From: an uncultured virus (IMG/VR IMGVR_UViG_3300035698_029469)
Lineage: Duplodnaviria; Heunggongvirae; Uroviricota; Caudoviricetes
Strand: one strand, 5' to 3'
IMG/VR virus record: IMGVR_UViG_3300035698_029469
DNA length: 64,000 nucleotides
Part shown: in pieces, positions 1 to 64,000 of the stretch
How the letters are laid out: the number at the start of each line of letters is the position of its first letter
Position numbering within the stretch: position 1 is the stretch's first letter
Program-made: the position numbers and the translations under genes
The notes under the pieces: model-generated
Databases searched by the model: none
What the model saw: only the letters and a program-made list of their open reading frames with translations
What the model was told of the DNA's origin: nothing

Positions 1-1
1 A

Positions 2-1867
2 AACGGAGCGATAGCCGACGCATCGACCGATGCAAACGATAGAACACAAATCATCATAGGATTGGGAACATACGATATTAATTTGACTGGAAATGCCTTC
101 GCGGCGCTTACAAACACCAATGTTGATATTGTTGGCTCGGGAATTGATAAAACTTACCTTACAAATACTTTCGGGGTCGGTAATACTGCTCTGATCAGTC
201 TTTATGGTGATTCGTCAATTTCGGATCTTACACTAACCGGAGCAGATGAAGCAAGTGACACTTTACTTATTGGCGGAACAGGAGTTCTTGTCGAACACAT
301 TAAGATTAATACAACCGCACATGCAACTGGTGCCGAGCCGATGGCTGGTATTAAGATTACAGGCGCGGTGACAGCGGCTATAATTAGAAACGTTTTGATT
401 TTGGGTGAAGTAGTGAATACAACCGGAATAGAAATGGATTCTTGCTCAGAATGCTACGTTACCGACACAGAGGTAAGAGATTGCCTTGTCGGAATCGCGA
501 TGGCAGTAAATACGGCAGACGATAACGTCGTTGAAGGCTGTAGAATTGCCGATAGCGTTACTGGAATTAACATCGTTGCGGGCGCCGATAATAACCGATT
601 CTACAACGTTTATATGGAAAATAACACGACTGGGCTAGCAGACGCTGGCACAGGAACTGTTTGGGTTGATAATACTTTAGCTGTCACAATTGAAATTGGA
701 CAAGATAAATCTTATACTCATAAACTTTATGTTGGAGCCAACGGAAGCAATTTGGATGGTTTGACTTGGGAAACGGCTTATACGGCTATGAACACAGCAG
801 TTACGGCGGCCTCCGTTGACGTGCAGGATTACACACATATCTTAGTGGCACAAGGAACTTACGATGTTAATTTGAATGCAATTCCGTGGAATGCGCTTAC
901 TACAACTAACATACACATTCAAGGAGCCGGACAGCAGAAAACTATCTTTACAAATGGACTTGCGGGTGTAGCAGATGCGGTTATAGGACTTTATGGTCAA
1001 TCTATGATTTCAGATTGTTCTATTGACACGGCAAATACTGGAGCCGACGGTTTAGTTATTTCTGCGGCATCTTGTGTCGCTGAAAGTGTTTGGGTTGACA
1101 CAGCGGCAAACGCCGTTGGAGCAGCGAGCGGCATTAAAGTTATCGGAACCGTTGGTAACGTTAAAATTGAAAAATGCCGAATTAGCGGGGAGACAACCAA
1201 TTCTACAGGCATTGAAATCGAAGATATCACTTGGTCAGAGTTTTTGGACAATGAAATCTTCAATTGTTTGGTAGGTATGAGCTTTACAACGGCAGCGGGA
1301 AACGATAACGTTATAAAAGATTCGGAGGTTGCTCTATGCACAACAGGCGTCAATTTAGCCGATGGTACATTGCGCAACAGATTCGAAAACATAATCTTGG
1401 ACAACACAGCACAAATCGCCGACGCAAACGCCGCAGGAAACATCGCTACAACCGTTTGGATAAATCCAATCGAGCGTATTGAACATTCAGTCATTATACC
1501 CGCGACGGCAGCAGAAGGAGCAGGCATAACCTTAACCACAGGTATAGCCGAAACGATGGGCGCGTACGTGCAAATTGTGGCAGCTGGTGCTCCGACAAAA
1601 ATCAAAGGGTTTACGGTATCAGCCGAAGACAGTGTTTTGGCGCCGCTTGAAAACGGAATTTACAACGTTGAACTTGCCTACGGCGCCGCCGATACTTCAA
1701 TCGGAATTTACTCTGTGCACATAGCAGGTGGAGACCCGATTCAGGCTTTTATACCCATATTTAACGATGTAATTGTTCCTGACGGAGCAAGAATAGCTGG
1801 AAGAGCTTTACACGGAGATGTGGCGACGGTAACGTTAGACATAAGAGCATTGGTTCAGCAAATCTAG
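2..1867 (+). CDS. Right-handed parallel beta-helix protein (adhesin/tailspike-like), 5'-truncated by the window edge; two tandem beta-helix modules plus a C-terminal beta domain
   Basis: Frame is open from position 2 (NGAIADASTDANDRTQIIIGLGTYD). Two copies of the cap motif (GTYDINL..NVDIVGSG / GTYDVNL..NIHIQGAG) and repeated GIxI..N..I.N rungs. Confidence 0.8.
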   Translation, partial: NGAIADASTDANDRTQIIIGLGTYDINLTGNAFAALTNTNVDIVGSGIDKTYLTNTFGVGNTALISLYGDSSISDLTLTGADEASDTLLIGGTGVLVEHIKINTTAHATGAEPMAGIKITGAVTAAIIRNVLILGEVVNTTGIEMDSCSECYVTDTEVRDCLVGIAMAVNTADDNVVEGCRIADSVTGINIVAGADNNRFYNVYMENNTTGLADAGTGTVWVDNTLAVTIEIGQDKSYTHKLYVGANGSNLDGLTWETAYTAMNTAVTAASVDVQDYTHILVAQGTYDVNLNAIPWNALTTTNIHIQGAGQQKTIFTNGLAGVADAVIGLYGQSMISDCSIDTANTGADGLVISAASCVAESVWVDTAANAVGAASGIKVIGTVGNVKIEKCRISGETTNSTGIEIEDITWSEFLDNEIFNCLVGMSFTTAAGNDNVIKDSEVALCTTGVNLADGTLRNRFENIILDNTAQIADANAAGNIATTVWINPIERIEHSVIIPATAAEGAGITLTTGIAETMGAYVQIVAAGAPTKIKGFTVSAEDSVLAPLENGIYNVELAYGAADTSIGIYSVHIAGGDPIQAFIPIFNDVIVPDGARIAGRALHGDVATVTLDIRALVQQI

Positions 1868-1872
1868 GAGGG

Positions 1873-3075
1873 ATGAATATGGGAAACAAATCTACAAATT
1901 TACTCGACGATCAAGGCGGTGGAACTTCCACCTACTTTGTCCATCCCGGTGGAAATGCTAGGGACGGTAAAAGTTGGCATACAGCAGTTGCAACTATTCA
2001 GGCGGCATATGCTTTAGTTCAAGCTGATACATCAACCGGCGATGCCACGGAAAATAATATTATCTATGTGGCGCCCAGTTCGTACGATCTTTTAACCGAT
2101 ACAACGTTGGCTTTGGGCCGGCAAGTTAGTATTATTGGCGTTGGAGCTAACAGACACGGTGTTATCATCGCGAATACAGGCGCGGGCGGTGCTGTTGCCT
2201 CAATTATGAGTTTTAGTTTACCGTGTCGTTTAGAAAATCTAACAATAGATTGCGGAGCAACTAACGACGATGGAGTTGTTATTGCAGCAGGTTCCGATGG
2301 TTCGGTCTTAAAAAACATTAGTATTGATGCGGCGGCTCATACAGTTGCAGCGGATGCGATTCGAATCGAAGGAACTACAAGCTTCTGTGAAATTGAAGAT
2401 ATTCATATTGACGGTGCTGTTGGATTTACTACTGGGATACATCTCAACACAGCCCTCGAAAATCACTTTGAACACATGCATATACACGATTGTGTAACTG
2501 GACTTCATTTAGATGATACACTTGACGAAAATAACACTTTCCGATGCGTAGAGTTCAACGGTTGTACCGGCGGAATACTTATAGATGCCGGCGCCGACAA
2601 TAACGTTTTTCGAGATATTAGTATTATCGGCGGGACTACACAAATCGATGACAACGGAACGAGTAATCATTGGGTTGAGATAGCGAAAGATTTCAAGATT
2701 TTGGGAATCTTTCCCGACGAGGTGGGTGTTGCTTTTGATCCCCCGGTAACCTTGCCCGACGCGGCGGCAACAGTTTACGGCGCGACCACAGAAATTATGG
2801 CGGCAGCTACTCAAGCTAACCCTTTCAAAATTGTTGGAATTTCGATTGCAAATGCAGTCGTTGAGGAACATAAAATTGTTCTTATGCGAGGCGGGACTGA
2901 TATAGTCGTGGCCAAAGTTGCATTCGAGATAACCGGAGTCGGCTCTAATGCCACGGCGATCAATATGCCGATTGAGACAGGATGGATTCCTGCAACCGAA
3001 AGAATTCGTGGAAAACACGCCACTTTAGCAGCTGGCGGAGACGTCGATGTTTGGTTACAATTAGAAGTTTTATAA
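1873..3075 (+). CDS. Parallel beta-helix virion protein, paralog of the upstream gene
   Basis: YFVHPGG..DGKSWHTAVATIQAA cap, beta-helix rungs, C-terminal domain alignable with that of ORF 2-1867. Confidence 0.8.
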   Translation: MNMGNKSTNLLDDQGGGTSTYFVHPGGNARDGKSWHTAVATIQAAYALVQADTSTGDATENNIIYVAPSSYDLLTDTTLALGRQVSIIGVGANRHGVIIANTGAGGAVASIMSFSLPCRLENLTIDCGATNDDGVVIAAGSDGSVLKNISIDAAAHTVAADAIRIEGTTSFCEIEDIHIDGAVGFTTGIHLNTALENHFEHMHIHDCVTGLHLDDTLDENNTFRCVEFNGCTGGILIDAGADNNVFRDISIIGGTTQIDDNGTSNHWVEIAKDFKILGIFPDEVGVAFDPPVTLPDAAATVYGATTEIMAAATQANPFKIVGISIANAVVEEHKIVLMRGGTDIVVAKVAFEITGVGSNATAINMPIETGWIPATERIRGKHATLAAGGDVDVWLQLEVL

Positions 3076-3171
3076 ATAATTATAGAGGCCCGAAAGGGCA
3101 TATTTTCCTTTTTTACTTTATTATAAGGACATAGCGCCTTATGAAAAGAAATAAGAAGAGGAGGAATTAAA

Positions 3172-4515
3172 ATCGGAAATAACATTGCATCACAAAATAT
3201 TTCAGAATTTGGTCAACCGAAGTTTCGAACGATCGCCGAGTTAACGTCTCAAAACGTTCGTTATCTTCGGGAAGATGAGTCTATTGAGACGGCCGTCACA
3301 AATGCAACTGCCGGCGATACTTTGATCCTTGCCGCCGCTACCTATACGATTACAGACGATATTGACATTGCTAAATCGATTAACATAATTGGGCAAGGCC
3401 GAACTCAGACAATAGTCTATTGCAACACCGCTGCCAAAAACATGTTTGATATTAGTGGAGCTGTTACGGTTCGCTTAGCTAATATGACCATTCAATCGAA
3501 TTCGACCACCGACATTAACATAAATGTTGCTGCCACAGGAACGCTTCATTTAGAAAACTGTGAAATCTATTGCACGGGTAATAAAGCAATTCAACTTACC
3601 GGCGCCCACGCAGAGATTTGGAACTGTGATATAATTACTTATGGAGCTGCCGCTGCAACTTATGGCATTTACTATACCAATGCTACCGCAGCCAGTAATT
3701 TATATATTCACAACTCAAAGATTTACAGTGAAACAACCGACGCCCAAGATGCCGTCGGAATATATAACTATGACATTCTTGGCGGAGATTCTTTTGATAT
3801 TAAAACCTATCTCTATAATTGTCATATTGAAGCGGTCTCTGCTGCGGGAACTAATGCTTATGGAGTCCATGCAAATGGCGCTGATGCCTTTGCTTATGTT
3901 TACAATTGTAATATTAAAGCAAGCGGAGCTACAAACAATTACAGTTTAATTCAAGTTACTTCGGCTGTTGTTGGAGTTTATGGATCTGATTTAAATAACG
4001 TAGTTGTTTCTGGAACTATAACCGCAGAAACTGGAACTTTAAATATGTCAGGCGGCGACGCCTTTCCGGTTCGAGCCGCTGCGGATACTCATGCGGTTAA
4101 TCAAGCTTGGGATGCTACACACGTTGGCGGTGGATGGATTAAACAAATTTTACCAACTGCTATTGGTGATGTTACTTATCTCTATTATGATTTTAAAGTT
4201 CCCGATAATTTCGTTGGTTGGCCTGGAGAATCGGACGATATAACAGTATATGGAATTCAAAACGCAGGCGCGGACGTCGATGCCACAATTACAATTGATG
4301 TGCTCGACATAGACGGAACTACCGATCTTGATGATGATACGGTAGCGGCGGCAGCACTTACAGGAGCTTGGGCGGCTTATGACTGCGCAGTTACAACAGC
4401 TGGCACAATGACTATCGGAAGTAAGTTCTACGTTAAGGTTACAATCACTTGCACTGATGCAGATGATGATTGCCAAGTTGGTCAATGCAGAGTAAAGTTT
4501 TTAAGGAGCCGATAA
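3172..4515 (+). CDS. Parallel beta-helix protein with C-terminal beta-sandwich; probable non-AUG start (ATC 3172 or ATT 3166)
   Basis: Frame is open upstream of the tracked TTG 3322 and encodes the cap SIETAVTNATAGDTLILAAATY. A GAGGAGG SD precedes ATC. Confidence 0.7.
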   Translation: MGNNIASQNISEFGQPKFRTIAELTSQNVRYLREDESIETAVTNATAGDTLILAAATYTITDDIDIAKSINIIGQGRTQTIVYCNTAAKNMFDISGAVTVRLANMTIQSNSTTDININVAATGTLHLENCEIYCTGNKAIQLTGAHAEIWNCDIITYGAAAATYGIYYTNATAASNLYIHNSKIYSETTDAQDAVGIYNYDILGGDSFDIKTYLYNCHIEAVSAAGTNAYGVHANGADAFAYVYNCNIKASGATNNYSLIQVTSAVVGVYGSDLNNVVVSGTITAETGTLNMSGGDAFPVRAAADTHAVNQAWDATHVGGGWIKQILPTAIGDVTYLYYDFKVPDNFVGWPGESDDITVYGIQNAGADVDATITIDVLDIDGTTDLDDDTVAAAALTGAWAAYDCAVTTAGTMTIGSKFYVKVTITCTDADDDCQVGQCRVKFLRSR

Positions 4516-4518
4516 AGT

Positions 4519-5256
4519 ATGGTGCAAGATATACTTGGCGGCGTTGCTAAATACGATATTCGAAGTGGTATTGCTTCAAAGGATTTATACGCTGGTGGAG
4601 ATTGGGAAGCCGCTCCCGATGGAGCTGTTTTGAATTATAGAAGTTACGATGGATGCGGCAGAGGAGTCGCCGGTGTTAAACCAACAGATGTAACTGAGGT
4701 TGTAGCTGGGGTGAGTTCATTTCGATACTCTGCCGATATTGACAAAGAGATTAAGCAAATCGGAGACGCAGTCGCCGGGAATTACAGTTATTATTCTGTA
4801 TCGGTGAGCGCCACGAAGATGTTATTTAAAGTTAAACACCGACTCCCAGACGTTATTAACATAGAAGATACAGATATTCGATTTATGGGCACTGGCGCCC
4901 AAGGGTGGCTTTGCAGTGATTTTGTGGGCGTTCCACCGAATCGATATCACATTCAAAATATTGGGGGCGGAACAGACAACGTGGGACCTGTCCCTGCAAT
5001 AAATACTTGGTATTATCTCGGGTTTTACACCAATTGGACCACGAATCCAGATGTTAGCTACTATAAAACTCCGACTACAGACGACAGTGGAGCTTGGGTT
5101 AATCCAGTAACAGAGACAGGTAATGGAGCAGCAGGAGCACCAACAAGATTTGATTTTTATATTAGATCGGATGCCGGCAACTTAACGGTTTATTTGGATG
5201 ATATTTATCTTTATACCGATGTGCTTAATGGATCCACCGGAGAGGATGTTTTCTGA
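4519..5256 (+). CDS. Virion accessory protein, lectin/jelly-roll-like
   Basis: Tiled in the structural operon; beta-rich; ends VYLDDIYLY, as in CBM/concanavalin-like folds. Confidence 0.5.
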   Translation: MVQDILGGVAKYDIRSGIASKDLYAGGDWEAAPDGAVLNYRSYDGCGRGVAGVKPTDVTEVVAGVSSFRYSADIDKEIKQIGDAVAGNYSYYSVSVSATKMLFKVKHRLPDVINIEDTDIRFMGTGAQGWLCSDFVGVPPNRYHIQNIGGGTDNVGPVPAINTWYYLGFYTNWTTNPDVSYYKTPTTDDSGAWVNPVTETGNGAAGAPTRFDFYIRSDAGNLTVYLDDIYLYTDVLNGSTGEDVF

Positions 5257-5270
5257 GTAACTACTATAAT

Positions 5271-5783
5271 GTGCTTCATACAAGACTTATACACGGTCCA
5301 ACTCCTCAAACGTCAGTTTCAATTATCAAGGACGCTACGGGAACTCCAGACGGCGCCAATATAAACGGATATGAAGGATCGGCGATAAAAATAGAAGCCG
5401 GCGTTGATAACGCTACGCAAATCATACATTTAGAATGTAGAGTTGAAAATGATCATGATGAATGGGTCTCAGCCGATATGCTAACATTACGTTGTAAATA
5501 CGTTGACGAGGGAGCATATGTGGGCGGGAGAACGCCGGATTTAATTGCTCACGTGCTCGATTGCACGTACCTTGTGGAATGCACAAACACCGATATCGAC
5601 GCACAGGTGGTTCCGATTAATACGTTTACGACTTACACAGCTGGAAGAGCTGCTACGGGCACAATGACAGAAGGTAGAAAGTTTTTCGTTAAGCTTGAGT
5701 TTAGTGATTTAGGCTTTACAAATGTAACCGATTATCAAACAGTTTACATCGGAGAAATAGTTTTAGAATACACACCGACTTAG
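5271..5783 (+). CDS. Virion beta-sandwich protein, homologous to the split C-terminal domain of 18585-21245
   Basis: KYVDEGAYVGGRTPD and EGRKFFVKLEFSDLGFTNVTDYQTV match segments of ORF 18585. Confidence 0.65.
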   Translation: MLHTRLIHGPTPQTSVSIIKDATGTPDGANINGYEGSAIKIEAGVDNATQIIHLECRVENDHDEWVSADMLTLRCKYVDEGAYVGGRTPDLIAHVLDCTYLVECTNTDIDAQVVPINTFTTYTAGRAATGTMTEGRKFFVKLEFSDLGFTNVTDYQTVYIGEIVLEYTPT

Positions 5784-5796
5784 GAGAGATTAATAT

Positions 5797-6114
5797 ATGG
5801 ATTTAGAATCATTAGCATCATTATTTTGGGGATTATCAATGTTTACTACGGTCGTAGGATTATTTTGGATCCTAACGCTTTGGTTTTGGTTAACATATAA
5901 GAAAACAATATTAGCTTTAGAACTTAACGCTGATAAACCAATTGAAGATCAAGAATCAATAGCTAAAATTGTTTTAAATGTTATGATAAATCGATTACCA
6001 GATCTTATCAAGCAATTGATCGGAGTTAGAAATACAGATCCGAATTTACTTTTTGATGAGAATGGAAACGTTGAATTGAAAGAATTTCCGCTTATAGAAG
6101 AAGAAGAGGAATAA
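5797..6114 (+). CDS. Single-pass membrane protein
   Basis: GGAGAG SD; N-terminal hydrophobic helix; acidic tail. Confidence 0.65.
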   Translation: MDLESLASLFWGLSMFTTVVGLFWILTLWFWLTYKKTILALELNADKPIEDQESIAKIVLNVMINRLPDLIKQLIGVRNTDPNLLFDENGNVELKEFPLIEEEEE

Positions 6115-6118
6115 ATAA

Positions 6119-7669
6119 ATGGCCGAACCAACAATTAACGCCGTAGAAAACGAATCTACAGCCACTTGGACTTTCGATAGCGCCACGGGTTATACCTTTA
6201 GTGCTGCTGATGTCAATTTTGACACTGTCGCCGGCACAATTAGTTTACAAGATGGTAAATCAACAGGTTACGTCATATTGCCGACCTGCGCGCCTGATGA
6301 AGTCATAAAGTGGATGGATTATGATTATAGCGATTCTACACCGACTGACTCAACCGTAACGTATGAGATTCAGTTTTCCGATGATGGTGGCGTTAATTGG
6401 GGTTATACAATTCCTTACAACAACGGAGAATATTACACGTGGACGGGAACAGCAAGCGACGAAACGTTTCTTCAGAGCATCCAGCCTAAGCGGAACGGCA
6501 ATGATCAGTTTAGAACGAAAATAACACTTATTAGGGATACCAACGCCGAACCTACAACTGGGGCAACTTATTACATCGTTTTAGACGCCACGGTTAAAAT
6601 TACAAACCATGATTATGGTGCCGCAGATGTATACAATGATCAAATGACCGATTATGTTAATTTTGGCGACGGAGATCTTAGTAATGGATCTAATCATTAT
6701 TTTCAGGTACTTTGGGTATCTGATGATGAAGATGGCTCCAGTCCGTATGGTGATGATGAATATGATGCACTCTCCGGGATTGATATAGATTGGGATGTGG
6801 CAACTAGCGAACCGGACGATGAAGCAGATTATTGGATGGGGGTCCGTTATCAATTTGCGGTAACTAAAGGAGCCGCAAATACTACTGATACAATTGCCAC
6901 GTTTGATGCAACTACTACAACTATAGATATTCACGGCGGAATAATTTATGACGCCGCGAACGTTTATATTTTACCTGGTGTTGAGGGAAGCGCTGATTGG
7001 CCTTCAGGGGCCGAAGATAGCGATTATATTGAGGCAACGGATTATATAACATTTGTTGAAGGCGATTCAACCATAGACTGGCAATATGAACAAACACCGG
7101 TCGTTTCTTTGGTTGTTTTATCTTATTACACTTATTCTAAAGAGCCAGAAACAATTTATGAAGGAAAATACACCACAATCGCCGAAATCGTGCAGGCGGC
7201 CGGGGGACCTAGTATTCTACCCTATTCTGCGGTTACAGAGATTCATGTGGATATAGGAGAGAATCGAATAGATTCAGATTTATTAATTAACGGAATAATT
7301 CCGGCTACAATATACGGAGATAGCACTTATACCAATTCTGTGAAACATGCGGCGATATATGCGGTTCTTTGTGAATTAAATAGATCCGGCATAATTAAAA
7401 GTGTATCGGGGCCGGTTTCTGCCGTTTCTGCGGACGGAATGTCGATCCGTTATAGTAAAAGAGGCGGAGATCCGTTAATTTCGGATGGCGGCGGATATTG
7501 TTATGCCTATACAATGATGATGAAAAAATTGGTCGATAGATATAATGCCAGCGCATATGGAACAATGAGTATAGAGCGGGCAAATGATATTATTTCGGTT
7601 TATGATGAATCTTACGAAAGTAGATATCAAGTGGATGAAGGAGAAGCCCCGAGTTACTGGCATTGGTGA
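6119..7669 (+). CDS. Head-tail adaptor (neck) protein with large N-terminal decoration domains
   Basis: C-terminal YTTIAEI..VKHAAIYAVLCEL..VSAVSADGMSIRYS resembles gp6/gp15-type adaptors; lies before the closure, terminator and sheath genes. Confidence 0.6.
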   Translation: MAEPTINAVENESTATWTFDSATGYTFSAADVNFDTVAGTISLQDGKSTGYVILPTCAPDEVIKWMDYDYSDSTPTDSTVTYEIQFSDDGGVNWGYTIPYNNGEYYTWTGTASDETFLQSIQPKRNGNDQFRTKITLIRDTNAEPTTGATYYIVLDATVKITNHDYGAADVYNDQMTDYVNFGDGDLSNGSNHYFQVLWVSDDEDGSSPYGDDEYDALSGIDIDWDVATSEPDDEADYWMGVRYQFAVTKGAANTTDTIATFDATTTTIDIHGGIIYDAANVYILPGVEGSADWPSGAEDSDYIEATDYITFVEGDSTIDWQYEQTPVVSLVVLSYYTYSKEPETIYEGKYTTIAEIVQAAGGPSILPYSAVTEIHVDIGENRIDSDLLINGIIPATIYGDSTYTNSVKHAAIYAVLCELNRSGIIKSVSGPVSAVSADGMSIRYSKRGGDPLISDGGGYCYAYTMMMKKLVDRYNASAYGTMSIERANDIISVYDESYESRYQVDEGEAPSYWHW

Positions 7670-7673
7670 TAAA

Positions 7674-8102
7674 ATGAGTATTGGTAGATTCGGGGGGCCT
7701 ATTATACCTATGGCCTCAAAAGACATAGTTTGGGTTCCGATGCCAGCGGGGACATTTAGTCTTTTGGATTTTAAACGGGCCTATGTTAACCGGGACTTTA
7801 CAAATTGGATTAAAAACAAAGATTTTTTTGAGGAAAAAGTTTACTTTATAGAAAACGAATCTACATTTGTAAAAGTACTAACCGGCCACCGGGAATTTAA
7901 GACGGCAAGAATTAGATTAAATTGTAATGTTTCGCCGTTTTATAGGATGGAAAATGGAAAAATGATAATGAAGGTGAAGAAAGGCGATTGGATAATACGT
8001 TGTATAAATCAAGTACCATTAGCCTATTTTAAAGTGACAGCTATAAATAACACGTGCGAAGAAACAAATACAATCCGATTAGAACTTACCAGGAGCGATT
8101 AA
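7674..8102 (+). CDS. Putative head-closure (stopper) protein
   Basis: GGTGAT SD before ATG 7674; synteny; beta-rich KVKKGDWI..YFKVTAIN. Confidence 0.45.
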   Translation: MSIGRFGGPIIPMASKDIVWVPMPAGTFSLLDFKRAYVNRDFTNWIKNKDFFEEKVYFIENESTFVKVLTGHREFKTARIRLNCNVSPFYRMENGKMIMKVKKGDWIIRCINQVPLAYFKVTAINNTCEETNTIRLELTRSD

Positions 8103-8105
8103 AGA

Positions 8106-9167
8106 GTGCCGATGCTTAGAAGTGTGAAAGATACGATTGAGGCCGATCTTATTACGTTGTTTACTCCTTCAGGATTAACGGATGAACAGGCTGCCAGCGC
8201 AGAAGATTATTTAGCGGTAGATGTTACAAACCCGGTTGCACACGGCGGTTCTACGGTAACTTTCGATGTTCGGTTAAAACATAGTTATCTTTGGGAAGAG
8301 GAACCGACTCAAATATTCGATAATAAGCCGATAGTGATCGTTGTAACTTATCCGATGGAAGATATTCCTTATATTGAGTTTATAGGTAATTATTGCGGAA
8401 CTTCAAAATCATATACTGCGGAATATAGTCCGATTGATATTGGAGCTTCTAGTTCGGATACAATCGACAGTAGTAATACAATTACAACTACATTTGCGGT
8501 TACAGAACCTAATATAGGATATTTAACTGCTTTAATTACAAATAAAAGTAGTTCTACATCTCGGCTTGATTTAAGATTGACAAATGAAAATTCAGAAACC
8601 GTCGGACATAAAATTTTTCCTAATTCGCAGGTTCCCAGAAATACCGATGCTACTTGGCTAACTTTCCAAGTAGATCGGCCGGGAATTGATGTGACAAGCG
8701 GCAGCCACACATTAACCCTAACAATATCAGAACATGAAAGTATTGGTAGTAATCCGACAGGTTTTGATTTTTGGAAGAATGCCGGCGGAGATTATTTAAT
8801 TACAACTTCTTCTTACGTTCAGGGAGATACTTATGGACAATGGAATGAAGCTGTAATGCAAATTTCTGTTTATGCAAATGATAAGAAAAGCGGAGCTTCT
8901 CCGAGTCCCACTAATTTTGTTTCAGCTGAAACTACAATCGCGGACGTGTTAGATCAAATCCGGGAACAAATGATGCTTTATTGGCGCGAGCTTACGGGCG
9001 CTATACTTCGTAAATTTGAAACCGTAGGACATAATAGAATGTTTATACATACGGATTATCAAAGTGTGCAAACAATGACAATTAGATTACTTTATTTGGA
9101 AACGGCGGTAATAGAAGCCCCGATAACAATAAAAGGTATTACAATAGAAAATATAAGGGTGGTTTAA
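8106..9167 (+). CDS. Putative tail-completion/terminator protein with inserted beta-sandwich
   Basis: Directly upstream of the sheath gene; MQISVYA..VLDQIREQM motif. Confidence 0.45.
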   Translation: MPMLRSVKDTIEADLITLFTPSGLTDEQAASAEDYLAVDVTNPVAHGGSTVTFDVRLKHSYLWEEEPTQIFDNKPIVIVVTYPMEDIPYIEFIGNYCGTSKSYTAEYSPIDIGASSSDTIDSSNTITTTFAVTEPNIGYLTALITNKSSSTSRLDLRLTNENSETVGHKIFPNSQVPRNTDATWLTFQVDRPGIDVTSGSHTLTLTISEHESIGSNPTGFDFWKNAGGDYLITTSSYVQGDTYGQWNEAVMQISVYANDKKSGASPSPTNFVSAETTIADVLDQIREQMMLYWRELTGAILRKFETVGHNRMFIHTDYQSVQTMTIRLLYLETAVIEAPITIKGITIENIRVV

Positions 9168-9169
9168 AA

Positions 9170-10603
9170 ATGGCTTTACAAGTTGTATTTGTAACTACAA
9201 GCTCCGTAACGCAACTAACGGCCAGAGCGGTAGAATATTCCATTATTGGGGTAGTCGGCTTCGGTAATGTGAGTTCTGCTTACGATAACGTAGTTATTCC
9301 AATTACGCTTCTATCAGAAGCAAGTACGTATTATGGAAAAGAACGTAGTACGGGATTAATTGGTTATAAAGAAAATTCAAGTAATTATTTAGCCGTATCT
9401 GCAGCTCAGCAAAATGGCGGAAAAACATTTTATTGTGTTCAACCTAGTGTAACTGCGGGTAGTTTAGATCCGGCAGCTTATGGTGTATCAACGTTTTCGG
9501 ATGTTTTAACTCCGACGGCAGGAAGTCAAATGTGCCGAGGAAGTTTGCTTGTTACTGATCAAGGTGGGCCGACGTATTATCAAGAAGGTGTAGATTATGT
9601 TTATAATCTCAGTACTAATACAGTGCATTTTGCCGAAGATCAAAATGGAAATGATCTCAGTTTCGGTTGGTCAGAGTTTACTTCGACTCAATTAGAAACC
9701 GCATTGGCCACTTTGGTTAATGAGAATGTTCAAATTGTATTTCTGGCCGATAATTACGAGGATACTCATGTAAATAAGCTTACGGCGCATATAACAGCTT
9801 GTAATACTGCCGGTAGACCCCGAATTGCGTTTGCCGGAGGATATTGGGATCCCAGTGATGCTGCAACTTCTGTAACTAACAATCAAACAAAATATGCTCT
9901 TTTTTCGGATGAAGAAATTTCTGTTTGGGCACATCGGAATGGATACGGTGGAAATACTTCTTTAACTGATGTTACTTCAAGTTGGAAATATTTTATTGAT
10001 CCTTGTGCAAGATTAGCCGGAAAAACGGCTGCTCGAAGGCCTTGGGGAAGTTTACATAATCAACTTATTAAGGGAATGACTGAGCGTGATACTTGGGCTA
10101 CCGCACATAAAAATACTCTCGAAGGTAGTTATATTAATTATTTCGCGCCGCCGGATGCGGCAGACTTACCAAATGCTCGAGTTATGGCAAACAGTTGGAC
10201 TTGTAATGTTGCAGAATGGGAATTTATTGATAAGGTTCGTCTAAATCAATATGTCTCCCAAAAAATTAGATATAATTTAAGTACGCCCTCTATAGTTGGC
10301 GAAGTTGGAATTAACTTACCCGGACTTAAAAGAATTTATAATGAAATCGATAATATTCTTAATGCGTTGTTTAGAGAAGGAGCTATTGATGATCCCGATG
10401 ATATTGTGGATTCTAACGGCGATAGGGTTAATAGTATTTTTATAGAAGCTTTAGAAATCCTTAGAAAGCCTCAAAGTCGTTGGTTTTCTTCCGAAGCTGC
10501 CTACATAGCCAATATAAGGTCAACACGAACATTACCTGTAACGGTCGCATATAAAGCTGTTGGAACCGTACATTACATAAACGTGGAATTAACAGTTATC
10601 TGA
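9170..10603 (+). CDS. Contractile tail sheath protein
   Basis: IIGVVG N-terminus; ALATLVNENVQIV; HITACNTAGRPRIAFAG; FIDKVRLNQYV; LFREGAID; C-terminal AVGTVHYINVELTV. Confidence 0.85.
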   Translation: MALQVVFVTTSSVTQLTARAVEYSIIGVVGFGNVSSAYDNVVIPITLLSEASTYYGKERSTGLIGYKENSSNYLAVSAAQQNGGKTFYCVQPSVTAGSLDPAAYGVSTFSDVLTPTAGSQMCRGSLLVTDQGGPTYYQEGVDYVYNLSTNTVHFAEDQNGNDLSFGWSEFTSTQLETALATLVNENVQIVFLADNYEDTHVNKLTAHITACNTAGRPRIAFAGGYWDPSDAATSVTNNQTKYALFSDEEISVWAHRNGYGGNTSLTDVTSSWKYFIDPCARLAGKTAARRPWGSLHNQLIKGMTERDTWATAHKNTLEGSYINYFAPPDAADLPNARVMANSWTCNVAEWEFIDKVRLNQYVSQKIRYNLSTPSIVGEVGINLPGLKRIYNEIDNILNALFREGAIDDPDDIVDSNGDRVNSIFIEALEILRKPQSRWFSSEAAYIANIRSTRTLPVTVAYKAVGTVHYINVELTVI

Positions 10604-10614
10604 AGGTGAAATAA

Positions 10615-11097
10615 ATGAGTACAGCAGCTGGAATAACAATAGCGGGGTTTGGAAACTCCGCGATTCTCTTACAGTGGACCACATCTGAAATATCGGGGAA
10701 AGCAGTCATAACAAATTTAGATTATGATTTTAATTTCCCCAAGATAATTCAAGATGTTATTGGCGGGGACGGGAATGACTTAATCTTTAGCCAATTTCAT
10801 AGGTATTCTATGTCATTTACCGTACCGTTGGTTCAAGGTGTGGCAGCAGGAACAGGAGTAAATGGTAATATATTTAATGGCGCCGAATTTTTGGACGGCG
10901 GAATGAATGATATTCTATTTAACTTTACTCTATCAAAGCTTAACGCTAATAATACGTTTGTCTTTGAGGATATAGGATTTAATCAAGCAATGGTTATTCG
11001 TGCACGACCAAGTGTATCGGCAAACGATGTTCCAACTATGCAAGTTGAATGTATCGGTCGAAATGTCGTTGTTAATCCGAAACCGATAACCGGCTAA
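10615..11097 (+). CDS. Tail tube protein
   Basis: 160 aa, beta-rich, immediately after the sheath gene; GGTGA SD. Confidence 0.7.
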   Translation: MSTAAGITIAGFGNSAILLQWTTSEISGKAVITNLDYDFNFPKIIQDVIGGDGNDLIFSQFHRYSMSFTVPLVQGVAAGTGVNGNIFNGAEFLDGGMNDILFNFTLSKLNANNTFVFEDIGFNQAMVIRARPSVSANDVPTMQVECIGRNVVVNPKPITG

Positions 11098-11102
11098 ACG
11101 GA

Positions 11103-11693
11103 GTGATTTTATTGCAAAATAATGATGTAGATCCTATTCAAATGGCATTTGATGCCGCCAATCAAACTTTGGAAGAAGAAGAAGATAGATCGGCCGATAT
11201 TGCTATGATTAAGAAAATTGAAAATCTTATGAATGCACCGGATTCAAATTTAACTCCTCATGAAGAAGCACAGCTTAAAAGAGCATTAATGGCAGGATTA
11301 GAACATGCCGGTGTTTATCGGGAAAACGGATATTCGGCAACGCTTCGGCAAATCTCATCGACGGAAATTACTTTGGCATTTGGTTTGGCTTGGGAAATCG
11401 AAGCGCCAAATGAAATCGAAGCGTTTAATAGAATAAATGGGCCGGACGAAGAACCCAGGCCTTCGGATATTTTTTTGGTTAATAGGATTAATTTTAGAGC
11501 TTATATGATTATGCTTTATTACGCTATGAAAGATTTTGATCAAGAATTATCGAAACATAAAGTTTTTATACCCAAAGTTCAATCCTACATCGAAAGAAAT
11601 ATACATACGATAAAATTGATAAATTTTATGAAGAAAATGAACGGCTTTGAGGAGGATACGACGCAACGCGTCGATTCGTTTCGTTCGGACTGA
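11103..11693 (+). CDS. Tail assembly chaperone (gpG-like)
   Basis: Between tube and tape-measure positions; ends with a TTT CGT shift motif. Confidence 0.6.
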   Translation: MILLQNNDVDPIQMAFDAANQTLEEEEDRSADIAMIKKIENLMNAPDSNLTPHEEAQLKRALMAGLEHAGVYRENGYSATLRQISSTEITLAFGLAWEIEAPNEIEAFNRINGPDEEPRPSDIFLVNRINFRAYMIMLYYAMKDFDQELSKHKVFIPKVQSYIERNIHTIKLINFMKKMNGFEEDTTQRVDSFRSD

Positions 11694-11820
11694 TTCGGGA
11701 AGTTATATTGCCCCTAAATTAAAGAGGGGAGAGTTTGGATTAAGGAGATCTTATTTACAAGAGTTATTTGAAAATTCTTATGATAAATATGAGAATGAAA
11801 GAATCGAAAGGGGGCGGTAA
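11679..11820 (+). other. Predicted +1 ribosomal frameshift site (TCG TTT CGT) and 46-codon gpT-like extension
   Basis: The +1 frame is open from TTC 11680 to TAA 11820 and ends 2 nt before the next start. Confidence 0.7.
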
Positions 11821-11822
11821 TA

Positions 11823-12845
11823 GTGGCTGTAAGAGATATATCGGTTGCAATTACCGTCGATCCAAGAGAAGCACAACGTAATCTTTTAAGAATATATAAC
11901 ACGACAAGTTTTGTTCTCAATCGATTTCGGGATCTTAATCGAACTATGGAAAGTGTAAGTTCAACACTTCGTGGAATGGGCGGAAATTTCAGAATTGAAA
12001 TTGGTGAAATTAGTAATGAAAATATTAATAATATGATAAATCGGGTTCATACGATTTTAATGGGTTCGTCACTATTAGAAGAACTCCAAATGCGTATAGA
12101 ACAACATCCCGAAGTTACTCCTGTTGTAGTTGGCTGGACCGAACCAATTCCATCGCTATTCGTAAATGCTATTATCGATCAGGGTTCCGTTGATCGATTC
12201 CGCCAACAAATGCAGAACGCACTTAGCGGGCTTAATTTTAATCCGCAGAGAGCAGAATTTCAGGTTCCAAATGTCGGACCTTTTCAAGATCCAAACGATG
12301 CATTCTTTGGCGGAGTTCAAGAAGCACAAGCTCAGGTTCAACATCGTGAGCCTTTTTTTGGTATTGGTGGTAGATCTTTTGGAATTAGTAATATTACACC
12401 GTTTCAGAAAAGAGCCGGGCGTTTTAGACGTTCAACCGAATATTTTGCTTCTTTGCCAGGTGGAGAAGAAGCCGAAATAGGTCAAAGACAATATGAAGAT
12501 ATTGAACAAGCGTATCAAGAATTGTTTGAAGGATTAGAAGTTTCACAGGGATCATTACTGGGTAAATCACTTCATGGCGGATTTATACCAAAAGCAAGTG
12601 GTATTGGTAGAACCGGGCGTTTGGCAGAAGTTAGAAGGCAAGCGCAGCGTGTTTTAGAACAACGCGAACCTATAGAGCAGGCTGCCGAAGCCGCCGAAGT
12701 AGCAATAAGACAACCGGAAGCTCAGCGTGGCGGAATTACAGTTATAATTAATAATCAAGGAATATTGGATCGGGACGCCCTTTTAAATATATTGGAAGAT
12801 CTTGGGCCAATTGATTTGATTAATTTGGAGGGTGGCGCAGGGTGA
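11823..12845 (+). CDS. Putative short tape-measure protein
   Basis: Synteny; N-terminal DISVAITVD followed by helical segments; only 340 aa. Confidence 0.5.
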   Translation: MAVRDISVAITVDPREAQRNLLRIYNTTSFVLNRFRDLNRTMESVSSTLRGMGGNFRIEIGEISNENINNMINRVHTILMGSSLLEELQMRIEQHPEVTPVVVGWTEPIPSLFVNAIIDQGSVDRFRQQMQNALSGLNFNPQRAEFQVPNVGPFQDPNDAFFGGVQEAQAQVQHREPFFGIGGRSFGISNITPFQKRAGRFRRSTEYFASLPGGEEAEIGQRQYEDIEQAYQELFEGLEVSQGSLLGKSLHGGFIPKASGIGRTGRLAEVRRQAQRVLEQREPIEQAAEAAEVAIRQPEAQRGGITVIINNQGILDRDALLNILEDLGPIDLINLEGGAG

Positions 12846-13486
12846 GTAATGATATTTTACGAAATACAAGTTTTGATCCGCGAAATTATGTTAAGGGGTT
12901 TTTTAAAGGAAGCCTTATTTTCTACGGGCATATTCCGATATTTTGGCCGACACAAATTGTATATTCGGCAAGTGCTTCGGTTGATAATCATGATTACGGT
13001 AGAAAAACTTTAAATGTTAGAGCTGGTAGGCCGCAAATATTTTTAACATGTTGGCTTGCCGGGATTGATCAAGATTTTTGGATTCAGCAATTTCGTTCAA
13101 TGATGGATTATCAAACAGAAGAAGTAAGAAGTCAATTCGCATCGGGTGGAAGAATATTAAGACCGTCTTGGAGAAATGTTAATTCAAAAGGATCTTTATT
13201 TGTATGCCCGATGGTTATTTTACCCGATATGATAATTAAGCGATTTGATTTTACTCAAGATGCTACTTATCCCGAAGTAACAAAATTATCATTACATTTA
13301 GAACAATTAAAATATACCACGGCTTCTAAGTTTGCGCATATTTCGGCAATGGGACGGTCGGTTTTAAGAGTAGCCAATAATTATCTAGATTTGCCGGGAG
13401 CAGCAACAGCTTTATATGATTCCGGCGGAGATTTAAGCGTTCTCGGAAATACTAAATTAACAAAGACATTATCTAAGGTGTTTTAA
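12842..13486 (+). CDS. Putative baseplate tube-initiator protein
   Basis: Synteny after tape measure; MIIKRFDFTQD..LSLHLEQL motif typical of this position. Confidence 0.5.
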   Translation: MSNDILRNTSFDPRNYVKGFFKGSLIFYGHIPIFWPTQIVYSASASVDNHDYGRKTLNVRAGRPQIFLTCWLAGIDQDFWIQQFRSMMDYQTEEVRSQFASGGRILRPSWRNVNSKGSLFVCPMVILPDMIIKRFDFTQDATYPEVTKLSLHLEQLKYTTASKFAHISAMGRSVLRVANNYLDLPGAATALYDSGGDLSVLGNTKLTKTLSKVF

Positions 13487-13822
13487 ATGACAAATGAAAC
13501 GTTTGATATGACTATGGGTTCAAATCTGAAATATACTTCTGTTAGCTTTGACGGATTTGATTTAACTTATAAATTTAAATTGAATCAAGTTGCCGATAAT
13601 GTTATGTTAAATATTAAAGATGTAAATGATAATATAATTCGAAATTTCTATTGTCATAAAGGTGTAACTCATAATATAGATCCTTATACCGATTCAACAT
13701 ACGGTTATAAATATTATCATTTAAGCGTTTATATTGAAGATTCTAAATTGGAAACAAACCGATACGGAGTAAAATATATAGGTCCCGAAGCATTAAAGCT
13801 TAAAATAACGGTGATGGAATAA
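13487..13822 (+). CDS. Small baseplate protein
   Basis: Synteny; YKFKLN..MLNIKDVNDNII. Confidence 0.45.
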   Translation: MTNETFDMTMGSNLKYTSVSFDGFDLTYKFKLNQVADNVMLNIKDVNDNIIRNFYCHKGVTHNIDPYTDSTYGYKYYHLSVYIEDSKLETNRYGVKYIGPEALKLKITVME

Positions 13823-15154
13823 ATGAGCAGAGTAAAACAAATTATCGGTCCGACAACATATGAATTAAATGCCGGCGGTAGAATTATAAGCAAAACCGAT
13901 TGTCACCTTACAATTACGAAACTTATGAACCCGATGCCCGAACGGGCAAAGTTATTTATCCCCGGACTCATTAAAATAGACGGATTTGAAATAAATACAG
14001 AAGTAACATTAAGTATTTATAGCCCGCATCGTAAAAACTTTATAAGTATTCTTAAGGGTAAAATAGAAAGTGTTGAACGAACTAAACGATTTGGGAACCA
14101 AGGGATAATGTTTGAAATTATAGATAGCGATTATAGTAGTATTAAAATCGAAAGTGGAAAAGATTTAGCAAACATTCCCTTATCAACATTAATTGCAAAC
14201 CTTTATGGAAATTTGGGAACTGTTACAGGAGTTTATACAAACACAATTCCCTTAACATCAATAGCCGGCAAAGACTTAACAATTAAACAATGTTTTGATA
14301 TTATAGGGGACAGACAGAACTTAGCATGGCATATTGGCGGTGGGAAATTATTTTTTGTTAAAACGCTGAGTGAAATATCACTTAGCGGAAATAAATTTAG
14401 TTTCGAAGAAGAAGATATCAGAGAAATTCATTCACAAGGTAATCGGGGTATTCAGATAATCGATCAAATATTGCCGGAATTAAATATCGGGGATTTGATC
14501 ATTACAAAGCAGGGTGCTATGACCGTTATTTCGGTAGCTCATACAATAAATAACGAAACCGGAAAAACCGAAGCTATAGCATACCCGGCAACAATGGAAA
14601 CCGACGAAATATATTATGCTACAGGATACTACGGCAGCCGATTTTATATTAATTCAATGCAACAGATAGCCGATTATCCAATTGGAATGCCGCAGAACCA
14701 TCAAAGTGGGGACCTGAGACTTTCTCAAGGGTATGATCTTTCGGGTTTGTTAGACAGAGAAAATTGGGAAGGAACCAATTCCGCCGATTTTATGATCGAT
14801 AGAGCCGGAAATATAGTTATAAGAGGGAATTCCTTTAAAATTGCTTTTGGACTTGATGATTCTATTATTACAATGCGACCTACAGCGGGATCTACTCCCG
14901 GAACAATTGAAATTAACGGAGTGATTCTAAACTTTGGAACCGAAGCCGGAACCGTTTCAATAACAATCGGATCCGATACAGTTCCCGTTGTAACTATTAA
15001 GGGCCTTGTCGTGAATGTTGACGGAACTCTTGTAGCAATAGCCGATGGATTTATTCCGACCGTTAATTTTCTACATACTCACATTTCGGCGGCGCCCGGG
15101 TCCCCGACTGGACCGGCTATAACCGGAATAGCAAGTAAAACATATGTGGGGTAA
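13823..15154 (+). CDS. Baseplate hub fused to central spike (VgrG-like architecture)
   Basis: Hub motifs (ILKGKIESV, LAWHIGGGKLFF, PELNIGDLI..VISVAHTI) followed by beta-strand repeats and a metal-binding tip LHTHISAAPGSPTGPA. Confidence 0.7.
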   Translation: MSRVKQIIGPTTYELNAGGRIISKTDCHLTITKLMNPMPERAKLFIPGLIKIDGFEINTEVTLSIYSPHRKNFISILKGKIESVERTKRFGNQGIMFEIIDSDYSSIKIESGKDLANIPLSTLIANLYGNLGTVTGVYTNTIPLTSIAGKDLTIKQCFDIIGDRQNLAWHIGGGKLFFVKTLSEISLSGNKFSFEEEDIREIHSQGNRGIQIIDQILPELNIGDLIITKQGAMTVISVAHTINNETGKTEAIAYPATMETDEIYYATGYYGSRFYINSMQQIADYPIGMPQNHQSGDLRLSQGYDLSGLLDRENWEGTNSADFMIDRAGNIVIRGNSFKIAFGLDDSIITMRPTAGSTPGTIEINGVILNFGTEAGTVSITIGSDTVPVVTIKGLVVNVDGTLVAIADGFIPTVNFLHTHISAAPGSPTGPAITGIASKTYVG

Positions 15155-15159
15155 TAATT

Positions 15160-15594
15160 TTGGTTAAAACTATAAAATTAAGCAGTAGCGGCGGAATAGA
15201 ATGGGAATATGGACCGAACGGCCGGCGTATAAACACCGTTGGAGAACCAAACGAGCCGTTAAATCAAGAAGAGTGTGAACAATCTGTTCGGATTCGTTTA
15301 TTAACTCAAAAAGGCTCCAGAACTTTCCATAGTGATGAAGGCTTTGATGCGGCCGGTGTAATCGGCCAATATATTGAAAAAACCGGCAAAAATATGACCC
15401 CGGAAAATTTTATTAAATTTGGAATTATAGAAGCTTTAAATCAAGATCCAAGAGTCGAAGGTCCGGATTATCTCTACGTCGAGCAAGGTCTAAATAGAAC
15501 TTATAATGTTTCTGTGCGGGCTAAATTAATTTCGGGCGATCCTATCGAATATAACAATAGAGCGGGGGACACAAAATTTGAGTCGGGTGTCTGA
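15160..15594 (+). CDS. Baseplate wedge subunit, gp25/gpW-like
   Basis: EQSVRIRLLTQKGSRTFHSDEG and EALNQDPRV motifs. Confidence 0.8.
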   Translation: MVKTIKLSSSGGIEWEYGPNGRRINTVGEPNEPLNQEECEQSVRIRLLTQKGSRTFHSDEGFDAAGVIGQYIEKTGKNMTPENFIKFGIIEALNQDPRVEGPDYLYVEQGLNRTYNVSVRAKLISGDPIEYNNRAGDTKFESGV

Positions 15595-18328
15595 AACTGA
15601 AGATAGTGGTATAAAAAACGGGGAGTTTGTAATTAAGGGAGCCACGGATTCCCTTTACGATATGATTGAGCGGGATAAAGCCGAATTCGGCAATGATCTT
15701 GATATTTCATCCATGAACCCAAATATAACCATGTATGAGGCCTTCGCCATCGAATTGGATCAAGTTTGGCAAGCTATGGCGTCTATAGATCAAAATCAGC
15801 ATGTTTTAACGGCTACCGGGCAATATTTGGAGATTTTGGTCGAGAATTTCAATTTGGGCAGACAACCGGATATAAAAGCCACAAGTATTATTAAAATGAC
15901 TCGGGCGGCCGATACTGAAGTTATAATCCCCATAAACAGTCAAATTGATAATGGCGCCGATATAGTATTCGAAACTCAAGAGGCCGTCACGTTTCCGAAC
16001 TATTTTACAATGGAACGCGGGCAAACACTTACAGATGTTGTTTCAAGTCAATCGGCAGATTATGCAAACTTCCGCGCTATGCAAAGTATCGCTTATTGCA
16101 ATTCAGCTTCAGATGGAAGCGGAAATGAACATGTAAATGGAACTGACTTCGTATTGTATATTTCAGGCGATGATCAATTAATTTGGCAAAATGTGGTATC
16201 TACTTCGATTACCGAGCCTGTTGGAGCTGCAGGATACTTTGTCATTATTGACGTTATATTTAAGGTCGAAAATCATGCTACTGGAGCCGCAGATACTTAT
16301 GCTGCTAAAATGGCTGATCAAAATATACTTACTTATCTTGTAGATTCAGGACTTGGAGCTGACGATGATTTAGGTAATGGAATCGGTCCACCGGGACATT
16401 ATTATCAAGTTAGATGGGTTGCTGATAGCTACGACAGTAATTATAACGGTGTAGGCGCTTATGCTGCCGGAGGAGTCGATTATGATTCTACAACGGCCTC
16501 TACTCAAATAGATTGGGCTGGCGCAGCTTCTCAGCCTGCTGCCGGCGCAGATTATTGCATGCGTGTGCTTTATCAAAAATATGTTGTACGTGGCGGAACG
16601 GCAAATACGGCTGATACGATTATTGCAAGTATTGATGCCTCTACTATTATAGTAGATATCTCGCAGGAAATTGGTGTGAACGAAGGCGGGGTAATATATG
16701 ACGTTGGGAGTCAATATACTCCGGCCGCAGGAACCGAATTGAATGCAAATTGGCCCGCAGCGGCGGGTTCAACCGATTATAATGAAGGAATAAGTGGTAA
16801 CGCTACAAAGGAATGGGTAGAGTTTGTAGCCGGCGATAACACAATAAATTGGGGGCCTATAGGCCGGCCAATACAAGGGGCGATATATTATTTAGATTTT
16901 ACAGGCGTTAGCGCCGATATAGTGATAGAGGCAGTTGTTGCCGGAAGCTCAAGCAATTCTAATGTTGGTGAGCTTAATAGTTTAACTTCCCCGATAGCCG
17001 GAATAACTTCGGTTACAAATGAGTATGCGATTACGGACGGCGCTGATAAGGAAGAAGATTATCAACTTAGACAACGTATTTTGAGAACGCTATATGCAAG
17101 GAAGAACCATCAAGCCATTGCCGCTGAAATATCGAATTTACCTGGCGTTAGAGCTTGTAAAATTGAGGAAAATCACAACGATGAAGTTGGAACATTTATT
17201 ACAGTTGTAGATTTCAATTCAGTTAGCACAACAACTGGACTGCCTTCGGCAAAGATGTATAGCCTCGTGTTAAATAAGGTGCAAGATGAAAAAACTATTG
17301 CAAGCGCCGCGTGTGCTGTAATGCGAATTTTAAGAACAGCCGATAATTATGAAGATTTCCCAGATTCTTATCAAGACGTAGAACGAATATTATGGATTTC
17401 TGATTCACAAGATGGAAGTTCAGCGTATACAGCCGGAACAGACTATGAATTTTATGCCGATAAGGACGATAAAACAACTTGGATACTTACCGGCGCTTCT
17501 CCGACAGCAGCTAATTATTATTATATCAAAGCGGTAAAGGCGATTTATCCTGCGGAACCTCTCGTTATTTCTATTATTGCAAACGTATCATTGGCGACCG
17601 GTGAAGTTATAACTGATGTAGAAACAGAAGCTTTCAACAAAATTAACGCGTTTATCAAATCTAAGCAAATGGACGAAGATTTGTATTACTCTGATCTTGT
17701 CGGGATAATTAATACGTTATCGTCGGTTTTGTATGTCGATGATTTGAGAATTTTAGCCACAGTTCGTTTAACAAGAAGCGCAACGGCCAACGGATTCGAA
17801 TTGCTACCATCAGAACAAGTAGAGGATGTTAGTTGGGTAAATGACGAATTTGATCAAGGTGGTGATGGATACGATTATATTGATGATTATTTGACGAGAA
17901 TGGATGCTTTACAGATACAATATACAGGAGCGGCGGCTACCTGTCAATTAAAAATTACAGAGAATCGTCTAAGAACATATGAGGCGGGAACGCTCGATCT
18001 CGATTATGATTTGACGAGTTCAATTTACAATACTTTTTTGAAAATAGTAACACTTATACACGCGGATGCGGACTATACATGTACGATCAGTGCAGCCGCG
18101 TTAAATAATGTGGTAAGCAATAGACTTGTCCCTGCGGAATATAACGACGTAAAAGCCGCAGCGGTCGATGTCCCCTTTCGTGGAGTAATAGATTGGAGTC
18201 CTGCGGGCGGTGTTGAGCCGGATGCAGCGGGTTGGTATTACACTAACATCACAACTAAGGGTAATATCGATGTGGGGAAATGGGAAGTTTTGCGATTAAG
18301 CGCTATCGATTTGACAGAAATAAAATGA
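15578..18328 (+). CDS. Baseplate J/gp47-like protein with inserted decoration domains
   Basis: TATGQYLE..LGRQPDIKAT; AVVAGSSSN..GITSVTN..GADKEEDYQLRQRIL; SNLPGV. Confidence 0.85.
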   Translation: MSRVSETEDSGIKNGEFVIKGATDSLYDMIERDKAEFGNDLDISSMNPNITMYEAFAIELDQVWQAMASIDQNQHVLTATGQYLEILVENFNLGRQPDIKATSIIKMTRAADTEVIIPINSQIDNGADIVFETQEAVTFPNYFTMERGQTLTDVVSSQSADYANFRAMQSIAYCNSASDGSGNEHVNGTDFVLYISGDDQLIWQNVVSTSITEPVGAAGYFVIIDVIFKVENHATGAADTYAAKMADQNILTYLVDSGLGADDDLGNGIGPPGHYYQVRWVADSYDSNYNGVGAYAAGGVDYDSTTASTQIDWAGAASQPAAGADYCMRVLYQKYVVRGGTANTADTIIASIDASTIIVDISQEIGVNEGGVIYDVGSQYTPAAGTELNANWPAAAGSTDYNEGISGNATKEWVEFVAGDNTINWGPIGRPIQGAIYYLDFTGVSADIVIEAVVAGSSSNSNVGELNSLTSPIAGITSVTNEYAITDGADKEEDYQLRQRILRTLYARKNHQAIAAEISNLPGVRACKIEENHNDEVGTFITVVDFNSVSTTTGLPSAKMYSLVLNKVQDEKTIASAACAVMRILRTADNYEDFPDSYQDVERILWISDSQDGSSAYTAGTDYEFYADKDDKTTWILTGASPTAANYYYIKAVKAIYPAEPLVISIIANVSLATGEVITDVETEAFNKINAFIKSKQMDEDLYYSDLVGIINTLSSVLYVDDLRILATVRLTRSATANGFELLPSEQVEDVSWVNDEFDQGGDGYDYIDDYLTRMDALQIQYTGAAATCQLKITENRLRTYEAGTLDLDYDLTSSIYNTFLKIVTLIHADADYTCTISAAALNNVVSNRLVPAEYNDVKAAAVDVPFRGVIDWSPAGGVEPDAAGWYYTNITTKGNIDVGKWEVLRLSAIDLTEIK

Positions 18329-18337
18329 GGTGATAAA

Positions 18338-18607
18338 ATGGAAAAAAAGCAAAAAATGGCTATTTTAATTTCGGGGTGGTGCTGCAGTATTTGTATCTGG
18401 AGCGTTTACACTTTAGTAAATGCTGCCACTCATAATTGGATTATAACACATTATTATAATAGGTTTGGTGAAGGAATGTTTGAATTAATAATTACAATTG
18501 TTATGTTTATCATAAGTTTTGTATGTTTATATTATCAAATTAACACAGAAAATAAACCTAAACAAAATATAAGGAGGAAATGGCTTGAGCCTTACCAACA
18601 CTATTAA
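18338..18607 (+). CDS. Two-TM membrane protein inserted in the baseplate cluster
   Basis: GAGGTGA SD; two hydrophobic segments; AT-rich. Confidence 0.6.
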   Translation: MEKKQKMAILISGWCCSICIWSVYTLVNAATHNWIITHYYNRFGEGMFELIITIVMFIISFVCLYYQINTENKPKQNIRRKWLEPYQHY

Positions 18608-21245
18608 AAGTTTTTCATCTTGGGTTTATGGAGAGCAAAGAATTCTTACTCTTCGTCAATCAATTTATTCTGACGGAGTTTGGTCTAATACCGATATGGA
18701 AACAACTGATTTGGCTACATATAATTCAACGATATTTTTAGAAACAGACGATGATATAGGAGAAGAAGATGTTTATATTTATTTATCTTGTACTATGAGT
18801 GATGATTCTAATGCAATTGGAATATGTATGATACCAAAATTTACTCCAAAAGGAACTTATGTTTCGTTTGATTTTCCAACAGCTGAAAAACCGTGGGAAG
18901 TAAAAGCAATAGGAACAATGCGAACATTTATAGAAAAAGATATTTATTATAATCCTGATATAAATTCAGAAGAAATTGGTGCTGTTGCTGCCGGATGGGA
19001 CCTAACAAATGCTCCAACAATGAGTTTGAGAGTAATATCAGATAAATATAAATCATATCAATGCACGGAAGGAACAAGTATATATAGTAATAAATATTTA
19101 TTTGTGGATTCTAATTATTATGGAGATTACATAGATACTACCTTTAATAAGGCTAAACCAACAAATTTACATGATTGTGGATTTATTTTATTATTTAAAA
19201 TTGATACTGATTTTCCACCCGATCATTATTATGTTTTTGGTAGTAGTATTGGTGATTCTAATGAAGTTTCATCTGACAATCATTTATTATTAAATCATTT
19301 TTATATAGGATCAATACCGGCATTTGGAACAAATATTGTTGGTTTGGCTCAAAATGGAGCGTTAATTGGAACATTTATAATAGGAGAATGGAATGTATTA
19401 CAAGTATGGTATGATGATTCAGAAAATAAAATATATGGATCTTTGAATGGAGCAACAGAAGTTAATGAAGCAATAGTAAATTTAGATTTAAGATACTATG
19501 ATTATAATTATCATGGATTATATTTAGAAGCTGGACATCCACAAGCAACAACCACGTATATTATGAATTTTGCAAATATAAAAATTATTAAACAACCAAC
19601 CTCAGAATTAGCCAACGAAGGTGATTCATTTACAATCTATGGCTCTTACGGCGATTGGCCCAGACTTTTGGCGCCCTATGTTCAATCCATTGCATATCTG
19701 CGCATTTTAACAAATCAAATTTTAAACGCCGGTATTCCTTCGCAAAGTTGGGGTTATTACCTTAATCAAATCGGTAAAGCTTTAGGTGTAGATCGATTAA
19801 AAGGCGGCTGGGAACATGAATATGATCATATTTATCGTAATAAGCTTTATCCTTATCATACGATTTGGACGCCGACTTTTGACGGACTCAAAGACACTTG
19901 CGCCCATTTAGCGGGAACAACATCGACGGCAATTGAAATATATGAGCCATCAACTATGAATTGGTTTATTAAAATACCAACCGGCGATGCTATTGACCCC
20001 AGACTTCAAGATATAAACAATTGGGTTGAATGGCTTAATGATACAAAACCCATAGCGACACAATGCACAATAGAAGATAAAGGCGAAGAATTATGTCTTT
20101 ATCCAACTGATATTGTGTTAATGGATGAAATTAATTGCTTTGGAGTTATAGACATTGAGAATTTCGCCGGGTTAAATGGTAGAGAGGATTCTACGCTTAC
20201 AATTTACCCCGGTGCCGATGCCGCATCAATTACAGCATATTACTTATACTTCGTGCCTAATAATTTCATTTGGGCCGGGCAAAAACCGATTTTAAAGATT
20301 AAAGCTAAATATACAGACGAAGGAGCTTATGCAGGTGGCAAATTGCCCGATATGGCAGTTTCGCTTTTGGATTGTGAAAATACATCACTTTCGCCAATTG
20401 TTGCTGAATCTACATCGACTAGTCTCACCGAAGACTTTGATGGTTATGGCTTGGGGGTTGTCTCGCCTGGAAGTTGGATTGGGTCCCATAATTATACCGT
20501 CGGCGCTGGAGTCTTAGGCGTCGATTATCGATATGAAACAAGTAATACTTTTTTTCGGTCCAGTATTCAGAGTTATCGAACTTGGATTAAATCGACAAAT
20601 GCCGCTTCTCGAGAAGGAGTTATAAATATTATTCAGACTCTATCTGAAATACCACAAAGTTTTTTTCTCACGGGATCTTTATATATTGTTACTTTGGACA
20701 GTACCTCATACGGAGCGTGTTGTGGATTTGCCGTGAGTTTTTTATTTAAAGATGGATCAACTAAGGCGATATTCTATAGAATGGCCGTTGCTGTTGGATC
20801 TCAATATCCTAAGTATTATGATGGCGTAGCCTGGCAAACCGTTGATAAAATGATTAATATAGATACCGGTTCGATCGGATCTTGGATTACTTTAAGTGAG
20901 AGAGACGTAAAAGCAGATTTTTTAACCGAAGGTTGGGATTATTCTGATGTTACTTCTATCGATATTATTTTGCTAGCGTATGCTTACGATGGTGGCGCAG
21001 TCGGCAACACCGGAGAAGCGGATGTTTACTTCGACGATGTCTTTGTATTTTTACCAGAAGTGGAAGGACTAACCACAACTTGGACAGAATACGAAATTGA
21101 TAGGGATATGACCGAAACCTATGTTTTTATCGAAGGTAGAGGGTTTTTGGTAAAAGTCGAGCTTAGTGATATGGGCTGGACAAACCTAACGGACTTTCAG
21201 ACAGTAAAACTCGGCGGCGGGTTCGTTAAAATGATTACGGAGTAA
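18585..21245 (+). CDS. Baseplate gpI/gp48-like protein fused to lectin-like receptor-binding domains
   Basis: GYYLNQIGKALGVDR..EYDHIYRNKL..TPTFDGLK core; NDTKPIAT; two inserted beta-sandwich domains. Confidence 0.7.
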   Translation: MSLTNTIKSFSSWVYGEQRILTLRQSIYSDGVWSNTDMETTDLATYNSTIFLETDDDIGEEDVYIYLSCTMSDDSNAIGICMIPKFTPKGTYVSFDFPTAEKPWEVKAIGTMRTFIEKDIYYNPDINSEEIGAVAAGWDLTNAPTMSLRVISDKYKSYQCTEGTSIYSNKYLFVDSNYYGDYIDTTFNKAKPTNLHDCGFILLFKIDTDFPPDHYYVFGSSIGDSNEVSSDNHLLLNHFYIGSIPAFGTNIVGLAQNGALIGTFIIGEWNVLQVWYDDSENKIYGSLNGATEVNEAIVNLDLRYYDYNYHGLYLEAGHPQATTTYIMNFANIKIIKQPTSELANEGDSFTIYGSYGDWPRLLAPYVQSIAYLRILTNQILNAGIPSQSWGYYLNQIGKALGVDRLKGGWEHEYDHIYRNKLYPYHTIWTPTFDGLKDTCAHLAGTTSTAIEIYEPSTMNWFIKIPTGDAIDPRLQDINNWVEWLNDTKPIATQCTIEDKGEELCLYPTDIVLMDEINCFGVIDIENFAGLNGREDSTLTIYPGADAASITAYYLYFVPNNFIWAGQKPILKIKAKYTDEGAYAGGKLPDMAVSLLDCENTSLSPIVAESTSTSLTEDFDGYGLGVVSPGSWIGSHNYTVGAGVLGVDYRYETSNTFFRSSIQSYRTWIKSTNAASREGVINIIQTLSEIPQSFFLTGSLYIVTLDSTSYGACCGFAVSFLFKDGSTKAIFYRMAVAVGSQYPKYYDGVAWQTVDKMINIDTGSIGSWITLSERDVKADFLTEGWDYSDVTSIDIILLAYAYDGGAVGNTGEADVYFDDVFVFLPEVEGLTTTWTEYEIDRDMTETYVFIEGRGFLVKVELSDMGWTNLTDFQTVKLGGGFVKMITE

Positions 21246-21252
21246 TTAAACA

Positions 21253-21477
21253 ATGAAAATTAGTGATGTGCGGGTTAACGATCAGATTTGGACTACTACC
21301 CCTCTTAAAGTAAAAAAAATAGAAATTCCGGCGGGGTCGATTGTGCATTTTATCAGGATTGGCCGGGAAACGATTGATGTTATATTCCATATGATAGATA
21401 ATAAATTAAGAACTGTTAAACGAACTGTAAAGAATATAAATAAGAGAAAAGCCCGAAATTGGCTTAAATTAATTTAA
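21253..21477 (+). CDS. Small basic beta-barrel (SH3-like) hypothetical protein, last gene of the operon
   Basis: Tiled after ORF 18585; converges with the minus-strand operon. Confidence 0.5.
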   Translation: MKISDVRVNDQIWTTTPLKVKKIEIPAGSIVHFIRIGRETIDVIFHMIDNKLRTVKRTVKNINKRKARNWLKLI

Positions 21478-21493
21478 TCACTTTCCGGTTCAT

Positions 21494-21823
21494 TCATTTT
21501 ATTATTCTCCATTTAATAACTGTAAATATTTGATCACTTAACGGATCTATATCCGGGTAAATTTCATTTACCTTTACTAAGAATTCATTTGCATCGGTGA
21601 ATCCTTCGTCCGATATAAACTGATCGTCAAATGTGGGAAATTCATTTCGTTCGATTAAATAAACTTCAATTATTTCTGCTTCACAAAAACAAATATGATA
21701 TATAGTTAAGTCTATAATATTATTAACTTGATAATAATTTCGTTTATCTCCTTTTCGAATAGTTTGGATTTTTTGTTCATTTATAATTAAATCCTTAAAT
21801 TCAGGATTAAAATTAAGGCTCAT
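21494..21823 (-). CDS. ASCH domain protein
   Basis: LNFNPEFKDLIINEQKIQTIRKG and ISDEGF motifs. Confidence 0.8.
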   Translation of the reverse strand: MSLNFNPEFKDLIINEQKIQTIRKGDKRNYYQVNNIIDLTIYHICFCEAEIIEVYLIERNEFPTFDDQFISDEGFTDANEFLVKVNEIYPDIDPLSDQIFTVIKWRIIK

Positions 21824-22196
21824 TTTCTCTTTCCTCCTGAGTTTCCAATTCGGAAATTTTAAAATATACTGTCCTACCTTTCCTATATTTAGTTGCCAAT
21901 CCCATTTGAACGAGTTGATTCAATAATGAAGATTCGACAGGCCGTTGCTTTCCGGTTTCGTGAGCAATTTGATCGGTTGAAGCTTCTGCATATTTAATGA
22001 GTATTAAATATGTTGTTTGTAATGGTTTACTAAGTTTAAAAATATCTTGGGAGCTTAATTCACCGCCTGTATATTTTCTTAATTCGGGAATCTGCGGCAT
22101 CGGTCTTGAATCGCCGTTTGAATTAAGTAATTGTAATATTTTATCAAGTGATAAAATAACTATATCCAATTTAGTATTAACTTCTTCTAAACTCAT
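21813..22196 (-). CDS. Winged-HTH transcription regulator, archaeal ArsR/TrmB-like
   Basis: ASTDQIAHETGKQRPVESSLLNQLVQMGLATKYRKGRTVYF. Confidence 0.8.
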   Translation of the reverse strand: MSLEEVNTKLDIVILSLDKILQLLNSNGDSRPMPQIPELRKYTGGELSSQDIFKLSKPLQTTYLILIKYAEASTDQIAHETGKQRPVESSLLNQLVQMGLATKYRKGRTVYFKISELETQEERENEP

Positions 22197-22321
22197 TTTA
22201 TCATTCCTCCTCTATAATTTTATTTTCGATTAAATCTATTCTATCGGTAAGTTCTTTTATTTTCTGTTGAATATCTTTTAATGCTTCAGACACTAAGATT
22301 ACAAATCTTTCTATATCCATT

Positions 22322-22999
22322 TTATTCATCACTCCTCCTAATACATCTCATAATATTTTCCACAATCTTAGATTGGGTGGTGGCTTTAATTCCCAATGTT
22401 GCCTTTATTTCATCTTCGCTTGCCCCAACAATATCTTCCAAATATTGGTATTCATTGAAAAGAAGTTCGGCTCGCACGTTTCGAACTTTCGGAAAACATC
22501 GATACATATTCCATACCGGGCTTCGACTCGTATCAATTGTAATTTTGGGAACATGAATAATATTCATTTCTACGGGATGTCCCAAAATTCTCAGAAGCCA
22601 TTTTGCCGAATGTTTTCTATCTACTGTTTGTATTATTCGGACACCTTTTTCGGCATATACATTTATTTTACCTTTAGTTGATTTTCGCTTCCAAAATTCT
22701 ATATCATTTTCGGATCCCTCTAAAAGTAGAAAAAGGTGGAAGCCATTTTCAGCCTCCTTTAAAAACGGCGGTAATTGTTCTTCGGATCGTCCATCTATTT
22801 TAGAGGCCTGCATGTCTTTCCAGGTTTTCCGTTCACCCAATTTATTTGTGCTGTTCATATAATCGCCGATTTCCAAGGATTTACGAATTATATTGGCATT
22901 GAGGTCCGGAAAAAATTGCCGGGCTTCTTCCAATTCGTCTAATATTGTAATAGGTTCTTGAGTATCGACATATATTTCAATTGGGTCCATTTTATTCAT
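22322..22999 (-). CDS. ERCC4 (XPF/Mus81/Hef-family) structure-specific nuclease with HhH
   Basis: IYVDTQE, LEIGDY, ERKTWKD..S..DGR..EQL, LLLEG and C-terminal HhH. Confidence 0.9.
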   Translation of the reverse strand: MNKMDPIEIYVDTQEPITILDELEEARQFFPDLNANIIRKSLEIGDYMNSTNKLGERKTWKDMQASKIDGRSEEQLPPFLKEAENGFHLFLLLEGSENDIEFWKRKSTKGKINVYAEKGVRIIQTVDRKHSAKWLLRILGHPVEMNIIHVPKITIDTSRSPVWNMYRCFPKVRNVRAELLFNEYQYLEDIVGASEDEIKATLGIKATTQSKIVENIMRCIRRSDE

Positions 23000-23507
23000 C
23001 CTCCTCGAGTTCCAGTTCCAACTCTTCGGATTCTTCGGATTCTTCAGCCGGCAAAACTCTTATTCGACAGGTTCCAATTATAATAATTTCGATTGATTTA
23101 TCATCTCTTAATATTTGAATAACCTGCGAAATAGTGCCCGGTTTATTACTTTTCCAGGGTGCTTGCCATCCTTTAGCATCATTTATTACTTTTCCCCGAA
23201 CAGGATTATTACCGTCTAAATTTGTAACGATAACCATTCTTTTCAAAAGTTGATTTAAATTAATTATAGGTTCTATTTTTCTCACCTCCGCAATTTTGGT
23301 AAAACATATTCTTTGTTGGTTTCTTAATTTCTTCGATTTTACTCCTTCGTCCGCCAAAATCTGTTTGGCATCCCTGGGTAATATCGATTTTTCGGTTGTG
23401 TTTAAATATGATCGTAATGCCGCATGATCGACAGTTAATTCGTCCGATTCGATCATACGGGCGGAAAATGCAACCAGCCGGCGATTTAATTCTTTGGGGT
23501 TACTCAT
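22992..23507 (-). CDS. Hypothetical protein, possible C-terminal Sm-like fold
   Basis: Tiled operon; LNQLLKRMVIV..VRGKV pattern. Confidence 0.55.
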   Translation of the reverse strand: MSNPKELNRRLVAFSARMIESDELTVDHAALRSYLNTTEKSILPRDAKQILADEGVKSKKLRNQQRICFTKIAEVRKIEPIINLNQLLKRMVIVTNLDGNNPVRGKVINDAKGWQAPWKSNKPGTISQVIQILRDDKSIEIIIIGTCRIRVLPAEESEESEELELELEEDE

Positions 23508-23794
23508 AATCCATCACCTAAAGCCGAAATCCAAGGATATCTTATGTAATATTTAATATTTTGTTGCTCTGTTTTTCTTTTACGTTTTACCGATAATTTT
23601 ATAAGATTATTAGATCTCAAAATATTTGTTATTAATTGACTATTTATAAAACCGCATCCATTCTGTTCCCAGTTTTTAATTTTAATTTTAATTTGAGAAT
23701 ATTCTATTTTTTCGCTACCGGTCATATAATCTAATTTGGCAAGCCAAGTTGGAATTATAACACAATCAAGATAATCTTCTAATTTTTTACTCAT
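23504..23794 (-). CDS. Hypothetical protein, possibly wHTH
   Basis: ATGA-coupled overlaps with neighbours. Confidence 0.55.
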   Translation of the reverse strand: MSKKLEDYLDCVIIPTWLAKLDYMTGSEKIEYSQIKIKIKNWEQNGCGFINSQLITNILRSNNLIKLSVKRKRKTEQQNIKYYIRYPWISALGDGL

Positions 23795-24111
23795 ATTCTT
23801 CGCACCTTTGGTCTATAAATTCCAGATCTATGTCCCTGGTAACCTATATAAATTTCACCGGATAAATCATCTGTAAACATTTCGCATATATTACAATTTG
23901 GAGCATTACAAGGACCAGTCCATTCGCAACAAGGATATGGTATTTCCGAATCACAATCTGGACATATTCTATCATTTCGAGATATAAATTCATTACATTT
24001 ATCACAAACTCTATTCGTACCGTTTTGTATAATTGTAACTTTAGTTTCTAAAGTCCGAATTCTTGATAGCGTTTCTCGCAAAAGTTCTTCTATTACTATA
24101 AGTTGTTGCAT
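23791..24111 (-). CDS. Coiled-coil plus Zn-ribbon protein
   Basis: CDKC..CPDC and further Cys pairs. Confidence 0.6.
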   Translation of the reverse strand: MQQLIVIEELLRETLSRIRTLETKVTIIQNGTNRVCDKCNEFISRNDRICPDCDSEIPYPCCEWTGPCNAPNCNICEMFTDDLSGEIYIGYQGHRSGIYRPKVRRI

Positions 24112-24404
24112 TTAATTAAACCCCATTCTCTAAGCTTAGGATAATAGTTGTCGTGTGACATTCCGGTAAGAATATCCTCATTTTGAACTTCTTTTGAAGG
24201 CATTGGAATTAAATGATAACCGGGACCATGTGAACTAACACCGTCTATCATTGTTAACATTCCGAAGATAGCAGATATTCCGCCTTCTCGGTGTTCGTCC
24301 GACTTCCATTGTCTAAATTGAATTATACAAGATACGGCTTCCATAAAATCGTTGAACATTTCTTCTTTTGTTTTTTCACTCATTTTCCCATTCCTCAATT
24401 TCAA
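24096..24404 (-). CDS. Hypothetical protein (start probably at MSEKTKEE)
   Basis: Tiled operon; AIFGMLTMIDGVS. Confidence 0.55.
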   Translation of the reverse strand: MKLRNGKMSEKTKEEMFNDFMEAVSCIIQFRQWKSDEHREGGISAIFGMLTMIDGVSSHGPGYHLIPMPSKEVQNEDILTGMSHDNYYPKLREWGLIKCNNL

Positions 24405-24840
24405 TGTGGTTTTTATTCCATTTAATTTGGCATTTTTTATACATAAGTCCAGTCGAACTTAAAATACGATAAAGAATATCGTCAGAACCATGTTCTGAAT
24501 TTGATCCTATGCCATCTACCCCATAATCATAATGACTTATTTCTCTGAAACGTATGGTCATATTTCCTTGGTCTTGTCGGGCTTCATTAACTTCTCTATT
24601 TTTGAGTATTTGCCTTTCCTGAGCTTTTAACTTTCGTTTTATATCCGTAATTACACTCTTACCACTTGATGTTGGGATATATCCTTTACCGGTTAAAGTA
24701 ATAAATTCTAAATTAATCATAGTATCTACGACAATTTTGGTTCTTTTATTATTATCGGATATTAAATCATCATATGATTTTGGATTATTCTCTAATTCCA
24801 TAAGTATTTTATCTCGTTTTTTATTATAGTAAGTTTCCAT
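24376..24840 (-). CDS. Winged-helix protein
   Basis: ILMELENNPKSYDDL..MINLEFI..KGYIPTSSGK; GAGGAG SD. Confidence 0.6.
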   Translation of the reverse strand: METYYNKKRDKILMELENNPKSYDDLISDNNKRTKIVVDTMINLEFITLTGKGYIPTSSGKSVITDIKRKLKAQERQILKNREVNEARQDQGNMTIRFREISHYDYGVDGIGSNSEHGSDDILYRILSSTGLMYKKCQIKWNKNHIEIEEWENE

Positions 24841-25074
24841 TTATATCTCCTCCTCATTTCTAATAATTATCTTTCCTTCTTCCCATTCGATAATTGCTTT
24901 TTGTTGATTTATTTTAGCGGACCAAATCAAACTGCTAAGAATGTCATATCCGCCGTGTCTATCGAGCTTAATAGCTTGTAGGCCATTAACCGAGCCTATT
25001 GTATATCCATCCTCCATTAAAATCTCAATTCTTACAGTAACTTTCCCTTCGGGATCGTAAATATTATTACTCAT
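24841..25074 (-). CDS. Hypothetical protein
   Basis: GGAGGAG SD; tiled. Confidence 0.6.
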   Translation of the reverse strand: MSNNIYDPEGKVTVRIEILMEDGYTIGSVNGLQAIKLDRHGGYDILSSLIWSAKINQQKAIIEWEEGKIIIRNEEEI

Positions 25075-25086
25075 TTATATCTCCTC

Positions 25087-25499
25087 CTAAATTGAATTCA
25101 TAAATTTCTGCGTAGCCCAAAGTTGCCCGCATCCACCGCCAATATCATCTTGGCCAGCTGGGTTAAAAATACGTATATCAAAGCCACGATTAATCATTTT
25201 TGTTCTAAATCTTTGAATTACACTAAGATTTTGACTTATAATATACTTCATATTTTCATCGCTTTCGCAAATGACACTTAAAGTACCTTTCCAGATTTTA
25301 GGATTAAATAGAGCTAACAATCTATCGGCATCTTCATTAGTATCATTTTCGGAGTGGACACAATAATTAAAAAACGGATTCCGGCCTGTTGCTTGATACC
25401 ACTGTTCCCCCAATTCGGCAATTTTTTCGAGCGGATATTTTCTCTTGTCGCGGTCGGGTGATTGTCTATCTCTACGTCTAAGGTATATTCTATGTTCAT
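25087..25499 (-). pseudogene. C-terminal remnant of an RlmN/Cfr-like radical-SAM RNA methyltransferase; frameshifted, no CxxxCxxC
   Basis: KRKYPLEKI..FNYCVHSENDTNEDADRL..GQDDIGGGCGQL. The SD-linked ATG 25499 is in another frame. Confidence 0.65.
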
Positions 25500-26219
25500 T
25501 TATATCTCCTCCATTTTAGGTAAAAGCGGATGGTCTCTCCCGCATTGGCCGGGACAATTACCGCTCATTTCTTCGCAACACTTATTCCAATATAATTCGG
25601 CCTGAGAACCCTTAAAAAAACTGTCTATTTCCAAATTCTGAAATATTTCGAATTTTTTCGGGCTAAGATAATCTTTGAAAACGGCCCTAATCTTTTTCTG
25701 CGGCCAGCATTTTGTTTTAAAATAAATTAAAACGATATATCGATCTTTCCAATTCATATATGGCCGAAGTAAACTTATTATGCAAGAAGGAAGGAATTCC
25801 AAAGTGTAATCTTTAGTATAATCAGCTTCCAGATCTTCATAATCATAATCTTTTTCATTTTCCGAAAAAAACTCAATACAATGGCCGTTTTCTTGGATAA
25901 CTATTACATCTTCATAATGTTGGTTTTCGTATATGTAATTAAGATAAATTTCAAGTTTTTTGTTTATATTGGTATTTTTTATAAAATTAATATCGTAATC
26001 GGTTAATTTTGTAGCCGGCTTTTGTAACATATAAAATAACTCTGTAAAAACTGAATAGTTATTTTTGGGGAATGAAAGATGCCGATATGATGATAACTGA
26101 GAATATATATGTTCAATTGTTAATTCTAAATATTTAAAATTAAGGGGAAATATTTTGGGAAATACCCGCATGAATCCCGGCCGCATTTCTAAATCTTCAA
26201 TAAGTTGTTCGGTTATCAT
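25500..26219 (-). CDS. Primase large subunit (PriL) C-terminal Fe-S-like domain protein
   Basis: FLPSCIISLL..R..VLIYF..IRAVF..Y..CCEEMSGNCPGQCGRDHPL matches the PriL-CTD Cys pattern. Confidence 0.7.
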   Translation of the reverse strand: MITEQLIEDLEMRPGFMRVFPKIFPLNFKYLELTIEHIYSQLSSYRHLSFPKNNYSVFTELFYMLQKPATKLTDYDINFIKNTNINKKLEIYLNYIYENQHYEDVIVIQENGHCIEFFSENEKDYDYEDLEADYTKDYTLEFLPSCIISLLRPYMNWKDRYIVLIYFKTKCWPQKKIRAVFKDYLSPKKFEIFQNLEIDSFFKGSQAELYWNKCCEEMSGNCPGQCGRDHPLLPKMEEI

Positions 26220-26318
26220 TTTATCACCTCAATCTTTATCCGGGCCTTCTCCAAAATCTTTCCGTAATGCAACAAGAGCATAAGGCCCGGCGCTTACATA
26301 AAATCTACGTTCCTCCAT

Positions 26319-26501
26319 TTAATCTCTCCACCAATAATGAACATTATCATACTCTTCCGAACCTTGTCCATCCATTATTATTCCAATTATAAACAAAAAA
26401 CAAAAGCATATAAATGAAATAAACGGCATAATAAATAAACAAACTATTAATGTAATTAATAATCCGATTATTATACCAAATAAAACAATTGCTATTTCCA
26501 T
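26319..26501 (-). CDS. Small membrane protein
   Basis: GAGGTGG SD; hydrophobic. Confidence 0.6.
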   Translation of the reverse strand: MEIAIVLFGIIIGLLITLIVCLFIMPFISFICFCFLFIIGIIMDGQGSEEYDNVHYWWRD

Positions 26502-26694
26502 TTTACCACCTCACCACATAATAGTTTCTTCGATAATTCTCCAAAATTTCCGGCCGAATTCTTCCGCGCAGTAGTCACAAACGGGATATGTTTTTTTGTT
26601 ATTACCATCTCTATTATCTAATGATACTTTTATTATTTCGACAACTGGAAAATCTCTGCAAAAATGACAGTTGTTGTTTTGTTCATTCATTTAA

Positions 26695-26895
26695 TCACCT
26701 CATTTTTACCCACCATTTGGGTGAGTATTTAGGACAAGATCTGGGGGAATAAAAATCACTCTGATAATTACTCATTAACCCACCTCTTTCATAATATTCT
26801 ATGTCAAAGTAATAACAACATAAAATAGAATCATCATCCTCAAGATAACTATTATCGCATTCTTCGCACTTTCTTTCCATTTTATCACACTCCAA
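26695..26895 (-). CDS. Small Cys-rich protein
   Basis: CEEC..CC..CPKY; GGAGTG SD before the internal Met. Confidence 0.55.
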   Translation of the reverse strand: MECDKMERKCEECDNSYLEDDDSILCCYYFDIEYYERGGLMSNYQSDFYSPRSCPKYSPKWWVKMR

Positions 26896-27082
26896 AAGTT
26901 ATTATTATCATTATCATCATTACAGTTGTAATACCCAATACCCATCCCACCGAAACATTGATTATTGCATCATTTTTTCGTTTTTTTTCATAATCTTCCG
27001 TATTTTGAATATTCATTTTCGAACTAAGACCATTCATTCCTTCCATAATAATACGAAAGATTCCCATTATTTCTTCACTCAT
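26885..27082 (-). CDS. Small membrane protein
   Basis: GGAGTGA SD; C-terminal TM. Confidence 0.6.
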   Translation of the reverse strand: MSEEIMGIFRIIMEGMNGLSSKMNIQNTEDYEKKRKNDAIINVSVGWVLGITTVMMIMIIITFGV

Positions 27083-27151
27083 TTAATCACTCCGAAATTT
27101 ATAATTGTTTAAAAAATTTTATATCCATTAAATTATATAACTCATCCACTG

Positions 27152-27613
27152 TTATATCTTTATTATTATTAAGTATACAAGCCCAAGAACAAATAGATAA
27201 ATTATAAAAAGATTAGTTCCTAAAAATATCCATTGGCACTCTGTTAAATCTTGAATATTTCCATTAGTATTAATATAATCTTCCATTACTATTTCGTTAT
27301 AATGACTCTCAAATGCATCCAATATAAAACCTACTCTAACTCCTATATTTCTATAATGTTGTTTTAAATCTAATAAAGTAAAAGTTTCATCGTAATAAAG
27401 TTTTTGCCACATTTCATTTAAATTTTCTTTAATAATACACGGTTTTTCTTTAAAATATATGCCTTTTTCACAATTATCTTCGGACTCGCCCCGCCAAATA
27501 TATTCTATATCAACTTTATTACCATCGGTGATAAAATATCGATAATTATTACTATTTATTTCACAATTATATTCTTTAGATGTTAAATCCCGTCTTTTTA
27601 TAATTTTATTCAT
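27152..27613 (-). CDS. Hypothetical protein with C-terminal TM
   Basis: GGAGTGA SD; AT-rich. Confidence 0.6.
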   Translation of the reverse strand: MNKIIKRRDLTSKEYNCEINSNNYRYFITDGNKVDIEYIWRGESEDNCEKGIYFKEKPCIIKENLNEMWQKLYYDETFTLLDLKQHYRNIGVRVGFILDAFESHYNEIVMEDYINTNGNIQDLTECQWIFLGTNLFIIYLFVLGLVYLIIIKI

Positions 27614-27640
27614 AGAATCACTCCAAAATTTCCATTTTTA

Positions 27641-27934
27641 TTACTTCTGTTTCTCTAATTGAATCTCCTCGTAAACCTGTAAGGCTATGTTGTACACAAA
27701 GTTATACTTTTTATCCGGTGAGTAAAAATTCCAATCGTTGATTACGAACATAGTTCCCACGGATCGACCGTCAAGCGTACATTGTAAATACTCCGTAAAC
27801 ATATTAAATATTCTTGATTTCGCCCGTTTTTGACACCCCAGCTCATGTTCCAACAACGCCATTTCTTCTTTTTCCTTTTCCGATTTAAATAATATCTTGG
27901 CGACATACCGCCCGATAAGAAGCCCCAAACTCAA
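27641..27934 (-). CDS. Hypothetical protein
   Basis: Tiled ORF, TTG start. Confidence 0.5.
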   Translation of the reverse strand: MSLGLLIGRYVAKILFKSEKEKEEMALLEHELGCQKRAKSRIFNMFTEYLQCTLDGRSVGTMFVINDWNFYSPDKKYNFVYNIALQVYEEIQLEKQK

Positions 27935-27958
27935 AATTTTCGCATTCTTCTTTCCAAT

Positions 27959-29101
27959 TTACCATTTAAATTCCCTCCTACATTGATAATAATACCCGCA
28001 AAATGTTTTATCAAAAAAACTACTTTCTCTCGCCGGAAATACTCCGGTTTGGAAAGCCTTCTTATAACGATCATATTGTTCCCAACACTCATTTACAATC
28101 TTTCGGGTTATTGGTAATGGCCCGACAATACAGCCGTTCGGGTAAGATTCTTGCAAACCTTCTTCCCAACCTTCTATTTCATTTTTATAAATCGGTTGTT
28201 CGTTTTCAAACTCCCAAAACCCTGTTTTCATGTTTGTTTTTTCTTGAGGAAGCGGGCCGGGATAATAAATTTCGTAGTATTCTATTTCTTTGAGAAATTC
28301 CATAGGATGGCCGGCCGGCATTTGTAATGCAATTAAATGCGGATAAACCGCTTGCCGCTCATGTTTACGGCCGACTTTAGCGCTCCCACGAAGTATACCT
28401 TTATAGTAACACGCATGATTTTTCAAACCTTTATAATCGCCGGCAATGAGAATTTCGGCTTTCAGGGACCCGACAAGGCTTCCGGGACATTTCCTAATGT
28501 AATCGATGAAACCCATCATCCGATATTCATCATCAGCGTCAAAGTAAGGAATGGGCCGGCCGCTTTCTGTGTGTTCAATGTGGCCCGAAGTTATAAACTC
28601 GAATTCTGTGCGAATCGGGATAAAATAATCATCTATCGCTTTTTGAACCCCGACGCACACTGCCAAAAGACCTAACCGTTCGATTTCCAGGGTTGCAAAA
28701 TTCTCAATGCGATTTTGAATGTGAAGCGGGGTAAAATCTAAATGGTTCATTTCTTTCATTACTACCTCTGAAATTTCAACAAGTAATTTCATAAAATCAT
28801 GGCGAATATTTTTTCCATTCTGTATCAAGGTAATGTTATCCATGTCCCGATATTGACCTAAAATTTCCGGCCTGAGCTTTTTAGATTGATGAAATAACTC
28901 AAATACTCTGTGGAGAAAAGATCCCAAATGCATGGATTCCCGGTTCGTTGAATTAGATTCCGGCCAGCGGAGAACCTTCGAAATGAAACGTTTGCGCAGA
29001 CACTCCTCATTAAGGCTTGTCGGGCTACAATGCGGGCGATCTAGGAAATCGGTGTTTGGATTTTCGGCTTCGTTAATTAATCTATTAATCATTTTATTCA
29101 C
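27959..29101 (-). CDS. PD-(D/E)XK exonuclease, Cas4/AddB-like
   Basis: SPTSL..C.RK; GSFLHRVFE; GFIDYI; GDYKG; C-terminal FPAR..FCGYYYQC. Confidence 0.85.
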   Translation of the reverse strand: MNKMINRLINEAENPNTDFLDRPHCSPTSLNEECLRKRFISKVLRWPESNSTNRESMHLGSFLHRVFELFHQSKKLRPEILGQYRDMDNITLIQNGKNIRHDFMKLLVEISEVVMKEMNHLDFTPLHIQNRIENFATLEIERLGLLAVCVGVQKAIDDYFIPIRTEFEFITSGHIEHTESGRPIPYFDADDEYRMMGFIDYIRKCPGSLVGSLKAEILIAGDYKGLKNHACYYKGILRGSAKVGRKHERQAVYPHLIALQMPAGHPMEFLKEIEYYEIYYPGPLPQEKTNMKTGFWEFENEQPIYKNEIEGWEEGLQESYPNGCIVGPLPITRKIVNECWEQYDRYKKAFQTGVFPARESSFFDKTFCGYYYQCRREFKW

Positions 29102-29318
29102 CGTCCGATACTATATTTGGACCCGGAAGAATAGTTCCCGAATCCAATAAATATTCCACTACTTCTTTAATTGATTCTCCGTCTATAACATAATCAGAGG
29201 TAGTTATATTTGGATTTTTAAATTCCACTTTAAATTTAAAGACAAGAATATCTTTTATGATTTGAACAAGACCTCTGCGTTTTACATTTTTCGCTCTTTC
29301 TTCTATTGTTGTACTCAT
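29094..29318 (-). CDS. Hypothetical protein
   Basis: GGAGG SD; overlaps the next gene. Confidence 0.55.
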   Translation of the reverse strand: MSTTIEERAKNVKRRGLVQIIKDILVFKFKVEFKNPNITTSDYVIDGESIKEVVEYLLDSGTILPGPNIVSDGE

Positions 29319-29490
29319 TCTTTTTCCTCCTTTTCATCATTATCATAGCCTGAAAAATTTATTGTAAGTTCGGTTATTCTCCGGGGTATAAATTGTTGAA
29401 TCAAACCCGAACCCTTTTTTTGATATTCCGGTCCGTCCAAAAAATCCAACGGAAAAGTATATCCATTAGTATTTATTATTTTATCGTAAA

Positions 29491-29835
29491 TCATTCTTCT
29501 TCCTCCTCTAGTCCGTGCTCCTCACGCCATCTTTCTTGCCAAGTTTCCTGATAACCGGCCAAAGAATAACCCATATCACGATAAAACTGTCGTAAATCAA
29601 TGCCGGCTATTTCGCCATTATAATACGCTCGCCACATTTCATTTATATCTATATTATCGGAGATCCAGCGCATCAAAGGTTTTTGCTTAAATCTTATAAC
29701 TCTATTAGGTCCGGCATTATCCCATTGTAGTTCAACTTCTCTTTCGTCACTTATTGTTCGAATGTCGGAGTAACAGGCCCAGCTTAAAACTTCCTTCGTT
29801 TCCTCTTCAGTTGCGTCTGTGTATCTTTCACTCAT
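29491..29835 (-). CDS. Hypothetical protein
   Basis: GGAGGAGG SD; IDINEMW..QFYRDMGYSLAGY. Confidence 0.65.
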   Translation of the reverse strand: MSERYTDATEEETKEVLSWACYSDIRTISDEREVELQWDNAGPNRVIRFKQKPLMRWISDNIDINEMWRAYYNGEIAGIDLRQFYRDMGYSLAGYQETWQERWREEHGLEEEEE

Positions 29836-29860
29836 TTTATTCTTCCTCCTCCTCTATAAT

Positions 29861-30181
29861 TTAGGGATCGCCGAATTCCCCGTTAAATATCATTTGGTGG
29901 ATTGCTTCCGGCGTGGCGTTAGAATCCATTAACTCTATCATTCTTTGTAAAAATTCCAACCCCTTTTCGTGGTGGTACCAAATATTATAACTATCAACAA
30001 TCCTCTTATAATTAAAACATTCCAAAGCTTTAATTATATTTACTCTGTTATAAAAAGTAATTTTATTTTTTTTTCCAATACTTTGAACGGTTATAAGTTG
30101 CATAATACAACGTTCATAGTTTTTAAAGTTAATTATGTTCATTTTGCTTTTTGGAATTTCTATTTTATTTTCTTCCGTCAA
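29861..30181 (-). CDS. Hypothetical protein
   Basis: GAGGTGA SD, TTG start. Confidence 0.55.
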   Translation of the reverse strand: MTEENKIEIPKSKMNIINFKNYERCIMQLITVQSIGKKNKITFYNRVNIIKALECFNYKRIVDSYNIWYHHEKGLEFLQRMIELMDSNATPEAIHQMIFNGEFGDP

Positions 30182-30287
30182 TTTAAATCACCTCTGTTTT
30201 AAAAAATGTCTCATTATTAATATTAAAATTGGCCAAGCACAACAAATGAAAACCAATATTACAAATTCATACCACTCTTGCATTTAA

Positions 30288-30536
30288 TTACCTTTCCGTT
30301 CGCCGGGCTTTGGCCCCGGTAATATCTATTTTGGCCTCAACGCCGTGTAAATGGGTAGTTACATAAGTTTTACCATTTCGACCTATTTCTACGCGATAGA
30401 TCATATCATATCCGACATTTTGAGAAATAATTAATTCTTCATTATTCATAAGCGGCTTGCCGTCTAGGTGGGCAATAGCCCGGCCGTCGTCGGTTTCCGC
30501 CATATATATAATGTTTTCGGGTTCTTTATTACTCAT
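30288..30536 (-). CDS. Hypothetical protein sharing a C-terminal motif with ORF 30635
   Basis: HLHGVEAKIDITG. Confidence 0.55.
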   Translation of the reverse strand: MSNKEPENIIYMAETDDGRAIAHLDGKPLMNNEELIISQNVGYDMIYRVEIGRNGKTYVTTHLHGVEAKIDITGAKARRTER

Positions 30537-30634
30537 AATGACACCACCAAGAAAATTATTATAAAAATCATGGATAAAACAATTATCATTACAACCGCAT
30601 CCAAATTATCTTTTAAATGTACAACGCTCATTTT

Positions 30635-31123
30635 TTATTCCTCCATAAATTTGGCTCTAAATCCCATTATATTAATTTTAGCTTCGGCACCGTGATGATT
30701 AATAATCACAAAAGGTTTATGAACCGTATAACTCCATGTACTGTTATGTGCGCCTGTTTCATGATTTCTACTCTCAATTATTACAGTTTGTTCGGACCAA
30801 AATCCATTTTCCGGCCAACATAATAATAAACGTGTGTTGTTTCGTATTGTCATATTATTTAGAATAGGATGATAACCACCATTTCCATCATGTTTTGGTA
30901 ATATTGTATCGGATGGTTCACCGCCGAGTAATTTCTGATTATAAGGATGATAACCACCGTTTGCTTCGGCCCGTTGTTGTGCTTCTATTTGTTTTGCTTT
31001 CGGTAAAAGCGTATATTTAATATTACTTTTCCGATTTTTCTTTTGCCTTAAAGATCTTTTTAATTCGGGAATTTCTTCATTAAGTCTTTCGTATTCTACT
31101 TCTAATTCTGCCGATGTTTTCAT
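30635..31123 (-). CDS. Coiled-coil hypothetical protein
   Basis: GGAG SD; internal NGGYHP repeat; HHGAEAKINIMG. Confidence 0.6.
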   Translation of the reverse strand: MKTSAELEVEYERLNEEIPELKRSLRQKKNRKSNIKYTLLPKAKQIEAQQRAEANGGYHPYNQKLLGGEPSDTILPKHDGNGGYHPILNNMTIRNNTRLLLCWPENGFWSEQTVIIESRNHETGAHNSTWSYTVHKPFVIINHHGAEAKINIMGFRAKFMEE

Positions 31124-31135
31124 TTTATCATACTC

Positions 31136-31309
31136 CTAAATTATAGTACTTTCAATCTTTAAAACTTTTTTAAGATCATTTTGCAAGTTTTTTAAACGTA
31201 TTTTAAATAATGTCACTTTAGATTTTGTTTCAAAATCTAATAATTCCAATTCAAGAAGTTCGGTTTCTACATTTTCTATTGCCGCTTTTATTCCAATTGA
31301 TGTTTCCAT
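31136..31309 (-). CDS. Small coiled-coil protein (METSIGIKAA...)
   Basis: GAGGTGATAAA SD before ATG 31309; the tracked longer start overlaps ORF 31374. Confidence 0.55.
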   Translation of the reverse strand: METSIGIKAAIENVETELLELELLDFETKSKVTLFKIRLKNLQNDLKKVLKIESTII

Positions 31310-31373
31310 TTTATCACCTCTAAAAGTAAAAAATTGGGGCCTGTGCCCCGAAATATTGTGTGTTTTGCCGAAT

Positions 31374-31916
31374 TTAAAGAACTTCTTGTTCTTCTTCCTC
31401 TTCCTCTTCCGAAGATTCGGCCGGCTCTGCGGCTTCCTTAGCGTCTCTTGTATCGCCATTAATCGAATTACCGCCCATTTTTCGCGAAAATTCGGCAATT
31501 TCCACCAAGAGACCTTCTCTTTTTTTAATTATAAGATTCATTTCGGTTATGGTACCCTTTGAAAATTTTATCATAAAAGGTTTACTGAATGATACGCTTC
31601 CAAGACGTTCCAGAACACCGTTTCTTAGTCGTTTGTTCAAATTATTCTCGTTTACAACCTGTCCGACTCTACTGGCCTGTTTCTTTCGTTTTCTGGGTTT
31701 AGGTTCTGCGGCGAGTTTTACATCGCCGGCACCGTTTATCTCTATGATAGGATCTTGTGTTTGTTCCACGTTGATCTCCTCCTGTTCTGTTTGTTCGTTA
31801 TTTATTGGTTTAGCACGATAAGTGTTTTGTGTTGGTTCGCCGCCGTGCATAATAAAAGCTCTGGTGGCACTTTCGTTTGATTCTTCGGGCGGTTTATTTC
31901 TTCTCCATTTAACCAT
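31374..31916 (-). CDS. Hypothetical protein, partly disordered, acidic tail
   Basis: GGAGATGA SD. Confidence 0.6.
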   Translation of the reverse strand: MVKWRRNKPPEESNESATRAFIMHGGEPTQNTYRAKPINNEQTEQEEINVEQTQDPIIEINGAGDVKLAAEPKPRKRKKQASRVGQVVNENNLNKRLRNGVLERLGSVSFSKPFMIKFSKGTITEMNLIIKKREGLLVEIAEFSRKMGGNSINGDTRDAKEAAEPAESSEEEEEEEQEVL

Positions 31917-31934
31917 TCAATCATCTCCTTAATA

Positions 31935-32321
31935 TTAATCTACTTCAGAATCCTCTTCTTCATTTGTAATATCTGAAGCATAAAATGGATCTGTAATATA
32001 AAATAAATCGGTTTTTATAATAAATTCTATTGTTTCATTATCGGCGTATTGTCCCCATTTACAAAGATCATGAATAAATAATTTTTTATTTTCACTTTGT
32101 ACAAATTGATCTATTATATATTTGTTAAAACGAGTCGGTACGCATTTTTTTATATAATTAGAATATAATTTCATATATTTATGATTAACATAATTAGAAT
32201 TAAAACTAGCCATTATTTTCATTTTGGCTTTACATCGTTTTACATCATTATAAATTGCTTCTGTAAAAGATTCATAATGTTCATGTTCTTTTACAATCTG
32301 TTCACGTGTTTTCATACTCAT
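31935..32321 (-). CDS. Hypothetical protein
   Basis: Tiled; AT-rich. Confidence 0.55.
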   Translation of the reverse strand: MSMKTREQIVKEHEHYESFTEAIYNDVKRCKAKMKIMASFNSNYVNHKYMKLYSNYIKKCVPTRFNKYIIDQFVQSENKKLFIHDLCKWGQYADNETIEFIIKTDLFYITDPFYASDITNEEEDSEVD

Positions 32322-32335
32322 TTAATCATTCTTCC

Positions 32336-33478
32336 TTAATCCGTATACCATTGCCCCGCGGCTTTCGCCTGATCTCTATAAATCAGAAATTTTTCCGTTT
32401 CTTGATCCTGATATTTTTTATATGCGGGATTATCCCATTCGGGGCCGCCAATAAACGGGGTTCCTTTCGGCGGTTGCCAATCGTCCATCAAAGCAAGTAG
32501 ATTACGTTGTGCATAATTTAAATATCTAACAAAATGACACTCAAAATCATATATTTCCGGTTCCATTAAAATTCCCGTTTCAATTTCGCCATCCGTCATT
32601 TCAAACGACCATTCGGGTTCAATTTCCTTGGGATCGTATCTATCACCTACAATATGAATCATTCTTCTGTTGCTATGTTGCTCTTTATAAATCCTTAAAA
32701 CCGAAGACATACTATGTCCTAATTTATCGTATCCTTGATTTGTATAAGGATCATCTAAAAGGGGTTTATTGCTTCCCCATCCTTCAATTTGGGCCGGCAT
32801 ATTCATTCTTTGGTTCCAAATCGAATGACAATGAAGCCGTGGTATTTGCCGATCAATCATAGTATCAATAAATCGCCGTTCTCCCCAAATTGCAGGATTT
32901 GGTTTGCCGGCGGCAGTTTTATGACCGGTGGGACCCCAAACTCCATCTTTAGCGCAAAGTAAATGATATTCGAAGAACGTAGCATCATCAACACCGTAAC
33001 AACCAACATCTTCTTTTCTTAAAGATTTAGTAATTTTGCGCACATTATTACGGACTTCGATGCTTATTTGTTGATCAATTATATCGTCTTGCTCAACATA
33101 ATCCGGCAAACAAGACAGAACAAAAACGCGTCCTGTTTCTTCATATTCTCTCAACGCCGCGCCGTTGTGGGCTTGCTTGCTGTCGGGATCAAAAGATAAA
33201 ATATAAACCGGCCAACCACGTTTGAGTTTGCCGGCTCGTATTGCCTCAACTAGAGCCGGAGATAGTGTTGGACGATTTTTAGATAAAGGATTATTTCTTC
33301 CTAATTTGATCCGTTCTTCCGGAACACAAAGATCGGCCATCGTAATTATACCCGTGGTTTTGCCGGCCATTGCCCCGCCAAATTGATAGATATTTACTAT
33401 GTAATTTTTAATTTTTTTCCTTAGAACAGATGCTAAATCAAAATCTACATTGTTCGGACTCCAATAATCATTAGCCAT
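32336..33478 (-). CDS. RecA-superfamily P-loop ATPase (AAA_24/Sak4-like recombinase)
   Basis: Walker A GGAMAGKTT; ILSFD; Walker B GVDD; located with the exonuclease and SSB candidate. Confidence 0.7.
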   Translation of the reverse strand: MANDYWSPNNVDFDLASVLRKKIKNYIVNIYQFGGAMAGKTTGIITMADLCVPEERIKLGRNNPLSKNRPTLSPALVEAIRAGKLKRGWPVYILSFDPDSKQAHNGAALREYEETGRVFVLSCLPDYVEQDDIIDQQISIEVRNNVRKITKSLRKEDVGCYGVDDATFFEYHLLCAKDGVWGPTGHKTAAGKPNPAIWGERRFIDTMIDRQIPRLHCHSIWNQRMNMPAQIEGWGSNKPLLDDPYTNQGYDKLGHSMSSVLRIYKEQHSNRRMIHIVGDRYDPKEIEPEWSFEMTDGEIETGILMEPEIYDFECHFVRYLNYAQRNLLALMDDWQPPKGTPFIGGPEWDNPAYKKYQDQETEKFLIYRDQAKAAGQWYTD

Positions 33479-33486
33479 TATATCAC

Positions 33487-34923
33487 CTAAACTTGTATGT
33501 TTAATTCCTCAGATGATTCATCCGGCCTCGAAATAGTTACTCTCGCAGGCTTGCTCGGAGCCGGTTTAGAAGTTGCCGGTGTGCGCGTAAATTTCGGCGG
33601 TGGTGTGAATTTCATCGGCGGAGTTGTTGTAAGCGGATCCACTGCCCCAATACAGAGAATTTTTAGATTATATTTCGGCTCGCCGGTATCTCTATTGGAC
33701 CAACTGTTAATATTAACGGCGGCAATAACCTCAGTATCAATTCCGAATTTATCCATAATTTGATTCTCAAGCACAATATCCATTATTTTGCCGGTTATTT
33801 CTCTTTTATATTTCGATGCCTCATATTGGGTTGACTTATCGGATAGTAAAATAGTATATTGTTTATCTCCGCTCGGAAATATTTTGGGATCTTTAATAAA
33901 ATCTACAAAATCGGCCTTGACAAAATATACCTTATAGGGATCGTTAGGGTCCCATTTTTGGCTTATTTGGCTTAATCTAAGAATTCTATCGTTCATAATA
34001 CGTTTCCAGGGAGCCTTAAACAAACCGGCAGCATTGGACGGTAGTGTGGTAGTTGATAATCCTTTATTACTCGGCCATCCGTTCCAGCGCCATTTTCGAT
34101 CGCCGTTTTTCTTTTTGCCGAATTCAAAACTGAAACGTTTCAGACAATAATTAGCCAAAAGATCATCAATCGATCCCGGCTCTCCCCGGTTCTCGGGCGC
34201 AACAATCTTATCTACGCCGATCCAAAGACTTTCAAATTCGACATTCATGGTTCCCGGCTCATTTATTAGAAAGTTAAGATTGGCAATCCAATTACTATCA
34301 CTCATTCGAACCTGTGACTTCAGCAATGCATTTTCCGGCCGTTCATTTACTCTGTTTACCAGCTCGCCGTCGACCGCCCAGCCGTTATTCCACGCCTCAC
34401 TAAAAACAATATGGGTTGTGGTATGTTTTTCTCCCGGCCATTTTACATTCTCTGTCATTATTTCGGCTGTAGTTAGGTCATAATCGTCGTGCTCACAATC
34501 ATCGGGATTTTCGACAAACATAACCAAACCTTGATCCCGCATTGCAGCGGGATCCGCATCATAAAGAGTTTTTTTCTTTTTTAGGGTACTTTTTATATTA
34601 TCCATTATCATGGATAGTCCGCAGATCATAATATGATCACTATTATCTACTTGGGTCCGAATCCAAATATCAAATTGATGATCGACCTTTTTAAAAAGCC
34701 GGGACGCGGTTAATTCCGGAAATACTTTATTAGATTCATTGAAAAGAGCTTTCCAATGATTCCTAAGATTATTAATATCTTTATTAAGGAATTTGGCGGC
34801 CTCGGCCAAATCATCCTGGTCAGGATATTCTACAGGATAAGGCTCAAATTCTTTGGGTGTTTCTAATAATCCAAGCATTTCCATTTCATGTCTTTCTTCA
34901 TCGGTTAAGTTATTATCTTCCAT
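33487..34923 (-). CDS. Putative OB-fold ssDNA-binding protein (RPA-like)
   Basis: C-terminal OB-like pattern (YFVKADFVD..YTILLSD..FGIDTEVIAAV..YNLKILCI), Pro-rich/acidic tail, adjacent to the recombinase. Confidence 0.45.
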   Translation of the reverse strand: MEDNNLTDEERHEMEMLGLLETPKEFEPYPVEYPDQDDLAEAAKFLNKDINNLRNHWKALFNESNKVFPELTASRLFKKVDHQFDIWIRTQVDNSDHIMICGLSMIMDNIKSTLKKKKTLYDADPAAMRDQGLVMFVENPDDCEHDDYDLTTAEIMTENVKWPGEKHTTTHIVFSEAWNNGWAVDGELVNRVNERPENALLKSQVRMSDSNWIANLNFLINEPGTMNVEFESLWIGVDKIVAPENRGEPGSIDDLLANYCLKRFSFEFGKKKNGDRKWRWNGWPSNKGLSTTTLPSNAAGLFKAPWKRIMNDRILRLSQISQKWDPNDPYKVYFVKADFVDFIKDPKIFPSGDKQYTILLSDKSTQYEASKYKREITGKIMDIVLENQIMDKFGIDTEVIAAVNINSWSNRDTGEPKYNLKILCIGAVDPLTTTPPMKFTPPPKFTRTPATSKPAPSKPARVTISRPDESSEELNIQV

Positions 34924-34925
34924 AA

Positions 34926-35189
34926 TTAATCTTCCTCCTCATTTCTAATTATGATTATATCTTCGTCTATTTCCCTTTCTTGGTCGTCGTTTCCTTCATC
35001 TTCGAACATTACTAAAAAAAAAGTTTTCTTTTTTCTATCATTTCTATATTTTTGAACGGTATAATCCATTTCGATGTTTTTCCATCCGAATTCTGCCGGA
35101 AGCCGGAGCAAGCGGGCTGTATTTGCCCAACCTGAAATTCTCTCATACTCTTTTCCGTCAAGCGGAAATTTAAAATATTCCCCTTTCAT
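34926..35189 (-). CDS. Hypothetical protein, possibly AbrB-like; first gene of the leftward operon
   Basis: GGAGTGA SD; ANTARLLRLPAEF. Confidence 0.55.
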   Translation of the reverse strand: MKGEYFKFPLDGKEYERISGWANTARLLRLPAEFGWKNIEMDYTVQKYRNDRKKKTFFLVMFEDEGNDDQEREIDEDIIIIRNEEED

Positions 35190-35379
35190 TTAATCACTCC
35201 TTATCTGTTTATCTAATACATGGTTGTTTTTATACTTAATGATATTACTAATATTAATAATCCTTTTATTTAAAAGCCGGTAGGTTAATTATTAAGTAAT
35301 GGATTATAAAATTTGGGGTGGTAAAATTATGAACGTCGAAAATAAAAACAAAAAACAGGTTAGAATTAACCGGAACGAC

Positions 35380-35430
35380 GGCCGGAAATTTAAATAAAAA
35401 CGTTTAAATGGCCGGAAATTTAAATAAAAA
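35380..35430 (+). promoter_or_regulatory. Tandem 21-bp direct repeat GGCCGGAAATTTAAATAAAAA (BRE/TATA-like)
   Basis: Exact copies at 35380-35400 and 35410-35430 in the divergent intergenic region. Confidence 0.55.
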
Positions 35431-35445
35431 TAGAGGAATGATAGA

Positions 35446-35838
35446 ATGTTGTTAATTATTACAAAAGAAGATGGGAAACTCGTAATTAAAGTTCGGAAGG
35501 TTTTAAACAAATGGGGGCTGGAATCCGATGAAATTCGAAGTGATATTGAAAGATCCAAACAACAACTTACAGAACATTCTATTTATGAAAATAAGATAAG
35601 AAACGCCGCCAAAATGGACGCTACCTTAAGAACCGGCGATCATATTGCGGTTATAGGACCAACATATCCTACTGGTTCTGAACATAAAAAGATGTGTGAA
35701 GAACCGATATATTGGGAAGATCAGGATATTGATCCGACAATTCAATTAACCCGGCAATTTGGTAAATTTGCTCAGTTTATTATAGGATTTTTATTAATAA
35801 TGATAATAATTTACGGAATTACACAGGTGATTATATGA
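35446..35838 (+). CDS. Hypothetical protein with C-terminal TM
   Basis: GAGGAATGA SD. Confidence 0.6.
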   Translation: MLLIITKEDGKLVIKVRKVLNKWGLESDEIRSDIERSKQQLTEHSIYENKIRNAAKMDATLRTGDHIAVIGPTYPTGSEHKKMCEEPIYWEDQDIDPTIQLTRQFGKFAQFIIGFLLIMIIIYGITQVII

Positions 35839-36347
35839 AAGACTGGGTATATTTAAGCATGGACGCCTTCCGAGAAGCAATTAATCGGAAGGAATTCGAC
35901 GGTATGGACACATCGATTGTTTTAGCTATGCTTCTCGCCGCACGTGATGAAGCCTTGCGGTTGGGCCGGCCTATTATAATAGACGGAATAAATCTCACCG
36001 CTGCAATGCGGTCTGGGCATATTGCGGCCGCTAAAGAGTATAATTATACCACGGTGGCGGTTTTGTTTCAGTTATCGTTTCAAGAATCACTTAAAAATAA
36101 TTATAACAGGGATAGGAATGTCCCGGAAAATAGAATGCGGGAAATGAATCAAGACTTAGAAGAGCCAAAAAATAGTGAATTTGACGCAATATTTCGGATT
36201 ACAAAATTAATAAGATCTAATTATTTCACCTATTTTGCGCAGATTCAAAATTTAATCTGGGAACTTGAAAAGCCAATTATTATTTCAATTGGAATCCCGG
36301 GTAGCGGAAAAACTACTTTTTATAAAATGCTTATGAATAAAACTTGA
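35835..36347 (+). CDS. Circularly permuted polynucleotide-kinase-like (AAA_33) P-loop protein
   Basis: VYLSMDAFR, IIIDGINL..R and RDRNVPE come first; Walker A IGIPGSGKTTF is at the extreme C-terminus. Confidence 0.75.
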   Translation: MKDWVYLSMDAFREAINRKEFDGMDTSIVLAMLLAARDEALRLGRPIIIDGINLTAAMRSGHIAAAKEYNYTTVAVLFQLSFQESLKNNYNRDRNVPENRMREMNQDLEEPKNSEFDAIFRITKLIRSNYFTYFAQIQNLIWELEKPIIISIGIPGSGKTTFYKMLMNKT

Positions 36348-36356
36348 GGTGGTAAA

Positions 36357-36650
36357 ATGATGTATTGGCAAGAATTTTTAACAGAATTATCGAGAGAAAT
36401 AATAAATTATACAATAGAATCAAATACATATCATCCCGATTCATCAATTTATATGATGATAAAATCTGAAACCGTAAAAGATTTAGAAGAAGAACCCGAG
36501 ATCGAAGAATTGGAAATAGAAGAAGAAGATATAGAATTAGTTGCCGAAACTGTAGGATGTGAACACGATTGGGCCGAAAAAGCTTTACAACTTCATAATA
36601 ATGATCTTGGCGAAGCTGTCGAATGGATAGTCGAAAACGGAGCTAAATAG
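36357..36650 (+). CDS. Protein with C-terminal NAC-type UBA-like domain
   Basis: IEEEDIELVAETVGCEHDWAEKALQLHNNDLGEAVEWI. Confidence 0.7.
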   Translation: MMYWQEFLTELSREIINYTIESNTYHPDSSIYMMIKSETVKDLEEEPEIEELEIEEEDIELVAETVGCEHDWAEKALQLHNNDLGEAVEWIVENGAK

Positions 36651-36652
36651 GA

Positions 36653-36862
36653 GTGGATAAAATGAGAGTATTAACAGGACGATTGAGAAAAATAATTAGT
36701 AATAAGATTATGGAAGCCGTGACACATAAATCATTATATCCCGAAGTATTGAAAAGATTTGGTGTAATGTATGATATTTTGGAATATATTGATGGGTGCA
36801 CAGTTACCGAATTGGATTGTTTATTAAATATAATTGCTAAAAATGAAGAAGAGGAGGAATAA
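36653..36862 (+). CDS. Hypothetical protein
   Basis: GGAGTGG SD; tiled. Confidence 0.55.
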   Translation: MDKMRVLTGRLRKIISNKIMEAVTHKSLYPEVLKRFGVMYDILEYIDGCTVTELDCLLNIIAKNEEEEE

Positions 36863-37367
36863 TAAATGGAAAATTGTGTAGTATGTAATGATGATACTGA
36901 TGGTAGATGGTGTGATGGAAACGCAGAAACATTATGTAATGATTGTTTTCATGTATCATTTTGGTACTGTGATTTATGTAGATGTTGGTATAATAAATTA
37001 GATAAGTGTTATTGCAAAGGGGAACGCTAAAATGATAGTAGAATGTCCGTATGCCGATTTATGCGGCCCTAAATGCCAACTCGGCGCCAAAAATACCACA
37101 ACGGCCATAACTGTGCCGTACGGCTGTATCAAAAAAATGAGTTTTAAACGGCAAAAAAATACTTACAGCAAACGAAGGTGGCAAAATAAATGAACTGTGA
37201 AGATTGTTTTCATTGTCAAACTTTGTATGGTGGATTTGCAACCGGAGTTTGTCACGCTCGAGATGATCAGCATAAAGATTATGATCTTAGAGATAATGAA
37301 AATAATTTTTGGTGTTCTAAGTTTATAACATACGAAGAATGGAGAATACAAACTGGGAGGGATTAAA

Positions 37368-37556
37368 ATGAAATGTGAAATATGCGGATTTGAATCCCGA
37401 AATTACAGTACAACAGAATCTCACAAACTTAATGAACACGGAATACCCAAAAAAAGAAAGCGCCGGCATAAAACTCAACATCGTGTTCAAAAATATAAGA
37501 ATGTCAGATGGGGAGATTGGAGAGATTTTAACGCAGGAGAGATTAAAAATGGGTAA
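37368..37556 (+). CDS. C2H2 zinc-finger protein
   Basis: CEICGF..SHKLNEH; basic tail; GGAGG SD. Confidence 0.7.
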   Translation: MKCEICGFESRNYSTTESHKLNEHGIPKKRKRRHKTQHRVQKYKNVRWGDWRDFNAGEIKNG

Positions 37557-37845
37557 AAGAAAAATTAAAAAAAGACGAAAAACATCGTTTGATTGTTCGA
37601 TTTGTGATTGGTGGACAAACTATTCAAAATCGCTGGATCGGCATTATTGGATCATGCATGGAATACCGAGTGAATTATTCAATAAGATTTGGGGTTGTCC
37701 ATACTGTGATTATTTTAGCCCGGTAAAGGGAAATGTTGCCGACCATGAATCCAATGTGCATCGGGGTAAATTTTATAAGGAGCCGGCGATATTAAAAAAA
37801 TACACGAAACCGTTAGAAGTAATACCGTGGCAACAGAGGGAATAA
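37549..37845 (+). CDS. Tandem C2H2 zinc-finger protein
   Basis: FDCSICDW..LDRHYWIMH and WGCPYCDY..DHESNVH; GGAGAG SD before ATG 37549. Confidence 0.75.
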   Translation: MGKRKIKKRRKTSFDCSICDWWTNYSKSLDRHYWIMHGIPSELFNKIWGCPYCDYFSPVKGNVADHESNVHRGKFYKEPAILKKYTKPLEVIPWQQRE

Positions 37846-37847
37846 GA

Positions 37848-38357
37848 ATGATAAAAGAATCATTTTTAGAAAATTGCCTTCATTGGCCGCCGGTATTTGG
37901 ATTGAAATGTCGTTATCATATTATTGAATTTTATTACGGATCAGAAACTAAATTAAAATTTGACGATGTTGATATAAAAACTATAAGAAATTATAATATA
38001 ATACTTCAATATGCCAATATTAATCATAATGTTTATATATTGGAAGGATTTTTCGATAGAATTAATAATAAATATTGGACCGGAAATGAATATATGGTAC
38101 AAGGTTGTCTTTATTATAATTATCTTCTTCGAAATTTAGAATGTTTCATGGATGTTAATAATTTTCTTAATCGGCGGGATTCTTTTGCCGTGTTTGAGGC
38201 TTTGGTAGATTTAAATAAATTGCCGATGATAACATTGCGGGAAATAATAGATATAGATAAATTAAGAACCCTAACCGTGTTATATAGAACGGGATCCCCG
38301 ATAAACTTTATAAGAAGAATAGCCAAAACAGTATTACAAAAAATAGGAGCTGAATAA
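37848..38357 (+). CDS. Hypothetical protein with shared C-terminal helical motif
   Basis: IDIDKLRTLTVLYRTG..IAKTVL. Confidence 0.6.
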   Translation: MIKESFLENCLHWPPVFGLKCRYHIIEFYYGSETKLKFDDVDIKTIRNYNIILQYANINHNVYILEGFFDRINNKYWTGNEYMVQGCLYYNYLLRNLECFMDVNNFLNRRDSFAVFEALVDLNKLPMITLREIIDIDKLRTLTVLYRTGSPINFIRRIAKTVLQKIGAE

Positions 38358-38358
38358 A

Positions 38359-38838
38359 ATGCCGAGCGGTAAAAATCACTTAGAAGAAGCCGGGAAATTG
38401 TGGGCGGCCTCTTGTATTTTAATAATAATCGCGCTTCCTGTTTTATTTTATAATTATGATTTCGATAAAATCGGATATTTGATTATAATTGTTTGTGTTA
38501 TTGGATCGTTAATTTCGATGCCGTTTGTATTACTTGGAGCGCTTTTGCCGGATATCGATCATCCGAAATCAACATTGGGTCGGTATTACAATGCCTGGCT
38601 TTTTAGATTTATGTTTAACGTTCAGCATCGTGGTAGAACTCATAAATATAGAGTGGCGCTCTTATATGGACTTATCGGGTTCTTATTTTGGATTCCGCTT
38701 ATTTGGTTTCCGAGTTGGTGGTTTTTGTGGTATTTCGGCGGGTATGTTGGCCTGGGCGCCGGGTATGGATACGCCAACCATATCTGGCTTGATAATAACT
38801 ATTCTATGCAGGACGGTAAATTAAAAAGGAAGTGGTAA
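38359..38838 (+). CDS. Membrane-bound metal-dependent hydrolase (YdjM-like)
   Basis: MPSGKNH, GALLPDIDHPKS, HRGRTH, GYANHIWLD. Confidence 0.85.
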   Translation: MPSGKNHLEEAGKLWAASCILIIIALPVLFYNYDFDKIGYLIIIVCVIGSLISMPFVLLGALLPDIDHPKSTLGRYYNAWLFRFMFNVQHRGRTHKYRVALLYGLIGFLFWIPLIWFPSWWFLWYFGGYVGLGAGYGYANHIWLDNNYSMQDGKLKRKW

Positions 38839-38839
38839 A

Positions 38840-39226
38840 ATGAAATTAAAAGATATACTTTATGGATCGCCGAATCTCAACGGACCCAGGAGTTGTACAT
38901 TTAATGAGAATATTAAAACATCATATGATTTTAGTGTTGTTACAGCAAAAAGTGAACGGCAAACAAATTATGAAACTTTCCATATACAAATTATGAATTA
39001 CGGCGTTCGATTTTGGATAAGATCGTACAACTGTGATAGTCCGTTTGATCCCAATGGTATGTGGTTAAATTCTATCGATAAGATGTTAAAAACACATAAT
39101 GAAGCTATTAATATATTATATCATCTTTATGAATATAGCAATACAAAAGAAGATATACTTGAGGTAATATATGAAATAGAAAAGAAATTGCCATACGGCC
39201 ATCGCGCCGCTTGGTTTGAGGAGTGA
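38840..39226 (+). CDS. Hypothetical protein ending GHRAAWFEE
   Basis: Tiled; tail resembles the HRKSWF family. Confidence 0.6.
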   Translation: MKLKDILYGSPNLNGPRSCTFNENIKTSYDFSVVTAKSERQTNYETFHIQIMNYGVRFWIRSYNCDSPFDPNGMWLNSIDKMLKTHNEAINILYHLYEYSNTKEDILEVIYEIEKKLPYGHRAAWFEE

Positions 39227-39232
39227 TGATAA

Positions 39233-39430
39233 ATGATTGATTATATTTTGTGGGCGCTTGAGTGGGGGTTCAAATTGGTCTGCCCTGTCAAACCCAAAAG
39301 GAAGGAGTGCTTCTATTGTAAGCAGACGTTGTTTTATCACACCCGCGTTTATAAGATACGCTTTAAACAACACAGAGATGCGTGCCGAATCAATTATATT
39401 GTAAGACTTTCGGGAGGCGTCGTGATATAA
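39233..39430 (+). CDS. Small Zn-binding protein
   Basis: GGAGTGA SD; CFYC..H..C. Confidence 0.55.
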   Translation: MIDYILWALEWGFKLVCPVKPKRKECFYCKQTLFYHTRVYKIRFKQHRDACRINYIVRLSGGVVI

Positions 39431-39646
39431 ATGAGGGGTAAATGTCGAATATGCGACCGAACAACCGATCTCGATAAACATCATATAATATCGCAGAGTA
39501 AGTATCCGAGATATAAACGAAAACCCGGCAATATAGTAAAGATTTGCCGGCCCTGTCATAAAAAAACCTGTAGTTGGGGAGCCAGGAAGATATATGCCGC
39601 TAAAAGTAAAAAGTCAAATAAGAGGAAACAAAGGAGGAAACGATGA
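39431..39646 (+). CDS. HNH endonuclease
   Basis: CRIC..LDKHHII..NIVKICRPCH. Confidence 0.8.
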   Translation: MRGKCRICDRTTDLDKHHIISQSKYPRYKRKPGNIVKICRPCHKKTCSWGARKIYAAKSKKSNKRKQRRKR

Positions 39647-40011
39647 GAATGAAATTTAGAACGGGGTTTGTTAGCAACTCAAGTAGTTCGTCATATGTGG
39701 TTTTGGGAGTTTTTGTTTATAACGAAATAATTGAATTGATAAATAAAGCAGTAGAAAACGGAGATCTAAATCTAGCTTTGGATATTATGGTAGAGTGTTG
39801 CAATAGTTTTGATAGTGATTGTGATGGATATTTAGGAATGGGAATATCGGTAAATAACAATCATGAGGCCAAAATCACAATGCCGGAGAATATTACAATT
39901 TCTGATTTAAAGAAAAAAATAGTAGCCGAAATTTGTTATATTAATAACATTTTAGGTACAAAAATATCGACCGACGTCAAATCATACGGTAACGCGTGGA
40001 CAAATACATAA
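39643..40011 (+). CDS. Viral protein of the MK.R.GFVSNSSSSS family, function unknown
   Basis: N-terminal MKFRTGFVSNSSSSSYVV. Confidence 0.7.
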   Translation: MRMKFRTGFVSNSSSSSYVVLGVFVYNEIIELINKAVENGDLNLALDIMVECCNSFDSDCDGYLGMGISVNNNHEAKITMPENITISDLKKKIVAEICYINNILGTKISTDVKSYGNAWTNT

Positions 40012-40338
40012 ATGGGTGGTAAAATGAAAAGAACAAGACTTGAAGTTAAAATTGGCGGAATTAAATTATTATGTCAGTATATTATGTCGGTAAATAATAA
40101 TATTGGAAATTATTTAATTAAAAGTGGATGTAGTGTCCAAGATTATAATAATATTAATTTTCAAACTGAATGTGAAATATTAGAAACATATTATTATGAT
40201 AGTAATAATTTAGAGATTAATCAATTAACTCTTACAATTACAAATTTTGAAATTATTGAATCAATAATACGTAATGGTGTAAACGGTTTTTATTTCCAAA
40301 TAAGAGCTACAAGAAAAATGTCGGAATATAGAATATAA
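40012..40338 (+). CDS. Hypothetical protein
   Basis: Tiled; AT-rich. Confidence 0.55.
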   Translation: MGGKMKRTRLEVKIGGIKLLCQYIMSVNNNIGNYLIKSGCSVQDYNNINFQTECEILETYYYDSNNLEINQLTLTITNFEIIESIIRNGVNGFYFQIRATRKMSEYRI

Positions 40339-40563
40339 ACCGACAAAAGGAGGAAGAAAAGATGAGTTTGAGAAAATCAAAGGCAAAGGACGTATTGGAT
40401 TGGATTACGGGAATCAGGGAGATTAATCGGCCAACTCGCAACCAAACTACAGGAGGTAGAAGAGGATGAATAAACAAATAACGGAGGCAGTCACGGCGGC
40501 CTATACCGCCTTTGTTAAACACCAAGATCAATCGATAACTCGGGAGATAATCGGGGTGTTAAA

Positions 40564-41400
40564 ATGAGTGATTCGGAATATAAAGAATTAGAAGAAATGT
40601 ATTATTATTTGGAAGGATTATTAAATGGAGTTGGTAATCCTTTGACATATTATGATATTGTAAAAGAAGTTGGCGTAAGCGGTAATAAATTAATAGGATT
40701 CTTTTCAGATAAAATGGCCTCTTATGATTTTTATTATCCTTTGGCATATAAATATCTTAATGGATTAATAACTATGCTCTATAGTAAATTTAAATCAATC
40801 AGATATTTAACTATTTCATTTCTTCATCGGATGTTTAAATTAATAAAAGTTAAAAAAGTTTACGCTATTGAAATTACAAATACAGTTTTAAATGTAATAA
40901 ATGATGATACTGATATTGAAGAACATCATATTATAGTTAGAATGTTAAGAAATTGTATATGGTTTCATTCAAGATTCGGAAGAAAAAAATTATTAGAAAT
41001 GACTGCCGAATATTTTAATTCTTGTTTATTAACAGAACCTAAAATTCCAAATAATCCAATATATCATAAATCAGGAACCGGGTATAGATTCACGATATTA
41101 TATTTATATTGGCGCTTTCAAAGAAAAAAAATCTATGAATATTTGGACGTTCCACATTTAAGATATGAAATTATTAGAAGAGATCTTATTAAGTTATCAA
41201 ATCGAGATATAGATAAATTAATTTTACAATATAATGATCCGAAATTAATTCAAAATTTATTACAAAAAAAGATACAACACGGTAAAATTAAAGTATCGGA
41301 AAATATAATGAATAAAATTGTAGCATTAAGGATGACGGATAATGATAACAACAGGCGAGAATTCTTTAAACGAACATTAAATGTGTTACAAATAAAATAA
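40564..41400 (+). CDS. Helical hypothetical protein with shared C-terminal motif
   Basis: KVSENIMNKIVALRMTDND..FFKRTL. Confidence 0.65.
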   Translation: MSDSEYKELEEMYYYLEGLLNGVGNPLTYYDIVKEVGVSGNKLIGFFSDKMASYDFYYPLAYKYLNGLITMLYSKFKSIRYLTISFLHRMFKLIKVKKVYAIEITNTVLNVINDDTDIEEHHIIVRMLRNCIWFHSRFGRKKLLEMTAEYFNSCLLTEPKIPNNPIYHKSGTGYRFTILYLYWRFQRKKIYEYLDVPHLRYEIIRRDLIKLSNRDIDKLILQYNDPKLIQNLLQKKIQHGKIKVSENIMNKIVALRMTDNDNNRREFFKRTLNVLQIK

Positions 41401-41597
41401 AATCCGACAAATGAGGTGGGAAAATGGTTAAAAATTGCAATAATTGTATTTATGAAAATAATTCTGAGGCTGATAGTAATTGTTTATGTTCGAAATATGT
41501 AATTATGTTTGGTTATATATCCGAATTGTGGAATGAAAATGTAGAAGTTCGTTATGCGGCAAAGTGCCCGAAATATAGAAAAACGGAGAGTGAGTAA

Positions 41598-41858
41598 ATG
41601 AATCAAGATAGTATGGATGAAATATTTAGATTAAATATTATAGCGTTGGCTACTTATATTCAAGCAGGGATTAAAGAGGCTCGGGATTTTCTTTTTATTA
41701 AAGAGATTAAAGAACGAAGAAACGCTTTTATAGAATGTACCAAATTTTATAAACAGGCTGATTCTAATCATGTTAATTATTATTTCATGATTGAAATACA
41801 TAAAATGTTTACCGACGCTGTTAAAGAAATGAATATAATAATAGAAAGCGAAGAGTGA
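41598..41858 (+). CDS. Hypothetical protein
   Basis: GGAGAGTGA SD. Confidence 0.6.
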   Translation: MNQDSMDEIFRLNIIALATYIQAGIKEARDFLFIKEIKERRNAFIECTKFYKQADSNHVNYYFMIEIHKMFTDAVKEMNIIIESEE

Positions 41859-41862
41859 TAAT

Positions 41863-42267
41863 ATGAGTAATTCAGAAGAAAGTAATGAAATGAATTTGAC
41901 AGAAAAAGAACTAACGAAAGATATGATTATTCAGACTTTTAATAATGCTTATGGTATAAATACTCAAAAATATCCAGAATGGACATGGACAACTAATAAA
42001 TCGTTAGAAGTTAATAATTTATCATATAATATTTATACTTGGACCAGTGAAATGATATTCAGTATTAATAAAGAATTGGGATCTGTTTTTATACTTAAGA
42101 TTTATAAAGATCCGCCGCATTCTTATTATATTACAAATTTAACATTAGAAGAAGCCCAAAATATTTTAACAGTTGTAAGACTTACTGTAATATCAAGAGG
42201 TTCAGCCCAAATTAAACAATTGTTTGATGATTTATTAAACAAAATTCAGGAATATATTGATAATTGA
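41863..42267 (+). CDS. Hypothetical protein with shared C-terminal motif
   Basis: NLTLEEAQNILTVVRLT..IKQLF. Confidence 0.6.
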   Translation: MSNSEESNEMNLTEKELTKDMIIQTFNNAYGINTQKYPEWTWTTNKSLEVNNLSYNIYTWTSEMIFSINKELGSVFILKIYKDPPHSYYITNLTLEEAQNILTVVRLTVISRGSAQIKQLFDDLLNKIQEYIDN

Positions 42268-42338
42268 TTATAGATGATATTGTAACTAATTATCATAGAG
42301 ATAATCAAATTACACTTGATCAATGGATGGAAAAATAA
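42264..42338 (+). CDS. 24-aa micropeptide with archaeal PIP-box (QITLDQWM)
   Basis: TTG overlaps the upstream TGA; stop is 3 nt before the next ATG; sequence LIIDDIVTNYHRDNQITLDQWMEK. Confidence 0.55.
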   Translation: MIIDDIVTNYHRDNQITLDQWMEK

Positions 42339-42341
42339 AAT

Positions 42342-42797
42342 ATGAGTATTGGATTATTAATAACGTCGGATGATAACGGCAAAACATTTGCAGATTTAGA
42401 TATATCTTATAAACATATAGGTATTATGGTTATAGATGCTGATTCTGTTATAGTAGAGAATATAACTATTTATAATGTAGAATATCCAATTGTAATTATC
42501 GGCGGTGAAAATTGTATCTTTAAAGATATAATAGCTTTTGAATTAGGAAGGAGTAATATTGTTGGTTCATATAAAGTTAAAATCGGAAATTATAACCAAT
42601 GGTTTAACTGTCTCCTTGATAATTCTTATATGTCATTGTCTTATGATTTTCAATATTTTGTGATGTTAGCTATAAAACATAAAATGATTAAATTGACTGA
42701 TAGTCAATTAGCCGTAATTACAATACTACGATTAATAACAAATGATGAAAGAGTTAGAGATATTTGCAAAGAATTAATTAATGAATTAGAGGAATAA
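42342..42797 (+). CDS. Short beta-helix domain plus shared C-terminal motif
   Basis: GIMVIDADSVIVENITIYNVEYPIVII; KLTDSQLAVITILRLITND..ICKEL. Confidence 0.6.
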   Translation: MSIGLLITSDDNGKTFADLDISYKHIGIMVIDADSVIVENITIYNVEYPIVIIGGENCIFKDIIAFELGRSNIVGSYKVKIGNYNQWFNCLLDNSYMSLSYDFQYFVMLAIKHKMIKLTDSQLAVITILRLITNDERVRDICKELINELEE

Positions 42798-42800
42798 AAT

Positions 42801-43118
42801 ATGAAAGCAACGGAAATTTTGGACTTATTCAAGGACCCGATTAACATTTACACAGACCAAATCGGAACTTGGACTCTACTCACTAAAGATGATCGTGTTA
42901 TATTTATTTTCGGCGATAAGATTGAAATAAAATCTGCAAACGAACACTTTGAACCCGATGAAATATCTTATTTGCTGGCTAAAGGTATATTTAGCGCCGT
43001 AGCATTTTTTAGAGGCGAGCGCTATTTTATAAATTGTAGCGTCGATGAATTTGAAATAATCGGCAAACTTATGTTTGATATTATAAGCACTATTAAAAAT
43101 CATATCGGATCAGTTTGA
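42801..43118 (+). CDS. Hypothetical protein
   Basis: GAGG SD; tiled. Confidence 0.55.
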   Translation: MKATEILDLFKDPINIYTDQIGTWTLLTKDDRVIFIFGDKIEIKSANEHFEPDEISYLLAKGIFSAVAFFRGERYFINCSVDEFEIIGKLMFDIISTIKNHIGSV

Positions 43119-43331
43119 GGAGGAATAAAAATGAATTATAAATTAATACGGGACCCTTCGCCGGCAAGCCGGCTCTGGGCAAAATTAAAGAAATCCGAGA
43201 CATTTACCACCGTCTGCGCCGGGGCTTTCCGCCCAACATCATGCACCGGGCACCACGGGACATTTGCCGGCTTTAGAGCCACAAAAAATGGTAAAATGTC
43301 GGTTTATTGATAGTAATGCGACATTTTGAAT

Positions 43332-43877
43332 TCAACGTATCGGAGGAATAGATCCCGGGGGACCTAAATACTCATGAACTGGCCAATTCGGCAAATCAAC
43401 ACAATAAAGTCCGGGGCTTTGCTTCAATTCAATTTCAATTTTGGCCCGAATAACCCGGGCAATACTCGGGTAATCCCGGGGGCCGATTTTGTTTGCATAG
43501 ATCAGATAATCATAAGTGTTGGCTCCCCGCTTATCTATGTAAATTAAACCACCGCTCACCATATCTACAAGCACAACAAGCTTTTGCCGGTCCAACCCTT
43601 CAACTAAATCTAATAAATCAGCGGCGGTAATTCCGGGGTTCTCGTATATTGCCTGCCAAAGATCGAAAGTTAGTTGCCAAACCGTTTCGTTCGGGATATT
43701 GATTTCTCGCTTGTAAGAATGCACCGACTCATGAAATTTCCGGATTATTTCATACGAAGCGCGATCTACGCCGTGTTTGTGCACGGTATATTCGGCCGGG
43801 CGCCAGAGAATTGGGAGAAAGCCGAATTCGGTTTGATGTTGGTCCAGGATTTTCTCGGTGGTCGATTTGGTATTCAT
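43332..43877 (-). CDS. Winged-helix-containing protein, divergent from the helicase gene
   Basis: AIYENPGITAADLL..DMVSGGLIY; TATA-like TTATATA upstream (about 43910). Confidence 0.55.
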   Translation of the reverse strand: MNTKSTTEKILDQHQTEFGFLPILWRPAEYTVHKHGVDRASYEIIRKFHESVHSYKREINIPNETVWQLTFDLWQAIYENPGITAADLLDLVEGLDRQKLVVLVDMVSGGLIYIDKRGANTYDYLIYANKIGPRDYPSIARVIRAKIEIELKQSPGLYCVDLPNWPVHEYLGPPGSIPPIR

Positions 43878-44162
43878 AGGATTCCCCCAATAAAAAAAAC
43901 ACGGTAAACTTATATAAGATTTTACCATAATTTAACTTACGCTTCAAATTTCGGCCTGAAATTTGTCAAAGATGAAAGAAAAAGCCGGCGAGGCGTCGCC
44001 GGTTGGAAAAAAAAGAGTTGAGGCTTAGGGCGGCAACCCTATTAGCCAAAAACGTTAAAGAGGGTCTAATAATGAATGTTAATTTTATTATATATAAGCC
44101 TTATTACTCCTTTTGCGTTTTTCTTAAATTTTATATGTTTATGAAATAAAGGAGGCGGTCGA

Positions 44163-45923
44163 ATGGCCATTTCTCAGGAAATTTCAGAATTATTAGAAGG
44201 TTTTAATGATTTTATGTGTTTGGATGAATCCGAACACTCTCGTCAAGAACCCGATTACCCTCTCGGGATGACTGATGATGATACAATTTTATACGGCCTT
44301 GGAAACTGCGGTAAAATGGCTGTTGATGCCGGCGTTACGGTACGTGAGCTTCTCGAGAATGATATAATTAATTTAAATATTAGTAAAACAGAATCCGACG
44401 CTATTAAATGTTCACAGTTACAAGAGCGCTTTATTCCGTTTGTGGCTTCTAAAATCGGGCAACAACCCTGTATTGAATGTCAGGTGATGCGGAAAGAACG
44501 AATTGAAACTGATGAGCTTGACAATATTATTTTAATGAACACAGATGATCAAAGTATTGCCGATATTGTGACCGGCATGATTGCGCCGTTTGCACGGTAT
44601 GATCCCGCTTCAAAAAAGAAATGGTGGTTTTATAATGGCCGGAAATGGGAGTTAATCGATGAAGAAGATATGTTAGGTATTCTCGGCGAGGCCTGTAATT
44701 TTATATGTGATGTGTATACCACAATGCAGAACTATGCCGTTGAATCCGAAAAAATGAAGCGCGTAAGTCGAATCAAGAATCTAAACCCGCGCCGGACTAT
44801 TATGGGAATGCTACAAACTAAAAAAACACTTAGAATTTATGAAAAGAATATTATTGAACCCGTTAATTTTTTAAACTTTAATAATGGAACGCTTGATATT
44901 AATACACTCCGGTTTTCTTTTCATAGTCAAGCAGATATGTTCAAATATGTTATTCCTTATAATTATCGACCGCCGGAACTAATGATCGACGGAAATTCGA
45001 TTATTGATCCCGATGTTGAATGCCCGCTATTTTGGCATTTTTTACAACAAATTTCATCGGCAAACCATTTACCCCCAGATTTTGAATGGATTGAATATGT
45101 GCTAACTGTTATGGCGGCAACGCTTTTTCGGGGCTGTGCTACGAAGAATTTCTTTGTATGTTGGGGAGAGGAAGGTCGGAATGGAAAGGGAGCATTTCTT
45201 CGGATTATTGGATATGTTTTCGGCGAGTTTGTGAAAGGGTGCGCATCTAGGACTTTCCAGGTATCTAATCGGGGAGAAAAGCGCGAAGATTTAGCCCGAT
45301 TGAACGGGCCGCGGCTGATTTTGCCGTCTGAGCCGGAAGAAAATGTAGAATTTGATACCGCGATTATTAAACAGGTCACCGGCGACGATGATATGGTGAA
45401 TCGGGCACTATACGAACAATTATCACAACACAAAACGACGTACACGTGTTGGCTGCAATGTAATCATGTTCCAAGGGTTAATAAGTGGGACGGCGCAATT
45501 ATTGAGCGGATGCGGGTAATTCCGTTCGATTTTTCAATTACTAAAGCCGGCGGTCGCGATCCCGATTTAGAATCGAATATTATAAGAGAGGCGCCGGGAA
45601 TTATGAATTTATTATTGAGTCGCGTGCCGACGGCGGTGGCGGCCAGGTTTGAGATTGTGCCGCCGGATCGGATTTTGAAAACCACGGAATTTGTTAGAAC
45701 TATGCAAGATCCGATTGGGTCGTTTTTCCGGGAGCGCGTTGAGTTGAAGGTCCCGGTAACAGCAGCGGTGAACAAGAGTGTGTTGTATCGGGCGTTTATA
45801 CGATTTTCCGGCGCTACTTATATTAGCGATAAGGCGTTTTCCCGCAGGGCGAAGATGAGGTATAAATTGATTGAGAATAACTCGCATCGGAATCGAACAT
45901 GGATGCGAATGATTTTAAAGTGA
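44163..45923 (+). CDS. P4/D5-family SF3 helicase (D5_N plus ATPase) with Cys-rich N-terminus; no catalytic primase domain recognised
   Basis: LNFNNGTLD; Walker A GEEGRNGKG; ARLNGPRLILPSEP; IKQVTGDD..RALYE; CNHVP; RMRVIPF; AGGAGG SD. Confidence 0.9.
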   Translation: MAISQEISELLEGFNDFMCLDESEHSRQEPDYPLGMTDDDTILYGLGNCGKMAVDAGVTVRELLENDIINLNISKTESDAIKCSQLQERFIPFVASKIGQQPCIECQVMRKERIETDELDNIILMNTDDQSIADIVTGMIAPFARYDPASKKKWWFYNGRKWELIDEEDMLGILGEACNFICDVYTTMQNYAVESEKMKRVSRIKNLNPRRTIMGMLQTKKTLRIYEKNIIEPVNFLNFNNGTLDINTLRFSFHSQADMFKYVIPYNYRPPELMIDGNSIIDPDVECPLFWHFLQQISSANHLPPDFEWIEYVLTVMAATLFRGCATKNFFVCWGEEGRNGKGAFLRIIGYVFGEFVKGCASRTFQVSNRGEKREDLARLNGPRLILPSEPEENVEFDTAIIKQVTGDDDMVNRALYEQLSQHKTTYTCWLQCNHVPRVNKWDGAIIERMRVIPFDFSITKAGGRDPDLESNIIREAPGIMNLLLSRVPTAVAARFEIVPPDRILKTTEFVRTMQDPIGSFFRERVELKVPVTAAVNKSVLYRAFIRFSGATYISDKAFSRRAKMRYKLIENNSHRNRTWMRMILK

Positions 45924-45933
45924 ATTCGCCGCC

Positions 45934-45968
45934 GGGTCTTGCCGCAACCGAAAGACGGACCCTTTTTT
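45934..45968 (+). terminator. Hairpin plus T-run terminator after the helicase gene
   Basis: GGGTC...GACCC stem followed by TTTTTT. Confidence 0.55.
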
Positions 45969-46008
45969 CGCCTCGCTATAATCAATCAATCGTTTTAAAA
46001 CTATCAGC

Positions 46009-46459
46009 GGGGCAATTACAAAAAGTTTTAAACAAAGCTAACAGCAGAGTTTTTACTTTAACCAATTTTTAGAGAACGGGGGCGATTAGGTTTTTTCATT
46101 CTAAGCCTCACAGCGAACATTTAAGGCTTTTTAAAGACCTCTAGCTCGAGGAAAGTGCGGGGGCGATTGTAAGCCGTTTTACAAAATTTTTCTGGGAAAT
46201 ATCTTCCATGTGTGTGCGAGACGCTAATCGCCCCACTTAGGCGCTTTCCTTTCCCCAGACAGCTGTATATTATCGGAAACATATCCAGACGAAAACGTAA
46301 TCGCCTCTAATTGCCTCATGTATCATCATGCACATCCTAATCGCCCCACAATCGCCCCATTTCCCCCCCCTTATTCTTATCTCTTTATTCTCTTTAAGAA
46401 GAAGAATAAAGAGTTTATATTAAGTATTAGAGAAGAAAATAATCGCCTCAAATCGCCTC
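46009..46459. repeat. Iteron-like AAT(C/T)GCC(C/T)C repeats, putative replication origin
   Basis: Three minus-strand copies (about 46009, 46079, 46160) and seven plus-strand copies (46226, 46299, 46309, 46339, 46350, 46441, 46451), with an AT-rich tract at 46370-46440. Confidence 0.65.
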
Positions 46460-47157
46460 AAAATGAAATCTCCGTAAAGTAAGGATAATCCTTATTTTCG
46501 CGTTTTTCGCGGTTTCTTCGCGATATTACCGGCTGTGCAACTCGATATACCGAATTCATGCCGAATTTGTCGCGACTATTTTGCAGTGCGATCGCGATAT
46601 TACCCGCCGGGAACAACGTGTTTTAAGCGAAGTTCCATTTTTTTTGGTAAAACGGAACAATAAAACGTTGCATATTTATTGCACTTTGCTTAAATTGAGC
46701 AGAATCCAATTCTCTCGGCTCTTTAGAATTGATCAATCAATTTAAGAGAAAATAAACCCCCCGGCCAATTTAAGCGGGTTTTCGGGTCCCCGAAATCTTA
46801 AGCATCGGAACGGTGGGGGCGGAACCGGGGAAAATAGAGACGGTAGCGGTCTTTCTCTTTCTTAAATTAATGATAGAGACCTTTCGGCCGAGTGATTTTT
46901 GATGAGAAGAGCTAGAGCGCTCTCGGTCAAATTTACCCGTCACTATCGACCCTTTCGGTTAAGTAAAGCGATTCGCGAGTTTGATTCGCGAATAAGCTGA
47001 CGGAACTGAGTTCCACGCGCTGATCTCGATTGAAAGTGCGTGTACGCGGCCTTGTCGCCGCGGGTGTATTGTAGCGAAGCACGTATGATCAAGTGTAGTA
47101 TTTATATACTATCTACGTGTATACCTCACGATGGTCCGAATATCAATTTTATATCAC

Positions 47158-47425
47158 TTCGCCGAGAGCGCCGGATGTCCCCGTAGGTTGGCGAACTACG
47201 TCGTTTGGCGCTCTGCTTAACGTAGATATTTTGCTACCCAAAAATGGGTTGAACTTATTTCGCCGAAAGCGCTAGATGTCCCCGCTAATTAGCGAACTAC
47301 GTCGTTGAGTGCGAGAGTTTGACGTAGAAGATCACCTACCCAAAAATGGGTTCGACCTTTCGCGTGGTTGGGCGCGAGATCAAAAATGGTCAGATTTTTT
47401 CAGAAAATGGGTTCAACTTTTCGCG
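47158..47425. repeat. Imperfect 101-bp tandem repeat (2 copies plus partial)
   Basis: TTCGCCGA.AGCGC..GATGTCCCCG..GCGAACTACGTCGTT..ACGTAGA..CTACCCAAAAATGGGTT at 47158 and 47259; partial at about 47403. Confidence 0.8.
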
Positions 47426-47600
47426 TTTGCCGATCAAATATAAAATAAAGTGGAGTTGTAAACCCCGCGGTGGGGGTAAGCATTTCCACGAGCAAAGTCA
47501 ACCGAAGGTCCCCGACTGACCAAATGGTCAGTGCATTCGCGACAAACTCGGTAAACACCTGAGCAAAGCTTATATACTACGCGGGAGATATAATAGTATA

Positions 47601-47891
47601 ATGGAAGGAGAAATGAACACAATGGGAAACGACAACACAGATTGGCTCAACGATCTCTACGACGAATATGAGACACTCCCGCTCCCCGACTACCACTGTG
47701 ACAAGTGCGGCGAGCTTGTGCCGCCGACACATGAGATATGGGACAACAAGCGTTGGTGCGAACAATGCTGGAGTAATATACCCGACGGATATTGCCCCGA
47801 ATGCGGCAAGTGCCACAAAGACGGCTTCGATTGTCTCGAGGGTGTCGAACAGGTTCTAGACAACGATCTAGACTACGATTGGTGCGAGTAA
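47601..47891 (+). CDS. Acidic Zn-finger protein in the repeat-rich region
   Basis: CDKC, CEQC, CPECGKC; TTATATA box at 47570; GGAGAAATGA linker before the internal Met. Confidence 0.65.
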   Translation: MEGEMNTMGNDNTDWLNDLYDEYETLPLPDYHCDKCGELVPPTHEIWDNKRWCEQCWSNIPDGYCPECGKCHKDGFDCLEGVEQVLDNDLDYDWCE

Positions 47892-48147
47892 GCGATCTCT
47901 AAATTCTTTTAAATTAATCAAGAGGGACCCCCTGCGGCCTTGTCGCCCCGGGGGGATATACAGCCAGGATGCTGCCGTTTTTGTATAGTTGTAGTATTTC
48001 TAAAGTGAAAAAACCAAAAAAAATGCCGCGGTGGACCGCGGCGAAAACAAACTGGGAAATTTTATTTTGGTCGATGATTTTGGCAAATATTGCCACGTTC
48101 TAATGGGTAATCACAAATTTTAATAGTTCTTCCATTTTTCATTTCTC

Positions 48148-48477
48148 CTAAATTACCGACTTGCTGCAAGAGCAGCAAGGACAATTTTTAATGTCCAGGC
48201 AAGTACACTGATCGCCTGAGCAATTTTCATCGGGCGTAAACCCCCGGCAGCATTTTTCGTCCGTAGATTGCAAGCTTTCTAAATAATCAATATCGGCTGC
48301 TAATTCGGCAAGCTTGCATACACACTGTGCGGGGTCGGGGCTTCCCTTTAAATATGGACACCCCGCGCAATGCCAATGTGCGGCTTCATTGTATGTGATC
48401 TCGTAGATGAAATCGTATTGATCACATTGTCGTTCGTAATCTTCTAACATATTTTCTTCATTGTTCATTTTAATCAT
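48148..48477 (-). CDS. Cys-rich hypothetical protein
   Basis: GGAGGATGATTAAA linker; many Cys. Confidence 0.6.
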   Translation of the reverse strand: MIKMNNEENMLEDYERQCDQYDFIYEITYNEAAHWHCAGCPYLKGSPDPAQCVCKLAELAADIDYLESLQSTDEKCCRGFTPDENCSGDQCTCLDIKNCPCCSCSKSVI

Positions 48478-48527
48478 CCTCCTATCTGCTCCATCGCCGC
48501 TCGTGCGATGAATGCAGGAATGGGCAC

Positions 48528-48683
48528 CTAATCGGTGCCCTGATAGCGTGCTTCTTCTCGGGCCTCTATTTGTTCAAGGCAAAGATCAATACGAAGATAG
48601 CATCCCTCAGCCCAGCAAATAGTGCAATTACCCCTGCAAGCGAGGTTATTCCACTGATCAATATATAGTTCTTCTTGTTCCAT
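48528..48683 (-). CDS. 51-aa Cys-containing protein (MEQEELYIDQW...)
   Basis: GGAGAAATGAAAA linker; not in the ORF track. Confidence 0.55.
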   Translation of the reverse strand: MEQEELYIDQWNNLACRGNCTICWAEGCYLRIDLCLEQIEAREEARYQGTD

Positions 48684-48698
48684 TTTTCATTTCTCCTT

Positions 48699-48896
48699 TT
48701 ACTCTTGTTCATCAAGGGGGCATTTGTCATAGTTCGGGCAAATGTCGCAATAACGGTTGTCGCACATCTCCCCCACACCTACCAAACATTTAGTATGTGA
48801 ACGAAGTTGAGTATTGGGTCCGAATCCAAGTGGTGTTGTTTCACTCACAATGTAATTTTCATTCCTTATTTTGATATTGCATATCCAACAATCCAT
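48699..48896 (-). CDS. Small Zn-finger protein
   Basis: Same linker; CWIC..HTKC..CDIC. Confidence 0.6.
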   Translation of the reverse strand: MDCWICNIKIRNENYIVSETTPLGFGPNTQLRSHTKCLVGVGEMCDNRYCDICPNYDKCPLDEQE

Positions 48897-49087
48897 TTTT
48901 CATTTCTCCTTTTAGGTGATGCTCGGTGCTTTCGGGTCCCCGAGTATGTCATTCGGCTAGCCTTCACTGCTCTTTGACGAGTGATGGTGTCCTGATTGTG
49001 CTCACACTTTGAGCAAAGACCGCCGTTGTATCGGTGGTTCACGTTGGTTGTGTTTTCGCCGCATCTTTCGCATTTCATTTTAATCAT
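48866..49087 (-). CDS. Small Zn-finger protein
   Basis: CERC..CSKC. Confidence 0.55.
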   Translation of the reverse strand: MIKMKCERCGENTTNVNHRYNGGLCSKCEHNQDTITRQRAVKASRMTYSGTRKHRASPKRRNEKWIVGYAISK

Positions 49088-49949
49088 CTCTATCCATTTT
49101 AGCGCCGGGCTTGTATCTTTGCGATCCCCAATACTTAGAGATCCCCCTACTCCGAGATCTTTCGGGATGCGGGGATTTGAGACTACTCGATAAATCTTTC
49201 GTCTGTTTAACTCCCGAGACTTGTCGGGGGTTTAGATCGGTTGAAGTGTTCGGGGTAGTTCCCCGCCCGCTTCTAATTATAAAAGGGGCAACATCATATA
49301 TAAACATATGGTGTTTGTAAATGTCCCCGCCGTCCATAAGTTAAGAAGCGGGGATATTAGACTACTTAGTAGTATGGTGTATTTTATATTGCGGTCTCGG
49401 AATTGATTAGGGGACATTGGAAATTTAAATACTCTTAGAGAAGCGGGAAAAATTAACAAATTACTGAGAGAAGCGGGAAAAATTAAACGACCTGTTAAAT
49501 GCAGCTTCCAAATTTATAAATTAATTAGCCGAACGCTGTAAATTTATGTGTTAAGCTAATAAATGCTATAATAGTCAGGGTCAATCTAAATTAGGATAAG
49601 GCCCCGAAATATTGGGTAAGTTGGATAAGTAGACTAATAAGCTCACTTCTCAATCTATGGATAGAATGGACAACCGCAAAACCGAAGCCTTTATATATGA
49701 TGTTGCCCCATTTGATATTAGAAGCGCAGGAAAATATGCCGGCGCGGTCTGAATCAAATAGGCGGAGGAAAGACGCCTCTAAATATAAGTCCACGGCTCT
49801 GGCAATCGTAGGCCGGCAAAAACGAGTGCAAATAGTGCTTTCAACCCCCCCCCGGGTTGAAAGAACTTGGAGATGTGACTTATCTCCCTAATCATTAGGT
49901 CATCCCGGCTTAGCCGGAGAAATGTATAAAATGAAAATGGTGAATTATT

Positions 49950-50144
49950 ATGATTATGGACCAATTAATGACCCTTGCTGACATACATCCCTATCTCGGG
50001 GAAATGGATGTGCACGAAGCAATTGTGTGCGCTGAACATATTATGTCCCTGCCGCCCCCCCCGAAGCGACCCAAAGGTCGCACCGACCCGATCAGAGAAT
50101 TGATCGGTACATCTATAGAGGGCGCAGACGCCCTATGGAAGTAA
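49950..50144 (+). CDS. Hypothetical protein
   Basis: GGTGA SD. Confidence 0.45.
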   Translation: MIMDQLMTLADIHPYLGEMDVHEAIVCAEHIMSLPPPPKRPKGRTDPIRELIGTSIEGADALWK

Positions 50145-50493
50145 GACATATGAACAGTTGGCAAAAAAGGCACATCCAACGATGGTGCGAATATCAACAC
50201 GGCGGCGGCAACCGGCCCCGGCCCCCACCGTTGAATCGGGAACAACTTCGGACTTGGCATAGGCGCGTAAAGAAGGCGCGCCCCACCTTCAACGGCGTCC
50301 CTATTTAATCTCCCCTCCCCCCCCCCCGAGATACTTTTCAATCTCGGAGATTTTACCTTTTTTTCGCATTGTGGTAGGACCATTCTCAGAAAAAAAATAA
50401 AAAAAAGGAAATTGATGTTATTTAAGAATTGATTTAAGATGTATTTAAATATTAACCCCGGAGAAATGATACAAATGATAAATACCCCTCATT

Positions 50494-50868
50494 ATGATGA
50501 AATGCTATAATTTATTTGAAGCAATAACCGAAGTTGAAAATCGAAAAGGCCTTTTTGGTCTTTTCGGTCTTCTGGACAATCTCTATTACCTCGCTCACGG
50601 CCCCGCTCACGGCAAATCCACAACAATCGGCAACATAAACAAAGCCGGAATCATTTACCGCTTAGAGCAAATAGCACACCAATACAACACCCGAAATTTG
50701 GTAGTTTACCCTGCCCACTTCCTCGCTTTAGTAACCATCGCCCGTCTCGGCGGCTGCGGCGAAGCCGGAATCACTCTCGATTACAACAACTATGACTACA
50801 AAGGTTACCGCCGCTCAACACCACTCCCCGGCGCTTTCCCGACCCCTGCCGCCGAAAATTCCCCATAA
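50494..50868 (+). CDS. Hypothetical protein (C-rich DNA) carrying a variant of the shared motif
   Basis: HFLALVTIARLG. Confidence 0.5.
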   Translation: MMKCYNLFEAITEVENRKGLFGLFGLLDNLYYLAHGPAHGKSTTIGNINKAGIIYRLEQIAHQYNTRNLVVYPAHFLALVTIARLGGCGEAGITLDYNNYDYKGYRRSTPLPGAFPTPAAENSP

Positions 50869-50915
50869 ATCCCGAATCTTATCCGAAAACCAACACAAAA
50901 GGAGAAATGATATAA

Positions 50916-51260
50916 ATGAGTTTTTTAAAGAAATTAATTAGCATCCTCGATCAATACGAGGATTATCACAAATACCAATATTGGCTGCAATTGTGCGGTC
51001 GATATGACATCCCCAAAGGGAGTAATCAATGGTGGCAACTTAAATGTTGCCCCCGACATCACTATCGCCCGAATACCGATTTTATCCCAATCACCCCGAT
51101 TTGGAGCGATCACAGGCCCCCGATCTTAGGTTATGCCGCCGATCGATGGGGCGGGAGTCTCTCGGGTGGGGTTGTTAGGGTTTTCTCCCAAACATCGGTT
51201 TGGGGATATAACGAATTTATCTCGGAAACGTTAAGCCCGAAAATTCCCGAAAAAATATAA
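50916..51260 (+). CDS. Hypothetical protein
   Basis: AAGGAGAAATGATATAA linker. Confidence 0.55.
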   Translation: MSFLKKLISILDQYEDYHKYQYWLQLCGRYDIPKGSNQWWQLKCCPRHHYRPNTDFIPITPIWSDHRPPILGYAADRWGGSLSGGVVRVFSQTSVWGYNEFISETLSPKIPEKI

Positions 51261-51274
51261 AGGAGAAATGATAA

Positions 51275-51535
51275 ATGATAAATTTAGACCGAATAGATTT
51301 TACCAACGGTAAAATCACAGTTACCAACCGTGGCTATATCCGCCCGGTCACCATCAACCTGCGATCATCGCGCTCTCAACGCCGCGAAACACGCCGGTCC
51401 CGGCCCCGAAACCAACGTCGAATCCTAAAACGACTCGCCGGCCGCAACCCCGGAATCACTTTCCGAAATCGTGACCAAAACCCGGACCGAAGCCCCCGAC
51501 GTGAAAAAACACCCCGGCAAAGGAGATCTGATTAA
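51275..51535 (+). CDS. Arg-rich basic protein, putative nucleic-acid binder
   Basis: Linker motif; RSSRSQRRETRRSRPRNQRR. Confidence 0.6.
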   Translation: MINLDRIDFTNGKITVTNRGYIRPVTINLRSSRSQRRETRRSRPRNQRRILKRLAGRNPGITFRNRDQNPDRSPRREKTPRQRRSD

Positions 51536-51536
51536 T

Positions 51537-51839
51537 ATGCCTGCCAATACCCAACTAACCGGCAAACGCTGCCACATAAATTATGATACCGACAGTCCCG
51601 ACGGCTCTACCGAAGTCGGAACCATAGTTAGCCTTACCACCATAGGAAAAATCGTTTTCCTAAAACTGGAAGCCGTTCCCTCCCGCCACCAGTACCATAA
51701 ATATAAATACATCCGGGCCGACCGCATTACCCGAATTATGGTCGATCTAATTGACCCCAATGCCGCCGAAACCCCTGAAAGCGACCCTGACCTGATGAGC
51801 TGTAAAACGCCGGCCGCAAAAGTTCTTAATTTAGCCTGA
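51537..51839 (+). CDS. Hypothetical protein, possible Sm-like fold
   Basis: AAGGAG SD; LTGKRCHI..GTIVSL..YIRADRITRI. Confidence 0.55.
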   Translation: MPANTQLTGKRCHINYDTDSPDGSTEVGTIVSLTTIGKIVFLKLEAVPSRHQYHKYKYIRADRITRIMVDLIDPNAAETPESDPDLMSCKTPAAKVLNLA

Positions 51840-51882
51840 GCGAAGCGAAGGTCTTCCGAAGAAATTAACCAGAATAGGAGAA

Positions 51883-52098
51883 ATGATAAAAATGATGATA
51901 TATATTTTAGAAAGAATTTATAATTCGGCAACCAAAGAAAGTTATCCAATAGCCGTTTTCTCGACCGTAGAAGATGTAAGAACCGCTAAGTTTGAATTAA
52001 ACCGCCTGAGGAGTAGTAACAAATATAAATATTACGGTATGGAGTTGGATGAATTCAATCCCGGGGAATTTATGAATAGAATAAAGTGCATAGAATAA
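51883..52098 (+). CDS. Hypothetical protein
   Basis: Linker motif; IYILE..IAVFST.E. Confidence 0.6.
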   Translation: MIKMMIYILERIYNSATKESYPIAVFSTVEDVRTAKFELNRLRSSNKYKYYGMELDEFNPGEFMNRIKCIE

Positions 52099-52158
52099 AG
52101 AATGTCAAATAACCCAAATCTTTAGGGAAAGGCCGGCAATAAGAAAGGAATTAAGAAT

Positions 52159-52410
52159 ATGGAAGAAATAAGTCAAAATTGGGAACTAAGAGTTAGAACA
52201 AAAGGTACGGTATCTTGTTCTAAATGCAGAGAACTTTTAAAGGATACAATTATAGAATTATGGAATAGAATTCCAAGATCAAAAAATATGAATTATTTAT
52301 TAATTACAACTTGTTATAATTGTAGTTTTAAAAGTTCGGTAATATCGATAAGAAGCAGATATGATAAAAATTATGGTGTGGTAATAGAAAGATTAGTAAA
52401 TGATAGATAG
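52159..52410 (+). CDS. Zn-ribbon protein
   Basis: CSKC..CYNC. Confidence 0.55.
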   Translation: MEEISQNWELRVRTKGTVSCSKCRELLKDTIIELWNRIPRSKNMNYLLITTCYNCSFKSSVISIRSRYDKNYGVVIERLVNDR

Positions 52411-52491
52411 ATTTATATTAGGAAAGGCCGGCACCTGTCGATGAAACCGACATTGGCGGCAAAACTATAATGAAAAAGGAGAAATGATAAA

Positions 52492-52680
52492 ATGATAGGA
52501 AAAGATTGCAACACGTGCTGGTATCAACTGTTAATGATTGATGAATTTGGCGATGATATAGCTTACTGCGGCCAGAATAGCGGAAAGCGGAACGATTGTC
52601 CGTTCTATGATAATTTCTTGGTTTCGGATGATATGGATGACACTGTGAAGATGGCCATTCAATATAAAAGGAAGGGATAA
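52492..52680 (+). CDS. Small Cys-rich protein
   Basis: Linker motif; CNTC..C..CPFY. Confidence 0.6.
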   Translation: MIGKDCNTCWYQLLMIDEFGDDIAYCGQNSGKRNDCPFYDNFLVSDDMDDTVKMAIQYKRKG

Positions 52681-52684
52681 TAAA

Positions 52685-52975
52685 ATGTTAGTAGAAAATG
52701 AAGCGGCGAAGGAATTCGCCAAACCCTGGATTTTTCCGGGTGATAGAGAAGTATTAATTGTCGAAGATATGAGAGTAGGTGAGAGTTTTATTTGTATGAC
52801 GGCTAATTCCGAAGATAATGAGCTTTCTATGATTATAGGGACAAGATACGGGGGACAAAATGAAAAAGAAGTTGACGACGTAGAATTTAATTTAAAAGAA
52901 CAAGATCTAAGACTGTTGGCGGCAATTTTCACTGCCGAAGCCGAAAGATTGAAATATAAAACAACGGAGGAATAA
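52685..52975 (+). CDS. Hypothetical protein
   Basis: Tiled; SD present. Confidence 0.6.
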   Translation: MLVENEAAKEFAKPWIFPGDREVLIVEDMRVGESFICMTANSEDNELSMIIGTRYGGQNEKEVDDVEFNLKEQDLRLLAAIFTAEAERLKYKTTEE

Positions 52976-52978
52976 ATT

Positions 52979-53167
52979 ATGGGAAAAATATATGGAAAAT
53001 ATGGTTGCTTAACTACTATAAATGATAAAACATATTATGGAATTTTTGATGGTGCTATCTTTGAGAATAACACTACCGCTCTATTTATACGGGTTAGGGG
53101 AGAGCGGGAAATTTTAATTCCGTTTCACCGAATAGAATCAATTGAAATCCTAAATGAGGATAGATAA
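52979..53167 (+). CDS. Small Sm/Hfq-like fold candidate
   Basis: GKYGCLTTINDKTYYGIF..ILIPFHRIESIE. Confidence 0.55.
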   Translation: MGKIYGKYGCLTTINDKTYYGIFDGAIFENNTTALFIRVRGEREILIPFHRIESIEILNEDR

Positions 53168-53188
53168 AAATGCCAGTAAAATGGAGGA

Positions 53189-53488
53189 ATGATTAAAATG
53201 GGAACAGATTTTTATGCCATCATCATGGTGGCGGTCGAAAGAGACGAATTGGAGCTTACCGACGAAGAAAAAAAGTATTTGGATGATAATGAAGAATATG
53301 GCCAATGGGATATTGAGAACAACGATGATAGATGTCTCATAGGGTGTATAATCGCCGAAACAGACCGCTATGGCGATATATCATTAGATACGGGACTATT
53401 GGCTTCCAAAATCTCATATTGGATGGTTGAAATCGAGGATGAGTTGGGTGTAACACCCGAACTTCACCTTTTCGTTAAGGAGAGATGA
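53189..53488 (+). CDS. Acidic hypothetical protein
   Basis: GGAGGAATGATTAAA linker. Confidence 0.6.
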   Translation: MIKMGTDFYAIIMVAVERDELELTDEEKKYLDDNEEYGQWDIENNDDRCLIGCIIAETDRYGDISLDTGLLASKISYWMVEIEDELGVTPELHLFVKER

Positions 53489-53491
53489 AAA

Positions 53492-53851
53492 ATGGATATA
53501 AACACAAATTATTTTGATGAAATAAAAAAGGGTGGTATAAAAATGGAAAGTGTAAATGAGATAAGGAATAGATGGAAGCGAGAACTATCAGACATTACAA
53601 TAGAAAATGTCGATAGTTTGATTGCCGATGTAGATCGAGTCAAAGAACTATCTATAGATTTCCCGACTGAAAATATCGATATTCAGAAGCAAAGTGTCGA
53701 TATAAAATTTTTATTGTTACATTTTAAAATGTTATTGGAGTATTCCGATAACGCGAATCTTATTGCAACTTTAAATGAACAACACCTTTTCAATTTGAAT
53801 TTTTATATGTCTGCCGCTGCAATATTGGAAATGCGGAGTTTTGATGATTAA
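53492..53851 (+). CDS. Hypothetical helical protein
   Basis: GGAGAGATGAAA linker. Confidence 0.55.
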   Translation: MDINTNYFDEIKKGGIKMESVNEIRNRWKRELSDITIENVDSLIADVDRVKELSIDFPTENIDIQKQSVDIKFLLLHFKMLLEYSDNANLIATLNEQHLFNLNFYMSAAAILEMRSFDD

Positions 53852-53877
53852 AGGGGATAAAAATGGAGGAATGAAAA

Positions 53878-54102
53878 ATGGAAATGGAAAAAATGAGTTT
53901 TATATTAGGTGTGGGATTTACAATAATGATGGGAATAATAATTATGGCTTATCTTTATTATAGATGGCAGGAGAATTATTTTGTAAACCCGCCCGAAAAT
54001 TTAACGAAAAAACAAGTTACAAAGGGAACTGCTATTCTTTCCGTGCAATCTATTATAATTATTATTTGTATGTTTTTAATTCCGATAATAATTATCAGAT
54101 AA
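53878..54102 (+). CDS. Two-TM membrane protein
   Basis: Linker motif; hydrophobic segments. Confidence 0.6.
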   Translation: MEMEKMSFILGVGFTIMMGIIIMAYLYYRWQENYFVNPPENLTKKQVTKGTAILSVQSIIIIICMFLIPIIIIR

Positions 54103-54116
54103 TTTAAAAAGGAGGA

Positions 54117-54602
54117 ATGATTAAAATGCCGGAATTAGAAATGACTTGGATGGTAATATTATTATTTTTTATAATCGGAATAATAATTTTTATCGGATGT
54201 TTTTTATTTATTTTATTGAATAAATATGTATTAGAGGAAGCAAATAAGGAATATCAAAAGGGCAATAAAGATGATTGTTATGGATTTATTATAATGCTTT
54301 TAATATTAGATTATTTAATTTTCGGAGCTATATTTTGTATTGCGGATCATTATATTCGGGGTTATTATTCTTATACATGCGCAATTATAAGTTATACTAT
54401 GATAGCTATTGTAGTTAATATTATGTTACTTGCTATGATTGCTTGTGGAATAGAAGATGTATCTGAAAAAGAAGAATCGTTAGGTATTATATTGGGTGTA
54501 GCAATATTAATTATTGTAAATTTATATTTAATATTAATATTGATAAATGCTTTGGATTATCTTGGAATGGATTTTCTGCCGATTGTAGTAATAAAGTGGT
54601 AA
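54117..54602 (+). CDS. Four-TM membrane protein
   Basis: Linker motif; four hydrophobic segments. Confidence 0.65.
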   Translation: MIKMPELEMTWMVILLFFIIGIIIFIGCFLFILLNKYVLEEANKEYQKGNKDDCYGFIIMLLILDYLIFGAIFCIADHYIRGYYSYTCAIISYTMIAIVVNIMLLAMIACGIEDVSEKEESLGIILGVAILIIVNLYLILILINALDYLGMDFLPIVVIKW

Positions 54603-54619
54603 ATAAGGAGGAATAAAAA

Positions 54620-55201
54620 ATGGAAGAATGTAATTGCGAAAAGTGTATGAGTTTGTGTTCAGGAATGCCGGGATGGTTTAAAGGCGGGCAGGCTATAAAA
54701 GCGGCCGAACATTTAAACTTATCACTACTTGAATTTTTTGATCAATATCTTATGTTTGATAGTTGGGGTCAAAGCTTTATCCGGCATTGTTCGGCAGATA
54801 TTGATGTCTTAATGCCACGAAATAATAAATATAACTTATCAGATATAATGAAAAGACCGATGATGGAAAGGCGGCACGCTCGATGTAGATTATTGACGGA
54901 TCACGGTTGTAAATTGCCATTAGAACTTCGACCGTTTGAATGTGCCAACATATTTGGATGTAATTATCCGAATAAAAAAAATAGTCGAGAAATTCATATA
55001 GAAACTGCAAAATCTTGGGTTAAAAATTATTTGGAAATTGAAGGAATATTGTCGATGAAGGGTTATACCCGCGAGAGACTTTATCGGGAAACAAACCAAT
55101 ATGAATATGATTTTGGTTTTAGCTCGAGAAATCAACATGATAATTGGGAAAATGATTGGGAATGGAAATATGTTCAAAATTTAAGTGATGAGGGATTCTA
55201 A
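54620..55201 (+). CDS. YkgJ-like cysteine-cluster (Fe-S/Zn) protein
   Basis: CNCEKCMSLC..PGWF; CRLL..GCKL..RPFEC. Confidence 0.7.
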   Translation: MEECNCEKCMSLCSGMPGWFKGGQAIKAAEHLNLSLLEFFDQYLMFDSWGQSFIRHCSADIDVLMPRNNKYNLSDIMKRPMMERRHARCRLLTDHGCKLPLELRPFECANIFGCNYPNKKNSREIHIETAKSWVKNYLEIEGILSMKGYTRERLYRETNQYEYDFGFSSRNQHDNWENDWEWKYVQNLSDEGF

Positions 55202-55227
55202 AAAGGCCGAATAAGGAGAAATGAAAA

Positions 55228-55377
55228 ATGATTGTAAATGATTTGCTTAGATTGAGAGATGAGATAAAAGATTATATTTCAAATAGTGATAAAATAAAAT
55301 ATAATAGTTTTATAAGAATTGCGAAGGATGATTTGGATTTTGTAGAAAGTGAAATAGAAAGGGAAACGACAGATTAA
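55228..55377 (+). CDS. 49-aa helical protein (MIVNDLLRLRDEI...)
   Basis: AAGGAGAAATGAAAA linker; not in the ORF track. Confidence 0.55.
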   Translation: MIVNDLLRLRDEIKDYISNSDKIKYNSFIRIAKDDLDFVESEIERETTD

Positions 55378-55406
55378 CCCGACCGAGTCAGAAGGAGGAA
55401 TGAAAA

Positions 55407-55844
55407 ATAATTGTAAATGGAAAACTCTTCAAACTCACAGATCGTTGGATTGGTTTACGAGTACGACGTAATGAGCAAAGAGGCCGATTTATGGGGTTTG
55501 ATGAAAGCGGACGGCACATTGTTCAATTTCAAACTTTTAAAACTGGAATTATAAACACAAATAATCTTAGCCTGGGATCACAAATAATGGATTTTCTTAA
55601 TAATATGTATCGCGTCAGACGTGCTATTACAACTGGTAATATATCAATATTAAATATATCGGGCGGTGATATTTTAAATATTGATAGAAATGTAATTAGA
55701 TTAGAAGATATCGATGTTGCAGTATTGAACGAATATTTTACTGAAGTAATGGAATTATATCGATTAATATTTGAAGTGTCAATTAAAATGACGGCGCCTT
55801 CAAATAAAATTGATTTGGGCCACCGGAAAAGTTGGTTCGATTAA
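55407..55844 (+). CDS. HRKSWF-family protein, probable ATA start
   Basis: Linker followed by ATA; IIVNGKLFKLTDRWIGL aligns with the N-terminus of ORF 57389. Confidence 0.6.
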   Translation: MIVNGKLFKLTDRWIGLRVRRNEQRGRFMGFDESGRHIVQFQTFKTGIINTNNLSLGSQIMDFLNNMYRVRRAITTGNISILNISGGDILNIDRNVIRLEDIDVAVLNEYFTEVMELYRLIFEVSIKMTAPSNKIDLGHRKSWFD

Positions 55845-55857
55845 GGAGGAATGAAAA

Positions 55858-56334
55858 ATGAGCGATTTGGATTTAATTATCACTACTACCAATTGCACAA
55901 GAGCCGAAGCCATTAACGCTTATAAAGTTTCGGGTCACAACTTTGTAAACACAATTGTTTATTTAGTTGATCATACTGAGTTGAAAAATCGAATAAAGGC
56001 GGAATTAACGGAAATATTAGATGATTTTTATAAATTAATTTATCATAAAGATTGTAATGTTATGTCTATAAGTGATGATAGGATGTATAATAATGATAGT
56101 GGTCTTTATTTTTATAGAAATCATTCTGGATTTAGATTTTTTCAATCGCAATTATTTAAAGTGCATTTAGTAAATACTCGTTATGATGTAAATATGATAG
56201 ACACACAAGAACTTGTAAGAATATCAACCGAAAAAGTAATTAATCTGTTAGTAGTGTCACGAATGACATTACCTAAGAATTGCGATAAAAAATTAATTAT
56301 TAGATATATAAAACAATTTAGTCGGTTTATTTAG
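55858..56334 (+). CDS. N-terminal NAC-type UBA-like domain plus shared C-terminal motif
   Basis: SDLDLIITTTNCTRAEAINAYKVSGHNFVNTIVYL; RISTEKVINLLVVSRMT. Confidence 0.65.
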   Translation: MSDLDLIITTTNCTRAEAINAYKVSGHNFVNTIVYLVDHTELKNRIKAELTEILDDFYKLIYHKDCNVMSISDDRMYNNDSGLYFYRNHSGFRFFQSQLFKVHLVNTRYDVNMIDTQELVRISTEKVINLLVVSRMTLPKNCDKKLIIRYIKQFSRFI

Positions 56335-56350
56335 AAAGGAGAGTGAAAAA

Positions 56351-56539
56351 ATGAGTAAACGAATATATTTAATTATTGGTATTTTATATTTTTTATTATA
56401 TGTAATATTAATAATACAATATAGTTTAAAGATAATAAATATTGATATGTTCACGATTGAAGTATCTTATCTAATGTTTATCGGCGTGGTTTTATATTGG
56501 TTGTTAAATCACCACCATCAAAGGTTAAAAGGAGAATGA
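56351..56539 (+). CDS. Two-TM membrane protein
   Basis: Linker motif; hydrophobic. Confidence 0.6.
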   Translation: MSKRIYLIIGILYFLLYVILIIQYSLKIINIDMFTIEVSYLMFIGVVLYWLLNHHHQRLKGE

Positions 56540-56543
56540 AAAA

Positions 56544-56894
56544 ATGAGTGAAACGATAACACGAATCAATCAGGCGACACTTGAAAGTTTTCCATTCCAT
56601 TTAATTGACGATAGTCAATTACGTAGAGTGGATAAAGATTGGGGTAAAGATTGGGGAATCTTCATTCAGTTTCACAATGCTCCAAATCGAACCTTTATTT
56701 GGTTATTATCTGATAGTATTACTTTATATTATAGGAAGATAATTTGTTGGTCACCTTTCGATTTTAAAGGTTGGGATTATAAAATAACCGAATCCGAATT
56801 GAATACCTTTTTGGCAATTGCCCGATTATACGGCAAAAAGAAAACAGTAGCCGAAATTAAAGATGCTCTTAAAAAATTAGGTCGGTTTATTTAA
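56544..56894 (+). CDS. Hypothetical protein with shared C-terminal motif
   Basis: KITESELNTFLAIARLY..IKDAL. Confidence 0.6.
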   Translation: MSETITRINQATLESFPFHLIDDSQLRRVDKDWGKDWGIFIQFHNAPNRTFIWLLSDSITLYYRKIICWSPFDFKGWDYKITESELNTFLAIARLYGKKKTVAEIKDALKKLGRFI

Positions 56895-56908
56895 AGGGGG
56901 AATGAAAA

Positions 56909-57139
56909 ATGAAATCATTAGATGAATTAGAAAATTTAGGATTTACATTATTTTCAATAGGTTTAATAGCTGCTATTGTGGGAACTATATTTACAATAAT
57001 ATATATGTGTTTAGGTGTTTTTAATGAAATTGAAACTCAAAGCATGATACTTTCAATTATAGTTAGTTTTTTTATATGTTGGATAGGATTTACTATATTA
57101 AATTACGCCGATAAAATTCATGATGAAATAAATGAATAA
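56909..57139 (+). CDS. Two-TM membrane protein
   Basis: Linker motif; hydrophobic. Confidence 0.6.
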   Translation: MKSLDELENLGFTLFSIGLIAAIVGTIFTIIYMCLGVFNEIETQSMILSIIVSFFICWIGFTILNYADKIHDEINE

Positions 57140-57182
57140 GGTCGGTTTATTTAAACTAAAGCGACAAAATGGAAATGATAAG

Positions 57183-57344
57183 ATGGAAAATAGAAATTAT
57201 GTTTTTGTAAATATATCTCCTCCGGTTGATTATTTAATGCGCTACATATTTAGAAGTGTGGAGCGACCATATACATATAAGACAATAACTAAAATTTATG
57301 AAAATGGTTATCATAGTAAAGATGAAGAAATTATTCATTATTAA
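57183..57344 (+). CDS. Small hypothetical protein
   Basis: Degenerate linker GGAAATGATAAG ATG. Confidence 0.45.
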   Translation: MENRNYVFVNISPPVDYLMRYIFRSVERPYTYKTITKIYENGYHSKDEEIIHY

Positions 57345-57388
57345 AACGACAAGGAGAAATGAAAAATGGAAAATAAAGAGATGATAAA

Positions 57389-57856
57389 ATGATAGCAAAC
57401 GGAAAACAAATCGAACTTACAGATCGTTGGATCGGGTTACCTGTCCAAACTAAATTTATGTTTGTCGATAATGATGCTATTGAACAAGGGTTATTTAGTG
57501 GGCAATTTATATATTGTGATCATGATAGATGCGTTATTGATTTTGGAGTTTATAAAAATAGACTTAGGAATTCTGATCAGATATTTTACGGTGTAAACAT
57601 GCAAAGATTTGTCAAAGCTATGTATTGGATTCGACGAAATTTCGAACAAAACGGGGCGGTTAATCCAAATTCTTTTGAATCAATCATACCAATTGTTGAT
57701 GATCTCGAACCGATAGAGGTCGAATTCCTCAATGAGTATTATGATGATTATATGATTATTTATAGAAAAATTTTTGTAGTTCCGTCCAAAATGATGGTTA
57801 ATGCCGAAAAATACGACTTGGGTCACCGGAAAAGTTGGTTTAAAGATGAGGTATGA
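57389..57856 (+). CDS. HRKSWF-family protein
   Basis: Paralog of ORF 55407; ends DLGHRKSWFKDEV. Confidence 0.65.
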   Translation: MIANGKQIELTDRWIGLPVQTKFMFVDNDAIEQGLFSGQFIYCDHDRCVIDFGVYKNRLRNSDQIFYGVNMQRFVKAMYWIRRNFEQNGAVNPNSFESIIPIVDDLEPIEVEFLNEYYDDYMIIYRKIFVVPSKMMVNAEKYDLGHRKSWFKDEV

Positions 57857-57860
57857 TAAA

Positions 57861-58244
57861 ATGATGTTAGGTAATAGTGATTATTTTTTAGATGATCGAT
57901 TTTTGGGAATGCGTTTAAATGTTTCCGAAAATGTAACTTTTGGGCACGAAATGTTCAAAAACAAACCGACTTTTTATCAAACTGAAAATGAAAATTATAT
58001 TAAAGTTATGATTTTAATGAAGGGATCAAATCATAATAAAAGTCCTTTAATGTCAACTTTAGATTATATGGGACCCTTTTCAGTTAAGCGTAATTCTGTC
58101 TTTGCTTCATTAGAATTATTATTAGCGAGTGTAAATCCGAATTCTTATAATTTGGAACGATTAACAACACAAGAGAAATTATTTTATGATGAGTATTTAT
58201 TTGATCACCGGAAAAGTTGGTTTGAAGATGAGGAATTAATTTAA
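57861..58244 (+). CDS. HRKSWF-family protein, divergent
   Basis: GAGGTATGATAAA SD; LDDRFLG; ends DHRKSWFEDEELI. Confidence 0.6.
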   Translation: MMLGNSDYFLDDRFLGMRLNVSENVTFGHEMFKNKPTFYQTENENYIKVMILMKGSNHNKSPLMSTLDYMGPFSVKRNSVFASLELLLASVNPNSYNLERLTTQEKLFYDEYLFDHRKSWFEDEELI

Positions 58245-58267
58245 ATTACAAGGAGAGATGAAAAATA

Positions 58268-58480
58268 ATGGGAATATTAAAAAAACTTATGCCGTTTCGG
58301 GTTCCATATAGTAATGGCCCGTGTTGGTATAAAGGAAAATGGAACGGTTATGACAAATTAGAATTATTGAATGGACATAAAGTATATAGACATTGGCGAA
58401 GTTTATCTATAAATTTATTAGATATAATTTTAATTCCAATTTATATAATAATAAAGAGAAAAAGGAGAGTAATAAAATGA
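58268..58480 (+). CDS. Hypothetical protein
   Basis: Linker motif. Confidence 0.5.
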   Translation: MGILKKLMPFRVPYSNGPCWYKGKWNGYDKLELLNGHKVYRHWRSLSINLLDIILIPIYIIIKRKRRVIK

Positions 58481-58566
58481 AACGAAATAAAAAATATTTT
58501 TATGGCAAATATATGAAAATTACTATTTTGGGATTGATTAATCGACTTTGGAGGAGAGAATAAAAA

Positions 58567-58824
58567 ATGGAAAATGAGAATGAAATTAGAATTAGGCGAA
58601 AAAATTACATGTTTAATTTTGACACTAAATGTGTGGTTATTAACAATAAACAGGGAATGTCGTTGGATTCGTTTTTTGAAAAATTCGATCCAAAATCTCG
58701 TATAGAATGGCGCGATTGGAATGGACTGCGCCGTTTCCGATTTTGGCAAGAATATTCACTTTTTATACAACAAAAAATGATAGAGCGGGATGCCATCGAA
58801 AATGCAAAAAGGAGGAATGATTAA
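58567..58824 (+). CDS. Hypothetical protein
   Basis: GGAGGAG SD. Confidence 0.6.
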   Translation: MENENEIRIRRKNYMFNFDTKCVVINNKQGMSLDSFFEKFDPKSRIEWRDWNGLRRFRFWQEYSLFIQQKMIERDAIENAKRRND

Positions 58825-59178
58825 ATGAATAAAAGAACAAGATTAGTGAATCTTACACCGCATGAAATAACTATATATCGCGGAAGCAAGATAATCCAAA
58901 TTATAGAGCCAAGCGGCCAAAAAGCCTTTATTACCACATCTTACAGAAAGTTGAGAACTGTTAACGGCATAGACGTTGTCGAAACAGAATGGGGGGAACC
59001 GAAAGGAATCCCGCCGCCGGCACCGAACACTTTTTATATTGTTTCGACGGTGGTGTTGCAGGGTAGCGACCGTGAGGATCTTATAGCGCCGGATACTGGT
59101 AAAACGGCTGTTAAAGCTAACGGTAAGATTATAGGAATAACCAGGTTTCAGGTGTGGGCTTGGGCACCTGGGAAATAA
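58825..59178 (+). CDS. Conserved viral protein of the NLTPH family, function unknown
   Basis: LVNLTPHEITI..PSG..YIVS..R.DLIAPDT. Confidence 0.7.
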   Translation: MNKRTRLVNLTPHEITIYRGSKIIQIIEPSGQKAFITTSYRKLRTVNGIDVVETEWGEPKGIPPPAPNTFYIVSTVVLQGSDREDLIAPDTGKTAVKANGKIIGITRFQVWAWAPGK

Positions 59179-59207
59179 AACCCAAACATTCTTTATTTTT
59201 TCATTAA

Positions 59208-59280
59208 TGCCCATAGTCGGTCTCGAACCGACGATCAACAGCTTAGGAAGCTGATGCCTTATCCACTAGACTATACGGGC
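59208..59280 (-). tRNA. tRNA-Arg(CCT)
   Basis: GCCCGTA/TATGGGC acceptor; loop TT-CCT-AA; T arm GTCGG TTCGAGA CCGAC. Confidence 0.9.
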
Positions 59281-59286
59281 TTAAAG

Positions 59287-59360
59287 TGCTCTTAGAGGGA
59301 CTTGAACCCTCGCCGACCCGGTTAGAAGCCGGGCATTCTATCCAACTGAATTATAAGAGC
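59287..59360 (-). tRNA. tRNA-Arg(TCT)
   Basis: GCTCTTA/TAAGAGC; CCCGG CT-TCT-AA CCGGG; GAGGG TTCAAGT CCCTC. Confidence 0.92.
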
Positions 59361-59370
59361 TTGATTTGGA

Positions 59371-59443
59371 AGCCCACGGTCGGACTTGAACCGACAATTA
59401 CGGATTCCGAAGACCCGAGCCTTATCCTTTTGGCCACGTGGGC
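59371..59443 (-). tRNA. tRNA-Arg(TCG)
   Basis: GCCCACG/CGTGGGC; CGGGT CT-TCG-GA ATCCG; GTCGG TTCAAGT CCGAC. Confidence 0.88.
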
Positions 59444-59449
59444 TTATGA

Positions 59450-59535
59450 TGGTGGGCGGGAGCGGATTCGAACCGCTGTCTCCTCAGTAGTTTCCTAGGA
59501 CTGACTTGAGGCGTCTGCCTCTAACCTACCCGCTC
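59450..59535 (-). ncRNA. tRNA-like RNA with a 20-nt anticodon-region loop; anticodon undetermined
   Basis: GAGCGGG/CCCGCCC-A-CCA; T arm AGCGG TTCGAAT CCGCT; CCTCA/TGAGG stem. Confidence 0.7.
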
Positions 59536-59547
59536 ATAGACCTGGAT

Positions 59548-59675
59548 TGGTGGTAACTGCCGGATTTAAACCGACGTCATCGGGCGGCTTACACGTTCGA
59601 GCGCAATTAACGCTCCTCCCGACCCATTGCGGGATGTGCCCTGTCCCTATGTAATCTCTGCTATACTAGGTTACC
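59548..59675 (-). ncRNA. tRNA-like RNA with a 60-nt branched domain replacing the anticodon loop
   Basis: GGTAACC/AGTTACC-A-CCA; D stem; T arm GTCGG TTTAAAT CCGGC; internal hairpins. Confidence 0.7.
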
Positions 59676-59840
59676 ATTGTATTTTTTTAACAGTGTATTG
59701 ATTCTTAAACAGCAGGACTCGATTCTATCATCCATATATTTCGTTTCGGCACGAGAACACTTTATGCCGTATATTATAACTAAGATAGGCCCCACTATAG
59801 CTATTATAATGCACAAAACATCGATGTATAATGGTATCAT
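59661..59840 (-). CDS. 59-aa single-TM protein inside the tRNA cluster
   Basis: AAGGAG SD; MIPLYIDVLCIIIAIVGPILVIIYGIKC..; the last codons overlap the tRNA-like RNA. Confidence 0.55.
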   Translation of the reverse strand: MIPLYIDVLCIIIAIVGPILVIIYGIKCSRAETKYMDDRIESCCLRINTLLKKYNGNLV

Positions 59841-59877
59841 TGTGTTTTCTCCTTTCTATTTTATGCTACGTCGAAAT

Positions 59878-60038
59878 TGGTGGCAACCGGTGGATTCGAA
59901 CCACCGTTGATTGGATATCTCCTTACTCTGTTTATTCGCGCGCGCCACATAAGCTGAGGGGATCATGAGTCCAACGTCTCAGAGGGCTTCTTACCCGGTT
60001 ACCCGAGCGGTATGCCAACCTGGCTAGACTAGATTGCC
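59878..60038 (-). tRNA. tRNA-Met(CAT) with two insertions: about 37 nt in the D-loop and a 47-nt intron at 37/38
   Basis: GGCAATC/GGTTGCC-A-CCA; GTCT/AGAC D stem; TTGGA CT-CAT-G[intron 59917-59963]A TCCAA; GGTGG TTCGAAT CCACC. Confidence 0.8.
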
Positions 60039-60045
60039 TTTAATT

Positions 60046-60122
60046 TGGTGTCAGCGAGTGGAGTTTAACCACTGCAGCCCGGGCAGACTGTACGCCTTGC
60101 TTTTGCACTCAGCCACACTGAC
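60046..60122 (-). ncRNA. Degenerate tRNA-like RNA (loop TA-CAG-TC, no U33)
   Basis: GTCAGTG/CGCTGAC-A-CCA; GCT/AGC D stem; AGTGG TTAAACT CCACT. Confidence 0.65.
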
Positions 60123-60232
60123 AACAGTTAACGTCTGTTCCCGCCTCACGGCAAGACGAGACGGATTACCCTTTTTTAATCTCCAACGGTAATCTGGAGA
60201 AGCCGCTTTCGGGGCGCGCACCATACCCTGTT
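60123..60232 (-). ncRNA. Predicted structured RNA with an H-type pseudoknot and two GNRA hairpins at the head of the tRNA cluster
   Basis: TCTCCA/TGGAGA plus GATTACC/GGTAATC; TCTTGCC-GTGA-GGCGGGA; C-GAAA-G; AACAG/CTGTT closing stem; TTTAAAAA box upstream. Confidence 0.55.
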
Positions 60233-60318
60233 TTCCCTTTAAAACGTCTATTTTTAAAGCTTAGAGTGGTAATGCCTTTAAGTAGATCCTTCTATCTCTT
60301 ATCTGTGCGGCCGGGTAT

Positions 60319-62154
60319 TTAATAATCCCAAGTAGTTGCAACCGCAAAGCCCGAAAAATCATCATAATCATCATTTGTGAAATTTATAACTTTGGGTTCT
60401 TGTTGTGCTCTACCGCCGGGTGAGTTGCCCTGTCTATAAGCTATAGCGGCAACCGGTTCATGTCCCGGGCTATCGTCCCGCATTTGTCTTAATGCCCAAG
60501 CTCCCATAGCCAGGGTAATAACCCGATCATCACGGCCGTTTTTGGGATATTTAATATTGCCGCTTTCCGTGAATTCTTGTCGGAATTCGCGCAGCTCGTT
60601 TTCGAGGGAATAGAGTTCATGATCTATAGTTCCTTTAGTCTTTCGATGTTCGGGATTATAATAGGGAATTCGGATTTCGTTATTCTCGAAGAGGTGCTTG
60701 AGATTAGAAATAACCAGCGGTTTATTTTGAGCTGTAAAGTTTAGGCCAAGATCGCCTTTGGTGCGCCAAAAATGCGGAGGTTCATATCCAAACATTTGAT
60801 CGCAGGCTTTTTTAAGGCCTTTCACAAATATTCGGCCGACATTTTTACCGTCAAATACTACGGCCGTCGGACGGAAAGCTTCAATTAATCTTAAAGCTTG
60901 GGGTAACAATACTTCTTCGTAGTCAGCATGTAGATAACTTTCCTGCCAAACAAGCGAAGTGCATTCTCTTACGATCATTGTCCCATCTTTATCGCTGTTT
61001 ACGATTGTCGGGCGTTTTGTTATAAATGAAAATACCGTTCGATCGTGGGCTTGACCAAGGTCCCCGGCAAATACAAGAGGATATTTTCCTTTTGGTTCGG
61101 GGTCTAAAAATGGATAGCCGGCCGATTTAGTCTCGGCTTCTTTTGTAAAATGCGAGACCGAATCCAATAATTGATCTGCAATAAAAACTCCGCCTTTTGC
61201 CGGCTCTTGAATTAAATCTTTACCGTAGAGGCCGGCAATTGCTCTAACAGAATCGGTTTCGATAAATGGATTAACAATGGGGACCCAACCGTTTACATCG
61301 CGGGCACGGAGAATATATTCGTTCTTAAATACGCTATCGGCATCGGAAACAAATTCTCCTTGAAGTTCTTCTTTAATCGAACGCGGACTGATTCTGTGAT
61401 CTTCCATTTTTTGAAGAAATAATTCTGTATTCATCCACGGTACTGCCCATTTACATTGATTTTCGATTAAATTACCGTGGTTATCGAAGAAGAGATCATC
61501 TTTAATATTATATTTTTTATAGTAATTTTCGTTGGTTTCGCTTATCCATTGCTCATAAAACCAGCCGCTCATTCCGAACGGTGTAGAACCTGCAATAACA
61601 CGGGAAAAATCAAAATTAGGTCTTATTGTTGGTAAAACGGGACCAACAATGAATTCCGTGGGTAATTGTGCAACTTCATCTATAAAACCAATTTCAAAAC
61701 TCCGGCCACGGCAAGCGTCGCTTACAGGAAAAGCCCAAATGTCAGAACGATTTTTAAGTTTAAAATGATCTTTGGCAATATTTTTTGGAACTAAAGTATG
61801 AAAATCGCTGTTCCTGATAAATTGTTCAATTATTCCGACTGATCTTGTTGCTTCATTATAACCCACCGAAAAATAGCCGATTAAAATACCTGGCCGTGTG
61901 ATCATAAGAGCCGCTGCTATCACGTGCATAAGTGTAGATTTAGCATAACCTCTGGGAGCTTTTAAAAGTAATGTTCTTTTGCCTTCATAGACACCATCTT
62001 CAGGAGAACCGTATTGAAAGAGCCGACAAGCTTCTTTTTGCCATTCGAGAAGTCTAAATGGCCGAAGTCCTTTTTCTTCTTTAAAGAAAGTTTCAATGAA
62101 GGTTACGAGATCCCGCATTAGATGAAGGTCTGCCATGCTAACGTTTATTCTCAT
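60319..62154 (-). CDS. terL: Terminase large subunit
   Basis: WQ motif; Walker A APRGYAKST; Walker B FIDEVAQ; GSTPFG..WFYE; RNase H-like DLGQAHD and DDRVITLAM. Confidence 0.92.
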   Translation of the reverse strand: MRINVSMADLHLMRDLVTFIETFFKEEKGLRPFRLLEWQKEACRLFQYGSPEDGVYEGKRTLLLKAPRGYAKSTLMHVIAAALMITRPGILIGYFSVGYNEATRSVGIIEQFIRNSDFHTLVPKNIAKDHFKLKNRSDIWAFPVSDACRGRSFEIGFIDEVAQLPTEFIVGPVLPTIRPNFDFSRVIAGSTPFGMSGWFYEQWISETNENYYKKYNIKDDLFFDNHGNLIENQCKWAVPWMNTELFLQKMEDHRISPRSIKEELQGEFVSDADSVFKNEYILRARDVNGWVPIVNPFIETDSVRAIAGLYGKDLIQEPAKGGVFIADQLLDSVSHFTKEAETKSAGYPFLDPEPKGKYPLVFAGDLGQAHDRTVFSFITKRPTIVNSDKDGTMIVRECTSLVWQESYLHADYEEVLLPQALRLIEAFRPTAVVFDGKNVGRIFVKGLKKACDQMFGYEPPHFWRTKGDLGLNFTAQNKPLVISNLKHLFENNEIRIPYYNPEHRKTKGTIDHELYSLENELREFRQEFTESGNIKYPKNGRDDRVITLAMGAWALRQMRDDSPGHEPVAAIAYRQGNSPGGRAQQEPKVINFTNDDYDDFSGFAVATTWDY

Positions 62155-62158
62155 TTAA

Positions 62159-62497
62159 TCAATCTTCCAGTTCTTCGCCGATAATAACACAGCCTGCACA
62201 CCCGTGAGTATCCCAAATTTTCATGTTAAATTCTCGATTATTTCCGCCTTTAAATCTACAATGTTCTCCAGTGTAAGCACAACCTAAACAACGCTCAGTT
62301 TGTCCGTTTTCGCCGTTCCGTTCCTTCATTTGTTCACCGACATTGTAGTGTTCCTTTCCCCAATCTTCATCAACCGTATTGCACAGATGGCAATAGCCGG
62401 CAAACATCCGCTTGCCTTCGTCAAAACAATCGCAATTTGGACACATACAATCACCACAAGCTTTACACCATTGTTTTCCGCATTCTATATCCATCAA
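62159..62497 (-). CDS. Cys-rich Zn-binding protein (MDIECGK paralog)
   Basis: Multiple CxxC. Confidence 0.6.
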   Translation of the reverse strand: MMDIECGKQWCKACGDCMCPNCDCFDEGKRMFAGYCHLCNTVDEDWGKEHYNVGEQMKERNGENGQTERCLGCAYTGEHCRFKGGNNREFNMKIWDTHGCAGCVIIGEELED

Positions 62498-62674
62498 TTA
62501 TGACTCCCATCGATTCTTAGTTCCATCTAAGTAACCAGGATATTCTAATTCCATTTCTTGGCAAAAGTCACAATAATGATGTGAATTTGATGATTTTACT
62601 CGAATCCAATTACATTCTTTACATATACAATCACCACAACCCCAACAGAATAGTTTTCCGCATTCTATATCCAT
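62498..62674 (-). CDS. 58-aa Cys-rich protein (MDIECGK paralog)
   Basis: MDIECGKLFCWGCGDCICKEC..YCDFC; AGGAG SD; not in the ORF track. Confidence 0.6.
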   Translation of the reverse strand: MDIECGKLFCWGCGDCICKECNWIRVKSSNSHHYCDFCQEMELEYPGYLDGTKNRWES

Positions 62675-62772
62675 TTTTAATTGATCTCCTGAATTATATA
62701 GTAAAAATGGTAAATATAAATTTATTTGGATTTTGGAAAGATTTTAAATATTCGGGCGCGTAGATTTAAAGT

Positions 62773-63045
62773 ATGAGTGACGAATTAACGCTCGTCGAGG
62801 CTATTGTATTTTCGGATGGTGTCGGCGATAAAACATTAACAGTCAGAGAAATTGTCAAACGTATGTTAAAAACGGATGATGGATATTGGTATTTGAATCG
62901 TTTAACCGGTATAAATGGACGAATGAATGGTGTGCGCAGAATTTTAAATAGTTTGGTAACTAAGGGTTTTGTAAAAAGGGTAAACCTTCGTTATGTTAGC
63001 GGCGGGAATATTCCCAGAATCGGGTATCGGATATGGAGTGATTAA
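62773..63045 (+). CDS. Winged-HTH protein
   Basis: LTVREIVKRM..VRRILNSLVTKGFVKRV. Confidence 0.7.
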   Translation: MSDELTLVEAIVFSDGVGDKTLTVREIVKRMLKTDDGYWYLNRLTGINGRMNGVRRILNSLVTKGFVKRVNLRYVSGGNIPRIGYRIWSD

Positions 63046-63046
63046 A

Positions 63047-63841
63047 ATGCCGTTTGAAAAATATCCGTCTCGGCCGAAGTTTACAGTGGAAGAGGCCGAA
63101 GAATTTTTAAGCAAACGTAACGAATTCATCTACGGCGATCTTAGCGGAAAGCCCAACACAATATTTATTGGCGCTGGGCCAAAATGGCGTAAACGACCAC
63201 CTTGTAAGAGTTGTAACCCTCTTTTTTTCGGCAGAATTCGGGAACTGGGCGATATGGATTTAGATTCTAAAAAAATACGAAAACAGTTACAATCGGATTT
63301 ACCCGAAATATTAAAACGATTTCCGGAAGAAAGTGGAATTACTATCCCAACACCGCAGAGTATTGGCCGGCATATGCGGGATCATGGTTATGATGAACCG
63401 GTTCCCGAGGTTAAATCGGCTACTATTGCTCGAAAAGTGTGTAATGCGGCCTTGTCGCCTTCAATAGAAACTACCGATGCGGAAACAGAAGGCGAGGACG
63501 TATCAATTGATGGTTTGAATTCTGTTCAAGAGTTATTTAAGACGGCGCAGGCTTTATGCGAACGGGAAGAATATATATTGACCCGGCATTTTGAAGAGGA
63601 ACTAACACAGGATGATATAAGGGTAATTTCGGAGAAACGCCAGGCTATCAAGGCCTACGAGCTTGGAAGAGTAGAATACCAGGATAACGAGAAACAGAAG
63701 CAAGTTGCGGTTTTAAATGCTATTGCAGTTAATATGCAAAAAATGGAATATGAGATGGAAGAAGGAAGCCGGGTAAGACAGCTAAATGAAGCAATTCTTA
63801 AATTGGTTGAAATGGAAGAAGAAAGCGAAAATAATAATTAG
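63047..63841 (+). CDS. DNA-binding/coiled-coil protein, terminase small subunit candidate
   Basis: GGAGTGA SD; CKSC..SIGRHMRDH followed by a helical C-terminus; near terL. Confidence 0.4.
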   Translation: MPFEKYPSRPKFTVEEAEEFLSKRNEFIYGDLSGKPNTIFIGAGPKWRKRPPCKSCNPLFFGRIRELGDMDLDSKKIRKQLQSDLPEILKRFPEESGITIPTPQSIGRHMRDHGYDEPVPEVKSATIARKVCNAALSPSIETTDAETEGEDVSIDGLNSVQELFKTAQALCEREEYILTRHFEEELTQDDIRVISEKRQAIKAYELGRVEYQDNEKQKQVAVLNAIAVNMQKMEYEMEEGSRVRQLNEAILKLVEMEEESENNN

Positions 63842-63897
63842 TAAACATTTAAATTTATTATAAAAACTAAATTAGTTAGATTACTGGAGATTACATC

Positions 63898-64000
63898 ATG
63901 GACGATATAACATTAAATAATACTTCTGAAATTACAGAGCAAGCTTCAAATGGTTCTATTGATCTCATGGAATTTTTATGTTGTTCCTACGTGAATCAAA
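63898..64000 (+). CDS. Partial ORF running off the window
   Basis: GGAG SD; MDDITLNNTSE... Confidence 0.4.
   Translation, partial: MDDITLNNTSEITEQASNGSIDLMEFLCCSYVNQ

Follow-up and report, generated by a model that had tools for sequence, protein, structure and literature searches.

Introduction

The usual interpretation of viral tRNA genes is that they act as codon supplements, and recent work adds to this the replacement of tRNAs that have been destroyed by host defences. In cellular archaea, tRNA genes with several introns are found in Thermoproteales and ultrasmall archaea as well as in the Asgard lineages. The Asgard genes are described as carrying up to five intervening sequences, with 2.2 per gene in the richest families; many of these inserts are D-arm insertions that standard tools overlook, and some are 'hidden' introns without a bulge-helix-bulge (BHB) motif (bioRxiv 10.64898/2026.10.13.758758). 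Archaeal tailed viruses encode tRNA genes, RtcB and RNA ligases (PMC8651126). The published account of HGTV-1 lists 34 tRNA genes, among them three putative pseudogenes, two of undetermined type and one intron-bearing tRNA (PMC13532342), and an expressed tRNA with a putative 5-nt intron is reported for HFTV1 (bioRxiv 10.64898/2026.09.13.751334).

Related observations come from bacterial viruses. The Lak megaphages of Prevotella have 'enigmatic' short tRNA introns with no known host splicing route (Devoto et al. 2019, PMC6784885), the tRNA region of phage T4 gives rise to two small stable RNAs, RNAC and RNAD, whose role is described as unknown (PMC3014915), and phage tRNAs with changes in the anticodon loop escape host tRNA nucleases (eLife 2023, PMC10264068). 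The main text of this literature, as distinct from its tables and supplements, yielded no mention of two inserts within one viral tRNA gene. The array described here presents a third situation for viral tRNA genes, as it holds within about 900 bases three plain tRNA genes, one that needs two excisions and three for which no removal scheme that we tried yields a decoder.

Results

Genome setting and host of the virus

The window, by which we mean the whole 64,000-nucleotide stretch of DNA that was analysed, is part of the genome of a novel tailed virus and has a GC content of 37%. Its genes include the following:

15578-18328: baseplate J protein
22322-22999: Hef/XPF-type ERCC4 nuclease
35835-36347: P-loop polynucleotide-kinase/PSTK-like protein
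36357-36650: match to the archaeal nascent-polypeptide-associated complex
44163-45923: D5/P4-type primase-helicase
60319-62154, minus strand: large terminase

C2H2 zinc fingers and a TrmB-like regulator are also encoded in the window. Comparison of the predicted structure of the ERCC4 nuclease with other structures gave matching cellular clusters that were all archaeal, the other matches being viral. Several proteins (the ERCC4 nuclease, the match to the nascent-polypeptide-associated complex, the zinc fingers and the TrmB-like regulator) point to an archaeal host, an assignment that we regard as likely rather than secure. TATA-like motifs are found 31-37 nt upstream of several start codons; the TATA-like pattern shows no overall enrichment in the window (32 vs 30 expected), and the counts of sigma-70 promoters and intrinsic terminators show no excess over shuffled sequences. 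The public runs that contain the region are labelled as salt lake metagenomes and are all of DNA, with no RNA run among those listed as containing it. No member of the tRNA splicing endonuclease or RtcB families was found among the 83 window proteins scanned. Since short unexplained tRNA introns occur in a bacterial megaphage, the inserts described below are not by themselves proof of an archaeal host.

The terminase gave no match in IMG/VR and none at E values up to 1e-10 in a word-indexed protein search; a full HMMER search found a best relative of 43% identity, which is absent from IMG/VR, and the terminase alignment is too diverged to be used for searching. No relative of the primase was found in IMG/VR. 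Within the phage collection, the terminase had matches below 28% identity only, the nuclease had no match, and the array region had no DNA match, with only T-arm-level matches for elements A and C. A Hef nuclease is also present in the haloarchaeal virus HCTV-1. A 55-nt match in phiKZ-like phages was dropped as a chance hit because it lies inside coding genes. A sequence pattern derived from element C had no match in IMG/VR, and two patterns from element A had none in the genome collection. Two short metagenome contigs are 100% identical to the window, and the contigs from four DNA runs are all identical, with no variant among them; all of our conclusions rest on this one clonal sequence.

Organization of the tRNA array

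Downstream of the terminase gene, on the minus strand, lies a single seven-gene tRNA array. Its parts, in array order, are:

60249-60258, minus strand: TATA-like TTTAAAAATA motif, which precedes the GC-rich leader
60123-60236 (region 60123..60262), minus strand: leader upstream of D, GC-rich (53%) and structured, with GNRA-capped hairpins
60046-60122 (77 nt), minus strand: element D, acceptor stem 7/7, T stem 5/5, T loop UUAAACU, ACCA
59878-60038 (161 nt), minus strand: element C, tRNA(CAU) gene with two inserts, encoded ACCA
59661-59840, minus strand: small ORF of 59 aa, N-terminal hydrophobic helix, ribosome-binding site AAAGGAG
59548-59675 (128 nt), minus strand: element B, acceptor stem 6/7, T stem 5/5, T loop UUUAAAU, ACCA
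59450-59535 (86 nt), minus strand: element A, tRNA body with normal D and T loops, ACCA end
59371-59443, minus strand: tRNA-Arg TCG, canonical, without encoded CCA
59287-59360, minus strand: tRNA-Arg TCT, canonical, without encoded CCA
59208-59280, minus strand: tRNA-Arg CCT, canonical, without encoded CCA

Units are set apart by no more than 5-12 nt, a spacing like that of tRNA arrays whose members are processed together, and the leader and TATA-like region are likely to be the start of the array transcript. The ORF between C and B has a GC content of 33%, and its final 15 nt overlap the 5' end of B.

The three tRNA-Arg genes score 58-68 bits against Rfam, were the only tRNA matches in window-wide Rfam scans, and pass ARAGORN at up to 115-120% of its threshold. 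Their anticodons correspond to the frequent AGA, CGA and AGG codons of the virus, which number 261, 124 and 61. Elsewhere in its codon usage, AUA makes up 37% of Ile codons (530 codons), CUG is the rarest Leu codon (3%), and 23 of 71 ORFs end in TGA, which is used as a normal stop.

When both strands of the 64 kb were scanned with a custom pattern (a T stem of 5 bp with a 7-nt loop, followed by seven acceptor bases, one base and CCA, together with a complementary 5' strand), 15 places were found, which include the adjacent elements A, B, C and D. A preliminary description of this region had reported three tRNA-like elements. These exist where it placed them and correspond, on the minus strand, to A, B and D; it had overlooked the fourth, C. 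It was right that A, B and D end in an encoded ACCA, which the adjoining tRNA-Arg genes lack. Encoded ACCA is found in all four unusual genes and in none of the three Arg genes (Fisher probability 1/35), and suggests that these genes form a class, or have an origin, of their own. As it is also present on C, which is probably functional, it marks this gene class and is not a mark of mimicry.

Element C is probably a twice-interrupted tRNA(CAU) gene

Element C is divided as follows:

60038-60018, 59981-59964 and 59916-59878, minus strand: exons
about 60017-59982 (36 nt), minus strand: insert 1, in the D loop, boundary free by 2 nt
59963-59917 (47 nt), minus strand: insert 2, at position 37/38, boundary free by 4 nt
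59967-59965, minus strand: anticodon CAU

Removal of both inserts gives a perfect tRNA(CAU) cloverleaf in which all 21 exon stem pairs are intact. The spliced form has an acceptor stem of 7/7 pairs, a D stem GUCU/AGAC with the usual GG in the D loop, and an anticodon stem UUGGA/UCCAA that carries the loop CUCAUGA; its variable loop has 5 nt, its T arm is standard and it ends in ACCA. When all 1,247,961 double deletions of C were passed through ARAGORN, 5733 were accepted at 112% of the threshold, 81% of them as tRNA-Met(CAU), and 35 passed at 124%, which exceeds the values of the array's real Arg tRNAs (115-120%). As controls, none of eight interior shuffles reached 120% in ARAGORN, and 13 of 7146 shuffles attained the real score under a custom scoring scheme. 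The unspliced gene gives no Rfam tRNA match at E values up to 10; the case thus shows that standard tRNA finders miss viral genes of this kind. With the cloverleaf enforced, the precursor is only 0.8 kcal/mol above its free minimum free energy (MFE) fold.

At insert 2, a helix-bulge motif lies in the archaeal splicing register: its helix joins positions 32-35 to the insert's 3' end, and each splice site falls after the second base of a 3-nt bulge. This motif consists of three Watson-Crick pairs and an A.G opposition, and a loose scan for such motifs yields many chance matches. No proper bulge-helix-bulge motif was found at insert 1 in the D loop. A direct repeat of 4 nt stands on either side of the 47-nt insert and could also be a scar left by a DNA insertion. 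The G at position 37 of C is unusual with a CAU anticodon.

On these grounds C is probably a true and functional tRNA gene. The perfect cloverleaf left when its inserts are removed implies that inserts of this size in the array behave like introns and not as displayed domains. Because C requires two excisions, the virus must rely on the splicing system of its host, which points to the kind of host it infects. Given the AUA share noted above, a CAU tRNA that is converted to AUA reading would match the logic of the Arg tRNAs.

Elements A, B and D keep the tRNA frame and have no decoding anticodon loop

In each of the elements A, B, C and D the acceptor stem is paired, the T stem has 5 bp, and U8, A14, U54, U55 and A58 are present; A, B and D also have G53, R57 and C61. 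These three belong to the same gene class as C, but their anticodon loops cannot decode. U33 is absent from all three and present in the four other genes (C and the three Arg genes), and in none of the registers tried does a loop of A, B or D combine U33 with a purine at 37. The parts that take the place of the anticodon loop are:

59507-59511 / 59482-59486 (5 bp), minus strand: anticodon stem of A, closing a 20-nt loop at 59487-59506
59585-59644 (60 nt), minus strand: branched domain of B, in place of the anticodon loop
60086-60092, minus strand: 7-nt 'anticodon' loop UACAGUC of D, with A33 and U37; a 4-bp stem is possible

In a search restricted to a 235-nt stretch, element A matches the Rfam tRNA model (RF00005) with 33.0 bits (gathering score 29); the window-wide scans miss it. 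The alignment puts 20 nt in place of the 7-nt anticodon loop, in agreement with the loop length given previously. The acceptor stem of A has 6/7 pairs and the T stem 5/5, the second base of the 20-nt loop is G, and the loop has a GC content of 45%, compared with 37% for the genome. A passes ARAGORN at up to 100% of the threshold. None of its 759 single deletions passes at 110% (best 109%); of 84,085 double deletions, two reach 120% by removing 5 + 2 nt, and these produce an unnatural 8-bp stem with the anticodon AGG. The helix-bulge region of A has a 3-bp helix and a second bulge of 2 nt, and the product of the BHB register has G33. Shifting the register by one base gives a loop with U33, but also U37 and an A.C closing pair. 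A selenocysteine-type fold or UCA suppressor was considered for A and rejected, as neither the 9/4 nor the 8/5 helices form and TGA is an ordinary stop in this virus.

In element B, the 60-nt domain is closed by a stem of five positions with one A.G mismatch, and the second base of the domain is C. Its GC content is 60% (genome 37%), and the two hairpins named in the preliminary description appear in both the MFE and the centroid folds. B gives no Rfam tRNA match at E values up to 10. None of 1365 single deletions passes ARAGORN at 110% (best 108%), and the best of 1,044,076 double deletions reaches only 112%, with none at or above 114%. At a low threshold ARAGORN places a 47-nt insert at position 31/32 and obtains the loop CUCGAAC, while an alternative fold of B contains a loose bulge-helix-bulge with three of four central pairs and a 47-nt insert at 59596-59642, for which the loop of the BHB-register product has G33 and C37. 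The best solution with several introns has three inserts, an all-Watson-Crick anticodon stem and again the loop CUCGAAC; its score is at the level of chance, since 29 of 128 shuffles do as well or better. G19 and C56 have been lost from B in a way that leaves A and U at these positions; the two could still pair, which we count as weak evidence.

Element D has no spare length for an intron and no extra domain, and its D loop is without GG. Neither an Rfam tRNA match at E values up to 10 nor an ARAGORN pass above 95% of the threshold was obtained; 0 of 300 single deletions pass at 110%, and none of 14,635 double deletions reaches 110% or more. The loop UACAGUC can be closed by the 4-bp stem, as had been noted, but the cloverleaf that contains it is 5.5 kcal/mol worse than the MFE structure, a rival four-way fold, and its pairs have a probability of 0.02 compared with 0.85 for a rival hairpin.

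ARAGORN with introns allowed and the threshold at 80% draws models for all four ACCA elements. A custom splice search that admitted only products with all five anticodon-stem pairs formed, U33, R37 and a D stem of at least three pairs, with introns in loops, recovered C and found 0 solutions for A, B and D. When as many as four introns were permitted at any site from position 10 to 48, A and D still had none, and alternative 5' acceptor starts gave no better solution for the three genes. A strict bulge-helix-bulge scan produced nothing useful, and a loose one again many chance matches. Splicing to canonical tRNAs, the outcome that the preliminary description had set against its own proposal, was therefore not produced for A, B or D by any removal scheme tried in silico. 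Its statement that no excision restores U33 holds in the sense that no canonical decoder is obtained, but depends on the register, as the shifted loop of A and the low-threshold ARAGORN model of B show; similarly, the absence of a clean bulge-helix-bulge stands for A, whereas B has the loose motif in its alternative fold.

Intact acceptor, D and T arms had also been claimed. This is largely so for the acceptor stems (6/7, 6/7 and 7/7 in A, B and D) and fully so for the T stems, but the D stems have 3/4 pairs each, and B and D are without the G18G19/C56 partners. Across the three genes, 56 of 63 stem pairs are intact, whereas of the 40 single positions regarded as near-universal eight have been lost: U33 in all three genes, G19 and C56 in two each, and R37 in one. 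At the rate of stem breakage about three such losses would be expected (binomial P 0.008, Fisher P 0.01), in a test that is biased toward intact stems because the stems were picked as the best-pairing ones. Loss of loop invariants beyond the stem rate is not predicted by neutral decay, which agrees with the earlier remark that the stems are maintained, unlike in random decay; against this remark, each of A, B and D has two or three unpaired stem positions, A.C oppositions included, where the exons of C have none, and this could reflect relaxed constraint. Folding z-scores are unremarkable, ranging from -0.5 to -1.8 for A, B, C and D and from -2.0 to -3.1 for the Arg tRNAs. A relationship to tmRNA was rejected: position 3-70 is G-C in A, U-A in B and C-G in C and D, not G3.U70, and only sub-threshold partial Rfam matches to the T arm were seen. 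The inserts match no Rfam family, and the cluster shows no significant complementarity to the rest of the window (best E 0.16).

Discussion

Taken together, these results set three genes with a tRNA frame and a dead anticodon loop beside a probably functional, twice-interrupted relative. We favour the reading that A, B and D give rise to end-processed, non-decoding RNAs of tRNA shape, that is, tRNA mimics, and put its probability at roughly 0.4, ahead of both dying tRNA genes and hidden true tRNAs. According to this reading, the genes would be transcribed together with the array and excised like tRNAs, which the intact acceptor/T minihelix, U8-A14 pair and T-loop core would allow; A and B might in addition be cut at their helix-bulge regions. 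The products would be L-shaped RNAs with an ACCA end and an anticodon loop that is dead for want of U33, and they could bind tRNA-handling proteins without having a role in decoding. Transcription, processing and a mimic function of A, B and D are all inferred here from the DNA sequence. Candidate targets would be defence nucleases, end-modifying toxins or synthetases, and the kinase/PSTK-like protein hints, if only weakly, at a part played by tRNA damage or repair between this virus and its host. Against the mimic reading stand the unremarkable folding z-scores, the unpaired stem positions of A, B and D, and a cloverleaf of D that is less stable than its rival fold. To the more specific proposal, that an archaeal virus makes deliberately dead, ACCA-ended mimics on the interrupted-gene plan of its working tRNA(CAU), which soak up or mislead tRNA-directed host enzymes, we would give a more modest chance.

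Somewhat behind the mimic reading in our judgement, and on the doubtful side, is the view that A, B and D are dying interrupted tRNA genes, disabled by insertions and point changes and carried without a role, in which case the ACCA-encoding set would have been captured from the host or another virus. The mismatched stem positions fit this well, as the A.C oppositions are typical of single transitions and the exons of C are free of mismatches; so do the loss of G19 and C56 in both B and D, and the direct repeat around the 47-nt insert of C, of the kind that a DNA insertion would leave. Odd or pseudo tRNA genes are also reported from the archaeal virus HGTV-1 (PMC13532342), where we saw two odd ones. 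Decay of this sort sits poorly with losses that are concentrated at key loop positions while the helices hold, with inserts that remain GC-rich in an AT-rich genome, and with ACCA, U54, U55 and A58 that are untouched in all three genes. Tight viral genomes moreover tend toward deletion of dead DNA, which also counts against it. We think it unlikely that A, B and D are true decoders matured by a route that our searches did not reconstruct, through more or shorter inserts, non-BHB introns or editing. A multi-insert tRNA gene does exist in the same array, Asgard archaea are described as having multi-insert genes that escape standard tools (bioRxiv 10.64898/2026.10.13.758758), and B offers both the three-insert solution with its all-Watson-Crick anticodon stem and loop CUCGAAC and the loose bulge-helix-bulge with a 47-nt insert in the canonical register. 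That best solution for B is nevertheless at chance level (29/128 shuffles), A and D yield none at all, with D too short for an intron, the BHB-register products have G33 and C37 in B and G33 in A, and CUG, the codon that the CAG loop would target, is the rarest Leu codon of the virus (3%).

The remaining two explanations give the elements other tasks. The preliminary description had seen the inserts as domains displayed on a tRNA scaffold, serving as guides, aptamers or decoys for the splicing endonuclease or anticodon nucleases. The two stable hairpins of the 60-nt domain of B and the GC-richness of the domains speak for such display, but the equally large inserts of C can be removed to leave a perfect tRNA, no target complementarity was found in the window (the best match again at E 0.16) and no Rfam family, and D has no extra domain to show. 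With the inserts of C solvable as introns, the scaffold reading is left unsupported, and we consider it improbable. More improbable again is that the elements act as processing punctuation, at which RNase P and 3' trimming would free the tRNAs and the mRNA of the 59-aa ORF; the array is compact and the ORF does lie between C and B, but cleavage at the B 5' terminus would deprive that ORF of its stop and final codons, and the real tRNAs of the array would already serve the purpose.

Should A, B and D be selected mimics, interference at the RNA level with the enzymes that handle tRNA in archaea could be put to the test on them, and they would give archaeal viruses their first described RNA mimic of a tRNA. 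Should they instead be dead genes, the array documents how interrupted tRNA genes fall into decay in a virus. In both cases archaeal splicing endonucleases can be assayed on C, whose two intervening sequences, including the one in the D loop, may make it the first of its kind among viral tRNA genes.

Comparison with known systems

The interrupted tRNA genes of archaea are the closest parallel to C: they have bulge-helix-bulge introns at position 37/38 and at non-canonical sites, and inserts in the D arm are described for Asgard archaea, while C has one insert in the D loop and one at 37/38, gives a perfect cloverleaf once these are removed, and has a helix-bulge motif in the right register at the latter. 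They differ in that the gene described here is viral and its D-loop insert is without a proper motif, in that A, B and D give no canonical product, and in that encoded ACCA is confined here to A, B, C and D. Among viruses, HGTV-1 and HFTV1 show that haloarchaeal tailed viruses likewise have intron-bearing or odd tRNA genes, set in a viral tRNA array. Our inspection of HGTV-1 found one tRNA-Ala with a 31-nt insert in the anticodon loop and two odd class-II-like genes; unlike A-D, none of its 35 annotated tRNA genes encodes CCA. No sequence similarity between these two viruses and the window was found.

The Lak megaphages share with this virus the presence of short inserts in viral tRNA genes, but, as described, they infect bacteria and removal of their introns gives typed tRNAs, whereas three of the four ACCA genes here give none. 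The loops of the phage tRNAs reported to escape nucleases are off the host norm, as are those of A, B and D, yet these tRNAs still decode, whereas A, B and D are without U33. RNAC and RNAD of phage T4 are stable RNAs other than tRNAs, with tRNA-like ends, that are described as co-transcribed within a viral tRNA array, and it is this placement within the array that they share with A, B and D.

A twice-interrupted tRNA gene and its surroundings

59878-60038, minus strand: element C, a fourth ACCA-ended element
59661-59840, minus strand: 59-aa ORF within the tRNA array
60123-60262, minus strand: GC-rich leader (53% GC) with GNRA-capped hairpins

Element C, which is absent from the preliminary description, is a tRNA(CAU) gene interrupted twice, with an insert of 36 nt in the D-loop and another of 47 nt at position 37/38; it was detected neither by Rfam nor by ARAGORN at default settings. 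The 59-aa ORF has a strong ribosome-binding site and a single predicted membrane helix, and its stop codon falls within the 5' end of the tRNA-shaped element B. The leader is flanked by a TATA-like motif on one side and by element D, also tRNA-shaped, on the other; a basic 57-aa ORF that starts at 60224 and runs into element D, overlapping it, is probably spurious.

Kinase, repeats and promoter-like motifs

35835-36347, plus strand: P-loop kinase, 170 aa
35378-35430: motif of roughly 21 nt, two tandem copies
47158-47430: direct repeats spaced by about 101 nt
49268-49368 and 49626-49726: inverted repeat, 101 nt, 72% complementary
50038-50064 and 50303-50329: two C-rich direct repeats

Polynucleotide kinase, PSTK and KTI12 are relatives of this kinase, with E-values of roughly 1e-8 to 1e-14; it may act in tRNA repair or otherwise be directed at tRNA. 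The tandem motif contains the BRE/TATA-like GAAATTTAAATA, with a start codon at 35446 shortly downstream. Immediately downstream of the primase-helicase gene, a GC-rich 1.7-kb stretch with few ORFs holds the direct repeats (48-nt copies, 83% alike), accompanied by further repeat families; they look like origin iterons. Around the inverted repeat and the C-rich repeats all ORFs are short.

Comparison with HGTV-1

KC292026, 50108-50193: annotated as tRNA-Met(CAT)
KC292026, 52081-52168: annotated as tRNA-Ala(AGC)

Both of these genes from the haloarchaeal tailed virus HGTV-1 have a long, class-II-like variable arm, and position 33 of the annotated tRNA-Ala(AGC) is A in the ARAGORN drawing.
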